Part shown: piece after piece, positions 1 to 64,000 of the stretch
Layout: each line of letters starts with the position of its first letter
Numbering within the stretch: position 1 is the first letter of the stretch
From: Perna viridis
Lineage: Eukaryota
DNA length: 64,000 bases
Direction: 5' to 3'
NCBI GenBank assembly: GCA_037379345.1
Contig: CM074513.1
Span: forward strand, 40,420,885-40,484,884
Notes under the pieces: generated by a model
What the model was told of the DNA's origin: nothing
Seen by the model: the letters and a program-made list of their open reading frames with translations, nothing else
Database searches by the model: none
Translations under genes and position numbers: made by a program

Positions 1-2085
1 ATAAACAGTTGAATGAAACAGGAGAAATAGGAGAATCAAATCATAAATTTTTTGAATGAATTTTATTGTATTTTTTTAATAAGATGAACTTTTGAACAAA
101 GCAAATTTTGATTTTATGTTTATTAAACATTAATGTTGTTAGACCATCATGAATCTTATATACATATGGAGCTGTATACCCATATTCACACTATGTAACA
201 ACTTTTTTTTATAGATCTTTACAAAGTACATTGTTGGCTTTATGAAATTCACTTTTTAGTCCAGATTGCTGAAGACTAGAATTTTTCAACCTTACAGATA
301 ATTATCTGTAGTGAAAAGGTTTGATTTTTAAACATGATCATTATATTGTTTCTAATGTTTCTCTACTACATGTATGTGAGATAAAGTGTTCTCCTCTTTG
401 GAGACTTTTTTGTTCCAGCTGTTGATTATTTTTAATTTCATTGTTAAAACAAATAGTTTTGCTTTATCATGACAAAGAGCACAATCCCTTTTTGGATGTT
501 GACCAGATCAGGTATATACAAAAATCAAAGATCACTGTAGGGATAGAATCATGCTGGTGTCAAACAACAACATTTCTACACTCACACTAGTTCAGTTTTC
601 TACTTTTAAAAGTCGTGCCAAGCCTTACATTTCAAAAATTAAATTATAACTATTTTAATTGTAGAAATGCCATCAATCTTAATTTGTTGGAAAAATTGAT
701 TAATGTTCAGGATTATTTCTTAGGGCTAAACCAATAAATTCATTGAAAAGAAAGCTGTTAGTGTTCCTCTTTCATTATAAAAATGAGCCAAAACAGGGAA
801 AATTGGACACCTGTGAATATGAGCCCTTAAGCTCTAGACTGTGACTTTATATAAAAATATATGACAAAACAGTTGTAAAAATTGTTTTTAGAATGGCCTT
901 AAAGTCATGTCAACACTTTTCTTAGTTTTGGTATGAAAGGCATTTTTTGTGAAAACTACCAGAATTCCCTTTGAGTTAGAATAAAAGGAGGCAGGTGAAA
1001 TAACTGAATAAATGATATAAATTACTGTATATAAATGTTGTTGAGTAGGAAAAGATATGATATGCCAATATCAATATTATGTTTTATTCAGTTAAGGATG
1101 GTATAGTGTAAAGCTTGTTTCCTTAGCTAGGTAATATATGATCAAGTTATTTGTAAAGAATCAAAGATTTCATATGTCATATGGCATATTATCCTACACA
1201 AAGAGATAAATACACCACATGCGTTTAGACTCATTTCCTGTCTTATTTAAAGAATATATATAGAAACTAACACAATAAATATGTTTACATTCCCTTCGTG
1301 TTAGTAATTTTTTGGGGGTCAATGGGACACAACACTATAAACTATTTTGTTAAATCATGGGATATCTGCATAAGAATTTTATATGGTTGTGGAAACTTTC
1401 ATATTTATACCTTGTGTGTGAAAGAGTAATCAAGGGAACCAAGATTTAAAATGTAATCAAAAGAATATATTCCAAGGATAAAGACGAGACAGGAAAAAAT
1501 AGACACACACAACAAATAACACGAAATGACAAAAAATATCACGTACAAAAAATATCAAAGCAAATTGTATTTTGGAATCATTTCTATGAATAAATTTATT
1601 TGTTTATGCTTGAGGAAACAACTATCTAGAAACAAGAAGGGCAAATACTTATGTTGTACACTAATGCCCGAATAGCTCCTATGATTTTTAACTGTATGAA
1701 ATTTGCTGTCTATCTGTACACTGGCTTGTTCCCTTTCTCCTGAAATTCAAATATTAGCTCATTTATACATAACCGTCGGAAGTGAACAACTTACCAATAA
1801 TATACACACTTGTGCAACTATGTTGTAACTTTAGATGAACCCATAAACGGTTTTAAAACAACAGGATTATTTAAAGAATTTAATGACCCCCATCATTTGT
1901 CTCGAGTGTCTTCTGAAGCGCCTGGTTGACCAAAAAATGCTCGGTGCAAATACTTAATACAGGCATGGAAAGAATAATAAAAATCTGAAATTATGTTAAC
2001 CACTGTTCTCTTTTCTAAACGCTCAGATAACCGATTAAGATCCTGAGCATAGGTTTCCTTACAGTTTCCTTTGATTTCCCTTGCA

Positions 2086-2557
2086 CCCCGTGCAGGTCCG
2101 GGTGTCAAAAGAATAGGCCTGCAGCAGCGCTAAGCTTGTCGTAAAAGGCGACTAAATAGTGCTCAGAAACCTAGCCGGGGGCTAGGCGCTCTGCCCACAG
2201 AGCAACTGGGATGTGTGCCCCAGGTGGTGGAATGGGGTACCCCTGGCATGTTACATGCTGGGGTTGTCAGGCTATAATACGGAAAACCTGACCTCAAACC
2301 ATAGTGGTGTTGGGAAAGATGCCACGTTCCTCGCACGTTAAAGAACCCTGCTATGGTATTCGATAGGAGTAGGAAACTTTGCGCTCCGCCACAGGAGGCT
2401 AAATTGCCCGACCTTACCCATCCCTCCCTTTTTCTAGTGGCAATCAAAATTTGTCGACCCTACTGTCCTTGTGTCCCATCCCGTTTTTCTTTTCATCATC
2501 ATTTCATGTTCATCGTCTGAATATAGCTGAAATATTGCTGCTCGGACGTTAAACCCC

Positions 2558-2589
<32 letters not shown>
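2086..2589 (+). mobile_element. SINE-like non-autonomous retroposon, copy 1 (structured non-tRNA head, (CAAT)n tail)
   Basis: Near-identical to 50200-50710. Ends in GACGTTAAACCCCAA+(CAAT)n. Flanked by a 14-bp TSD with one mismatch: TGATTTCCCTTGCA 2072-2085 and TGATTTCCTTTGCA 2590-2603. Confidence 0.88.
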
Positions 2590-2590
<1 letters not shown>

Positions 2591-3666
2591 GATTTCCTTT
2601 GCAAGCATCTGTTTTGTCAGCCAAGTCTTATGATATTATCGGAACACATCATATTTATTATTCTTACAACGAAAAGAAAACATTACATGCTGTGTGTGTC
2701 ATGTTTTTAAACAGATGGGATGTTCAAACTGAATAAAAATGGTTAATAAATTTTACAGTGAAAGCTATTGAATGGCATTTGTAGCAGACTTCGACTTTAG
2801 AAAACGACTTAATACAGAATTGTCGACATTAATTCTTTGTAATGTATTTATTGAAAGCAATGTTAACACTTTTAGTATTATACTTAGTTAGTTCAGAAAT
2901 GCAAATGCACTCTGGCTGACCATGAAGTAGAAATACCACTATTATCTAATATGGGAGCACACCTGAAGGCTGAGCTTGACATATTGAGTTCGAATGAAAT
3001 TGAGAAAATCATCAAATTAAAAGGTTTTGTTAACCCACGGCAGTCCCTAACCAGTTAAACTGAGTTTTGATGGTTGTTGTAATTAAAATGTTTACCTATT
3101 TTTTTTCCAATTGTAGATTCAACAAATATACATGCACGTGCTAAGATAATGAAATTCCAGTTTTAAGTTACAATACATGTATTATCGACACAAGAAGTGC
3201 GCTATAAATATAAACAAATACTTAGGCCAAAACAAAATTTTCAATCAAGGTAAAGTTTTAAGTCTATGAAAAAGTAACACCTATAAAATTCACGTCGTTC
3301 TTTGCTCATATAGTTCGAGGGGAAGTACTGCTCTGTCACTGATAGTGGCCCCAATATGGTTTAAAATACCCGGGATGATACATCATATAAACTTTATAAA
3401 CAATATAAAACCTGTAATACCCAGCATATATTGCACACAAATCACTCAAATTTAATACCAACACGCTTTGAGGAGTATAAAACGACAGCATTAGTAATTT
3501 ATGGATTAGTGCATGTAGACCGGTAACTACATGCAAGGGCTTTAAGACGTATGCTAGCAAATTTTCTATCACTGACCGCTTTTGAGATAATTAGTTGTGT
3601 CTTCTTTTTATATCTAGTTACATCTTTTCTTTTTTTTTTTTCTTTTTTTTTTTAATAAATTTCAGA

Positions 3667-4016
3667 ACTTTCCAATGTACCAGCTTTCTTGGCCACACTT
3701 ACTCATGAATTAACCCCTCCCATCAATTCCATAATAAAGTTCAACTCCGTAAAATCCAACATAAGAGGGTTCTAAAGACGGGTTTCTACATGTTTTCAGT
3801 AAACACCGGATCATACGGAACGCATCTTCATTGTGATCTTTATGTAAACAACTTGATAAAGATGAAAGTCCATACCGATGGTCTTGACACTGGAAGTGCA
3901 AACTCAGTCTTACTACTACAGAAAGCAAATAGAGTCTTCGTGAAAAAAAGATCACACGGAATGAGCGCATGATTGGACGTCAGTGGTCTATGTTCTCCGG
4001 ATATTTCATTGCATGA
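3667..4016 (+). pseudogene. C1q-domain-containing (gC1q) terminal exon, frameshifted and internally deleted
   Basis: After acceptor tttcag (3661-3666), pieces in different frames read PAFLATLT..IIKFNSVKSNIRG / KTGFYMFSV..CDLYVN..SANSVLLLQKANRVFV / QWSMFSGYFIA*. These are the canonical gC1q motifs, but the YxxxTGxFT segment is missing and there are two frameshifts. Confidence 0.75.
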
Positions 4017-5269
4017 ACCTTGAGCTAATGAGAATTTAGCAAGTAAACAAAACAAACAAAACGCAAAAAAAAAAATACCATGTGCACGGTACACACTTTG
4101 TGTAATCAAGTTTTATTGTTTTCTACAATGTTTATATACAGTTTGATGTGCACCTCCTATGGGAAATTTTAATTTACAAAAAAGGTGTTTATCATGTTGA
4201 ACCGTTTTTATGACTCTATGATGTGGACGGCATTACTTCGTGTAATCTGGTAACCTGTAACTTACAAAAGTATCTAACCAATATTATTTAAACCTCACAC
4301 TATACCTATTGTAGATTGCATGTGAACAAACAAAACAATTTTTACAAGTTGAACTTAGCCATTTTTCAGAATAATATACTGTACTTAGTATTATTTCTTT
4401 CAATATAAATTTTGTAACTCCCACGTTAAAAAACACTAAAAGCGATATTGAAGTAAACATAGTATGACGATGACGTAGGTCCAGGTCAATCTTATTTTAT
4501 AGTTGAAATTCACGCGACTGTGAGGATACTCGTGAATCTGACGAAAATAATTTTCAAGCTTTCCTTCCCTTAAAAGGCTATGCAACTTTTTTTTGCATTT
4601 TGCTGACATAGAAATCATATCGAGAATGTATATAGTCTGCATAACAAAAATACTATTTACTACTCAAGTTGTGCGTAAACATTTAAGTCAGACATACACC
4701 ACACCCTAATAAGAATACTTTTACATTGGCAATGATCTACATCATATAGGACTGAATTACTATATTCATCATAAAAATGAGATTCACGTAGGCTTTAATT
4801 GCCATTGGAGCTTGCTGTACAGATGTTTCGTGTTTTTAATTGCTGATAAATGCAATGCCATTATACGTATTGTGAACTTTCCGTTGTTAATTTCGTAGAG
4901 AGCAAAATTTAGGAAAGAAAAACACGAAGTGCATTGTGAGTTAAAATACTCTTTAAAGTCCAAATATTTTTTATTAGTGTCTTAAAGCCATAGAAATAGA
5001 GAAAATTTCAATTGTTGAAAGGACCCTTATGATTAGGCATAGAAAAATCGAAGTTATTCGTCGACTCTATTTTCGTCAAAATTTTTTTGCAGATTTTAGC
5101 GAACACCATGCAAACTATAGATAGAGATATCCTAATGTTATAACGTCTACAAAAGTCGATGTTGTTTGACTTCTCTTTAAAATAAAAATGAACATTTTTG
5201 CGGTCTTTAGTTTGTGTCATGAAAAAACATCTCGGGTAGAAAGACATGCACTTTTACTTGATAAAAACA

Positions 5270-5480
5270 TCCTTTTTTATACAACTGCATTATGTTAACT
5301 TATGATGTTAAATTGTCGTCGTCGTCGTCGTCGTTAATGTTTTCGTTTCTGTTTGATAACGTAAGTTGTATTGAATCGAATGTCATGAAATATTGATATA
5401 TTGTTACTTGTTGCTAGAGGAAGCTTGCTGTTTAAAATATAGCATTGGGAATTTTTAGTATATAGGGACCAAAGTGGTAC
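5270..5480 (+). repeat. Degenerate Helitron/HINE-like repeat with (GTC)n core
   Basis: TTTTTATAC start followed by a (GTC)n microsatellite at about 5315-5333; layout resembles 16525-16680. Confidence 0.3.
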
Positions 5481-6003
5481 CACACACGAAAAAACTTTTA
5501 TTCCTGCTTCGATTATATTTGTTTTCCTCGTGGAAATCTCTGCCTGTATTTTTCAATCAGTTACATGGGGTCAAAGAAAAAAAAGTAATTTTATGAAACA
5601 CCTTTTTTTTCTTCAAATTTTCTTATGACTGAAATGAAATTAAAAAAAATGTTCCTCCTTAGGGCTTTATGCTGGTAGATTTACTCTATCACTGACCGTT
5701 TTTTGAGATAATTAGGAACAAAATGGTTAATGAAAGCACCCTGCTAGCAGAACATATTAATTATACTTAATTACTAAATAAGGTGCAATACTGTATCCAA
5801 ACCAGTTATAGTGTCCACGATGATCTGTAAGTCCTTATGTTTAAGTGTCCATATTTGCCCCAAGCGAATCTAGTTCAAATGGTTAAAATCGTATCATGCA
5901 GCATTTGGCGAAGCTTTTAATACTTTTATGTTCTTCTCTTTGTGTTGTTCCCATTTTATCTATTTCCAGACATCACTTCAACGCAAAACCCCTGATTGTA
6001 CTG

Positions 6004-6692
6004 TGTAGAATTCATTTCCACCGTTAAACCAAATATCATTAATCATCATTTTCGATTATCACTTTTCCATCCAGTGTTATTGTTTACTATTTCGAGTACT
6101 TCCGTTGTAATTTCACGATTGTTTTTCTGTGTTGATTTGGTGGAAATATTATTAATTTGGTGAGTTTTTTACTTTATCTTTGTATAAATATACTTCCGAT
6201 GGTTAATTACATACATTTTGATAATTAGATATAATTTTTGTAGGTTTATTGACTTTAATTTTAATGTTAGGCAGATTGATTTTCGAGTGCACCGCAATTT
6301 TTCACTGTATGTTGGGTGCCGATCGATAAATTATTTTCTCAGTGAAGCTTAATAGCGATTTAATTAATTAAATCTTAATTAAGTTCTTTTTACATATTGT
6401 ATTTTCATGCTTTTGTGTCATTTTCTATTGATTTTCTATTGATATTGTATTACTATTGTGTTTGTATTTTTTGTTTTGATTGGTTATTTTCTTGGTTGAC
6501 GACATAGGTACATTGTATTTCGTTTTTCTATTTTCAGTAAATCGTCAACATCGTCAACATCGTCAACATCATCTATATTTTTGTTCAGCTAATGAAATGT
6601 ACTCTCTGGAATCTCTGGACTCTCTGGTTGTTGTCATTAAAGATGTTACGCATTTACTTATATATTTCCACGCCCATTTGCTAGCCAACACA
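6004..6692 (+). repeat. 5' LTR (689 bp)
   Basis: TGTAGAATTC...GCCAACACA. Matches the 3' LTR except for one extra ATCGTCAAC unit. Confidence 0.96.
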
Positions 6693-6724
6693 TTATTTAC
6701 AAATTAATAATTTATCAAGTGACA

Positions 6725-9700
6725 ATGGATGACAATACGGAAGACTTAGTAGAAGCTAGTAGAGAAAGAAAGCTTACGGAAAAGGGATTGATGTATTCCA
6801 TGAGTCTTTATAGAAACCAACGTACTCGTCTTATAAAATCATTGACAATCCTAAGTGGTGAACTTGAACGATTGATATCGCAACCAGGAGACGTTGATTT
6901 GGTCCGACCAGTGTATTCTAAGTGGATAGGTATATACGAGGAATTACTAGAGACACATGATAAGTACCAAGCAATTTTTACTGACTTGAACGATAAACAA
7001 GTAGACAATGCTTCGTTCCAGGATAAAAATCGAGTCTTTCTATCAACAAATCAATCAGCAAAGGACTGGTTTATATTGAATAAAGCGAAAACAATATCGC
7101 CGCAACATATAGTTCAAGATGATCAGAGATCACACAGATCCGGGAGCGTAAGATCGCACAGGAGTTCAGGTGCAAGGTCCCACAGAAGTGCGAGATCTAG
7201 TAATGCAAGTCATATATCCAAAGCCAAGTTAATGGAAGAACAACGTAAGGTAGAATTGCTAGCAAGAGCCGAAGCGTTAAGTGAGAAGAAACAACTCGAG
7301 GAAGCTAAGTTAAAACTTAAAATTCAAGAAGAAGAATTGGAAATAAAAACGGAGCTTAAAGTTAGTGACGCTAAATCAAAGGTGATAGAGGAGCTGGAGA
7401 AAAGTATGAGAGACGACGATTTGTTAGAATTTAAACTCAATAGACATGAAAATCTAACTGAAGTATCTTACAATCAGAAACCTAGACAATCAGAGGCAAC
7501 ACGTATGAAAACGTATGTACAGGAAGAAACGTCACGTTTAAATCCGCAAGCATCTGAATGGATTCCAAGTAAGTGTACGCCTAGGGTGAAGAACTACGAC
7601 TTAGTAAATAGAAACACACCTGTCGTTCCGTCAGAAAGTATTTCAATAGTCCGCGAGCTGAATAAGCCTCAAATCGACATACAGAAATTTGATGGCAATC
7701 CTATGTTGTTCAATGGATTTAAGAGACAATTTCAAGCTAGAATTGAATCGAATACGGCTTCCTATGATGAACGTTTAACTTACTTGTTACAGTTTACCCT
7801 TGGAGAGCCACATCGTATTGTAAAAGGATTTTCTCACTTGGATGCGGAAACAGGCTATACAGCGTCAATGAATGAACTTCAGGACAGGTACGGTGAGCCG
7901 GATGTGATAGCTAATTCGTTCGTTAGAAAGGCTTTAGATTGGCCCGTGGTTAAGCAAGATAACCCCAAAGCGTTAGATGACTTTTCGATATTTCTTACCG
8001 AGTGTTTGTATGCTGTTCAGAACGTCGATGAGGTCAGGGTGTTAGAATACTCGGACAATATGAAAACTCTAGTTCGAAAACTTCCGTTCAATTTACAAGA
8101 CAAGTGGCGTAATATAGTGTATGAAACAAAGTCACAGCGAAGAACTTTGTTATTTAGTCAACTTGTAGATTTCGTTAAGAGAGAAGCAAAAAAGGCTAAT
8201 GACCCTATTTACGGTAAAGACGTTATGCGTACACCCTCGTCGGTAAAGAAAATTCAAGAATCGAAATCCTCGTCTTATGGTAATCGTAAAACGTTGGCCA
8301 CGTCAGTGGAATCTAACTCTCAAAATGATCGTAACGATAGTACGGACTCAAAACCTAATGCATTTTCGAAACCATGTGTTTACTGTGGAAACTCAAGTCA
8401 TTCACTGAAGATGTGCGACAAGATTACAAGTAAGTCTCTTAAAGACAGATACGATTTTTTCAAGTCTAAAGGTTTCTGTTTCGGTTGTCTGAAATACGGT
8501 CATCAGAAGGTTGTATGTAGTCAGAAGGCAACGTGTTCCGTGTGTAAAAAGGGTCATCCGTCAATTCTTCACGTCGATTCACGTAAACAGAAAGTAAATG
8601 AAACTTGTAATGACAATTCGGTTAGAGATGTTACTAGTTCTGCAACGTCTACAGGGGCTGGAGATGTCGTCCAGCAGGCACTTCCAATATTACCAGTAAG
8701 AATTAAATGTGCGAAAAGTGACAAGTTTGTTGAAACGTACGCTTTTCTTGACTGTGGCAGTACCGCAACGTTTTGCTCAGAAACTATCATGCGCGAATTG
8801 AATGTCGAAGGAAAGAAAACGAAACTCGGTTTGCTTACAATGACACAGACGGAAACGGATGTGAAAGACTGTTACGTAGTTAGTGGTTTGGAAATCAGTG
8901 ACTTAAACGGTAATAATGTTATATCCTTACCGACTATTTTTTCACAGGAGAAATTACCAGTTACTAGTAGTGATATCGTTTCAGTAAGTGACATTTCAAA
9001 TTGGCCACATTTGCGTGATATTCCATTACAAAGGATTAGTAACGATCACGTTGGACTCTTAATCGGAGTTAATGTTCCTCGTGCAATGGAGCCGTGGAGT
9101 GTGGTACCGTGTGCTAATGGTGGACCTTTCGCGGTTGAGACTGTGCTTGGCTGGGTAATAAACGGTCCGTTGAATGTTTCTAGAGATGAAAATACTTCTT
9201 GTAATTTCGTCAGAGCCAATCGCATCAGTGCGTCAGTTGTGTCCGAGAATCGTATAGACGTTTCGCTGGAAGATCAAATTCGCAATCAGTTTGACTTTGA
9301 CTTTTGTGAAAGGACTATTGATGATGTCAATTCGCCTTCCGTAGAAGACCGTAAATTTCTAGATAATGTTTCAAGATCGATAACTCTCGAAAATGGACAC
9401 TATATTATAGACCTCCCGTTTAGGTCGAACGAAAACGCGATGCCGAATAATCGTAGGCAGGCAGAACAGAGGTTGATGTTACTGGGTAAGCGTTTTGAAA
9501 AAGACAAACACTTTCAAGATGAGTATGTAACGTTCATGAAAAAAGTTTTAGGTGAAGGATATGCGTCGGAGGTATCATCAGAAGATTTGTTAAAGGACGA
9601 TGGTCATGTATGGTATCTACCACATCACGGTGTGTATCACCCACGTAAGAACAAGATCAGAGTGGTTTTCGATTGTGCGGCAAGATTCCAAGGTACGTCA

Positions 9701-12634
9701 TTAAACGAACGCTTACTTCAAGGTCCTAATCTTACGAACAGTCTCGTTGGAACATTGATTAGATTTCGGCAAGATGACATTGCAATAATGGGTGACATTG
9801 ATTCCATGTTCCATCAAGTGCGCGTGCCTACTGAAGATGGAAATTACTTAAGATTCCTATGGTGGAAAGATGGACACACTAACTCGAAACCGATCGAGTA
9901 TCAAATGAACGTTCACCTTTTTGGTGCCACGTCGTCACCGAGCTGTGTCAATTATGCGCTCAGACAAACTGCAGAAGAAGGCAGAGGTCATTTCAATGAT
10001 AAAGTGATAGATACGGTATTGAGAAACTTTTACGTGGACGATTGTCTTAAATCGGTGGAAATAGTTGACGGTGCTATTACGTTAGTTCAGGATTTACAAG
10101 CGCTTCTTCGGAGAGGTGGATTCAGGATAGCTAAATGGATTAGCAGTAGTCGAGATGTGATGCGATCGATACCGATATCAGATAGAGCCAAAGAAGTGAA
10201 GGACATTGATTTAGATCAAGAGATTTTGCCGATCGACAGAGCGTTAGGCGTTCAATGGTGTGTTGAAACCGATACTTTTCAGTTTAAGATATCTCTTCAA
10301 GACAAACCGAAAACCAGACGAGGAATCTTATCAATGGTCAGTAGTGTGTACGATCCGTTGGGATTTTTGACTCCGCTTACTTTGAGACCAAAAATTATTC
10401 TTCAGGAACTATGTAAGTTGAGATTGGCATGGGACGATCCGGTACCCGACGTACTATTACAGAACTGGGAGATTTGGTACAACGATTTGTCGAGACTTTC
10501 TAGCTTCAGTGTGCCTCGTTGCTTCAAACCACCCGATTTCGGAAACGTGTTATCTGCTCATCTTTACCATTTGGCCGATGCCAGCGAATCGGGTTACGGT
10601 GTATTAAGTTATCTCAGACTTGAAAATGTCGACCACGAAATTCACTGTTCATTCGTAATGGGCAAGGCTAGAGTTACGCCATTGAAACAAGTTACTATTC
10701 CCCGGTTGGAACTTACGGCAGCGACGGTCGCTGTTAGGACTAACAAGATGATTATAAGTGAACTCGAAATTCCGATAGACCATTCGTATTTCTGGACTGA
10801 TAGTATGTCCGTTCTTCGGTATATCAACAACACAACCGCTAGATTTCAAACATTCGTAGCGAATAGACTTTCAGTTATTCACGAGGGATCGAATGTTAGT
10901 GATTGGAGGTACATTAATACGAAGATGAATCCTGCAGACATATCGTCTCGAGGTGCATCTGCTAACGATTTGCTAGAAAAACATTGGATCGATGCACCGG
11001 CGTTCTTGAATCGGCATCCGGATGAATGGCCTAGTCTACCTACAGAAGATCTCGGGAACATCGACACGGAAGATCGAGAAATAAAGCGTGCGAAAGTTGC
11101 TACAGTTGTGTTAAGACTAAACAACACAAACATTGACATTATGTTAAAACTTTTCGAGCATTATTCCTCATGGTATAAGTTAAAACGTGCCGTAGCTTGG
11201 ATAATAAAAGTGAAAGAGCAATTACTGAAGCGTGTGCGTAAACTACAGACAAGAGCAGATCACAGGATTAGGCATAAACTGACTTTAAAAGATCTTGAAG
11301 AATCCGAAAACACTATTATAAGTATTGTGCAGCAAGAAGCATTCCGAAAGGAAATTGGTGCTTTGAAGTCAGGAAATCCGAAAATTCACAAGGACAGTCG
11401 CATAAGAACTCTTGATCCTTTTCTTGATGGAAATTTATTGCGTGTCGGAGGACGCTTACATTCTTCAAGCTTACCAGAAAACAGTAAACATCCAGTTATA
11501 CTGCCAAAGAACAATCACGTGTCGAATTTGATACTTCATCATTTTCATATTCTTTTGAAACACAGTGGTCGTAATCATATGTTGTCAGCGTTGAGGCAAA
11601 GATACTGGATAATTAGTGCTCCTTCCGCCATCAGAAAGATAATTTCCAAGTGCGTAAATTGTCGTCGTGTAAGTGCTAAAGTTGGAGAGCAAAAAATGGC
11701 AGAATTGCCAGAAGATCGTGTGTTACCAGACGATCCGCCTTTTACTAGAGTCGGTGTGGATTATTTTGGACCTTTTGATGTTAAACAACGCAGATCTAGA
11801 GTTAAACGTCACGGAGTGATATTTACGTGTTTGGCCAGTCGGGCAGTTCATTTGGAAATCGCTTCATCATTGGACACTGATTCGTATATTAACGTTCTAA
11901 GACGATTCGTTTCTCGACGAGGACAAGTTTCACTCATAAGATCTGACAACGGAACTAATTTCATTGGTGCGGAACGGGAAATGAAACAAGCTATTGACGA
12001 ATGGAATTTACATCAGATTGAAAGTTCGATGCTTCAAAACAGTGTTGAATGGAAATTCAACCTTCCTAGTGGTTCCCATTTCGGAGGTATTTGGGAAAGG
12101 TTGATTCGTAGTATCAGGAGAGTAATTTCAAGTGTGATCAAGGAACAAGTTCTAGACGATGACGGTCTACATACACTGATGTGTGAAGTGGAAGCTATAC
12201 TGAATAGCAGACCTATTACTATGAACTCTGACAATCCGAACGATTTAGAAGCATTAACGCCAAACCATTTGCTTCTGATGAAATGCAAGCCGGTTCTTCC
12301 TCCTGGATTATTTTCTACGACTGACAATTACTGCAGACGTAGGTGGCGTCAAATTCAGTACATGTCCAATTTATTCTGGAGTCGATGGTTATGTGAATAC
12401 CTACCAATTCTTCAAGAACGGCAAAAATGGAACAATGTTAAGAGAAATTTACACGTTGGAGATGTAGTTCTAGTAGTTGATTCGAACTCTCCAAGAAATT
12501 CTTGGCCTATGGGACTTGTACATGCATTGATTCCTGATCGTAATGGACTAGTTCGTCAAGTCAAAGTTAAGATTGGTTCAACCATACTTACCCGTCCGAT
12601 TGACAAACTGTGTACAATTTTAGAGTTAGACTAG
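6725..12634 (+). CDS. BEL/Pao Gag-Pol polyprotein (Gag, 3 zinc knuckles, protease, RT, RNase H, integrase), about 1969 aa
   Basis: Gag KFDGNP. Knuckles CVYC..H..C, CFGC..H..C, CSVC..H..H. Protease LDCGS. RT FYVDD. RNase H ADAS/RLEL/WTDS. Integrase HHCC, VDYFGP, SDNGTNF, WERLIR. Domain order PR-RT-RH-IN. First ATG is at 6725; the ORF track starts at an upstream GTG. Confidence 0.96.
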   Translation: MDDNTEDLVEASRERKLTEKGLMYSMSLYRNQRTRLIKSLTILSGELERLISQPGDVDLVRPVYSKWIGIYEELLETHDKYQAIFTDLNDKQVDNASFQDKNRVFLSTNQSAKDWFILNKAKTISPQHIVQDDQRSHRSGSVRSHRSSGARSHRSARSSNASHISKAKLMEEQRKVELLARAEALSEKKQLEEAKLKLKIQEEELEIKTELKVSDAKSKVIEELEKSMRDDDLLEFKLNRHENLTEVSYNQKPRQSEATRMKTYVQEETSRLNPQASEWIPSKCTPRVKNYDLVNRNTPVVPSESISIVRELNKPQIDIQKFDGNPMLFNGFKRQFQARIESNTASYDERLTYLLQFTLGEPHRIVKGFSHLDAETGYTASMNELQDRYGEPDVIANSFVRKALDWPVVKQDNPKALDDFSIFLTECLYAVQNVDEVRVLEYSDNMKTLVRKLPFNLQDKWRNIVYETKSQRRTLLFSQLVDFVKREAKKANDPIYGKDVMRTPSSVKKIQESKSSSYGNRKTLATSVESNSQNDRNDSTDSKPNAFSKPCVYCGNSSHSLKMCDKITSKSLKDRYDFFKSKGFCFGCLKYGHQKVVCSQKATCSVCKKGHPSILHVDSRKQKVNETCNDNSVRDVTSSATSTGAGDVVQQALPILPVRIKCAKSDKFVETYAFLDCGSTATFCSETIMRELNVEGKKTKLGLLTMTQTETDVKDCYVVSGLEISDLNGNNVISLPTIFSQEKLPVTSSDIVSVSDISNWPHLRDIPLQRISNDHVGLLIGVNVPRAMEPWSVVPCANGGPFAVETVLGWVINGPLNVSRDENTSCNFVRANRISASVVSENRIDVSLEDQIRNQFDFDFCERTIDDVNSPSVEDRKFLDNVSRSITLENGHYIIDLPFRSNENAMPNNRRQAEQRLMLLGKRFEKDKHFQDEYVTFMKKVLGEGYASEVSSEDLLKDDGHVWYLPHHGVYHPRKNKIRVVFDCAARFQGTSLNERLLQGPNLTNSLVGTLIRFRQDDIAIMGDIDSMFHQVRVPTEDGNYLRFLWWKDGHTNSKPIEYQMNVHLFGATSSPSCVNYALRQTAEEGRGHFNDKVIDTVLRNFYVDDCLKSVEIVDGAITLVQDLQALLRRGGFRIAKWISSSRDVMRSIPISDRAKEVKDIDLDQEILPIDRALGVQWCVETDTFQFKISLQDKPKTRRGILSMVSSVYDPLGFLTPLTLRPKIILQELCKLRLAWDDPVPDVLLQNWEIWYNDLSRLSSFSVPRCFKPPDFGNVLSAHLYHLADASESGYGVLSYLRLENVDHEIHCSFVMGKARVTPLKQVTIPRLELTAATVAVRTNKMIISELEIPIDHSYFWTDSMSVLRYINNTTARFQTFVANRLSVIHEGSNVSDWRYINTKMNPADISSRGASANDLLEKHWIDAPAFLNRHPDEWPSLPTEDLGNIDTEDREIKRAKVATVVLRLNNTNIDIMLKLFEHYSSWYKLKRAVAWIIKVKEQLLKRVRKLQTRADHRIRHKLTLKDLEESENTIISIVQQEAFRKEIGALKSGNPKIHKDSRIRTLDPFLDGNLLRVGGRLHSSSLPENSKHPVILPKNNHVSNLILHHFHILLKHSGRNHMLSALRQRYWIISAPSAIRKIISKCVNCRRVSAKVGEQKMAELPEDRVLPDDPPFTRVGVDYFGPFDVKQRRSRVKRHGVIFTCLASRAVHLEIASSLDTDSYINVLRRFVSRRGQVSLIRSDNGTNFIGAEREMKQAIDEWNLHQIESSMLQNSVEWKFNLPSGSHFGGIWERLIRSIRRVISSVIKEQVLDDDGLHTLMCEVEAILNSRPITMNSDNPNDLEALTPNHLLLMKCKPVLPPGLFSTTDNYCRRRWRQIQYMSNLFWSRWLCEYLPILQERQKWNNVKRNLHVGDVVLVVDSNSPRNSWPMGLVHALIPDRNGLVRQVKVKIGSTILTRPIDKLCTILELD

Positions 12635-12809
12635 TTTAGGGTATTATGTATACTTACCTAGTAGGGACATTTTGAGATATGTTTCATTTGTTATTTTGAC
12701 ATTTTCACTTTGATTATTTTGTGAGGGTATTTCTTGTATTTTTTTTATGGTTTATATTTTTTTGTTTTATTGTAATTGCTCGCTATGCTTCACAATTAAG
12801 GGGCTGGTA

Positions 12810-13489
12810 TGTAGAATTCATTTCCACCGTTAAACCAAATATCATTAATCATCATTTTCGATTATCACTTTTCCATCCAGTGTTATTGTTTACTATTTCG
12901 AGTACTTCCGTTGTAATTTCACGATTGTTTTTCTGTGTTGATTTGGTGGAAATATTATTAATTTGGTGAGTTTTTTACTTTATCTTTGTATAAATATACT
13001 TCCGATGGTTAATTACATACATTTTGATAATTAGATATAATTTTTGTAGGTTTATTGACTTTAATTTTAATGTTAGGCAGATTGATTTTCGAGTGCACCG
13101 CAATTTTTCACTGTATGTTGGGTGCCGATCGATAAATTATTTTCTCAGTGAAGCTTAATAGCGATTTAATTAATTAAATCTTAATTAAGTTCTTTTTACA
13201 TATTGTATTTTCATGCTTTTGTGTCATTTTCTATTGATTTTCTATTGATATTGTATTACTATTGTGTTTGTATTTTTTGTTTTGATTGGTTATTTTCTTG
13301 GTTGACGACATAGGTACATTGTATTTCGTTTTTCTATTTTCAGTAAATCGTCAACATCGTCAACATCATCTATATTTTTGTTCAGCTAATGAAATGTACT
13401 CTCTGGAATCTCTGGACTCTCTGGTTGTTGTCATTAAAGATGTTACGCATTTACTTATATATTTCCACGCCCATTTGCTAGCCAACACA
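12810..13489 (+). repeat. 3' LTR (680 bp)
   Basis: Direct repeat of 6004-6692, followed by TSD TACTG. Confidence 0.96.
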
Positions 13490-14885
13490 TACTGTGTACT
13501 GCATATACTGATATTACGTCCGCAAATGTGTATGATTAGGTTTTGTGACATTCAGTATCAGGATTAAAGTGTTTTGTTCCTACTTAAGAAAACGCATTCG
13601 CTGTTCATTTCTAGGTTAATTTGAAAGTAATCCTTTATAATGTAACTTCCCACGTAAATACGTTTAATAATGTCAATGTCATGGTAAACTATGATTTCTG
13701 TTTTTGGAAGTGATAACATGCACTTATATTCTTGTTTTTTTTCCCTTCTTGATAAGTTAGTTTTAAACTTTGGTGATAGTTATTGATAACATATATTCTT
13801 TTTAATACACCAATTTCTGAAACAAAAAACAATAACTAACTACATGTAATAACAAATGTTCACAAAGAAATAACTTTTTTGTTGGTTTTTCTACTTAAAA
13901 GTCGTGTAAAACAGAAATACCAGATAACATAAGGAACAATATTAAAACACTGCAACATTAAAAGTCAACGAACACTGCAGAGAGAACTGAGTGAAGAGTT
14001 TCTTCAGTGGCGCATGCTTATAATAACAGTAAGTTTGGATTAATTGTCTCATTCAATTTCATTTTTAGATAATGAAAAAATACAATAACATAAATGACAC
14101 AATGTCCATGTACTTCTGTAGCTTGTGTCAGTAAGCAACGTAAATACATTAATTTGATGCTCTATAAATGATTCTGAACACAATGGTAAACTACAGGGAT
14201 TGGGCGCACTATTGTCTGTCAAAAACGAAGATCATATCATTATTCTTTATTGCGGAATAAACCATTGGCATGAAGGTAAACCCTCTACTAAATTATAAAC
14301 CAATGCCATTGACATGAAGGTAAATACATCAACTAGTAAATTATAAACCAATATGTTTAGATAAAAACTCGAAAGACGGATCCTGTGAAAACTATGAAAT
14401 ATGCCAACAAAACACAGATACCACAACATTTATGTATATATATTAAAAGTCTGATGAAAAAAAAAGTATACGAGTCGTGATAAGGACGAGTCTTCCAAAA
14501 AGTTCCACTTCCTACGTATTTGGTTATTATGCAATATTTATGTGATGGGTATTTTTTAATTTAGAATCCAATGGGACAGGACCATAGGCCCACGAAGGTA
14601 TTCATCAACCCAGTAGTCAGATTTGTCAGAACGTGACCTATTTAATTATCATGTACAAGTATTATTTACCGAAATGCGCGGTATCTTAAAATTCGAAACA
14701 CCTAACACAGTGAGCTTTCGTTTCCTGTATTAAACATGAGGTAACAATAATGTAGCTCATTTGATACACTCTGGTAGAACTTGTCGGTGCTGGTTTTGGC
14801 TTCATTTACGGCGTATTTGGTTTTGAGTACTTCTTGTATACAATTTACTATTTCGAATCTTGAACTTCCTACGTACTTGGTTTTA

Positions 14886-14928
14886 ATGCTACTGATGAGT
14901 GGTTACTCCTGAAACAAGTATACAGCAT
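14886..14928 (+). ncRNA. Degenerate type I hammerhead ribozyme (retrozyme/Penelope-like repeat relic)
   Basis: ATGCTA CTGATGA GTGG TTACT CCT GAAAC AAGT ATA CAGCAT aligns with the intact copy at 63837-63880(-), and flanking homology extends at least 60 nt upstream. Stems are mutated. Confidence 0.6.
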
Positions 14929-16524
14929 GTATCCAAATATGTTTATGTATTTGTGGTATTTTTTAATTTAACCAAATTTGCTAAAGATGGTATAAAATTT
15001 CAAATCATCCAAGTGTGAGGTTTTTAAGTTCCTATAAACAAAAATTAATGGCCCCTAAATATTGAACAAAACTTTGAATTAAAAAAAGAAATATACGTAA
15101 TGGAACTACTCGTACTGAAAAAAAGACCAAAGCAACAAAACATTTGAAGGACAACACTGAAAGATAACCGGAACCGGAAGGATGACTAATAATGGATTAT
15201 AAGGAACACTTTCATATGGAAAATTGTCAGGAATAACTTCGTAAATGTCAATTACGACAATGGCAACAGCAGAGTATCAAAGTTGAACAAAATTGAACTT
15301 GGTTGTGCATGTATGGATTTTAAAAGTACGTGCAATTTCTTCCGTAGATCATTCGACAGTTCAATTATTTGTTATAGCCAAAGAGATATGTCAATAAGTA
15401 CATATATATTTTGCCACAACAAACATACCTTTTTTTTCTATACCGCTTGTAGAACAAGGATAATGTTCATGTTCTTTTCAAATAATTAAGGGTTTGTTTG
15501 ATTCAGAACTGTAGTATGACATTTCCAATTTAGGTCATCATGTCGATGATAACAACTTGAAAACACACGAATACTTAAGTTCGGTAACACGCCAATACTA
15601 AACTTGCACAAAAGAATTGAATATGTAATACAGGCTTTTTGTCACATCTTGAATAGATTTTATACGTGTATAATCACTATTCTATGCTTTGTTATGCCTA
15701 TAGTTAACACATCTTATCGCCATTTTTGTACAATTTTAAAATAATTAATTACTGACTGTCGTGTCTGCTTAAAGTAATTGGATTTCTACGCAACGAAGAT
15801 TATATCACCTACTCATTTATTTCTATGTTTAAGAGTTAAGTATAAGACATTGTAAGTGCTTAACATTAAACCGTTTTAAACCTTATGCCTTAGGTAAAAA
15901 AGACAATATGATCTACTTAACTGTAATGATACACACAGTATACAGTTGTTTTGAATGAATGAACCGGGCAGACATAAAATTAAGGGTTCAATGTTTTGAA
16001 AATGCTTTATACTTTCAGGGACTAATAAACTTGTCTATCGTCTACACGTAGGTATAAAACTCACCAAAGACTAATTCGTATAAAAAAGCAAAAGTATCCC
16101 CTAATGCATTATTTTAAAAAAGTATAAAATAAGCAATAGGTCGCCATTCGTATTTTTTTCTATCTTTGACCAGCTTTTCCAATGTTTCAGGGGTTTGGGG
16201 TCAAACGAAGCATTAATTTCTGCACCTATTGTTCAGTCAATTCATTTTCTTTTTTTCTTCTTGATGCCAATGGTATATGCTAATGTCATATGATACATTT
16301 TTACCATTTCTTATAACAGTAATTTTCACCTAGACCTTTAGGGTCTGATATACATGTTTTCAATCATGCAACGTTTCAACAGATTTTTGTTTAACAGAAC
16401 ACACTGAAAATTTATGTCGTGATGCCCGATAATATGTTCTCTAAGAACAAAGAAGTGTTGATATGACACAATTTAGGATGTAGATAAAGTCGACAAATAG
16501 TATCACACCTTATGTCATGTCTTA

Positions 16525-16680
16525 TTTTATATACCCCGCTTTGCTTTCTATATAGTGATTATGATGTCCGGACGTCCGTCAAGTATTTTTTCGTTGCAAT
16601 TTTCTCGTCAACTATTTAACATAGTCACTTGATATTCTGCCAGAAGCTTCGTAGGATTCAGACTGAGGGGACACCAACGT
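16525..16680 (+). repeat. Degenerate Helitron/HINE-like repeat
   Basis: TTTTATATACCCCG start followed by GTCC-type micro-repeats (GTCCGGACGTCCGTC). Confidence 0.35.
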
Positions 16681-17546
16681 CCTCTTTAACCACTTGGTTT
16701 ATATTTTTACCATACGGCAATTGGGGTAGGGTTTGCTCGGGGTTTCTAGTTTTAAATTGTATCAATCAAATGGTGACAAACTACATGAAAACAACTGTAA
16801 TGGAACTTCTTGTTTTATTCAGAAATTACCATGCTGCAGCATTACAAAGATTGTTTCAAACAAACATTAGTCATAGTATTGCATTTTTAAAGCGTTATCC
16901 ACTTGGCGTATGATAATACATACATAATTTATGACGACGAAACGATGATTATAAAGATCAGTATTGGAATGTACATTTGATTTATTTACTTTATTTCCAG
17001 AGATTTGTAAGTACGATTTAAGTGACAAATAGTTCTTGAATAGATAATTCATAAGATATAACAAGAAAAGCCTAAAAAAAAGGATCCCAAACTAACCATT
17101 GAAGCTATCTTATTTATCTGATTTTTCAACTATTAAACCATTGCCAAACAAACTGGTATTTAATCAAATCATTCAGATCCGTCGGATTTCAAGAATTGTA
17201 TGGATACACACACAATTCAGTTCTTACACCCGATGGCTCTTCATCGAACTGTTCAGGAATTTCGTCAGTAACACGACGTGAACACGGGAAATCATGACAA
17301 ACTCGATTTGTACCATATCATAATCAAGTGCTGATACCAATTTACTTAAAATTTTAAAATCATATTAAAATATATCTTTTTTACTTTCAACAACACAAAA
17401 ACTTTTTCAACAGAAATAACCAAATAAGAGGAGGACACGGAAACTTGATAATCCTATCCCACACTCGATTTATTTCCCTTAACTCTTTCAATCTACTTTA
17501 TTTTTTGTCTAGCATTTACTATGTCCTCCCCTTATATAAATAAAAA

Positions 17547-17854
17547 TCATTCAGTCAGTTTGTGCCACTCGGCAATTTGTTTCCTCGGGCAATTCATGAC
17601 CTCATTCCAGTGGTGAACTTCTTGTCCATCGGCCTTTGTTCCTATTTCGAGACGACCTACCACCTCGTTCTTTGTCATCCTATCCCAATCAAGAACCAGG
17701 AATTCCAAGCTTATGTTCTGTAGTCCTTCATTATATGGGACGTCGAATAAGAATGATTCGTTATACACGGGGTTGAGTGTTCGCTTCTTGACGTGTGTCT
17801 TCTTTTTAGCGATTCTTTGGTTATTGTAAAGTAGATATACCTTGATGTAGGGAT
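17547..17854 (-). CDS. SYT4: Synaptotagmin-4/11 orthologue, last coding exon (C2B C-terminal part)
   Basis: Acceptor tttttcag. Reads [58 protein letters not shown], then TGA. Phase joins the upstream exon. Confidence 0.93.
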
Positions 17855-20104
17855 CTGAAAAATAAAGAATATTCATTCACTTTTGTTCTCGAAACTAATC
17901 TCTTCCATATATATAATCACTTCCTGAATTTTTCGCATATAATCTCTGCTATAGAGGATATAAAAAAAAGTCACAGGGTATGAACACCACTTATTACAAA
18001 TCCACAAAGCTGTGTACGGTGATCTATACAAATTCACATAAACAAACGGGTTTCAAGCTCTGCGCATAGGTTTAAAGCTTTGAAATGGCGAATTTGCCCT
18101 CTGCACTGGAAATTGTTACAAAACATTATGTAATTTAACAGAAACAATATTTTCAAGTATAATTTCATAAGAAATTTACAAAAAATGCTTATAAGTAAAT
18201 TACAAAAAGGTTATTTTACTCTATTTCAAGTAGTGTGTTATCAACTTTTTTTATTCGGCACATACAATTTTCATTGTTGGGGTTATTATACTTCATAATA
18301 ATTGACTAACAATTAATATTATTTTAACATTAAAATAGTAACTGTCTGTAAAGTGATTCATAACCATCCATTTTTTTAACATTTCTTGAAACATGACCTT
18401 CAAAATTGCCATATAACCATCTTAGTATTATCATTTTCAGTTTGATTTTTTATGATAGTCTTTGGCGTATTTGGAGGTTAATTTTTTTCGTCTTGGGTCT
18501 TGTTTCCATTATCTTATTCGATATTATTTTATCATCCCCGCCAGATAACTAAACTTTTCAACATTTGCTTCCACGATTCATCTGAATAGTGTCAAGGGGT
18601 TCTAAGAAATATTAACAATTATCAGATATGTTTTATCGATTAAACTCCAAACTAATCAACCTATAAAACTACGTAGACATACATGTATTGTATTGTTGTT
18701 TACATGTAATTGACAAGAGTTGTCTTTTCACCTCCACTGAATTGGGGCTGTATGTCTCACTCACCAATTACCATAAAAAAATCAATACTTGCCCTCTCAT
18801 CTTAGTTTGATAACCTTAGTGATTTTGGGTTAAAATGATCCCCAGAATGATGACCGAGTACTTTGGTTAAATAAAGCATGTATCAATATAAACGTCTGAA
18901 CTATTCTTTCGCTAATTGAACATGGCAATATGGTACAGGTATTCTCTTGCGTATTATAACTATAATCGGCTATATATCATAAGTATTTTGCTTGTTTTAC
19001 CCTTTTATCACCTTTGATTTTCATTTAAAAAAATGAAATTTTAAAAAAATGTCAAATAACTTTCATGTAGCAGTTAATTAGGCTGGACAAAACAAACATT
19101 TAACACACGACAATACAAGGCCTCACGACGAAGAAAAGATATTATGTTAAACCCAGTAATCTATGTATGAGACTTCAATCAGTTTGAATATAATTTGTAT
19201 TCCTTCCGTAACAGCTATAGTAGACATCTAAGTCCTATTGATTGGCATTGTAACAAGAATTTATGTCTTGTGTTAATCTTGTCTGAATCACAGGATCAGT
19301 ATTGATTACTTTGTGTTCCATTACAGAAACATGCAACATCACAATTTTCCAACGTTTCAATTACGAACAAGAACATATCAAATATTTATTCGTTATTATT
19401 TTCAACACTAAAGAAAGGTCTTATGACAAATTCATTTTTGGGAATTCAAGATTCTAGTCATCTGTTATCACTTCCAGTTCATTATAAACTGATATTTTAA
19501 TAAACTCACTTAAAGTAAGGGAATTAATTCGTAACTTTACGATGATTTCAATGTTCTCTACAAAACAATATCCTCTTTTAGTCCATTAATTCAATTTTCT
19601 TATGATATTTTGAAGCATTAGTGTTATATCAATATGGTAAGAATAATACCCAACAGAAATTTGAATTCGTGTTTTGTCTACAGTAATAAAAAGGAAGATA
19701 AACACAACCCCAGAGATTTTTGGTGTATGGCGTAATTGTGTTGTTCTGCAGTTGCTTTACCTAGAATTCTGCTAAGTCAGGTTTTTGTATATTTTATAGT
19801 ATTTTTTTTTTAATCCGAGATTCCTAATGTGTCAAGGTTTTGCATTTATTTGATCGTATCCGAGAGTTTTGTTATTTCGGATTTTTTGGTATATTGTTTA
19901 AATTTGTTTATCTGAGAGTCATGTCATGCCATGTATTTATATTTTCTATAGTAGTTACTTATTTGAGAGCCCTATAATTTTTTGTATATTTTGTCCTATT
20001 TGTTACCGTAAGAGAGTCAGATTTATTTTGCATATTTGATAGTAGAAGTTTATTTGAGAGTCCTTTTATTTTTGATGTTTGTATTTTTGATGGTTGTTTT
20101 TTAC

Positions 20105-20228
20105 CTGAGAGTCCTGTTATGTCCATTTTTGGTAAATTTCTGGCTTTAAGGACCACTACAGTTAGTCTGTTGGCAGCTGGCTGGTAGCACAGTGATATCA
20201 AGATCTCTCCTCTCCCCTGAGATTTCAG
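20105..20228 (-). CDS. SYT4: Synaptotagmin-4/11 orthologue, internal exon (C2B start)
   Basis: ttttacag / GTAA boundaries. Reads [41 protein letters not shown]; 124 nt, phases 0/1. Confidence 0.93.
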
Positions 20229-20355
20229 CTGTAAAATACAGATGAAAACAAATCTGATCAAAGAATTAGTTCTGTTATACCATATTTTAAACTTGTATAT
20301 CACAAGCTGATATTCACGTTAAATTAATTATTCTGAAAAAGAAAATTGGGGAAAA

Positions 20356-20420
20356 AAACAAACAAAACAAACAAACAAACAAAACAAAACAAAACAAAAC
20401 AAAACAAAACAAAATAAAAC
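20356..20420. repeat. (AAAAC)n/(AAAC)n microsatellite
   Basis: Direct inspection. Confidence 0.9.
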
Positions 20421-20764
20421 TCATTACTCTGAAAAAGTTATCCATGTATCCCACTGAGTACGATTTTGACTTCAAAAGCATGGCGTTTGTCTTTGAAATC
20501 AGAGTTTACATCATCTCAAAAAGTGTCATTGAAAATTTGATACGACAGATCACTTCTTAAAACACGTGTACACCATACCGACACTTACAATATCTATACG
20601 ATTGGTATTTTTGTAATTGAAAATGAGTAAAAAACATCATAAAGTCTCATAAAGTTTCATGCGTAATTTCATACCTAATGCAAAAACATTCCGATACACA
20701 AACTAACGAATGTGAAGTAACAGACCAAATATAAAAGTAATTTATCCAAGCCATGCAAAATGAA

Positions 20765-21010
20765 TGTTAAAGAGTAAAGAAGGGAACCAAGGTTATAGCA
20801 GTAATCAAAAGAATGTAATCCAGGGACAAAACCAGACATGGAAAACAGACATACACAACAAAGAACATAAAGTAACTAAAATCACACATACAAAGTAACA
20901 AAAGTAAATGAGCAACTCGGACTCCACTAAAAACTGGGAGCATGGACCACAGGACGTAGGATAAGCGTCTTCTGCTTTTCTAGAAACACCCGCCAAGTTG
21001 CTCATAAAAT
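20765..21010 (-). mobile_element. Non-autonomous Helitron/HINE-like interspersed repeat
   Basis: Homologous to 54683-54872, 60440-60594, 62073-62227 and 33836-33887. Carries the internal inverted repeat ATGAGCAACT..AGTTGCTCAT. Confidence 0.65.
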
Positions 21011-21533
21011 GTCAAGTCCGGCGTAGACAAACGAGGAAAGGAAAACTCGTTTTCTTTTGCTTTAAGCCTTAGCTGCTAAAATTGGATACATTTCTTTATT
21101 TCGACCATACACATGTATTAACTTCTTCTGATTCAGGGCGTGATTGCTAAATGACCTAAAGATATTATGATATACCAAAATAGGTTTTAATTACAAAGAA
21201 ATGCTTATGGTTAATGGTTTTATCAAGTTTCGATTTATTCCATTCCAATAATAATTGCAGGGACGGCGCTCCAAAGAGAAAATCAATTCGTAATAGAAAT
21301 ATAAGTAATGTGTTTCTAATTCTCAGGCAGACACAAATTTAATGCAAATTACAGTGAAGAAAACTCAGTTAGATTATTTTTTATACCGACAAACTACATA
21401 AAAGTCAAATAGATTATTTACTTCCTAAAGCCCAAATAGTACACCAAATTGTTCCATCAAGTTTTCTCAGCTTTTTATCGATAAAACCAAAATATAAAGA
21501 AATAATCACTGCGATTCGTCCGGACAATAATGA

Positions 21534-21797
21534 CAGGCGCGTAGCTGAGGCCAAATTGAAGTGTAGGCAAAATTACGGCAGGGGGTCTGGGGCCGCTTTA
21601 GGCCCCCAGCAGGTCCAGGGCGGAGCCCTGGTAGGGAGTCCAGGGGGTCAACCCCCCATCCCCCGAAGCTCCGCGGAGATAGCGTTTTAGAGCATCATTT
21701 ATGCATCTCCTGGATATATTTTATATTTTTATAAAAAAAAATTGGCAAAATTAAGTGCAGGCAAAAGCTTTTTTGCCTCACGGCAGCTACGCACCTG
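21534..21797. mobile_element. MITE (non-autonomous TIR element)
   Basis: TIRs CAGGCGCGTAGCTG / CAGCTACGCACCTG (1 mismatch in 14). Flanking AATGA duplication at 21529-21533 and 21798-21802. GC-rich interior. Confidence 0.8.
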
Positions 21798-24338
21798 AAT
21801 GATCCCTAACGAACTTTTAAAAATATCAATACTAAAGACTTTCCAAAACAACGATAGACCATTTCTACCACTGACAGATAACAATAGAAAACATTTCCTT
21901 CCCTGATTGATGATACTGTTCCAATAATGGTTATCAATAAAGATGCCAAGTTCAACAAACACAAGAATGTAAAACAATGTTTATGTCTAGTTAGATAGTG
22001 GAAAGGAAACATAGTTATTAACCAACATAGTAAAGAATCCAATGAGAAGTAATAAAACCAGCTATAAAGATACAAATTAAAGCCGTAATAACTGACACGA
22101 TGTTAACTGTGAAAGAAAGTCAACTCTCTAAAGTTGTAAATGTAAAATATCACTTATGTGCGGCACAAAAAAACACAAAAAAGAGATTACTCTTATATAT
22201 GTTATTCTCTGAATCAGTTTTGTGTGTTTTATTTCCATCATGTCACAGTATTCCTGTAAGTGTATACTACTTATTGATTTCAATATCGAGTTTGTTCATG
22301 CTTTGTCTATTTTTCATAATAGCATAATATTGAATTCATTATTAATGAAACTTTAACAGTCATTCTATCGGATGCAATAAAGCAAAGCAAATAAAAGAAA
22401 TCGAGGCTAATTAAAAAAATGTCATTAAATGTTCATAATGTTGAACGTACATTCGAATCTGTATTTAAACAAATCAATTTAGATAAAAAGTTCAATTCTT
22501 TTATGTGAAAACTTTTATTCCATTAATTTTGGTTGCTTAACCCAATTCTGTTCGAACCGCGTGGGTTTTAAGAAAAATCAATGGATAAAGAGTATTAACC
22601 AAATTAAGCCAATGTTTTGGGAATCTATTGAGGAAGATGAAATTTGCGGATATTTTCTAACAGAGTTTTACTGTATTTCAAACTCTAACTTGGACATCTT
22701 GAGACATTAATGGCTTTGTAAGGAATAATATATTCTACAAGAGCGAAACTTGACAAAAATAATTGTAAAATAGGAAATATATGTCAATAATGATAATATA
22801 TCACACAGTGACAAAATTCACTCCATTTCATAATGGTACTTGATACAGCGAAGCAGATTATTAATTTATCACTTGTATTACGCTTGTTTTAATTCAAGAT
22901 TTAGAATCGCTGTAAAGAGCTCGAAAAATGAAGTGTAAGCACTATTCTCACTGATCAAGTTATAAACCGAAATTTTCCATTAATTTACAGAATGCCAAGC
23001 AGAATTAATGAATCGTCTTCCAATCTGCTGAAAATGCCATATAACATTATGTGCCCACGCGTGATGAAGGAAACAAGTTTACCAGTATGGAAGTTTTGAA
23101 GCTAATAATGAGAGATGGGCATCGATAATTGTTCTTAATCCTGTCAATAAAATTTATCGTGTCTCCTATCATTGGTTCTTAAAACCATATGAACTGAATA
23201 TTATGTTTCTTCGAAAGCATTTTTAATTCCTTGTGCTAGTTTATAGGTATTTGTTATTTATTACGATATGCTCCTATTATGACAATATCATTATTTGTAA
23301 ACGTTTTGATGAATTTAACAAACTTTATATTAGATCATAGACAGTTAACACATCCATGTTGTCATCTCCCAAAAAGGGAAAAACCTGACCCATGAAACTC
23401 TTTGGAACCCTCTCTAACTATATTGATTTTGTGTTAAGTCCAAACTACATACCTTCTAATGTTTCTTAAAATAGCTGTGTATACTAGGTGAGGTATATTT
23501 TTTACTTATACAATTTCATATCATATGTATCTATTCATATCAGCAGGTAACTTCCGAAGACTTCTGTGAACTAATTTCTTTTCTAATTTCCAGAAAACTT
23601 TTTTATATATCTACTTTAGTAAATTACTCAGTTTTTTAGGTTGTAAAATTTTACCTAGTATGTTTGAATGAAACGATTTTGTCCTAATTATTCAACACTG
23701 GATGCTTCATTACTAAGACTTTAAAAATAGGCGGTGGCTGTATATCGGAAAAGGAACTGTTGGTAAAGACACAAGATTAAAAATGAATTGAATATGCAAC
23801 ACATCTGCTTTATCTTATAGGATACAATTGTCTTTGTTTATATGGTAACAACAACTATAACAGTTTCTTATGTTTACAAGGCTTTTGCTGAAAATGATTA
23901 GTGCAAAAAGTATTTTGCCTGAAATGGATATAATGACAGTTCTCTTGTAACCAAAACTGATGAAATTGAAACAGTTTCAATCAATTTTCTACAGTAACTT
24001 GATCAGCAAAGGGGAAGTCAGAAAATTATTCCCAAAGAGAACCAACTACGCCTACATAAAACGACAGATCGTAAATCTGTCTATTGTTCATTACAGTGCT
24101 GTAATGAAAGACATTGTGCATTACCGTTCAAAAGGCATCAAACTCGCTAAATTAAAACCTTATTTTCAAAACCAGCTTTCTACAAACTGGAAGTTAATCG
24201 TTAGATAGCGTTTTTAACGATGATTTGCTGCGTTTTGAGTAACATGGTTCCATCACATTATGATAATAATAGTAAAATAATGTATTAAACACTATATTTT
24301 AATTCATTTTCAGTGGATATATCGTAATGTTAACTCAC

Positions 24339-25141
24339 CGTAAGATGTCGCGGACTTATTTCTTGACACAATGTCATCTCATTTTTGGAAACGTCGAAGT
24401 CTTTCATTGGATGTATAACCTCTCCGATTATGTCGTCTCGAGAAAATCTGTCAAAGCTCAACACTACGAAATGAAGTGTGATATCAGCAAGCTGGTTAGG
24501 ATTGATTCCATAAAATGTAAAAGTTTCGTCATACTGGGGGTTCAGTGTCTTCCTCAAAACTCTTGTCTTGACTTTGTGCCTCTTTTCTGGTAGAAGTTGG
24601 AGTTTGATATATGGATCACAACCTCCCAAACTTGGGTCTCTTGTGGGAAGATCTTTCACATTTATGACCGTGACCAATAGTGTCATCTTTTGAAGGTCGT
24701 ACGCTATAGAAAACGACATATTTCCTAATGAAATTTGCTTCTCATCGAGTTGTTTTTCGCGCATACTTTCCTCCTTTTCATACACTATTTCTGGTTTTTC
24801 CTCTTTTTCATTCTCGACGTAAGCTTGATCAGGCGATCTTTGCCTGCTACCGGCATCAGAGTGAGATGAATATGTTGGTGACAACTTCCTGTCTTGTGGA
24901 GAAATGTCTTGCCTGGAGTGACCTAAAGGGCTAGTAGCTTTGTGTTTAATTGGTGTCCCTAGCGGAGGGATATTTTTCTTTACTCCCGGGTTTTCCTTTA
25001 AACCTTTTTTTATTGCTGTTGATAATCTACTTTGAGCCAAACGGCTGCGACGCTGTCTATAACATTTGTAAGTTACCACGGTCAGCAACAATAGGAACCC
25101 GATTACACCGGCACATATACCTGCTATTCCAACAGCAGATA
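24339..25141 (-). CDS. SYT4: Synaptotagmin-4/11 orthologue, exon encoding TM segment, linker and C2A
   Basis: Acceptor tttccag, donor GTGAGT. TM SAVGIAGICAGVIGFLLLLTVV. C2A DPYIKLQLLPEKRHKVKTRVLRKTLNP..VLSFDRFSRDDIIGEV carries the Syt4/11 D-to-S substitution. Confidence 0.93.
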
Positions 25142-27074
25142 CTGGAAATATAGATAAAAAATGTAATTAACAATGCATGTTTTGTCTACAGATGACTCAA
25201 GATTGAAAGAAACTATTATCAGCAAATTCTCTACAAGTATTTAAAACCCGGAGGTTATACTCATAGTATTTTTCCTCTACCCACGAAATTTAAGACCTAT
25301 GAAAAATGATGAAACTACAGTAGTACAAATTGACATGACGTTGTTTGGTACAATTTAAAACAATATTAATATTCAATATATCGGCCAGTGAACTTTGAAC
25401 ACACATAACCAATAATCATGAAGGCAAAGACGGAACAATAAATTAACATATACATGGTAACCTAAATATAAACAATGAACGATTTAAGTATTTATTATGT
25501 ATACTACATAACCTTGTTTCCTCCGATGCATTTTTAAGCTACATTTTTGCAAATCATTGACCTCCGCTTTGTCTATGTTTTATCTCCATAATAAATAATT
25601 CAGCATTGCTGAGCAAACTACACAAAATGTAACTAGTTCTGTCTTTTGTACAATACGTCTTAAGTTAATTCTGTGCAGAACAATTTATACCGCTGTAATC
25701 AAGTGCTTTATTTATAAGGCACAATTTATACACAGTTTCTGTTTTCTTTTTTAATTCGTTTGCTGTAGTAGGAATATGGAGAGAATGTTTGAAGGTTATA
25801 ACTAAAAGCTCGTGTGAGAATCTATTAGTCATCCTCAATTGCTTTTTGGGCTGCATGCCGAATACCGTTATAGTACTGTCAGTGTAAATTCATTGTATAT
25901 TTTTGTTTAGTCAAACTCGTAAAACTAATTGCAATACAGGGATTGATCAGCACTTATCAACCTGCGCACTTTAAAACAAGGTATATCGACTTTAATGGGT
26001 TAATTCTCAGTTCTCCGCTTTTGCATTTCTAAAATCAATAGTTGCAGCTTTATTTTCTAAAAAAAATCTATTGTTCCAGTCATGAATTTCAGTGCAATTT
26101 TATTAAATATATTGTCCTTTGAGTCTTGTATTATCGAATTTAAGACATTTTCAATTCAGACACGAAACTATTAAACTATGAACTGTTTGATATTTTCAAT
26201 TTTTACCTAAAACACACTGCCAATGCATATTAATAACATCATACAAAATGTACTAACAAATTTATCTTTTACTCTAATACGTACTAGGGTGACGCACGTA
26301 TTTCTTGATCTGGGAAACGATAACTCACATGATGCCATTTTGTTCCCCCGAGCTGATCGGTGGTCAATATTTCCCTTAACACCACACAAATAACTAACCT
26401 TATGAGAACTTGAGTTGACTGAAACCGCCATAATGAGACATTTATTCGCTATAACATGATAATATCCTCGTCGAATTCCAAAATGTCAACCGTTCTAACT
26501 GACTGGAATTTTTTAGAATTTGTAACACTTTCAAAATTCTTAACGAAAATCCATCCACCAGTTAAGGTTGACATACGATGCTTAGAAATTGCACGACAAA
26601 ATACCTCCAAGGAACACATTGAATAAAGAAAATTATCTGCACAACTGTAAAAAATGTCCTTCAAATGTATTGCGATTTTTGATATACAAGAAGTGTCATT
26701 AATCAAATGTGGACTTTGACTGACATATTCTACAGGAACTAACAGATAATCTTAAACCAAATATATTTATGTACGTAGTAGTATGAAACATTTCGATGGC
26801 ACATGCGGCGACTTTGGTCAACTATTGTCAACTATTCTTTCCTTTGATTTACATTTAAATCTACTCTTTCGTGTGAAGTTTTGTCTCTCAACGCATACTC
26901 TTTTGTTAGATATCGATGTTTTATATAGATATCTGAGGTGGACAAGAAGGTTTCGGTCGACAATCTACTGTCATTACAATTATTTGATTGACCAGTATGG
27001 ATAGTCCGTTTCAAATAGTAAAACGAACAACCATCTTTCATGGGTATTACTCCTCTTCATAGGACTCACCTTAT

Positions 27075-27180
27075 AACGAGCAGCAGGGCTAGTGTTTGAC
27101 AAGAAGTGCAAACTGCTAAACTTCAAGAGCACCCGAGTTCACCCCGGTTATAAGTTGAGTCCTTACTGTTGTTTTTCTGC
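27075..27180 (+). repeat. Diverged HINE-like repeat fragment
   Basis: GAGCACCCGAGTTCACCCCGGTT motif, related to the family at 20765-21010. Confidence 0.4.
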
Positions 27181-28766
27181 CTTTCTTTTTACTCCTTACT
27201 GATGTGAGAATTTTCACTTGTCCAGGGTGTTTTTTTCGGCGTTGGCATTGCCATTTTGTCTTATTCTTAATTTGTGATACTTATTCAAGACAATGCAACG
27301 TTCATATTGTTATTGAAACTTTTAGGAGAATCAAAAGAAAATCGAAGTTGAATTGTGGACTATCACCGCTTTTCACATTACATTGTATCAACAACCTAAT
27401 CTGTTTCCTCGACTCATATAACATTAAATCAATGTTTCAAACCAAGTAGATAAACAGGAATTTCGTCATTAAGTAATGAATGTTGTTTCTAGAGCCAGTT
27501 GATATTGATAGAATATCAAAAGTCTTTGAAAAAAAGGCAATGATGCAAAGAATAACAGATAAGATATGCCATCTTCATTTTATAAATCCTACATATATCT
27601 TAATGGATGCTAGAATGTGTGGGCCTGACCTGTCATTATAAAATCGAAATAATTTGTTTGTTCGATATTTCTGTAAGGCGCTGACTGAATTACATGAAAT
27701 TTGCAGTCTGTTATTCCTAAGGACATTTCCTGAAAACAAACAGGAACTCAAATGGTATTTTATTTTTATTCAAGTACGGCAGTATAAAATCGAAGTAAAC
27801 TATGAGTTCAAAACTATCTTACAACAATGAAAGGTCATCTTCAGAGCATGACTGTAATTATCAGGATCCCCCCCCCCCCACACACACACAATTTAAGACT
27901 TTAGCGGCGCTCAAAAACCGTTTTGGTGTAATCACAGCACAAAAAGTCAACCATAGATACTCGAAAGTATTTTGCACACGACCGCAATTACTCGTCGCAA
28001 GGTCAATTCTCATGCGTTTTATCGTCGTTTTAGATCACCAAAGACAGTTCGACCTTTTTAGCTTTTATATGTCCGTTCTTCAACAATCAATCAACCAAAT
28101 AAAATTATTTGCATTTGTTCTATATAAGGAATAAAGCTTTAGATTGTACATTTAGATTTTTATTTAATTTATCTGCAGACTCTACTTTTTTATGTATTTT
28201 TCTGCAAACAATTCTACACCTTTCATTCTAAGAAGGACGGCGTTGCAGGTTAATTGCACCTGACAAAGTAGTTATTTTCATATCTAAAGCGAGTTTATTT
28301 CCATTAAATGTATGAAGTGCGATTCTCGTCCGTTAAAATTGGGTTGTATGCTTCAACCTAATCAGGGACACACCTTTTAACTATTTTCCATCGAGTTGAT
28401 ATTGCGGGCATAGAAAGTAATCGTAGCTTAGCATCCCACATACATTCATATCATTTTCTTTTCAAGAAGTTTTAATAAGTAAGGGAATAGTTCATTTATT
28501 CTCTATGAAATTCAATAGTAAAATTGCTTTCAGTGAAAGGCGGCTTCATGTCTATTGTATAATTTTCCTTGCCATGGAAACGAACAGAACGCAAAAAGAC
28601 ATATTCATTCCATAACCAATATAAAACGATCGATCAGCTTTTTATAAAGTTATTTGAAAGACTGACATAGGTTGACTTTAATCAAGCCACCCTTAATGAC
28701 ATAGACATTCAACTTATGCTGGCATGTTGCTGTGAGATGATCAATTATACATTGTGATCTTTTACC

Positions 28767-28827
28767 TGTTTGTCAGTGAGTTTTAACTGTTTATCAGTGA
28801 GTTTTAACTGTTTATCAGTGAGTTTTA
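28767..28827. repeat. 21-bp tandem repeat, about 3 copies (CTGTTTATCAGTGAGTTTTAA)
   Basis: Direct inspection. Confidence 0.85.
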
Positions 28828-31800
28828 CATAGTAAAGTGTATATATCCAAATAATGCGCTTTTGCATTTGATTTAGATGCAGATTAAGACATGTAAGTGC
28901 TAAGGAAACCGTAGATAGACAAAGGACAGCGTCTCCTAACCTTTATAAAACAATAACTTCATATTACAGTCTAGACGACGTTATCCATTATCAAGAGTCA
29001 AACCTAATTAGCAAACATTAAATAAAATGTACTGAAGCCACCCACGTCGCTAATAATTCCAAATGTTAGCTCTAAACATTAGCATAATGTCTTATGACAT
29101 ATTTTGAAAGGCGAGGTAAATACAAATTCATAACAATGTCACGCAAATGTTGCTGAAACCATGTCAACGTAAATGATTTACTAGACCGTGATTAAAAGCA
29201 TTCAAAATCTCCATTCTCGGGACCAATTTAGCATTTTTCACAAGTAATAAAAATGTCTTCCCTCAGACTACTGAATTATTTGGCATCAAATCAACTCACA
29301 TCACGTTAAAATTTGTTACTAACAGAAAAAAAAGTGATAATAGCATACTTCAATTAATGGCACACATCATTCATTTCAAGATAAAATATTCAATGAATAA
29401 TTTTATCTGAAGATGACTATTTACCAAATGTCGTTAAGATCATATTCTTGTTATTTTTCATGATAAATCTGTAGATTTAAGAAATGTGGTCTCACTTGAA
29501 TTAAAAATACTATAATTGATAATGTGTCTCTCTAAGATTCATGTTTCAAAACACTATTGAGAAAGCAAATGTTAAAATAAGGATATTTCTCTTTGAAAGC
29601 AAAGCATTTACATTCATTCTGTCTGTGGTCTTTAAAGAAATTTATACTAAGTAATTGGTCCGTAAATCGACGACCCATTTCCGTATTTCTATCTTGAATC
29701 TGAATTGTGTTTTATGGCATAAAAATAAAGAACTTATTTTTTTTTCACATAAGTTATCTACATGCGAGCATAATAACGAAGACATATGCAGTTATTTCTC
29801 AATTCTCTATCAATAAAATAGGCTAGATTGTTTATCCCGCTACTCCGATCCGTTGCTACCGGTACAATACAACCACGATAAATTATCCTTTAACAGTTTA
29901 AATGTTTCTTTCTTTAAATTATACCCCGAAGTATTGTATTATTCATTTATAGTCGTATGTTAACGGAGGTTGTTAGCCGTTTCAAGCATGTGACTTGGTA
30001 TAACGTGCAGAAATATAGTACTATATCACTTGTAGACATGTGATAATATCAGCTACGTTCCTTGCAACAAGTAAAATGAAAAGCAGTTAACATTTTCAAA
30101 TAACACATGTATACTAGATAAAAATTAAAATTGAAATAGTTCAAGTACATATAACTGTTCGACGATCTGTCAATTTCTCTTGCTGTGGTAAAATTTCTTT
30201 CCTTCCCAAGTATTTAGTCATGTATGCTACTCGAGAACGTGTTGGAGGAACACATTTTTAACTAATTGTACTACTAAATACAGAGAAACTTTTCAAGCAG
30301 ATTGAAGTTTGGATTACTTATAAAGGTATTCAAGTGCTTCCGTAAATTTCTCTAACGTAACCGTACGTCTTGTTAATCATAAAGACAGAACATTCAACAT
30401 AGTTTTCTTCTTCCATTTAATACCGGAGCGACTCAAAGTTGGTGATTGTTTCTATAAAAGCAGATTTTGTTCATCTTACCCATGAGACTAATCTATTCTA
30501 GACTTTGATGGAGTTTAGAGACCTCAGTTTCTTTGAGGTTTCCGTAGATTATGCCTCCATTTTATTTAATTGTATTTATTATTTTTTGTTGACTGACAAG
30601 TTTAACTGATTTAATAGTTGTTTCCTCTAATTCGACTTTAAAAGAAACAATCGATTTCCTTTTTGGTCAGAACGTAATTTGTATCATTGTCGGACTCTTC
30701 TACAGCTAAAGGTTGCAGTTGTCACGAAATTTTATCTACCTTTACAAAAGATATTTTAGAAATAATAACGCCCTCCTTTTCGAATTTTATTCTTAGATAG
30801 TATTACTCATACAAAGCAAGGAGCAAAATGTTGAAGTGTTTGTTTTAAATTCACATCCTCAAAATCTCTCCTACATGGAGAATAACAAATACTCCCTCAA
30901 CCCTTTTTATCTAGTTTCATATTACAAACTAACAACATGGTCTTACAGTTGCAAACAAAAGTTGATGACAATTTTATTCATAAGAACAATAATTATACAT
31001 AGGAGTTGTGATACTAATAATCTGTGTTGTTTGTTATAACACATTTGATTATAAAAAAAAATAATTTATGTTGTCTGATAAGTTTGTATTCTAAGGGAGA
31101 GGGAACTATAAAAATTTATTACTGAGAATGAGATTAACATGCATTAACAAGTGTTAACTGTGGAAGAATGCTGAGTTCTATTTTTAGATGCACATGTAAT
31201 TGTCAAGTGCATGAAAATAAGTTGTTTGGTGTATTTATCATTTATCTAAAAGTAGTGAAAAAGCATTTTTTATTCTTAAGAAGAATATTTCCAATAAGAG
31301 TTTTCTTATGGGCTCAACCGGGAGTTTGGAGTACTGGCGAGTCCGGGTAAGGAATTTTATGTAAATTTATGTATTAAAATTATTAATTAACAGTTGAATC
31401 GTTTTATTTGTTGAAGTTTTTTCATTTAAAAAATAATCATGACAAAATTTTGAAGTACTTCAGAAAGAATATTAAGGTTTATAGTACAAAAATAAAAAGA
31501 AATAAAATCATAAGTAACGACACGGAAAGAAATAAATGAGACTAATATAAATGCAGCGATATAATAGCCTTGGTAAAAACAATATACAAAGATAAAAAAA
31601 AACCATTCAGATAACTTTACAATCCGGGCTCCAGTAAAAACTGGGAATAGGAACGTGGATATAGTCCAGAGGCCATGTCAAAGAAATTCTCGTAGGAATA
31701 GGACCTGTCTTAGGATGGACTTGGGACTTTTTCCTAAGTCATGTCAATAAAAGTCTCCTAACTAAAGATACGTCCTAAAGTAATTAGAATACCTCGATAG

Positions 31801-34265
31801 GTGTCCGAAGATGATCTTAGGATACTCCTAAAACTTAAAATGAGCTTAAGATGCCCTTTCCTTACTACTCATGATTCATGATTCGTACAATACGTGTTTA
31901 ACGACTTTTGAAATTAAAAGTAATGATATCGAGTGGACCTCTGATCTAATCTTTTATGTGTATCAAGTTGACCATAGGTAGATATCAGTTTTAAACTGTA
32001 CTTGTGTATACTACATTAACGACAAAAAAATTATTAGAATTAATAGTGTCAATTTTTGTAGAATTTTTCAATGGTCTGTACATATCATAAATTTGATATA
32101 TACACCTTTTCAATATGTTCACAATTCAGTTTTTTTTTATATTTATCTAACATTAAATCATAAAAAATAACATCGCATCGTCTTAAGACCATATTAGGAT
32201 GACCATAGTAAGGTTCATCCTAAGATAGCTTCGATTTACATGTGTCTCGTGCTTGTCCTAAGACCATCCTAATTTTATTCCTAAGGTATGTCAAATGGTG
32301 GATTCCCTATGTGAATCAATATCATATAAAATATTTGAAGTTATATAAATATAAAATATTAGAAATATTAATGTTTTTTTTATTTTTATTTAACGCTTCT
32401 TTTTTTTTTTATATATAAAAACAGCATCGTTTATCGACTGACACAGACATCAGATGTACTTTGATAAAGACCAGACCTTTTTAAGATGCAAATGTAAAAA
32501 AAAGCACAGAGGCGACCCAAGGACGACTGCATATGACATCGCTTGGTAGATAATGAAAAATCGATGTAGGATTATGAAATAATTTGATATTCCGTCGAAT
32601 AATCGATCTATCTTTTCCATCTGAGTCTTCCGGACGTTCCGGATTCTAGCGGATATTACACTAACAGTCTTTTGGTTTTAAATAATTGTTCATTGATTCT
32701 GTGAAACGTCAGATAATTGCTTTTTATCAAGAGAGGCGCCAATTAGCCGATATATTTCTCTTTGGAATTATATTTGATTTTGTTTTTATCAGTTAATTCC
32801 AACGAAAAGTAGTATTCAAATTATTAATTCTAAGATAATAACAGAAAGAAACTTAATGTTGGACACTTTGAATATATTATGTAACGTTTTTAACACTCTA
32901 AGTACATCACCCTACTTGTGTAACTTGGACCATATATTTTATCTTGATATTGAACAAGTCCTTCAAAAATCATTAGGTTTCGTCTTTTTGACTGCTATTG
33001 ACCCTCTAGTGTTAGTAGAGGATTGATGTTTCAGTCAGTAGACATTGTCAATACGTATTATGATTCTCTAACCTATGTTGGTATTATTAGCCTTCCTGTC
33101 CGAGTACATGGTCATGATAAACCTGATCTGTGTCAGTGGCTATTTGAAAAACGAATGAAATAGTTATATAACTAATGGAAATTTGAAAAATTAGTAAACC
33201 CATTCCCTCAGAAAGTAAAGGTGCTTTGTTGTGGATGTAGACTAAAATGTTTAAGGGTATTTTGAATTAAAGATGTAATTTTAGTTTACCTTCTTTGGTT
33301 GATGTCATGGAGCTTGTTAACAAGTATTACAATAATTATGCAAATAAAAAACAACCCTGTTTGCATCTAAACCTGTTTTTTTTTATCAAAAGAATAGAAG
33401 CAAGAAACCGCGCTAAATTTCAGAGCTTCTAATTGGAGAGACAAGAAATACATTGACAGCATAAAGAAATAAAAAGGATAATTTTGTTGAGTAACATAAC
33501 ACTTGAGGATCCAAAATGACTATAGAAGAAGCGGTTGTTTATCCCAACCCTTTACACAACTGTTTTAAGCAATATTGAATGTTTTTCTTATCAACTTTGT
33601 CTTTTAGTATTTTTGTATTAAAAATATTCACAGTCACTTTTATCTTCGCATCTGTAAGTCCATAGCACATTCCATATAAATAAAACTTTCATTGAACTAT
33701 TTATATTTTATGACAAGTATCTTACCATACATAGCCAAGGAGATGCAATAAATAGGAACAAAACAAAAACAAAAAAAACCCTGCCTGTGCTACTTTCAAA
33801 TACTTTAAATTCTTTGCTTGTTTTTATTTGTTACTTTGACCCTGGATTACATTCTTTTGGTTACCGCTATAACCTTGGTTCCCTTGATATACTGGTGTCC
33901 CTCTTCAACTTAGATTAAAACATCGTAAAGAGTCATTGTTTAAGTATGGTAAAAGGAATAAGCATTGGTGTAACACCGATGACTAGATAGTCGATTTTTT
34001 TTCATTCAAAGAGATATTTGTTATTATACATTTTCTTTTTACAAAACACATAATATTTGGAAGTTCTCAATATAAAAGGAAAACATAATAAAGTATTAAA
34101 GCATAATAAAGTTAAGTCCTTCGATATTAATAGAATGCGAGATATGCATGGTAAACATATGTCAGTAGAAGACTTGTATCACAACATTATGACGAGAAAA
34201 CAAAATGGTTTGAATTGAAATAAAAATAATTGATAATTGTAATAAAAGAGGTTTCCGTTACTTAC

Positions 34266-34296
34266 TGGAATGATGTATCTCGGGTGATTTTACCAT
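34266..34296 (-). CDS. SYT4: Candidate first coding exon of synaptotagmin-4/11 (MVKSPEIHHS-)
   Basis: ATG plus 10 codons plus 1 nt, then a strong CA/GTAAGT donor. Phase 1 matches the exon starting at 25141. Promoter-like motifs lie just upstream. Alternative candidates exist. Confidence 0.4.
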
Positions 34297-34447
34297 AATT
34301 GTGATGAAATGTCCAGGTATAATATTGTTTCTACATTATGACTACAAATATTCCATACACGTCTCTTCTAAACAAGCATACGTTCGTGATATCAGTATTT
34401 TCTAAGAAATCGATTGGTTTTCAGACAAATCTGGATGCCTTAGCGTC

Positions 34448-34497
34448 TGACGTAAATCCATTTATTTTGAAGAGGACGGCATGATTGCACATGCGCA
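34448..34497 (-). promoter_or_regulatory. Putative synaptotagmin promoter motifs (CRE-like TGACGTAA, NRF1-like TGCACATGCGCA)
   Basis: Motifs at 34448-34455 and 34486-34497, about 150-200 nt upstream of the candidate start codon. Confidence 0.3.
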
Positions 34498-36369
34498 TTA
34501 AATAAGATGAATTGAACAGCAACAGATAATTATAACTTTAATAATTAATACAAATTAGGAATAATTAGTCGCATCGATGGGAAATAGATACAGTGCAATA
34601 TTCTATCGGGAACTGTAAACTTTCTTGGTGGACAAAATCGAGAATATTATATGATAAATACATGCTTCTGGCACTGAGCAGACGACAAAGTAATTGTAGC
34701 AGAAACATGCAACAAAAACATAAATCACTGAATCAATGACTGAATATTGATTTGGTGCCTTCCACGACACCAAAGTAAATCCATGAAAATTGACATTTTC
34801 ATTTATTTGATCAACACATAAACAAACAAAGAAAACCACGGAAGCGTTTATTTTATGCAGCTTTAACTTATTTACACCCACAGAAATTCTATTAAAGTGT
34901 AAAGTGTAGAATAGGAGACATAATGGTAAAAGGGTTCGTTAGACATACAAAGGTTGATATAAATACTTAATTTAGAATGTCCCTTTATGGTTGCAACTAT
35001 TTGGTTGCTTTAAAACATAATTATAAATCTCTTTAGATTACTTATCACTTGCCTCCACCAGCGTTATTATTTCTAAATTTAATCGTCTTTAAGCTCTTTG
35101 CAGACAAACAAAATAAGTTTAAATAAGTCACTGGAAAACTGACTGAAAATGATGATGGAGTTGTTTTTTTTCTTTTAAGTTCCATGTAATAGTTTCATTA
35201 GAAAATATGATGGCTATTAAACAAATGTGCAATGGGAAATGGTAGACTGTTAAATGATACGATGAAACGTATAAAGATATGTGGAAAATATAACAATAAC
35301 AGTACCAATATGAATTTGAATATTTCTTTTATTACATATGCATTTAAATATACAAATTAACTTATTTAACATTTATTTAGCAGTGTTTCGTGAACACCTT
35401 CTTCGCGTTTTTACCCATTAAAATGCGCTTAATGTTTGATTTCAAACGAGAAATTAACGAAAATTTGAAAAGTAACACATTCATTTATCAACTATACCAT
35501 CAAAAAGCTAACGACTTCTCGTTTTGTTTCGTCAGTTTTACATTGTGTCATCTATTTACGGAAATAGTACCTTCAAGGTCTTCAGTTTTCTTTTATCACC
35601 ATAAACTTGCCAAACTATATGAAAAGAGCATCTCCACCATAGTAACATTTATTCTTCATTTTATCGAGATTACCTACCATAGAATACTAGATTATAAACT
35701 TGAGTTTAAGGCAGTTCATTTTTGTTTGACCTTACACTAAAAAGGGCGATTAAAGTCTTAAAAAACTAGTTATCCTCACCGCACACATGCCCCTGTGCAC
35801 AGTCAAGAGATATCGGTCATTTTGTTATTTTATTTTATTTTTATTCTGAAAAAGTGTCATCGTACTGTTACCACGGATTTTAATTACTTGTGTTGTTTGG
35901 TGGGGACATTTCTGGGCTTATTTAAAGGTGTGTTTACACCTGTTGAAGATGTCTTGGTCATCCCTGAAAGTATTTACTATTTTGTATTTACGCTGGTGCA
36001 TTTGTTGCGTTTCAACATATCCATTCTTTTTCTATTGTGTAGAAGAAATACTGTTTTGGACAAAAGAATTATAATTATATATAATGATAACATATTGTTG
36101 CACTGCAATACTCCTACTAACAATATATTAATTAACTCAACCACGGAGATTATATGGACGAGATGTATTTGTCAGGAAGAAAACTTGTTGAGATAATTAT
36201 AACTTGCAGTGGAACGTTATAAGCTTACGCTAATTTTTACAAAACATCTACAGAAATATAAATTGCCTAGCTATATCTTAACAGCCATACTATATTAAGA
36301 CGTTAGTATAAATCATGGCTAATGAAATCTACGACATTTATTACATGTGTGTTAAATCAAAAGGTTAGT

Positions 36370-37001
36370 TCAAAATTTATAATCTCCGATATTTGTTTTG
36401 TCTTGTGATTTTTTAATATATTTGTGCTTCTTCTGTTTACTATCCCTGTAGTCTTTTACTATTTTGGCAACTTCTTCTACTGGTGGAACCAAAATAGCAA
36501 ATGCTGCAGCGATCATGACCCACACCTGGCACACTGTTACCCATGTGTTATATTGACTGGATGACAGGATGTCCATTGTCAAAACACTAGACGGTATCAC
36601 GATGCCGAACACACATAAACTAAACAAACCACCAAAAATAGCAAGGAAGCGGGCATTCCGGAAGATTTTGACCATGTGCTTTGTTGTTACTGCTTCATCT
36701 TCTCCTACATGAATGCGAACTAATTCGTCATGGTAAAGTCTCCTCCATGGGCTCAGTGGATTGTCAATTGACATAGTTCTATCCCATATCTTCTCAGCAT
36801 CCTTGGCTGATTTAATGTTATTAGTACAAAGGGAGACTATCACTGTTAGGCTTACACTTACAGTTACACCAGATATCATACCACCAAGTAAACTGTAATC
36901 TTTAGATGAATTTACTAAAAAGTCACGTAGACCTGTCTCGTAAACTAATTCAGTTACAACTAACAATCCCACAAAATAACATATACCTCCACATACACTA
37001 C
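36370..37001 (-). CDS. DUR3: DUR3-like urea/solute symporter (SSF family), last exon
   Basis: Acceptor tattttcag. Reads GSVCGGICYFVGLL...IDNPLSPW...W..IAAAFAILVPPVEE, then TGA. Multiple TM helices. Confidence 0.88.
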
Positions 37002-39839
37002 CTGAAAATATAAAACATTTTAAAGAGTACTAATTTTACTAAAAGATGATCATCCACTTATTTTGTCGACACTCACAGAATTCTACAAATGTGAATATGT
37101 TGACACGCATAAGAATCCCAGCACTTGAATCTGTTCACACCTAAGAAGAAAAGCTATTACTATTTGAACCTTGGCTATGGGATAAATGTTGTGTTTATGG
37201 ACAGTTTATCATAGACGTTTAGTATTAACCATAAACAAGAATGTGATATTTTACTAACATTCGCCATTTCATTAATATGTAACTTCGGTCTGAATACTCT
37301 TCTGATTCTCCCAATTAAAACGGTACAGATACATGTACATAGTACATAAAAACAAAATCAAGCACATAAGTGCGACCCCTCATTTCACAGGAATTATGAA
37401 CGGCTAATCAATATCATATTTCTAGGAATGCAAAACTTTGCAAAATTTAAAAAAAAGAAAAAGAAAACGAAAGAAAAAAAAGTAAAAAAAGAAAAAGAAA
37501 AAAAAGAAAAAACGAAGATATAAAATTTATACTCGCATTTTATATTTGAGAGTTACTTCGGAACCTGGTGTCCTTGTTGTCACAGGAAGGAATTAACAAT
37601 ATACAGGCATCAAGAAGTAGGATTTATTGCGTTAATATAACTTACTTTTATTATAAGTCTTTGTGTCAGTTTTGTGATTAATCAAAACGTTAAAAAGTCA
37701 ATCATATATACATATAGGGTTTGGACGTATATGGAAACAAACAAAATAAAAAAGGAAATGTTTTGTCAATTGCGGTTGTTTCTAATTTCCCGGTTTTCGC
37801 CTTGATTTTGCCTTTTCATTCTTTTGACTACATGTATTCCTTCAGTCTTTTGCTTTGAGTTTTTCGGTTCGATATTTTTGTTATTACCTTTTTATAGTGA
37901 GAATCACAAGTGAAAGGGTAGATAATTGTAATTATATAAACTATTTTTGTCGAAGATTTATATAAAGCGTCAACGGACTATAATAAAGTACATGAATCTA
38001 GACTTATAATGAAATAATATTAGTGTATAGTATTTAACATTTGCCAATTAAACGTATTTACATAAAACAAGCCTTAGATCCTATTTTGAACATGAAGGTG
38101 TGGATTTAAAATCAAAGTGCTGAAGCACTGAGTCAAGGAAGACCTCAAGTAATAAAAAATATTCATGTAACCAAATTGTAAGCAAAATAAACCGATCAAA
38201 ACTTAGTCTTTAAAGAATAACCATTTGTTTTAACGCAGTGTATATTTATACAGTCCGTTTATCGATATATATTTTTTGATCTTCTTTTGTATTATTGCTT
38301 TTGGTACGTTGATGCCCTCGAATTTCCTAATACTTAAATCAGCATTTCTTACAAAATATGAATTCCTCTGAGAATTATTGACTATCAATATCCGATGAAT
38401 TTTCAAAGTAAAATTGGACCCACACCTTGAAATTTCGGTTTGGAGATGCATGAAGTAGAAATGAATCCTGCAGACTGGAGGAAGTTGAACAAAGGCCCAA
38501 TCTCAAGGGAGAAATGAGCAAAATACTTTTCCTTGCTTGTGCTCACTTTGATGTAGATTTGTTTGGAATAAATTAAAATTAAAATTTGTCTTTGTCATTG
38601 TTGTCTAGATTAGGCTATGGTATGTACAATAAATAATTACATTTTTCTAGGATTTTTTCAGTTCAAACAAGGATAAAAACTCTTGTTGTAAAAATTACTA
38701 TGTACATGTAGTTTAAAGATCATTAACCTGAAAAAAAATTTGTAGTCATAGATTTGAGCAATTAAAGATTCCAATTAAGTTGGAAAGTCAATGTATGTGG
38801 TGAATACAGGGAATATGTCTTCATCACGCATGCACTTTGAGTATAAATCCATCTTTTTTTCTCTCCAAAACAAAAGTTACCAGTGAACCCATACCTCACG
38901 AGTACCACTTTTTTATGATGAATCACTATTTGCTGAGTGTTTTATACCTGTCTGCCTTCAATAATGTATGTGCATTTCTTTCACTTTTTTTCTGCATAAT
39001 TGTTTCACAAATATGTATAAGATTACAATTCAAGTAACTCGTACTTGTTTTGCAAATATATAAGTGCTAATGTTTTTTTATTGAGAGATGTTGGCATATA
39101 CATTTACAGCTGCTTCATGCTACACATACATGTACCAGACTTGAGAATCATGAACTTTTTTTCATGCTTAAGTAGTGTCCCAGCACATAAATGGTCTATT
39201 TTACTTTTGCTTTCTTCCCACTTCATCTAGTGAAACTTCTAAGTGATAACCACTGAAAAGAAATCAAGGGAAAAAAATTGTAACAGTGTCTGATACATGC
39301 AAAATGTTACAATGTAAATTCATGAAAATATACATGTATTTTAACCATATGATATGGAGAAACCTCCTATTGTTGGGAAATATTGTAACATGTACATATA
39401 ATTTCGTGCAAATCAGACAAAAATAAAGGTTGGGTGGTTATAACTGTATCAGGTTTTTACTGTTTGTTAAACCACCTGGTCAATATTCCCATAGTGATCA
39501 ATACTGGTAGATTGAAAATTTGCAAACAATATTTCTGTCATTATTCATAGTTTTTGTCCTACATTAAAAATGTTAATACAGTATATATCTACTATATTTC
39601 AGTGTTTTAAGGTTTTATTCTTTTAAAATCTCTATCAGCTGTATTAATTAAGAAAAAAAATAAACATCTATTTCTCTAAAATAATTCAAATTTATCTGAA
39701 ATAAAATAACAAACTTTACAAAAATGTACAGTGTACTTCATGAGCACATCTTTGTTTCAATAACTATTAATAACAGGTAACATACATGTAAGTAAGAGTA
39801 GAACAGGTTACTTTTCACCTGTAATTGTTAAAACAACAT

Positions 39840-40580
39840 GTTTTTTTTTGGTGTTTCTGCAGCTTTTAGTCCAGGTGATCAAAATTCATGAAACCAATTA
39901 TAACTCAAAATGACCGGAAGTTATGATGCCATATTGGCCCTGGTTTGATCCATATTGACCCCCTTTTTTCATATCAGCCCCGTATAGATGCCCGGTTTGA
40001 ATTCATATAATTAGTCAGTTTTTGACATTTTTTAACGTATTTTGGGTAGTTGGTTAATAATATAGGTTAATAAATATGTAATTTCATATCGGTCCTGTTA
40101 TAGGTTTGAGGTCTGTCATATTGGTCGAGGCGGTCGCATTGGTCCCAAGGCATCGCCGAAGGCCAATATGGCTGTCGAGGCCAATATGATTGACCGAAAC
40201 CTATAACAGGGCCAATATGAAATTACATATTTATTGACAATTTTATTAACCAACTCACCTAGTTGATTTGTAGAACAGTTGTTTTCTTGTTTTTTAACAA
40301 GAATATGTACGTTTATTTGCATTTATAAGTCTTAAATATCCTTTTTGTATAAAATGGAAGATTTTTTTTTTGTGTTTCTGCAACTTTTAGTCCTGGTGAT
40401 CACAATTCATGAAATCCAATTTTAGCTCAAAATGTCGGTTTCAAACGACCAGAAGTTATGATGCCGTTTTGGTCCTGGTTTCACCCATATTGGTCCCGTA
40501 TATATACCCGGTTTGAATTCATATCAAAATGGTCACTTTTTTGACATATTTTCACATATTTTGGGTAGTTGGTTAATAAA
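39840..40580. repeat. Pair of about 220-bp direct repeats (39840-40060, 40362-40580) enclosing a foldback element
   Basis: TGTTTCTGCA.CTTTTAGTCC.GGTGATC...TTTGGGTAGTTGGTTAATAA occurs twice. Confidence 0.8.
40048..40255. mobile_element. Foldback/palindromic element
   Basis: 42-bp arms at 40066-40107 and 40197-40238 (3 mismatches). Outer perfect 13-bp IR AGTTGGTTAATAA / TTATTAACCAACT. Confidence 0.7.
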
Positions 40581-40594
40581 GGGTACTTGAAATG

Positions 40595-41490
40595 GGTTTT
40601 GGGGTGTGATATAGGATATGCCATATAGGTCTTTGGGTGTGATTTAGAGAATGCGATATACGTCCTATACAGTATGCGGTATAGGTCTAGGCGTGTGATA
40701 TAAGGTATGCAATATATGTCTGTGGGTGTGATATATAGGGTAATTGAAATAAGTTTAGGGGTGTGCGATAGAAGTCTAGGGGTGTGATATACAGAATGCA
40801 ATAAAGGTCTAGGTGTGTGATATAGAATGCAATATAGGTCAAGGGGTGTGATATAGAATGCATTATAGGTCTAGGGGTGTGATATACAGTATGAGATATG
40901 TCTAGGAGTGTGATATACGAGGGGCCTGATGGGGGGTCTCATCACGATTCACAAGTTGATTTTTTGTCAATCACGATACACAGAAAATAAATTTCCATGA
41001 TCACGGATCACGAAAATATAAAAAGAGTATCCCCAATCAATCTCGATAATAGAGATTCAGAAGCTGGTTGTTTGTGTTGTAGATTGGTTCAATTTAGCTA
41101 CAATCAAATGCATTACTGGCTCATTACTTATTCATGTTTCGAATTCTCCCAGGTTCTGATTGCACTTTTAAAACTATCGCGCCACTTCAACTTTTTAAGC
41201 CAAGAAAGACAACTCAATGGAACTCTTTATTTCCGTAATATTAAGGAACAAAAATCACGAGAACGAAATATATGTCTCAATCACGAAGAACGAACATAAA
41301 ACTCCAATGAAAACGATTTACGAACAATGCTGTCATCACGAATCACGAAAAATAAGTCTGTTGAAAAACGGATCACGATAGCGAAAATGCGCCGATCATG
41401 AAGAACGAAAATAACCCATCAGGCCCCTCATATACGGTATGTGATACAGGTCTAAGGGTGTGATATAGGGTATGCAATATAGGTCTATGG
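40595..41490. repeat. About 32-bp minisatellite (GGTCTAGGGGTGTGATATAGGGTATGCAATATA-like) interrupted by a MITE
   Basis: Repeated GGTGTGATATA cores at 40600-40918, resuming at 41430-41490. Confidence 0.85.
40919..41429. mobile_element. MITE with 15-bp perfect TIRs and 6-bp TSD
   Basis: GAGGGGCCTGATGGG (40919-40933) / CCCATCAGGCCCCTC (41415-41429). TSD ATATAC at 40913-40918 and 41430-41435. Many ATCACG motifs inside. Confidence 0.9.
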
Positions 41491-42433
41491 TCGGTGTGGA
41501 AGTTTGGATTTTAGGAACATGTACATGTACAAGTGTATGTGTAATGTCACGGTTCATGTCTCCACTCGCATGCCCAGGATATTTCTTTATTTCACTGGAT
41601 ACCCCTCCTTTTTGATAGTTCAAGATTACCTACTGAATGTGATAAATATACCACATGACTTCCTTTCATCCTTACCGTTGAAACATTTATGTCTCTGCTT
41701 TGAAATCATAATAATTAACAATTCTGTTTATTTTCTATTTTAAATACTTCTTTGTTTGTTACATATATGCACATGTGTGTTTACCATTTTATATTGTACA
41801 TGTATATGTAGTAATTAACATATATGTACACAGTGCTTGCATTTTATGTACAGAAGTTAAATTCCAGGGATCAAATTAATCACACCTGAAATTTTCCAAT
41901 AAAAGTAGGGGTGCCAACACCATGCACCCTCCCCTGGATCCGCAACTTTAATCTATACTTACTACACAAAAGGTTACATTGCAGCTCCGACAATCCGTCA
42001 TTAGAAGCCCCCGACATCTTCATTAAAAGGGTCAGATCGAGAGAAATAAATTGGCAAATCTCGATTGAGCTTTCCTCCCTGCGAATGTTCGGGTCAATTA
42101 GACAAAATAGTCCAGCTCTCTGCGTCAAAATTTAAATAGTTAATATTATATAATCATTGAAATCTTGCAGTTCTACTCATATTAAATAGCCTTAATATCG
42201 CTACACGCCCATGTCTTATGTAAGGTAAACATCACATATTTGACATGGAGTATGATCGGCGGTAGAGCGATATCTTAATGTAAACTTTGCAAGGAGAATA
42301 ACCAGCGGAGTGTTATTTTGGTAGTTATATGTTGAAATGTCTACCCTGGTTACGTAATGTGGTTGCCAACGATCTCTAAGTCAAGTTCAGTCAATAAATA
42401 GACTTCCTCGACAAAAAATTCACGTTAACATAC

Positions 42434-42648
42434 CTGATATAACTCCTTTTCCTGTGCACTTTGGCCATGTAATGGTAAGAACCAAGGGACAAAGAAAAGC
42501 GCTTAGAAGTCCTTGCAAGGTAAATACTGCCCAGTTCAGATTTACACCACTATTTATGATAATTAATCCATATGGTATGATAGAAATGGTAACCCATATC
42601 ATGCACCAACTCTTGTAGTGTAATAGCTGGTCTTCGTAGCGACGATAG
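42434..42648 (-). CDS. DUR3: DUR3-like symporter exon
   Basis: Reads YRRYEDQLLHYKSWCMIW..GVNLNW..PLVLTITWPKCTGKGVISG. AG/GTATG boundaries; phases 2/1 fit the neighbouring exons. Confidence 0.88.
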
Positions 42649-42689
42649 CTTGAATTAAAAGAAAGGAATTACTTCAATATAACGGTGAA

Positions 42690-42691
<2 letters not shown>

Positions 42692-42743
<52 letters not shown>

Positions 42744-43178
42744 GTCTCAGAATGTGACGACTCTATTCGCTACACTGCTCCATCGGATCAAATTGATACA
42801 GGGAAGATAACGTAAACTTATAGAAGGGTCTGAAAATTCCCAACGATGTTAGAACTGTCAAATATGCCAAGGAAATTTTTGGTCGTTCCCTCCGCGGGAC
42901 TCGAACTCTTACCGTTGTGACATCTATGGCAACACCGCCTGCACAAAGTCCAGCGCCCTAGACCACTCGGGCAGCTAGGCTAGGGACTCGAACTCATACC
43001 GCTGTGACATCTATGGCAACACCGAGTGGTCTAGGGCGCTGGACTTTGTGCAGGCGGTGTTGCTATATGTGTCAAAGTGGTACGAGTTCGAGTTCCGCGG
43101 AGGGAACGACTAAACAATTTGCATCGAAAATTTGACAGTTCTAACATCGTTGGAAATTTGTCAGACCCTTACATGTCT

Positions 43179-43248
<70 letters not shown>

Positions 43249-43370
43249 CGTCTTATAACGTCTCAGAATGTGACGACTCTATTTGCTACACTGCTCCATC
43301 GGATCAAATTGATACAGGGAAGATATATAAACGTATAGAAAGGTCTGAAAAATTCCCATATATATATATA
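42692..43370. mobile_element. tRNA(Leu/Ser)-derived SINE-like copies rearranged into a palindrome between (TA)n tracts
   Basis: A-box-like CCGAGTGGTCTAGGGCGC and B-box-like GAGTTCGAGTCC. Inverted arms 42824-42970 and 43022-43170. Segment 42743-42841 recurs at 43259-43357. (TA)n at 42692-42742 and about 43178-43247. Confidence 0.8.
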
Positions 43371-44011
43371 GTAATTGTTTTGTTTTTTGTTTGTTATTTT
43401 TTATTTTTTTTTATTTTTGTATTTTGCTTTTTTTAATAACTTGAATAGTTCGTTGAAACTTTCCGTTTTACTCAGGAGTAAGAGAAGCTCTGATTAATAA
43501 ATTTTTGATTAACCGACTTTGTAGTTATTAAGCTCATTTTTTGAAATTAAAACAAATTCAACGATAATTTCATCCCAAACTTTGAAGTTAAATTAAACAT
43601 TTAGATTATTTTACATTTTTTTTTCTGAAACTATACATCTATGTTCCGTTTGCTGAACTCTTTATTTTGTTGTTACAGTTCAATGACTATTGTTGGTGCA
43701 GATCATGAAATTTGCAGTCTTAAAAATAATATCTAAAAGGCTCCCACTAAGATTTAAGATGCAATATATATTAAAGTACTTTAAACAAATCTACCAACCA
43801 AAAAACTAGTTAATACCATCAGTCTTTGTAGTATACAAGACGTGTAACAAAGAAAGATGGAAATATAAACATTGGGGAACAAAATCAGTCAACAAACTGA
43901 ACTTGATCCTGAATCATAACACCTTTACTCGTTGCGACAATTCTAATGACAATTTTGTTCTCTACGAAAACTATTAACTAAAACAACATATGAATTACAT
44001 GATCTAATTAC

Positions 44012-44197
44012 CTTCCATGTATAGCACATTCGTAAGGTTTAGCATACCGTGCTGATGATAAACTACCTGCAATATCCTGGAAGCATAATTTACATGATGT
44101 AGCTATAGGACATCTACATATTCCAGTTTGATTCCTATTATCTGACCGTATTCTGTTATTCCTACATAACGGACATCTGGTTATATCGCTTTCGTCG
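44012..44197 (-). CDS. DUR3: DUR3-like symporter, Cys/His-rich loop exon
   Basis: ttacag / GTAAT boundaries; 186 nt, phase 2-2. Reads DESDITRCPLC..CRC..CKLC..YECAIHG, in frame with both neighbours. Confidence 0.8.
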
Positions 44198-44868
44198 CTG
44201 TAATGAAATACATGCAATATCAAATCACATTGATTTTTTAAAAGAGATTCTCATTTTATTTCATGTTCCCAGTATTTTTCCGTGGTATATTGGTTCGTGT
44301 TTGTCCTGCTCTTATCTTTAGATTTCATTCTAACTGTGATGCTATTTAATTTATCGTTGATTTAATTATTGAATTCTTATAAATGCTTTATCCAGTGGGG
44401 TCCGATAATGGTCATATTGGACCAGTCTTTTTCCTTTTGCCTAAAACTAACTTTTACACAAAAGACATACGTGTAAACTATTCTATCAACAACTGTTTTT
44501 GATTATGCATTAAAGTAGATAATACTTATTACACGGAACATTCTTTACTGGCGTTTTGCAAAATCATACGGATATATGTATTTTCAATTAAGTAATACTG
44601 TTTAAATGATGTAAAACTAATTTGTTTTCGGTGACCAATGTTTTTACATTAAAATTCTAAGTACTTTCATTTCAGGCTATCTTTGAGAAAAACTAGGAAA
44701 ATTTATCTACTAGAAATATTAATTATGATCTACCTCAAGTAAAACATTTATAGTGATACTATTTTTCTATGGAGACCTTACGCATATTTTGTAGGATCAT
44801 TTGCTGCAGTATGCAAAAGGAAGAATAAACGTTTTATTAAAATGGAGAAAGATACAAATTAAACATAC

Positions 44869-45034
44869 TTGAAAGGATTTATATAGACCTTATAAATGTC
44901 ATATACAATAATTGATGAGATGGCCATAACCTCTCCTGAGCCGGTGGACATCAACGACATAGTGACCATTGTAATCAGCATATAAGCTCCAGTCTCGCCC
45001 ATTACAGTTTCCATGACATATGGGGTAATGAAAC
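44869..45034 (-). CDS. DUR3: DUR3-like symporter exon
   Basis: Reads GFITPYVM..G..LITMVTMSLMSTGSGEVMAISSIIVYDIYKVYINP, the conserved DUR3/SSF ST.S.E..A.SS...YD.Y..YINP motif. Donor GTATGT. Confidence 0.9.
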
Positions 45035-45466
45035 CTTTAAAAATGTAGTGACAAAACAGTATTAGACCATTAAAATCAAGTCAATTATCTATCGTGGTTA
45101 CGCGATTTTAACATAGCCTGAGTTGAAATTTTACTACAATAATTGTTGATATTTTTTACACATCATTGATGATAAAAGCAACGAAAACTATGTAAAAGAA
45201 TCAGAAACTTGTCAAAGGCTTGGAATTTCAATAAAAAGATTATCAATGTGATAAACATGTGTAATAATGTATTTGTACTAAATGTACTTTTATCTTTTAA
45301 CATTGACGTCAGTTAGAATTTTTAGTCAAATATTTTTGTTGTTTTGTCTTATTTGTTTTTGTTGTTTTCATGTTTTAGTTAGAAGTACACAATACAACCA
45401 CATACCTATGTAGTGTTCTCTATATTCACTGAGCTGAATGATATGAAAATTACCATGCTGACTCAC

Positions 45467-46097
45467 CAGAATCAATATCTGCAGTACTTAAAAGGTTAGT
45501 CCCGTTCTGGTAACTCATTGAAAGATATATACTGGAAGATGCTATTGTTATCGTCAGGGGAATGGCAAACCATAAATAAGATGCAAGGAAAAATCCTGCA
45601 ACTCCTTGAGCAGGTTTCGCTGCAATTCTACTCTGCCAATTAGCCTGATCACAGAAACTTAAAGACGTTGCCATGAGAAACAGAAGTACTCCGTAAATAA
45701 TACCTCCACGAGACTGGAAAGTCATATATGAGTTATTGTAATTGCCTTCGGGTCCTTTTAGACATGTCATAGCTTCGTATACGTTCTCCTGTGATGTATA
45801 TTTATCATCTGGTACTATATAAGTCACATGAACAATAAAAACGAGAACACTTACAAAAGTTAAGGCAGTAGTAAAGTATGAAATGTAGAAAGTAGTGCCT
45901 AGACCTCCAATTAAACAGTACGATCCAAATAGGAAGGCTAAAAGGAGTAAAATCATCTCATCCGACACATCATTGGCTAAAACATCTAGTGCTGCCTTTG
46001 CTGCCAATACCAACCCCATTAAAGTGACTAAATTAGCAATAAGAGCTATGCAACAGAATACAATATGAGCAGGTTTTCCATAACGAGCATAGATTAT
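45467..46097 (-). CDS. DUR3: DUR3-like symporter exon
   Basis: Reads IIYARYGKPAHIVF..Y.LIGGLGTTFYISY..GNYNNSYMTFQS..FCDQANWQSRIAAKP..WFAIP, typical DUR3 motifs. AG/GTGAGT boundaries. Confidence 0.92.
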
Positions 46098-46676
46098 CTA
46101 AAAAGAAAAAAAATTAATAATTGGTGTATTTTTTCACGCATTCAAACAAAAGTGCATTTAATCTTTTAGAAATTATAACTAAAATGTTTCATAAGTCGAG
46201 AAATGAATATGTAGATTGCATGTAAGCAAGATTCATTTTCATAATACGCTTTGGGTTTTATGTTGGATAGATATCAGGCGTTTTTTGTATGCTTTGGTAT
46301 TTTTTTAAAATTTTTTTTGGTATTTATTTATAAATAAATGTTTTGTTTTTGTTTCTGGTTGGATTTTATTTTTTCATTTGGCCATTTCCACCACGAACTC
46401 GAATTTGAAATCCTGTGAACGTCTCGATATTTTTTTTTGTTTTTTTTTTTAAGCAGAGAACGATTACTTTGTCGATGTACCTGCTTTTACTTCTAGTTTT
46501 AGTAGGAGTCCAAGTTGTTTTCTTTCATATTCGTGTGTATTGTTTAAGTGAAATAGGTTTTTGCGTAATTGGTGTTTTTTTCCACCAGGTTTCCCGGGTT
46601 CCTGTGTAAATTACATTCTGTTTCCTGTTCTAAACATAATCGTTTCCATGAATACATCAAACAAACACAAATTTAC

Positions 46677-46793
46677 CTGTAGAAAAGTTTTCGCTCCAGG
46701 AGCTCTGCTTTTAAGTGTAAGAGACAGTAATGGAAATAGAAGAATATCTAACACAATGGCTAGGGCAAAAAATAATGACCCTCCAAGTCCTGT
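46677..46793 (-). CDS. DUR3: DUR3-like symporter exon
   Basis: Reads TGLGGSLFFA..LKSRAPGAKTFLQ (DUR3 K..AP.A.T motif). tttacag / GTAAAT boundaries; 117 nt. Confidence 0.9.
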
Positions 46794-47097
46794 CTGTAAA
46801 CAAGAATAAAAATGAAATGTTAGTCACAAATGAACTTCCGTGTCAAATGCCAGAATAAAAAGTCAGTACCAGACACTTTACAAATATTAACAGGAATTGA
46901 TAAGACGCATTTATGACCAACATTACAAATGAATAACCAAAAAAGTAAAATTCACAACACAATTAATTACGTTATGCAAATGGGTTTTTCAATAGAGCAC
47001 ATGGTGTAAAAGTGATTTTGAGTGATAATATTATTTCATTTCTTTTTATTCATCAATACACTATACGGTACGATTTTGTAATGTAGTTATTATTTAC

Positions 47098-47341
47098 CTT
47101 TGTCATAACAGTTGCACTCTGTAGAAAGTCAGCAGGCCATAACAATTGTGACGTAACTGTGACAGCAGTTAGACTAACAGTTACTTTACCGCCAGCGTCG
47201 AAGACTGTATCAAGACTGTTGGTATCCCGATATACGTATCGACGTACGGTTGAGTAGATAACACCAAGGGTAATAGATAGACCTCCGAATCCAAGGAACA
47301 TTAGTAATAGGGCTTGGTACTTCTCTAACACGGGACTCAAC
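47098..47341 (-). CDS. DUR3: DUR3-like symporter, 5'-most identified coding exon (true start not found)
   Basis: Reads ..FDAGGKVTVSLTAVTVTSQLLWPADFLQSA.. and ends at a GTAAAT donor. An in-frame stop just upstream implies an additional unlocated exon; the 5' boundary is uncertain. Confidence 0.8.
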
Positions 47342-48864
47342 CTTCATGAATAAAGCATTCTTCGATTTATACGTATAAAGTAAGGAAACTTTATGTTGTT
47401 TTTGTCTTATTTTGTTTTTGTTTTTTGTTTTGTTTTTTTATTTGTTAGGATAATGAAATTCGGGCCAAACTTTTGGTAATCAAAATCTATGACGAGTAAT
47501 AATGTCAAAGAAGAAAAAAAACGAAGACCAGTATAATTAAGAATATCGAAGAGTAATTCGAAAACATACTAATTTGAAAAAAAACATTCCGATTAAAATT
47601 GCGTTAATTTTCGGTATCATTTTCATTTTGACTTATATTTTTGACCTTTGAAGACATAACTTTAATTACGTGGTGAATGCTTAATAACCCGCTGACCTAG
47701 TTTTGTTTTAGAATATAAATATAACCATGTATATTGAATAATTGATGACGTTGATGAGTGTCACTACATGTAAGATTTCATCCAAGAAAGAAATCACATT
47801 TCTTCTAAAATCAAATACTTGCTTTACCTTACTGCTGGTGGTTACAACCCCTAATTAAAGTTTAAAATGCCATTGAAATCGAATTTATTAACTACAGAAA
47901 TAAAATGCAGCAAGTTTTCTATTTAGGAAAGTGGGGTAATATCATTCGTTAAACTATTGTACTAGCTTGTTAATAACTCCATATGTATGCACAAACCAAT
48001 GCCGTTTTCTCCGGTAATGTTTTTATCATTTATGTACATAATCTTTGAAAATATTGGTCTCAAAAGATGCCATGTATATCTATACATTTGATTTATTTAT
48101 GCCGATTTTGAAACAAAACCATATTCTATCTGTTACAATCTCATGTCTTAATTGTTATTTTAAAGTTCATTTAGCGTTTACTTATTCAGCTCTTTTCCAC
48201 GCGCAACAATCTCTGTCCCGCAACCCTCCCTTACCCCCACCCCCCCCAAAAAGTTATAAAATTTCATTTATTTTTAGATAAAGTCCTCACAGCAGTAATC
48301 AATACGAATTTAATCTTTGACCTTAAAAACACTGACAGCCCGATTTCAGCGATTTCAGTCTGACTGGAAGTTAACCTATTATGCCGAGTAAGGATCTTAA
48401 CGGTTTGTTAATGTAAAACTGTAAAAGGCGTGATTATTCATATGAATATCAATAAATTCAACTTCGTGATCATGTTTTCATGTTATCTACAATTATATGC
48501 TTCAACTTTTCGAAATAATTATTCAGGTAGATTATAAATGATATTACTGCGTTATTAACATTTTTTAATTTATTTAAATTTTGCATATCTAAAAATGTAT
48601 ATTAGGTCAACACATTGAAATGGATATGTTAGATGAACGAAGAACACAAACTTCAAAGCTGCATTTATCTGTCATTTTCGTAAATTTTTGTTTGTATTAA
48701 AATATGCCTTAATGTTGAATTATTTCTACTAAATAAATTGTACTTTTCCTGTATAATTTCATTTGATACCCACAAATAAAATTCATTAAATACATGAAAT
48801 AGGTTATTGTCTTGCAAGACAAAAAATCGACCTAGATAAATTCGTATGCATGTAACATTCTCTG

Positions 48865-51311
48865 GAAAATTTCACACCTGCTTCTGTGGTCGAGATACGT
48901 TCTAAAGGCTCCTAACAAATCGTGTGAATTGGACCCTTTACCACCATTATTAATGAAATCATGTATTGAAAGTCATAACTGATATGGTTAATAAGTCTTT
49001 AAGGGAGAGCATCGTACCAGATGAATCCAAAAGTGCTATTGTGCGAACTCTTTTGAAAAAGCCCGGCCTCGACAAAAATGTAATGAAAAACTTGCCATTT
49101 GTGTCAAAAGTTTTAGAAAAAATCGTTGAAAATCGTTTTGAAAGTCACCTGTCATCGAAAAATCTTTATGAACCTGTTCATTTGAGCATACCACTCCACC
49201 GAAATAGATCTACTGCGTGTGCACCCATGACATTTACGAGGCACTTGATAGAAATTGTTGCGCTGTGCTAAACATGCTTGACCTATCGGCCGCGTTCGAT
49301 GTGATCGATCACAATATTCTCCATCGACGCCTGGAACATTCTTTTGGAACAGCTCTTAGTTGGTTGAATGCGTATCTTAGAGACAGAACTCAGCGAATAT
49401 CAATTGGTGCTACAATGATGAGATCGAACTTAAGTATGGCGTTCCCCAGGGATCTATTTAAGTCCATAACTATATTGTATATTCAAAGCCGATAGGTGAA
49501 ATATGTAGACGACACAACATGTGTCATCACTGCTACGCCGATGATACACAAGTATGTCTAGTTGTACAACCGCTCGATAATTGGAACAACGTATCTGAGC
49601 GACTTGAATCTTGCCTTAACGATATAAGCATCTGAATGTATAGTAATATGCTAAAGCTGAATAAAGATAAGACCGAACTGATTATTTTCGCACCATAACA
49701 TAAAGCCAAAGACCTTTCGAATTGTAGTCTTCGTTTTGGAGGAAACATCGTTAGTACTACTGATTGTGTTAAGAACTTAGGCGTCTACTTTGACAAAACA
49801 CTCTCGATGACAAAAACAGATCAGTGCAATATCAAAATCTTGCTTTCATCAGATTCGCAATATTGGCCGTATTCGTCGGTACATCACAGAAGACGCATGT
49901 AAAACTCTTGTTTGCTCGATGATAACATCAAGACTTGATTACGGGAATGTACTTCTATATGGACTCCCAAGTGGTGAAATTAAAAATTAAAAATACCGCA
50001 GCTAGAGTTATTTTACGGAAAAGGAAATCAGATCATATCACCCAGTGCTGAAATCTCTCCATTAGCTCCCTGTCTCTTACCGTTGTCAATTAAAGTTGTA
50101 GCTGTATGTTTTCAAAGCTCGTACAGGCAAAGCTCCGTTTTACATTCAAGAACTGATTAAAATCTATAGATCGTTGAGATCGGGATCTCAATCTTTGTTG
50201 CCCCGTGCAGGTTCGGGTGTTAAAAGAATAGGCCTGCAGCAGCGCTAAGCTTGTCGTAAAAGGCGACTAAATAGTGCTCAGAACCCTAGCCGGGGGTTAG
50301 GGCGCTCTGCCCAAAGAGCAACTGGGATGTATGCCCCAGGCGGTGGAATGGGGCACCCCTGGCGTGTTACATGCTGGGGTTGTCAGGCTATAATACGGAA
50401 AACCTGAGCGCAAACCATAGTGGTGCACCGTGTTGAGAAAGAGGTCACGTTCCTTGCACGTTAAAGAACCCTACTGTGGTATTCTCCCGGAGTAGGAATC
50501 ATAGGGCTCCGCCACAGGAGGCTAAATTGCCCGACCCTACCCATCTCTCCCTATTTCCAGTGGCAATCAAAATTTGTCGACCCCATTATCCTTGTGACCC
50601 ATCCTTTTTTTTATCATTTCATGTTCATTTTATCATCCATTTCATGTTCATTGTCTGAATATAGCTGAAATATTGCTGCTCGGACGTTAAACCCCAACAA
50701 ACATACAAAATCAATCTTTGTTAGAAATACCAACTACCCGAACAAAGTCATACGGTGAAAGACGATTTGATAAATCTGCTACCTTTCAATAGAACGCCTT
50801 GCCAAATGATATGCGGGACACTACAGTGAGTGTGGATGTTTTTAAAAAGCGACTAAAAACTCGTTCTTTTTAAGCAAGCATTTATGTGATAATTTGTATC
50901 TGTGGATTTGTGATATGACTTATATATATATGTTTTAGGTTTTTTTTTATTTTATTTTTTGGGGGAATGTTTCTAAATATTTATTACCATACTTGAATGT
51001 TTTTCATGCATGTTTTAAATTTGATTTTGGTTTATTTATTTTATATTCTTTTAATTTTGAATATCTTTTTATACTCTTTACAAATTCAATTCCAATCAAT
51101 TAGTTTTTTCCCTTTGTCTCTTATTTTAGAAAAGCGAAAGTGGTTAGTCAACGGCAAGGGAGACCGTCGGACTCAAGCCGTAAAAGAAAAAAATCGGATA
51201 TAAGGCAAGGATCCTTTTTGAAATTTATGTATTGTGATATAAATAATGTGTTACAAATATGGTCATTATTTATTTGAAAACTAGTCAAGAAATAAATGAA
51301 ATGAAATGAAA
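48865..51311 (+). mobile_element. Decayed L2-clade LINE, 3' part (RT domain), interrupted by a SINE-like element
   Basis: Frameshifted fragments KSCELDPLP, LLKKPGLD, LDLSAAFDVIDH, GVPQGS, YADDTQ, LKLNKDKTE, SRLDYGN, FKKRLKT. Possible AATAAA+(TGAAA)n tail near 51290-51311. Confidence 0.85.
50200..50710 (+). mobile_element. SINE-like non-autonomous retroposon, copy 2
   Basis: Homologue of 2086-2589. Perfect 12-bp TSD TCAATCTTTGTT at 50188-50199 and 50711-50722. Confidence 0.9.
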
Positions 51312-51957
51312 GGAAGACACGTGCTTAGCTTACTCCAGCAATGCTAGAGGTTGTCTGGCCAGCTATTTTCTGACTTGGTGCCATCCTAACCTCTAGCATC
51401 TGACACGTTGAAAGCCACCGCAGATGTGAAATAGCTTAACATGTGTTTTAAAACATTTTAAGTCTTTTATTTACATAAAAGAAGTTTAACCTACCGGAAA
51501 TCGAGCGATAAAAATCCTAAATATTTGTTTTCAAAATGACCAACAATTTTGAATTGGGTCCCTAATTTTACGTAGTACAATATATTTTCGACAAAAAGAA
51601 CTCAAATTTGGAAATGGCAATTCGTTGGTTAATTTAATATTTTCGTTTCACAAATAAAAATTCGAAATTTTATCAACCGGATGTACCCATTCAAAGAGCT
51701 GAAAACCGAATGTGAAGTTAATTTAAACTTCTTTTACACAAGATGTCCAGGATTGCTGGATTTTCTCATCAAGTAGGTCATTTGTTTTTCTTCAGTTTAG
51801 TCACCTTCTTCTGTGTTAGGGTAAAAAATTGTATCAAATGTTTTAAATGGTAAATATTTTACTATAATTCTGAACGAGCGGGATGCAATATATGGCGCTC
51901 GGGAGTAGGAGGTTGTGGTAGGGAGGAAAAGTTTTCCAACCTCTTACGTTGTAGGAG

Positions 51958-52310
51958 TAGCATATTAACGAAAAAAATCTTACATGTTAATAAATGATTT
52001 TGCCATTACAATAAATATATTGCATATTAATGAACAAACTTACTTATTAATGAAAAAAGTCTTGCATTTCAAAAACCAAATCTTGCATTATAATAAATAA
52101 TTTTACATTTCAACGAAAAAAATCTTACATATTAATAAAACGACTATTGTATTTCAGTAAGAAATCTTGCATTATAATAAAAATATCTTGCACAATAATG
52201 AAAAAATCTTGCACTTTAAGAAAAAAATCTTGCATTTTAAAGAAAAAATCTTGCATATTAATGAAAAAATCTTGCATATTAATGAAAAAAATCTTGCATA
52301 TAAAGAAGAA
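51958..52310. repeat. About 21-bp minisatellite (AAAAAATCTTGCATATTAATG)
   Basis: Repeated AAATCTTGCA cores. These explain the spurious KKSCIL ORFs. Confidence 0.9.
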
Positions 52311-54682
52311 AATGTTGAATAAAAATGGGAAAGTGATGTATTTTGCAACACATCACTTGCCATACTATTTGTCTGTCGAAAATATGTGTATTTTTATCCA
52401 TCCGTTAATGTAGCGACTTTCACCGTCGACTTTATTAATCTGATTTATTCGATTTTTAATAATTACTACAGAATTTCGATCACAATATGAAAAGTCCGAA
52501 AGGTATCAAAGATCATGAAGGCGACGCTTTTGCATTTAGTAAGATAGTACTAGTTCCGATTTTTTGTGAGACGCCTCAATTTTGTTTGTTGATTCTCTCA
52601 TTATATTTCATTCGTTCTTCTGTTTTATTTGAATAATGTGTTTGTTTTAGGCGACTCACCTGGACAACGTTCCGTTACCAAGCGATGTAATCTTGCACGA
52701 TGAATTAGTTGCTTGTACTGTGTCCACCAAAAAAACAGCTAAAGCTAAAATCCGCATCTTTGTAAACGGAAAGCACTTGCAAATTAACAAACAACGTCAA
52801 TGAAGTCGCTTTAGATTCTAGGTCAGAAAGCTTCTTTAACTACACGATTTAAAACATTGATAACTGAAGGTCATCGCTCCAAGCTATATAAAACTACGTC
52901 GAAATGGTATAAAAATGAAAACGGTAACGGTAAATAACTTCAATATCTCGTTAAATGATTGCGAACACATAGCTGCATTGATATGTTGTGCACAGGTATT
53001 CTAAAATTACATACATGTATATCAATGTGATATTGCACGTTTAACAAGAACGAATAGAAAGCCACGTTGCGTACTGAAGCGCATCAAACCATGAAAAAAT
53101 GGAAATTTACCAAAACATTAATGAAATAGTTACTGGTCTGTATGGTACTGACATTGGTATCGTTGACGGTCAAGGTGAATTTATTAAAGTTTATATTTAC
53201 TCTTTGAGTATGTATTCGGATGAATGATTATGGACATATTAAATAAGCAGTTTTCAAATTGAAGGAAGATCGGTTAGATTACAACCAAAATATGTCTCAA
53301 GAATATTTATATACAAGAGGTGTCTTATTCGGTTTTAAAATTTCAATTGTACACACATTAAACAGTCAATTCATTCATACTAATTGAAGAAAGAGCTGTT
53401 TATCGTTTACGTACAATTTATATAGTTGTTACTGTCCCTTGTTTAATGGTGATATTTGATTGTCTTAATTTCATTTTAAAGTCTATTTCGGATTCTTTTC
53501 CACTATTGACTTTTTATTACTTATTTATATCATGATTCTTCGTTCAATTGAATGGTATCGCCTTGTGTGAATTATTTTGAGTGGACCAGAATTTCACTCA
53601 CTTATGTTTTTGTTTTATTTGTCATATTGATAGCGCTTCAGGTTTTTTTGTGTATGTTTTGTTTTTCGTATCTTCAGTTTTTTTTAAAATGTGATCTATT
53701 CTATTCGGTCTGTAGATCGTTCGGCTTTATATTTGGATTTTGACGTATATGAATTTTCCCATTGTCTTTGCTGGTATTGTAAGGAAAACATTAATTTTTA
53801 CTAATTCATTATAATTTTACGTATGTTATATTCTGACTGGTGCATCTTTTATTAATAATCTTTTCATTATCTAAGGTAAGAAAGTCTGAACCGGGCAAAA
53901 TATACTCGAGTATTTATATAAAAAGTTGTGAGTTTCTAACACATCAAGCAACAATTAAACACATTGTAAATAGGGTTATCATTATTTGCATGACTATATA
54001 TAGTCTAAAAGTTTGACACTGTCAAGTTCTCGTTTAATTTGGCAGATTTATTTGTTTGTCTATTTGTCTAGACATACATAGTATCCGAAAGAGGAAAAAT
54101 ATAGTTTTCTTTGGCAAAAAGATACTCAAGTACATGAAACCGGTTTTAATTGTTGGTGACATTTGTTTCAATGGTAACCGCTTATTGTGCTATATCTTTG
54201 CAAATATTTGATGGTTAACCTACCAATGAAACGATTTTGAAGAGTAAATATTGCAGGGATTAATAATTTATCTTTTATTTTAATTTGCAGAAAGTAAATT
54301 ATATATGTTTTTATTTTAAGATTCACATTAAATCTCTCAAAGTTTCCCAAAGGAACGGTTTTACTTTCAATTTCTTTACAGACATTTGGGAAAGTTTTAT
54401 ATTTGCTGTTGCATATGTTATTCATATGAAAAATCTCATTTGGAAAAGTCGCTACTTATTATTCTTTAAGTACCAGTTTCCATCATATACTTATTTTTAT
54501 GTACCATTTTAAGACCCGGTCAGTGGCGTTGCTATATTTACGTCAAAATGCTCATTCGTTCTTGCAAAAACTCTCCATTCAAATATGGTCCTTCCGGTCA
54601 TATCGTTACGGGAGATTTGTTCATCATCGAACACGGATCTCTGTGTAATATCCTTTCTAAATTCCATTAATTGGAATTATAA

Positions 54683-54872
54683 CCCTACCGGTGCACCTGG
54701 TCCATGCTCCCAGTTTTTAGTGGAGTCCGAGTTGCTCATTCATGGTTTGTTACTTTGTATGTATGATTTAGTTACTTTATGTTCTTTGTTGTGTATGCCT
54801 GCTTTCCATGTCTGGTCTTTGTCCCTGGATTACATTCTTTTGATTACCGCTATAACCTTGGTTACCTTGATT
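54683..54872 (+). mobile_element. Helitron/HINE-like interspersed repeat copy
   Basis: Reverse complement of most of 20765-21010 (GGTCCATGCTCCCAGTTTTTAGTGGAGTCCGAGTTGCTCAT...GATTACATTCTTTTGATTAC). Confidence 0.65.
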
Positions 54873-57800
54873 ATTTTTTATACAAAATTAAGCTACATAT
54901 CAAAAATACTAAATAGAGAGACTTAAGTTAGATGTTGTCTATGAAAATGTAATATCACGTTTGTGACACATGTCATAATATACCCTAGGGTAGCCAGGAA
55001 TTACTTTTATTTTTAGTACATTTTGTGAGTCCAAGTTACCAAAGCGCTAGAATTCTCTGCCATTTTTGTGAAACTTACTCTTTCCCCGTGGAATTTGAAA
55101 AGTATTTAATTATATTTTAAGCATCCATCTTTGTCAGCCCCCACCTCTTTTGTAAACATTGGGACTTGGACATTTAACAGTTAGGGGTTTCTCAGTTCGT
55201 ACGGCATTTTCATGCATTTAGGGGTTAGGCATACTTAACAGAAGTTTCAGGATGCCCATAGACCTTGTGGAACTGCCACACGCACTTTAGTTTCAGAGAA
55301 AACATGTACGATTGATATTTGGAATCTGTTGCGTTTACTAGGTACGGTAAGTATTTTTATTAAATTACTGATTCAAGAAAACTTCGTTTTAAAGACATTG
55401 TGAAGACATTTTCAAACAGCTTCACTTTTATCAATACATATAATAACAACAAATTTTGAAAATGACATTTTTTACTATTCTTAAAAACTGTTACCTCCCT
55501 CTAAAAATTATATATTTTTTTTAATAATTTGGGCTATAGTTTTGTTTATATAGCTTCATTTACATCCTATAAGTCTATTTCAATCCTCCTCCTCTCATTA
55601 ATGGGTCAAAACAGAATGATAAACGTATGAAATTATCAACTACTCCCATGAAATTCTATTGCATAAAGTCACATAACATTAATTATGACGATACCTTAGG
55701 CTAGAGACCACTAAATTAAATGCATTAAATATTTGCAAAGAACTTCTTCTGACTTTTCAAATAAAATAAATCAATCATGACTTGCTTTTTAACAATATTA
55801 ATAAAGAGATAGCCTTTAAAAGTAATCATTTTCTGAAATATTGGTCTATTTAAAAAAAAATTATGCCTGACATGCCTCCCCCATTTTCTTGATCACATGT
55901 CAAAATCCCTATATCTTTAAATTTTCACAAAAGGTGATATATTTGGCTTTAAATTTGTAAATACAGTGTTTTCACATTAAAACATGACCAGTAAAGGGCA
56001 CCTAAATTAAAAAAAAGTAGTCAAAAATGGATTTTCCATGTTGCCATCAGGAAATGCTTATAGGTCTCAGTATCGTATTAATTTTCCCATAGACGTCTAT
56101 AGTGAAGTGCATATTTTTAGGAATTTTTAAAAAATATATAAATTGATTCAATAAAACTTTCGCTTATGTAGCATTTCTAAAGACATGTGAAAAAATAATT
56201 TTCCGCAAAGAAAATAGGGTGAGTCCACGAAGATCGGACAGAAAAGTAGTCTCGAACTATAAATAGCCATTTTCCCTACTTTCACTTTCGTTTTGCAGTT
56301 ACCAAACCAACCTTTTCAGTGGAACATTTTTATGATATCATGTTAGATATTCTTTTAAAAAAGTTCTTCATCTTACAGTGTGATGTTTGCTCTATTTTAT
56401 AAGTCATTGTTCATATCTTTTGACAAAATATTAGTTTGTAGAGAGTCAAAAAGAAAATGCACTATATTTTTATAGCGTCCATGTTTTGACGTACACCTGC
56501 TCAGGGATATGCAATACGATACTGGTACCTATATGTCCTTAACCGCAGTAATGAAGGTGAGTTTTTCCTCATTTCTAACCAAATTTTTGCTCAAATCTAC
56601 ACAAAACTTGATTTCAAGTGCTGATTACCACCATATTGAGGTAAATATAGCCCTCAAAGTTTAATATTTGATATTTTTACTAAATTTTGTACACTTTTTA
56701 CAAGATAGGACATAAAAATCAGCCAAGAAGACCAATTTTCCATAATTTGGACCTATAACTTAAAAAATGCATATTTTGAAGGATTTTTGTAGTGTATTCC
56801 TCTCATGGCAAAGTTTACAAGATCTTCAAGTAGTTTAAAGCTATTCCAAGAAACTTTTCATTTAGCCATGGCTTCTGCTTAAGGCTAGAAACCACTAATT
56901 CCACTTCCCATAGGCTTCTATGCTAATTTCACAAAATTCAATGGCTTCTCTGGACTTTACCTTAACTTTAACATGCAGAAGACTATATATCAGCATGATT
57001 CTACATATGTCAGCTCACAATCCTCAGAATGGCATGTGGGGTTAGCAGACTTGCAGTGCAGTACTGGTCACCGGAAGTGAAGGGTCTATAAATAACATGG
57101 GAAATCCCAGTGTTTTCACAAGATAGGAGTATATTTAGAAACCATTGTGGAGATTAGCTTCACATCACAAGAAGCAAAATGCACCTATAAAATGTACAGA
57201 AACGTTTTCCTTTCAGAAACTGTTTAAATTTTTTAAATAAGATGAGAACTTTTTTCACAGCACTATGAGGAACAGGGGTAATTTCTGCGTAGGACTATTT
57301 TTGCGTACGTTCCAAATGCTCATTGGTTGAATTGGTAGTCTGTAACCTTTATTCTCTTGAACATCAGTTGAAAATGTAAAATAAAACCAAATAAACATTT
57401 GAATGTAAAGAAGCAAAGCATAAATATGAAAAAGTACCATTTTAATATACAAAATGTATGCCTGTTTGTGAGTGTATAACATGAGAGATGAGACAAGTTT
57501 TGAAAGATGTCATGTTTTTGTATAGTCATCTTATTTTCAGAATCTACTTTCTATTTAATGAAATATTCTTATTCTCATGTATAGAATGCTTATATGTAAA
57601 AATAGACAACAATCTTCCAACAATTATACTATGGGTTAAAATACCTGTTACAAGGTATATTGAATTATTCATATTTTAGAAACAAAGCAATTACGTCAGA
57701 TCACTGTTAATACTTGTTTCTATGAAAATAAAGTAAACTCATATATATATATATAAATTGCATTATTTGATAAAGATACGTTTATTGTACAAATCAGGCC

Positions 57801-57959
57801 TCCAGCCCACGGTACGAATATGAATTCACAATATAATATCATGCCAACTGCAGATATCATCATAAATTATCATCATCAACAATTTTGAAAACATTAATAA
57901 CAATAGTTAGATCAAAAGTTCACATTAATGAACAAGAACACATTTACAAGTACACCTTT

Positions 57960-58440
57960 CATTTCATTACAAAACAATTAAAATGACAATACCTCTTCTC
58001 TCACATGTTTCCTTTTGGATGTAAATAGCAGTATTTTTCAAGATAACATGATCTTCAGTTTTAAAAAGACTAATCAATTTGTCCATACTTGGATTACTGT
58101 GACACCATATTGGTAAAACAATTTCTTCTAATGTCTGACAATATTGGATAAACAAGCATAAAATAAAAATCCACAACTGACATAATCTATCTTTGCGTAA
58201 TATATTTTCATGTCTACCTTGTTCAATAGCAAGCTTATGATTGGAACATAAATTTCAATTCTAAGATTAAAAACAGTTTTTGAGTATTTTTATTTATACA
58301 TTTTGATCCTTAAACTTGGTATAAAAAGAATATTTTTGTGAGTTAGAAATATGTTCCCACCAGTTCTGTCCATTTATATCCCTTAGTCTTTGTTTAAACA
58401 TACAAATAAATAATGACTCATCTCCAACAACTTGTACAGA
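57960..58440 (-). mobile_element. Decayed LINE 3' fragment (RTE-X-like C-terminal region)
   Basis: Translates to SNHKLAIEQGRHENILRKDRLCQL..F.F.L, the S.H.L.IE.GR...R.C zinc-finger region of APE-type non-LTR ORF2. Confidence 0.6.
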
Positions 58441-59100
58441 GACAGAAGTGGAATTGAGCAGCTACTCAACAGTCATGATATTTTAAGCTTTCAAGAAACA
58501 TTCCAAAAAAAAAAAAAGAAAATGAGTTTATGCATGTAAATATTTTTTGTGATTTTGAGTGCTTCGAATGTTTTCGTAATGGTAATAACTTTAACTATAA
58601 TAAAGCTTCTGGTGGTGTACTAGTACTTGTGAGAAAGCATATTGTTAAAAACTGAAAGTTGTACAAACACTAAAACATTAAATTGCATTATCAATACAGC
58701 GAAATCTGTTTAAAGCGAACTTGTACAGTCCAAAAGGCATTGACTCTGGTGTGAAGGGACATGTTGCTTTCAGTTTATAGAGAGTTCGGTTTAGACAGGT
58801 TACCTTGTATCGAGCATTAGTTGTTAGTATGGTCAGCAGCCTCCCACATATAATATTATATCAGGATATCTATTCATAAAGCGCATAATTTTTGCTAATG
58901 TTTGTTTTTCTTGCCATGAAATTATTTCAATACTGATCAATACAGAATGTGGGAAGCTCCAATGGAAACCTTGATAAGTTCACGTCCTGTGCAATAAAAT
59001 GGAGTACGAAAATAATCGTCGAATTCAATATTGTATCCTAAGCAATTACATGCAGCGAAACTCGAACAGAACTTTGAACATAGTGTTGGACCTACCGCAT

Positions 59101-61740
59101 CTGGTTTTATTAGTTTTTTGGTTCGATAATCCTCTAACAGTATGTATGTGTAAATTGCTGTAGTGTCCGTGACGTTCCCTTCATCGTCAAAGTCCCTATC
59201 ATATATTAAGTTATAGTAGACTGGAAATCCTGGTACCGTTGAATTTACTTTGGCAGTGAATGTTCCTTCGTTGAAAGTATGTGGAATTTTTTCCCAACAA
59301 GAATTGGCATCCTAGATTACCTTTTTTTTTATAATATTTTGAAATATTTAATAACAGCCCCTTCAATGAGCATTTTGACATTTTCTGTTAGATCTTCTAT
59401 ACTAAGCAACTTTCTTTTACAGATGCATTAAATATTGTCTTGTCCTGGACATATTACTTCAGCACATTTTGTCTAAACCTTAACTGTGCAATGAATGCCT
59501 TCCTTTCTCGGATATTTTGGTTAGGAACCTTAGTATGTCAACTGCCATACTTGAACACCTCCATTTAAATTTCCCCCTTAATTCTCTACCTTGTTTCCTT
59601 GCATCTGTCAGTAATTTATCTCTATTTTCTTAGGGTAAACTATCTAACCATTCATGTGTTTGCTGAATGAAAATGTTATAAATGATTCATTTGTTGATAT
59701 TGAAGTATTAGATCAAAATCCGACCATGAAATCGAGCATCCGAAGTTCTGGTAGCTTGTTGCGTGGTATTACTGATAAAGTTTCAGCAGTTAGCTGTGGT
59801 GATGCTACATAAAACAGACCTCCGGGTAATTGATCCTTCATTGCTACTTTAAGAAGTTTATAAAAAGAAGCAAACACAGCAAGAGTGTCTATCTGAACAT
59901 TTTGCACTTTCTATGAGTTAAATTCTCATCAAATGGAAATACTCCACAATTTATAAAGGAATTAGCATCTTTGTTATTTTCCTCCAAGAAGTCTAGAAGC
60001 ATTTCATAATAAGCATTCATTTCTAAGACATGTTTATCAGTTTTTTTTCAATGAGGCACCACAATGGCCCAGTCATAATTTTTTATATCAACCCCAGCAC
60101 TTTACATTCGGCCATTACAGGGTTTGATCTGCACCATGCACATTTTACAAGAAGTCTATCACATGATTTCGATTGTAAAAAGCGATTTCACCCATAAAAA
60201 GTGTTGAAATTTTAACAATGTTAAACTTGTTTCCTCTGAAAGAAATAAAGTTTTTTTTTTATTTTTCTCAAAACAATATGAATTAAAATAAGAAAAAACA
60301 AATAGATTTCTCGTCAAGTCCTGTGGCAAAACTTTTTATGGTCGTCATCGTGAACTCGTGAATCGTTACGGTGAAAACTGATTTGTTCGACGTGCATAGT
60401 TTTCTTTTCCTCTTTTGTCTACCTCGGACTTGACTTTTTATGAGCAACTCGGCAGGTGTTTCTCGAAAAGCAAAAGATGCTTATCCTACCAGTGCACTTG
60501 GTTAATGCTCACAGTTTTTAGTTGAGTCCGAGTTGCTCATTTACTTTTGTTACTTTGTATAAATTATTTTAGTTACTTTATGTTCTTTGTTGTGTTTTTC
60601 TGGTTTCATTTTTATGTTCATTTACAACATCATCCTTTTTATGTAGGACTTCAAATTATTTAAGTACAGGTGTTGTGCACTCTGCAAAGTTAACAAGAAG
60701 GTGTAAACCACAAAATACATTATTCACTGTAGAACAGCCATTTTTTATGCATCCGACAGATCATTCCACCCATCAATAACTTACGGCATCATTTGTTTAT
60801 GGTAATCAATTAATAATTATGTAAAGGCAATATTGGTATTCGACCAGTCCGACATGAAGTCTCTAATATTGCATATTATATCATACACATGTGACATTTC
60901 ATTGTTTTCTAAACTTCCATTACATAATTCAGATAATCTATTAAAATCTCCTTTAAAGTATCTAAAGTTGTTAAAAATGCTTTATTGTGCATTTCCCTTA
61001 AACTTTGTATGTTTATGCTCAGCACTAATAAAGTAGCTATTGTATGTCTTTCCAAACTTCCGTTTTTCATCATAATGTAATGTAGTTTTTTTATTTTCTT
61101 TCTTTCAAACAATGTCCAACCTAAATATAACTTACTTACGATCTTTTCTGTCACTATATTATCAATTGTTCTTTATGTCGGTATTTGCTACAAACTTTTA
61201 CCAGCTAGTTTCAAACTTTCATTGATAACAGATGTTATATGTTCAGTTGCTACATTTTTACCAGATATTTTCATGACTACTTGTCTAAATTCCAGTGTAA
61301 TTGCACGTAACTTTTCGTCCAGTATATTTATTTCTTTATCGTCTTGAATTAAAAGAATGGAGATAATGACTTATTTCCAAAGAGTAATTTAGGTTTGTTT
61401 AAAGGTTACTTACTAATTCTGTATCTTCATTAAACTGTTATGATGTGTCACTGTACAAACTCTGAATTTCCCAAGTTCACTGTTTAACTTGTAAATGTTA
61501 TCTATTTCACTTTTATTGATTTTGTATGTCTGTTAAATCCTTATTTACTTCCTTAGCACATGATTTATATTTCATTACACAGGATGACAATCTTCTGTTT
61601 TGAGTTTTTAATTTCTTACAACTATATCTTAACATTTTAATTTCATTCTTTTACTGTTGTACCTTATATTTCAGATTTTCCACTAAATCTTTGTTTTCTA
61701 TTTTAACTTAATTGTCGTGGCTTTTTGCAAGAAATTATTT
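59101..61740 (-). pseudogene. Decayed DDE transposase (CxxH-containing, hAT/P/Kolobok/MULE-type fold) with C-terminal Spin/Ssty-like domain
   Basis: Ordered, frameshifted motifs: TLHYDE.RKFG (about 61075), NIRDFMSD (about 60860), NNVFCGLHLLVNFAE (about 60710), ECKVLGLI..MTGPLW (about 60090), DQLPGG..NKLPE..FGMLD (about 59830-59735), AQLRFRQNVL, then LVGKK..H.F..YYNLIYD..IYTYILLEDY. Confidence 0.7.
60133..60594 (+). repeat. About 460-bp segment duplicated at 61743-62227 (ends in a HINE-like repeat)
   Basis: Near-identical apart from small indels. Interrupts the transposase relic. Confidence 0.9.
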
Positions 61741-61742
61741 GT

Positions 61743-62227
61743 ACCATGCACATTTTACAAAAAGTCTATCACATGATTTCGATTGTAAAAAGCGATTTCA
61801 CCCATAAAAAAGGTGTTGAAATTTTAACAATGTTAAACTTGTTTCCTCTGAAAGAAAGAAAGAAAGTTTTTTTTTATTTTTCTCAAAACAATATGAATTA
61901 AAATAAGAAAAAACAAATAGATTTCTCGTCAAGTCCTGTGGCAAAACTTTTTATGGTCGTCATCGTGAACTCGTGAATCGTTACGGTGTATGCATCTGCA
62001 TCATGAAAACTGATTTGTTCGACGTGCCATAGTTTTCGTTCCCTCTTTTGTCTACCTCGGACTTGACTTTTTATGAGCAACTCGGCAGGTGTTTCTAGAA
62101 AAGCAGAAGATGCTTATCCTACCAGTGCACCTGGTCCATGCTCACAGTTTTTAGTGGAGTCCGAGTTGCTCATTTACTTTTGTTACTTTGTATAAATTAT
62201 TTTAGTTACTTTATGTTCTTTGTTGTG
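61743..62227 (+). repeat. Second copy of the 460-485-bp duplicated segment
   Basis: ACCATGCACATTTTAC...GTTCTTTGTTGTG. Contains the 13-bp IR ATGAGCAACTCGG / CCGAGTTGCTCAT. Confidence 0.9.
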
Positions 62228-63836
62228 AAATTTCATAGAATACTAACTTATTAAATGTGTGTAGTATTTAATAATGTCATTGTATTTAGAGTACATAATA
62301 AGACTTCAATTCTCATTAAATATCCTCATACACACAACAATATGTGTATCAAAAATAATGCACATGTTTAATGTTGTCGTTCTAGGACCATGCTACCCAG
62401 GGAGTTTATATCGTAGAGGGACACAAATTGCTTACATATGCCCTTTATATATAAAAGCAGATACCAAATTTGAGATAAATCTGTCTAGCAGGAACCAAGA
62501 AAATTGTTAGCAGATAATCGTCACCGTCACGATCAAACCAAACCGGAACTTGTTCAGGAAGGGAAATAACTCTGTATACACAAAAAAGGAGGGTTATTAT
62601 AAAAATTAATTTGGATATGAATACAACCATTTTGTTATATTTATTTAATATAATTATTTAAAAAATATATTAAACTTAAATACATTTTTGTGGCTGAACA
62701 ACGTCACCTTGTTTTTTTTTGGAACGAATTAACTTTTTCAAACCCATGTTTGTACCTCAAATATTACATTAAAATCCTGAAAATGATAATATACATTATC
62801 AAGAATATTCATATAAATACTATCAAAACCAATCGGAACCTTTCAAGACTTAACAAGTTAAAAAGTAGGCTGTGATATGAGGTCAAACAAAGAGTTTATT
62901 CTTACGCATATCCGGGAACAGTTATTTAGGGTAATTTGGAGTTATCTCCTATTTGCCGTTCATACTTTCACATTCTTGGCGTTCATGGAAATACCGGAAG
63001 TTTACATTATATCTCAGTTTTGGCAGATTTTTGTGTACAAAAGATTATTATCGAGTCTCCCTTAGACCGGTTGGCCTTCTAGAATTTATATAGGTTTTCA
63101 TTTCATTCATATTTAAGCGCGCTTTAACTTCAATCTACAGAATTATTTTTATGCGTTAGTGTTCGTGTACATTCCATTTAAATGATGTTATACTATTCAG
63201 GAATAGTCAATGACTCATTCCTGTTTTTAGTTTTTGTGCCGGGAAATTTGAATTATAAGTCTGTATTTTTATTATCAGTGGTATTTTGGTCGCCCGGCAA
63301 GTCGATAAAATTATTAGCCAAAATTAGGGGCTGCCGGCCGGGTAAGTTTTTGCCAGCAATTCCTGGACCTGTATAAGGCGGGAAGCATTCCAAGATGGAA
63401 TATCCCTTTCACCAGAGAAAATAATGGTAGATATTTACTTCCGTTCTGACAACATCAAGTTTTATTTAAAGATAATTTTGTAGACAATCAGACCTTTTAA
63501 ATAGCTTAAAGTCCAAACTATTTGTGTAATTGAATGACAATGCGATATCCCACCACACTGACCAAAGTCAAATGGTACGATTTCACATACTGGACAGAGG
63601 CAACTTTTATATAATCGAACCTTTAATGTGATGGAAAACATGTATATACGTTAGTTAAATGTTTTAAGAGTTAACAAGTAGTTACAGTTATAGTAAAGAA
63701 GTAACGGTTTTCCGAAAAGTAAATTGGAAGAATCGCCAGACAGAGATATAATTTTCTGACGAAACCAAGAAGACCATGAAGTGGTAGAACAAAATGATTA
63801 TGAATTCAAAAAAATACCAGTTTTATGTATTTCGAT

Positions 63837-63880
63837 ATGCTGTACACGTGTTTCAAGGAATAACCTCTCATCAGCAGCAT
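63837..63880 (-). ncRNA. Minimal type I hammerhead ribozyme
   Basis: Minus strand reads ATGCTG CTGATGA GAGG TTATT CCTT GAAAC ACGT GTA^CAGCAT. Perfect 6-bp stem I, intact CUGAUGA and GAAA boxes, 4-bp stem II, short stem III with palindromic ACGU loop, GUA cleavage triplet. Confidence 0.85.
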
Positions 63881-64000
63881 TAAATCAAATATGTAGGAAT
63901 ATCGTAATCAAAATATTAGTGATATGCATGAAGTACTTTGGGTCAAGACTTTCTCGTTGAAAATGTTAGCAAAATTGACTACAGGAAACAATCACTTATC

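Follow-up and report, generated by a model that had tools for sequence, protein, structure and literature searches.

What gene left the broken coding remains between positions 59101 and 61740 of the window (the whole 64,000-nucleotide stretch of Perna viridis DNA analysed here), and did it join a transposase to a chromatin reader? A sequence-only reading had described these remains as the relic of a DDE transposase fused to a spindlin (Spin/Ssty) Tudor-like domain, and had suggested that such a domain may guide target selection. We conclude that the region is very probably what remains of a cut-and-paste DNA transposon, a dead copy that has lost its 5' part and has been rearranged. The transposase of its family is, with the same high confidence, which applies to our best explanation as a whole, a distant relative of the hAT transposases that is invisible to Pfam. 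The identity of the family is established by homology, by its single-ORF architecture and its fold, by the conservation of catalytic as well as pocket residues, and by a sister subfamily whose copies have inverted ends and 7-bp target duplications. The window copy itself has no function left and its value is that of a pointer to the family.

Translation of the minus strand of 62100-58800 located the motif strings on which the earlier description was built, and all of them are present on that strand where they had been placed (Table 1). The catalytic residues of the copy fall within TLHYDE (Asp, 61071-61069), FMSD (Asp, 60849-60847) and NKLPE (Glu, 59748-59746); FCGLH contributes a C-x2-H at 60712-60701. 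One string needs amendment: NKLPE is present, but its extension to 'NKLPE..FGMLD' takes two small slips, the uninterrupted frame reading NKLPELRMLDF. The 1-nt slip proposed within the Spin-like string is a single frame change in the A-run at 59292-59287, with LVGKK in one frame, IPHTF in the next and a 1-base overlap between them. The first strand of the Spin-like domain (MPILVGKK) is consequently read in the frame adjoining that of its second half, which is held by a 124-aa frame at 59311-58940. This frame is the longest stop-free piece in a region that has no long ORF, and the ORF track missed the copy, as had been pointed out.

The 124-aa frame has 36 relatives among 1.84 billion protein representatives (HMMER/phmmer; best E 1.8e-21, 68% identity), and all 36 matches cover residues 7 to ~75. 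The resemblance of the Spin-like string lies far beyond chance. Upstream extensions in P0011, P0033, P0003, P0012, P0036 and P0025 carry MKEQLPGG, VIPHNKIPERVFGMLDF, NKT.EWL.SLP, YYGLWQ and Q.RFRQ.V, in the order in which the window has them from 59835 to 59101. At L019, the Mytilus galloprovincialis locus of P0011, three abutting ORFs are jointly collinear with window 61352-59039. In tblastn searches P0046 (828 aa) is collinear with window 61680-59549 (E 3e-49 and 4e-61) and the match is continued to ~59040-59090 by P0054 and P0050. In Mytilus and further bivalves, proteins of ~1000 aa run collinear with the minus strand of window 61680-59090. Family records are named only 'uncharacterized protein LOC...' or 'hypothetical protein' in public sources, and the named source organisms are M. 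galloprovincialis, M. coruscus, M. trossulus, Mercenaria mercenaria and Sinanodonta woodiana.

These relatives decide a first alternative, that the Spin-like string resembles spindlin by chance or is part of a separate neighbouring gene or insertion. The window copy alone would allow it: ten stop-free pieces gave nothing meaningful against Pfam families at E <= 10, the 124-aa frame matched no PDB sequence (phmmer), and the same frame gave no lead in the ESM Atlas. A PF02513 scan of the whole genome likewise left the window unmatched and gave no match above the cut-off anywhere; the window copy escapes this model because its domain is split by the frame change. As the copy has neither a Pfam nor a PDB match of its own, the identity of the domain comes by way of the relatives. 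Against chance or a separate gene stand the E value of those relatives, the presence of domain and core in one ORF in at least 18 full-length proteins, and a linker that is collinear in the window. The alternative is refuted by that E value and by the single-ORF architecture, and we give it a negligible probability.

Table 1. Features of the transposon relic and motif strings in the window (positions are those of the window).
Feature	Position	Strand	Evidence or remark
Duplicated copy of the dispersed repeat	61990-62227	-	partner 60334-60594; direct repeat 60395-60594 / 62028-62227, 96% identity
Duplicated fragment of the transposase insertion domain (FRGN..NVHG..NNFLQKAT)	61719-61989	-	tblastn P0046 residues 509-617 at 62071-61719
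Relic of the coiled-coil end and RNase H-like core	60605-61680	-	tblastn P0046 residues 156-519, E 3e-49; P0054
Dispersed repeat inside the coding sequence, between transposase residues ~519 and ~546	60334-60594	.	genome-wide candidates
Relic of the all-helical insertion domain and C-terminal catalytic part	59543-60336	-	tblastn P0046 residues 546-825, E 4e-61
Linker relic, core to reader domain (RKAFIAQLRFRQNVLK, SIEDLTENVKMLIEGAV)	59317-59542	-	collinear with P0003, P0011, P0050
Single Spin/Ssty (spindlin Tudor-like) domain	59099-59316	-	phmmer E 1.8e-21; relatives pass PF02513; profile finds spindlin repeat 2
Motif strings, N-terminal half	TLHYDE 61083, FMSD 60858, FCGLH 60715	-	
Motif strings, C-terminal half	DQLPGG 59835, NKLPE 59760, LVGKK 59301, HTFNEG 59281, IYTYILLEDY 59155	-	

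The limits first drawn around the relic were nearly right, in that the coding remains run from 61680 to 59090; a duplicated fragment at 62227-61719 lies outside them. The 5' part of the coding sequence is lost, and the copy begins at about residue 156 of the protein. The term relic is fully justified: the copy is dead and rearranged, with at least 21 stops within the aligned HSPs, about ten frame changes, a repeat insertion and a partial duplication. A first look at the genome gave more than 6,500 candidates for the inserted repeat (60334-60594) at ~85% identity, all confined to that part, and the repeat has no tRNA or Rfam match. The duplicated fragment joins the main copy directly, residue ~617 onto residue ~156, and repeats D2-D5 within 61719-61989 are 89-100% identical to 60127-60395. 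The 468-bp repeat unit is 93% identical to its partner overall; its duplicate spans 62227-61737, at 93-100% identity. Two 468-bp direct repeats could be taken for LTR-like ends or for two independent insertions, and both interpretations were rejected, the unit consisting of 261 bp of dispersed repeat and 207 bp of transposase coding sequence. Since the unit combines the repeat with adjoining transposase coding bases, it reflects a local partial duplication, which is much younger than the relic.

The protein of the living family has about 1000 residues, with an N-terminal helical region and long coiled coil, a DDE core and one C-terminal Spin/Ssty domain. A profile search yielded the intact single-ORF members P0054 (1065 aa), P0055 (1036 aa), P0056 (1010 aa), P0057 (1090 aa) and P0060 (980 aa), and a 1065-aa M. 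galloprovincialis protein belongs to the same 90% cluster as P0054. In these five, core and Spin domain lie within one ORF, which bears out the fusion suspected from the broken copy. A second search, from a distant branch, gave 111 further proteins, several with PF02513. Of 55 aligned members, 17 match PF02513 at E <= 1e-3, and it is the only Pfam domain that recurs. An HMM of the transposon domain found exactly one C-terminal Spin-like domain in 18 of the 26 relatives of at least 900 aa, and in six of the remaining eight the C-terminus is a Spin-like stretch that is incomplete or divergent; extra 15-residue Spin-like stretches in P0057, P0097 and P0209 score E 4.9 or worse. Both counts therefore make the reader domain a constant part of the family, and no accident of a single copy. 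At the other end of the protein, full-length P0054, P0055 and P0057 gave no zinc-finger Pfam match and no BED-type zinc finger, and the N-terminal 90 residues contain no Cys/His pattern. The small upstream ORFs of L040 and L042 match no Pfam family and show no conservation.

Sequence searches did not place the core in any named transposase family. In P0046, P0053, P0044 and P0037 it matches no Pfam family at E <= 10; phmmer against the PDB returned no transposase match, and none of the hAT Pfam models, including that of the hAT C-terminal dimerisation domain, recurs among the 55 members. Structure prediction of the core with AlphaFold used 561 residues translated from L040 and an alignment of 55 sequences. 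The resulting model has a pLDDT of 93.4 and a pTM of 0.87; an earlier model from 17 sequences had a pLDDT of 64 and Foldseek found no match for it. Its elements follow the strand-strand-strand-helix-strand-helix-strand order that marks an RNase H fold, and a long helical domain comes next. Foldseek gave 12 matches at E <= 0.001, all of them, among those listed, to the Hermes hAT transposase at ~1e-5. Against Hermes, whose solved structures include 2bw3, 4d1q, 6dwz and 8sjd, VIA-align gave a Z of 18.2 and an rmsd of 3.3 A over 332-345 residues (model 61-523, Hermes 135-609), with lower scores for ISCth4 (10.8), the P element (8.6) and integrases (~8-9.5). The upstream motifs of the window, which had been read as those of a DDE transposase, sit on the RNase H fold of this predicted model.

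Across the 55 relatives the columns of D103, D174, C220 and H223 of the model show little or no variation, and the column of the catalytic Glu (model E486) is E in 41 of the 42 sequences that cover it. By simple offset, which is not a residue-level superposition, D103, D174 and E486 correspond approximately to Hermes 177, 248 and 572. These positions agree with the Hermes catalytic triad, D180, D248 and E572.

The family shares with hAT transposases such as Hermes the RNase H-like core, the D, D, E residues, of which the second Asp is separated from the Glu by a large all-helical insertion, a C-x2-H after the second Asp, and, towards the C-terminal end of the catalytic domain, an (S/P)E(R)xF motif that contains the Glu. 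The inverted ends start YAGAG; the short terminal inverted repeats of hAT elements begin YARNG. In other respects the family departs from hAT elements. The hAT target site duplication is typically 8 bp, whereas that of the family is 7 bp (in subfamily B and in the candidate L041 element described below); sequence-level matches to hAT Pfam models are lacking; in place of a BED zinc finger, which was not found, the N-terminus has a helical stretch that leads into a long coiled coil; and the C-terminus bears an additional Spin/Ssty domain. With a 7-bp duplication and no BED finger found, the family may lie within or outside hAT proper.

Mobility is best seen in subfamily B, a sister lineage in the same genome. 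It has five copies of ~7.6 kb each, 94-98% identical, on four chromosomes. Their ends were defined by aligning the flanks of the copies, with the left boundary taken from four of them; the boundary suggested by the C6 copy was rejected, this copy being 5'-truncated. The left end is TAGAGATGCCA (CAGAGAAGCCA in one copy) and the right end ...TGGACTCTCTA, whose reverse complement is TAGAGAGTCCA, so that the inverted ends are of TAGAGA type. They are flanked by 7-bp target duplications, perfect in two cases (TTCAAGG and CTTCAGT) and with one mismatch in a third, (T/A)ACCAGG. The C-terminus of subfamily B carries a different, unnamed domain in place of the Spin domain, for which the ESM Atlas returned only unnamed clusters; it shows weak resemblances to chromo and Agenet domains. 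Among Spin-bearing elements, the one at L041 has candidate ends, 15-nt imperfect inverted repeats that start TAG and lie 7.4 kb apart, flanked by the 7-bp duplication CTGGTGA; the estimated chance of such a match is ~0.01 per locus, before correction for four loci and two duplication lengths. Firmly defined inverted ends with duplications belong to subfamily B only, those of the Spin-bearing element being candidates. The behaviour of the family is therefore that of a cut-and-paste transposon whose ends are hAT-like but whose duplications measure 7 bp.

The same data bear on the possibility that the family represents a host gene, domesticated from a transposase and equipped with a chromatin-reader domain, of which the window holds a pseudogene. 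Intact members are indeed recorded as 'uncharacterized protein LOC...' or 'hypothetical protein' in Mytilus, Mercenaria and Sinanodonta, and a catalytic triad could also persist in a domesticated nuclease. The lineage of the window is moreover single-copy in this genome: DNA searches found no second copy, and its ends were not found. A host gene is hard to reconcile with the many diverged paralogs and broken copies in one genome (about a dozen distant paralogs are present here) and in Mytilus, with family ORFs that have no introns, and with database clusters that are large and fragmentary, that of P0046 having 120 members. It also fits poorly with the five near-identical copies of subfamily B, on different chromosomes and with inverted ends and target duplications. 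We regard domestication as quite improbable and retain the cut-and-paste transposon.

The nature of the C-terminal domain is indicated by two kinds of comparison, both of which agree with its earlier assignment to Spin/Ssty. Against the PF02513 gathering cut-off of 25 bits, relatives score 36.8 (P0057), 35 (P0025), 30.4 (P0055), 30 (P0008), 29 (P0012), 28.8 (P0011) and 26.5 (P0054), the intact ones P0054, P0055 and P0057 included. A profile of the family C-terminus matches chains of spindlin-1, -3 and -4 at E 3e-11. Its best match in spindlin is Tudor-like repeat 2, at 34.5 bits; repeat 1 reaches only 10-14 bits and repeat 3 is unmatched by this profile. The pocket of repeat 2 in spindlin-1 is formed by His139, Phe141, Trp151, Tyr170, Tyr177, Tyr179 and Asp184 (PMC8213585). 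In the alignment all seven have the same amino acid opposite them in the family consensus (H.F, W, (V)Y(D), Y.Y, (E)D(Y)), and the columns are invariant or nearly so across the family, except that the position of Trp151 holds W, F or Y. In the window copy the seven positions are H, F, F, Y, Y, Y and D. An acidic insert of ~10-13 residues precedes the Y.Y strand in the family domain.

With repeat 2 of spindlin-1, -3 and -4 the family thus shares both the seven-residue pocket and an LLDDYxxGDLxI tail. Spindlins consist of three tandem Spin/Ssty repeats that form one globular unit, with no other domain. The family, in contrast, has one repeat and not three, placed behind a transposase of ~900 residues and carrying the acidic insert.

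We propose that the C-terminal domain would bind a methylated histone tail, H3K4me3-like, as does repeat 2 of spindlin-1. Such a domain would tether the transposase to marked chromatin and bias its landing site, much as chromodomains do for chromoviral integrases. Conservation of the pocket residues and the analogy with these integrases suggest tethering as a means of target choice, which we hold with a little less than even confidence.

A competing account accepts the transposon and disputes this mechanistic step only: the Spin/Ssty-like domain may bind a host protein or nucleic acid, or assemble the transposase complex, and not read a histone mark. Spindlin itself has a host-protein partner, SPINDOC. 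The family has one repeat where spindlins pack three together, and spindlin repeats 1 and 2 both match this same single domain; the Trp151 position varies between W, F and Y within the family; and subfamily B has an unrelated, unnamed domain instead, which implies that a specific mark may not be essential. Yet the seven pocket positions of spindlin-1 repeat 2 are kept among members that are otherwise 30-45% identical, and the C-terminal placement of the domain is kept in nearly all full-length members. We assign this account an appreciable but minority probability; being directed at the mechanism, it leaves our confidence in the identity of the element intact, and the grades given here are not shares of one total.

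A broader version of the tethering proposal can be formulated, which we offer as speculative and rather unlikely in its entirety. The family would be an undescribed, deep-branching hAT-like clade of marine invertebrates, marked by 7-bp duplications, the lack of a BED finger and an N-terminal coiled coil. Its single spindlin-type methyl-lysine reader would be ancestral and would steer integration to H3K4me3 (promoter) chromatin, and sister lineages would have swapped in other small beta-barrel domains. The transposon and the spindlin repeats of the host may share a capture event.

To our knowledge, DNA transposases with built-in histone-mark readers are rare. Published fusions of transposons with readers comprise hAT elements with Chromo in a sponge and PHD in cnidarian elements (bioRxiv 10.1101/2021.11.30.470311). 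The chromodomain of Ty3/gypsy chromovirus integrases directs integration, according to work cited within bioRxiv 10.1101/2021.11.30.470311. Like these integrases and fusions, the family is predicted to combine the recombinase of a mobile element with a C-terminal reader of histone marks, of the royal family or another kind; unlike them, its reader is of the Spin/Ssty type. The text and the searched supplements of bioRxiv 10.1101/2021.11.30.470311 make no mention of spindlin. In the papers searched, none was found that describes a transposase with a spindlin-type reader. The general idea of transposons with chromatin readers is already published.

What the window copy points to is a spindlin-type reader with the complete pocket signature for H3K4me3, on a Hermes-like transposase that current family libraries miss entirely. 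Naming the family would improve the repeat annotation of bivalve genomes. A natural fusion of reader and transposase is a ready-made model for chromatin-directed integration, hence its practical interest. For the biology of these elements, the family offers a case in which the choice of targets by chromatin state can be tested, and adds a data point on the spread of Spin/Ssty domains.

The Pfam Spin-Ssty model (PF02513, cut-off 25 bits) was run against a six-frame translation of the whole 723-Mb Perna viridis genome and nothing scored over the cut-off. The top score (21 bits) fell at C2:53905992-53906114, a segment on chromosome C2 that contains two stops. A host spindlin gene may escape a six-frame scan of this kind through the splitting of the domain between exons.

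A unit of the relic is duplicated locally, its two copies spaced about 1,610-1,630 bases from start to start within the window. Only 261 bp of the 468-bp unit (60334-60594) belong to the dispersed repeat, for which the genome holds over 6,500 candidates at about 85% identity. This repeat matched neither tRNA nor Rfam, and an Rfam search of window positions 56000-64000 at gathering thresholds returned zero families.

Coordinates of the duplicated unit and of subfamily B, a paralogous group of the same transposase family (C, chromosome; L, locus)
Feature	Location	Remarks
Duplicated unit, 468 bp	window 60127-60594 and 61737-62227	93-100% identity between copies
Subfamily B transposon	C7:27104479-27112118	copies on C4, C6, C7, C15 (L043-L047, L055-L063)
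C6 copy of subfamily B	C6:1656694-1661531 (L043 / L055)	5'-truncated
3' non-coding part of subfamily B	L023:3376-4104	~730 bp

At its end the subfamily B transposase carries a different small domain (VGQNVAVAYMDTWYPGQV...). That domain matched a chromo-like MORC2 model (E 0.004) and Agenet (E 0.26) no more than weakly. The C6 copy is flanked on both sides by the same LINE-like reading frame (CEGNLTFDECSKVLSRMQNGKSP...), and a few kb further upstream there is an array of 54-nt tandem units.

About 730 bp from the 3' non-coding region of subfamily B can also be found by itself elsewhere in the genome, at no fewer than 15 sites and with 93-96% identity. This stand-alone segment is either a short non-autonomous derivative of the element or another repeat that was nested in the ancestor of the five copies. 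The element itself is ~7.6 kb long, with inverted ends of the TAGAGA type and 7-bp target duplications, and its five copies in the genome share 94-98% identity with one another. Subfamily B is a sister transposon that has been active recently.
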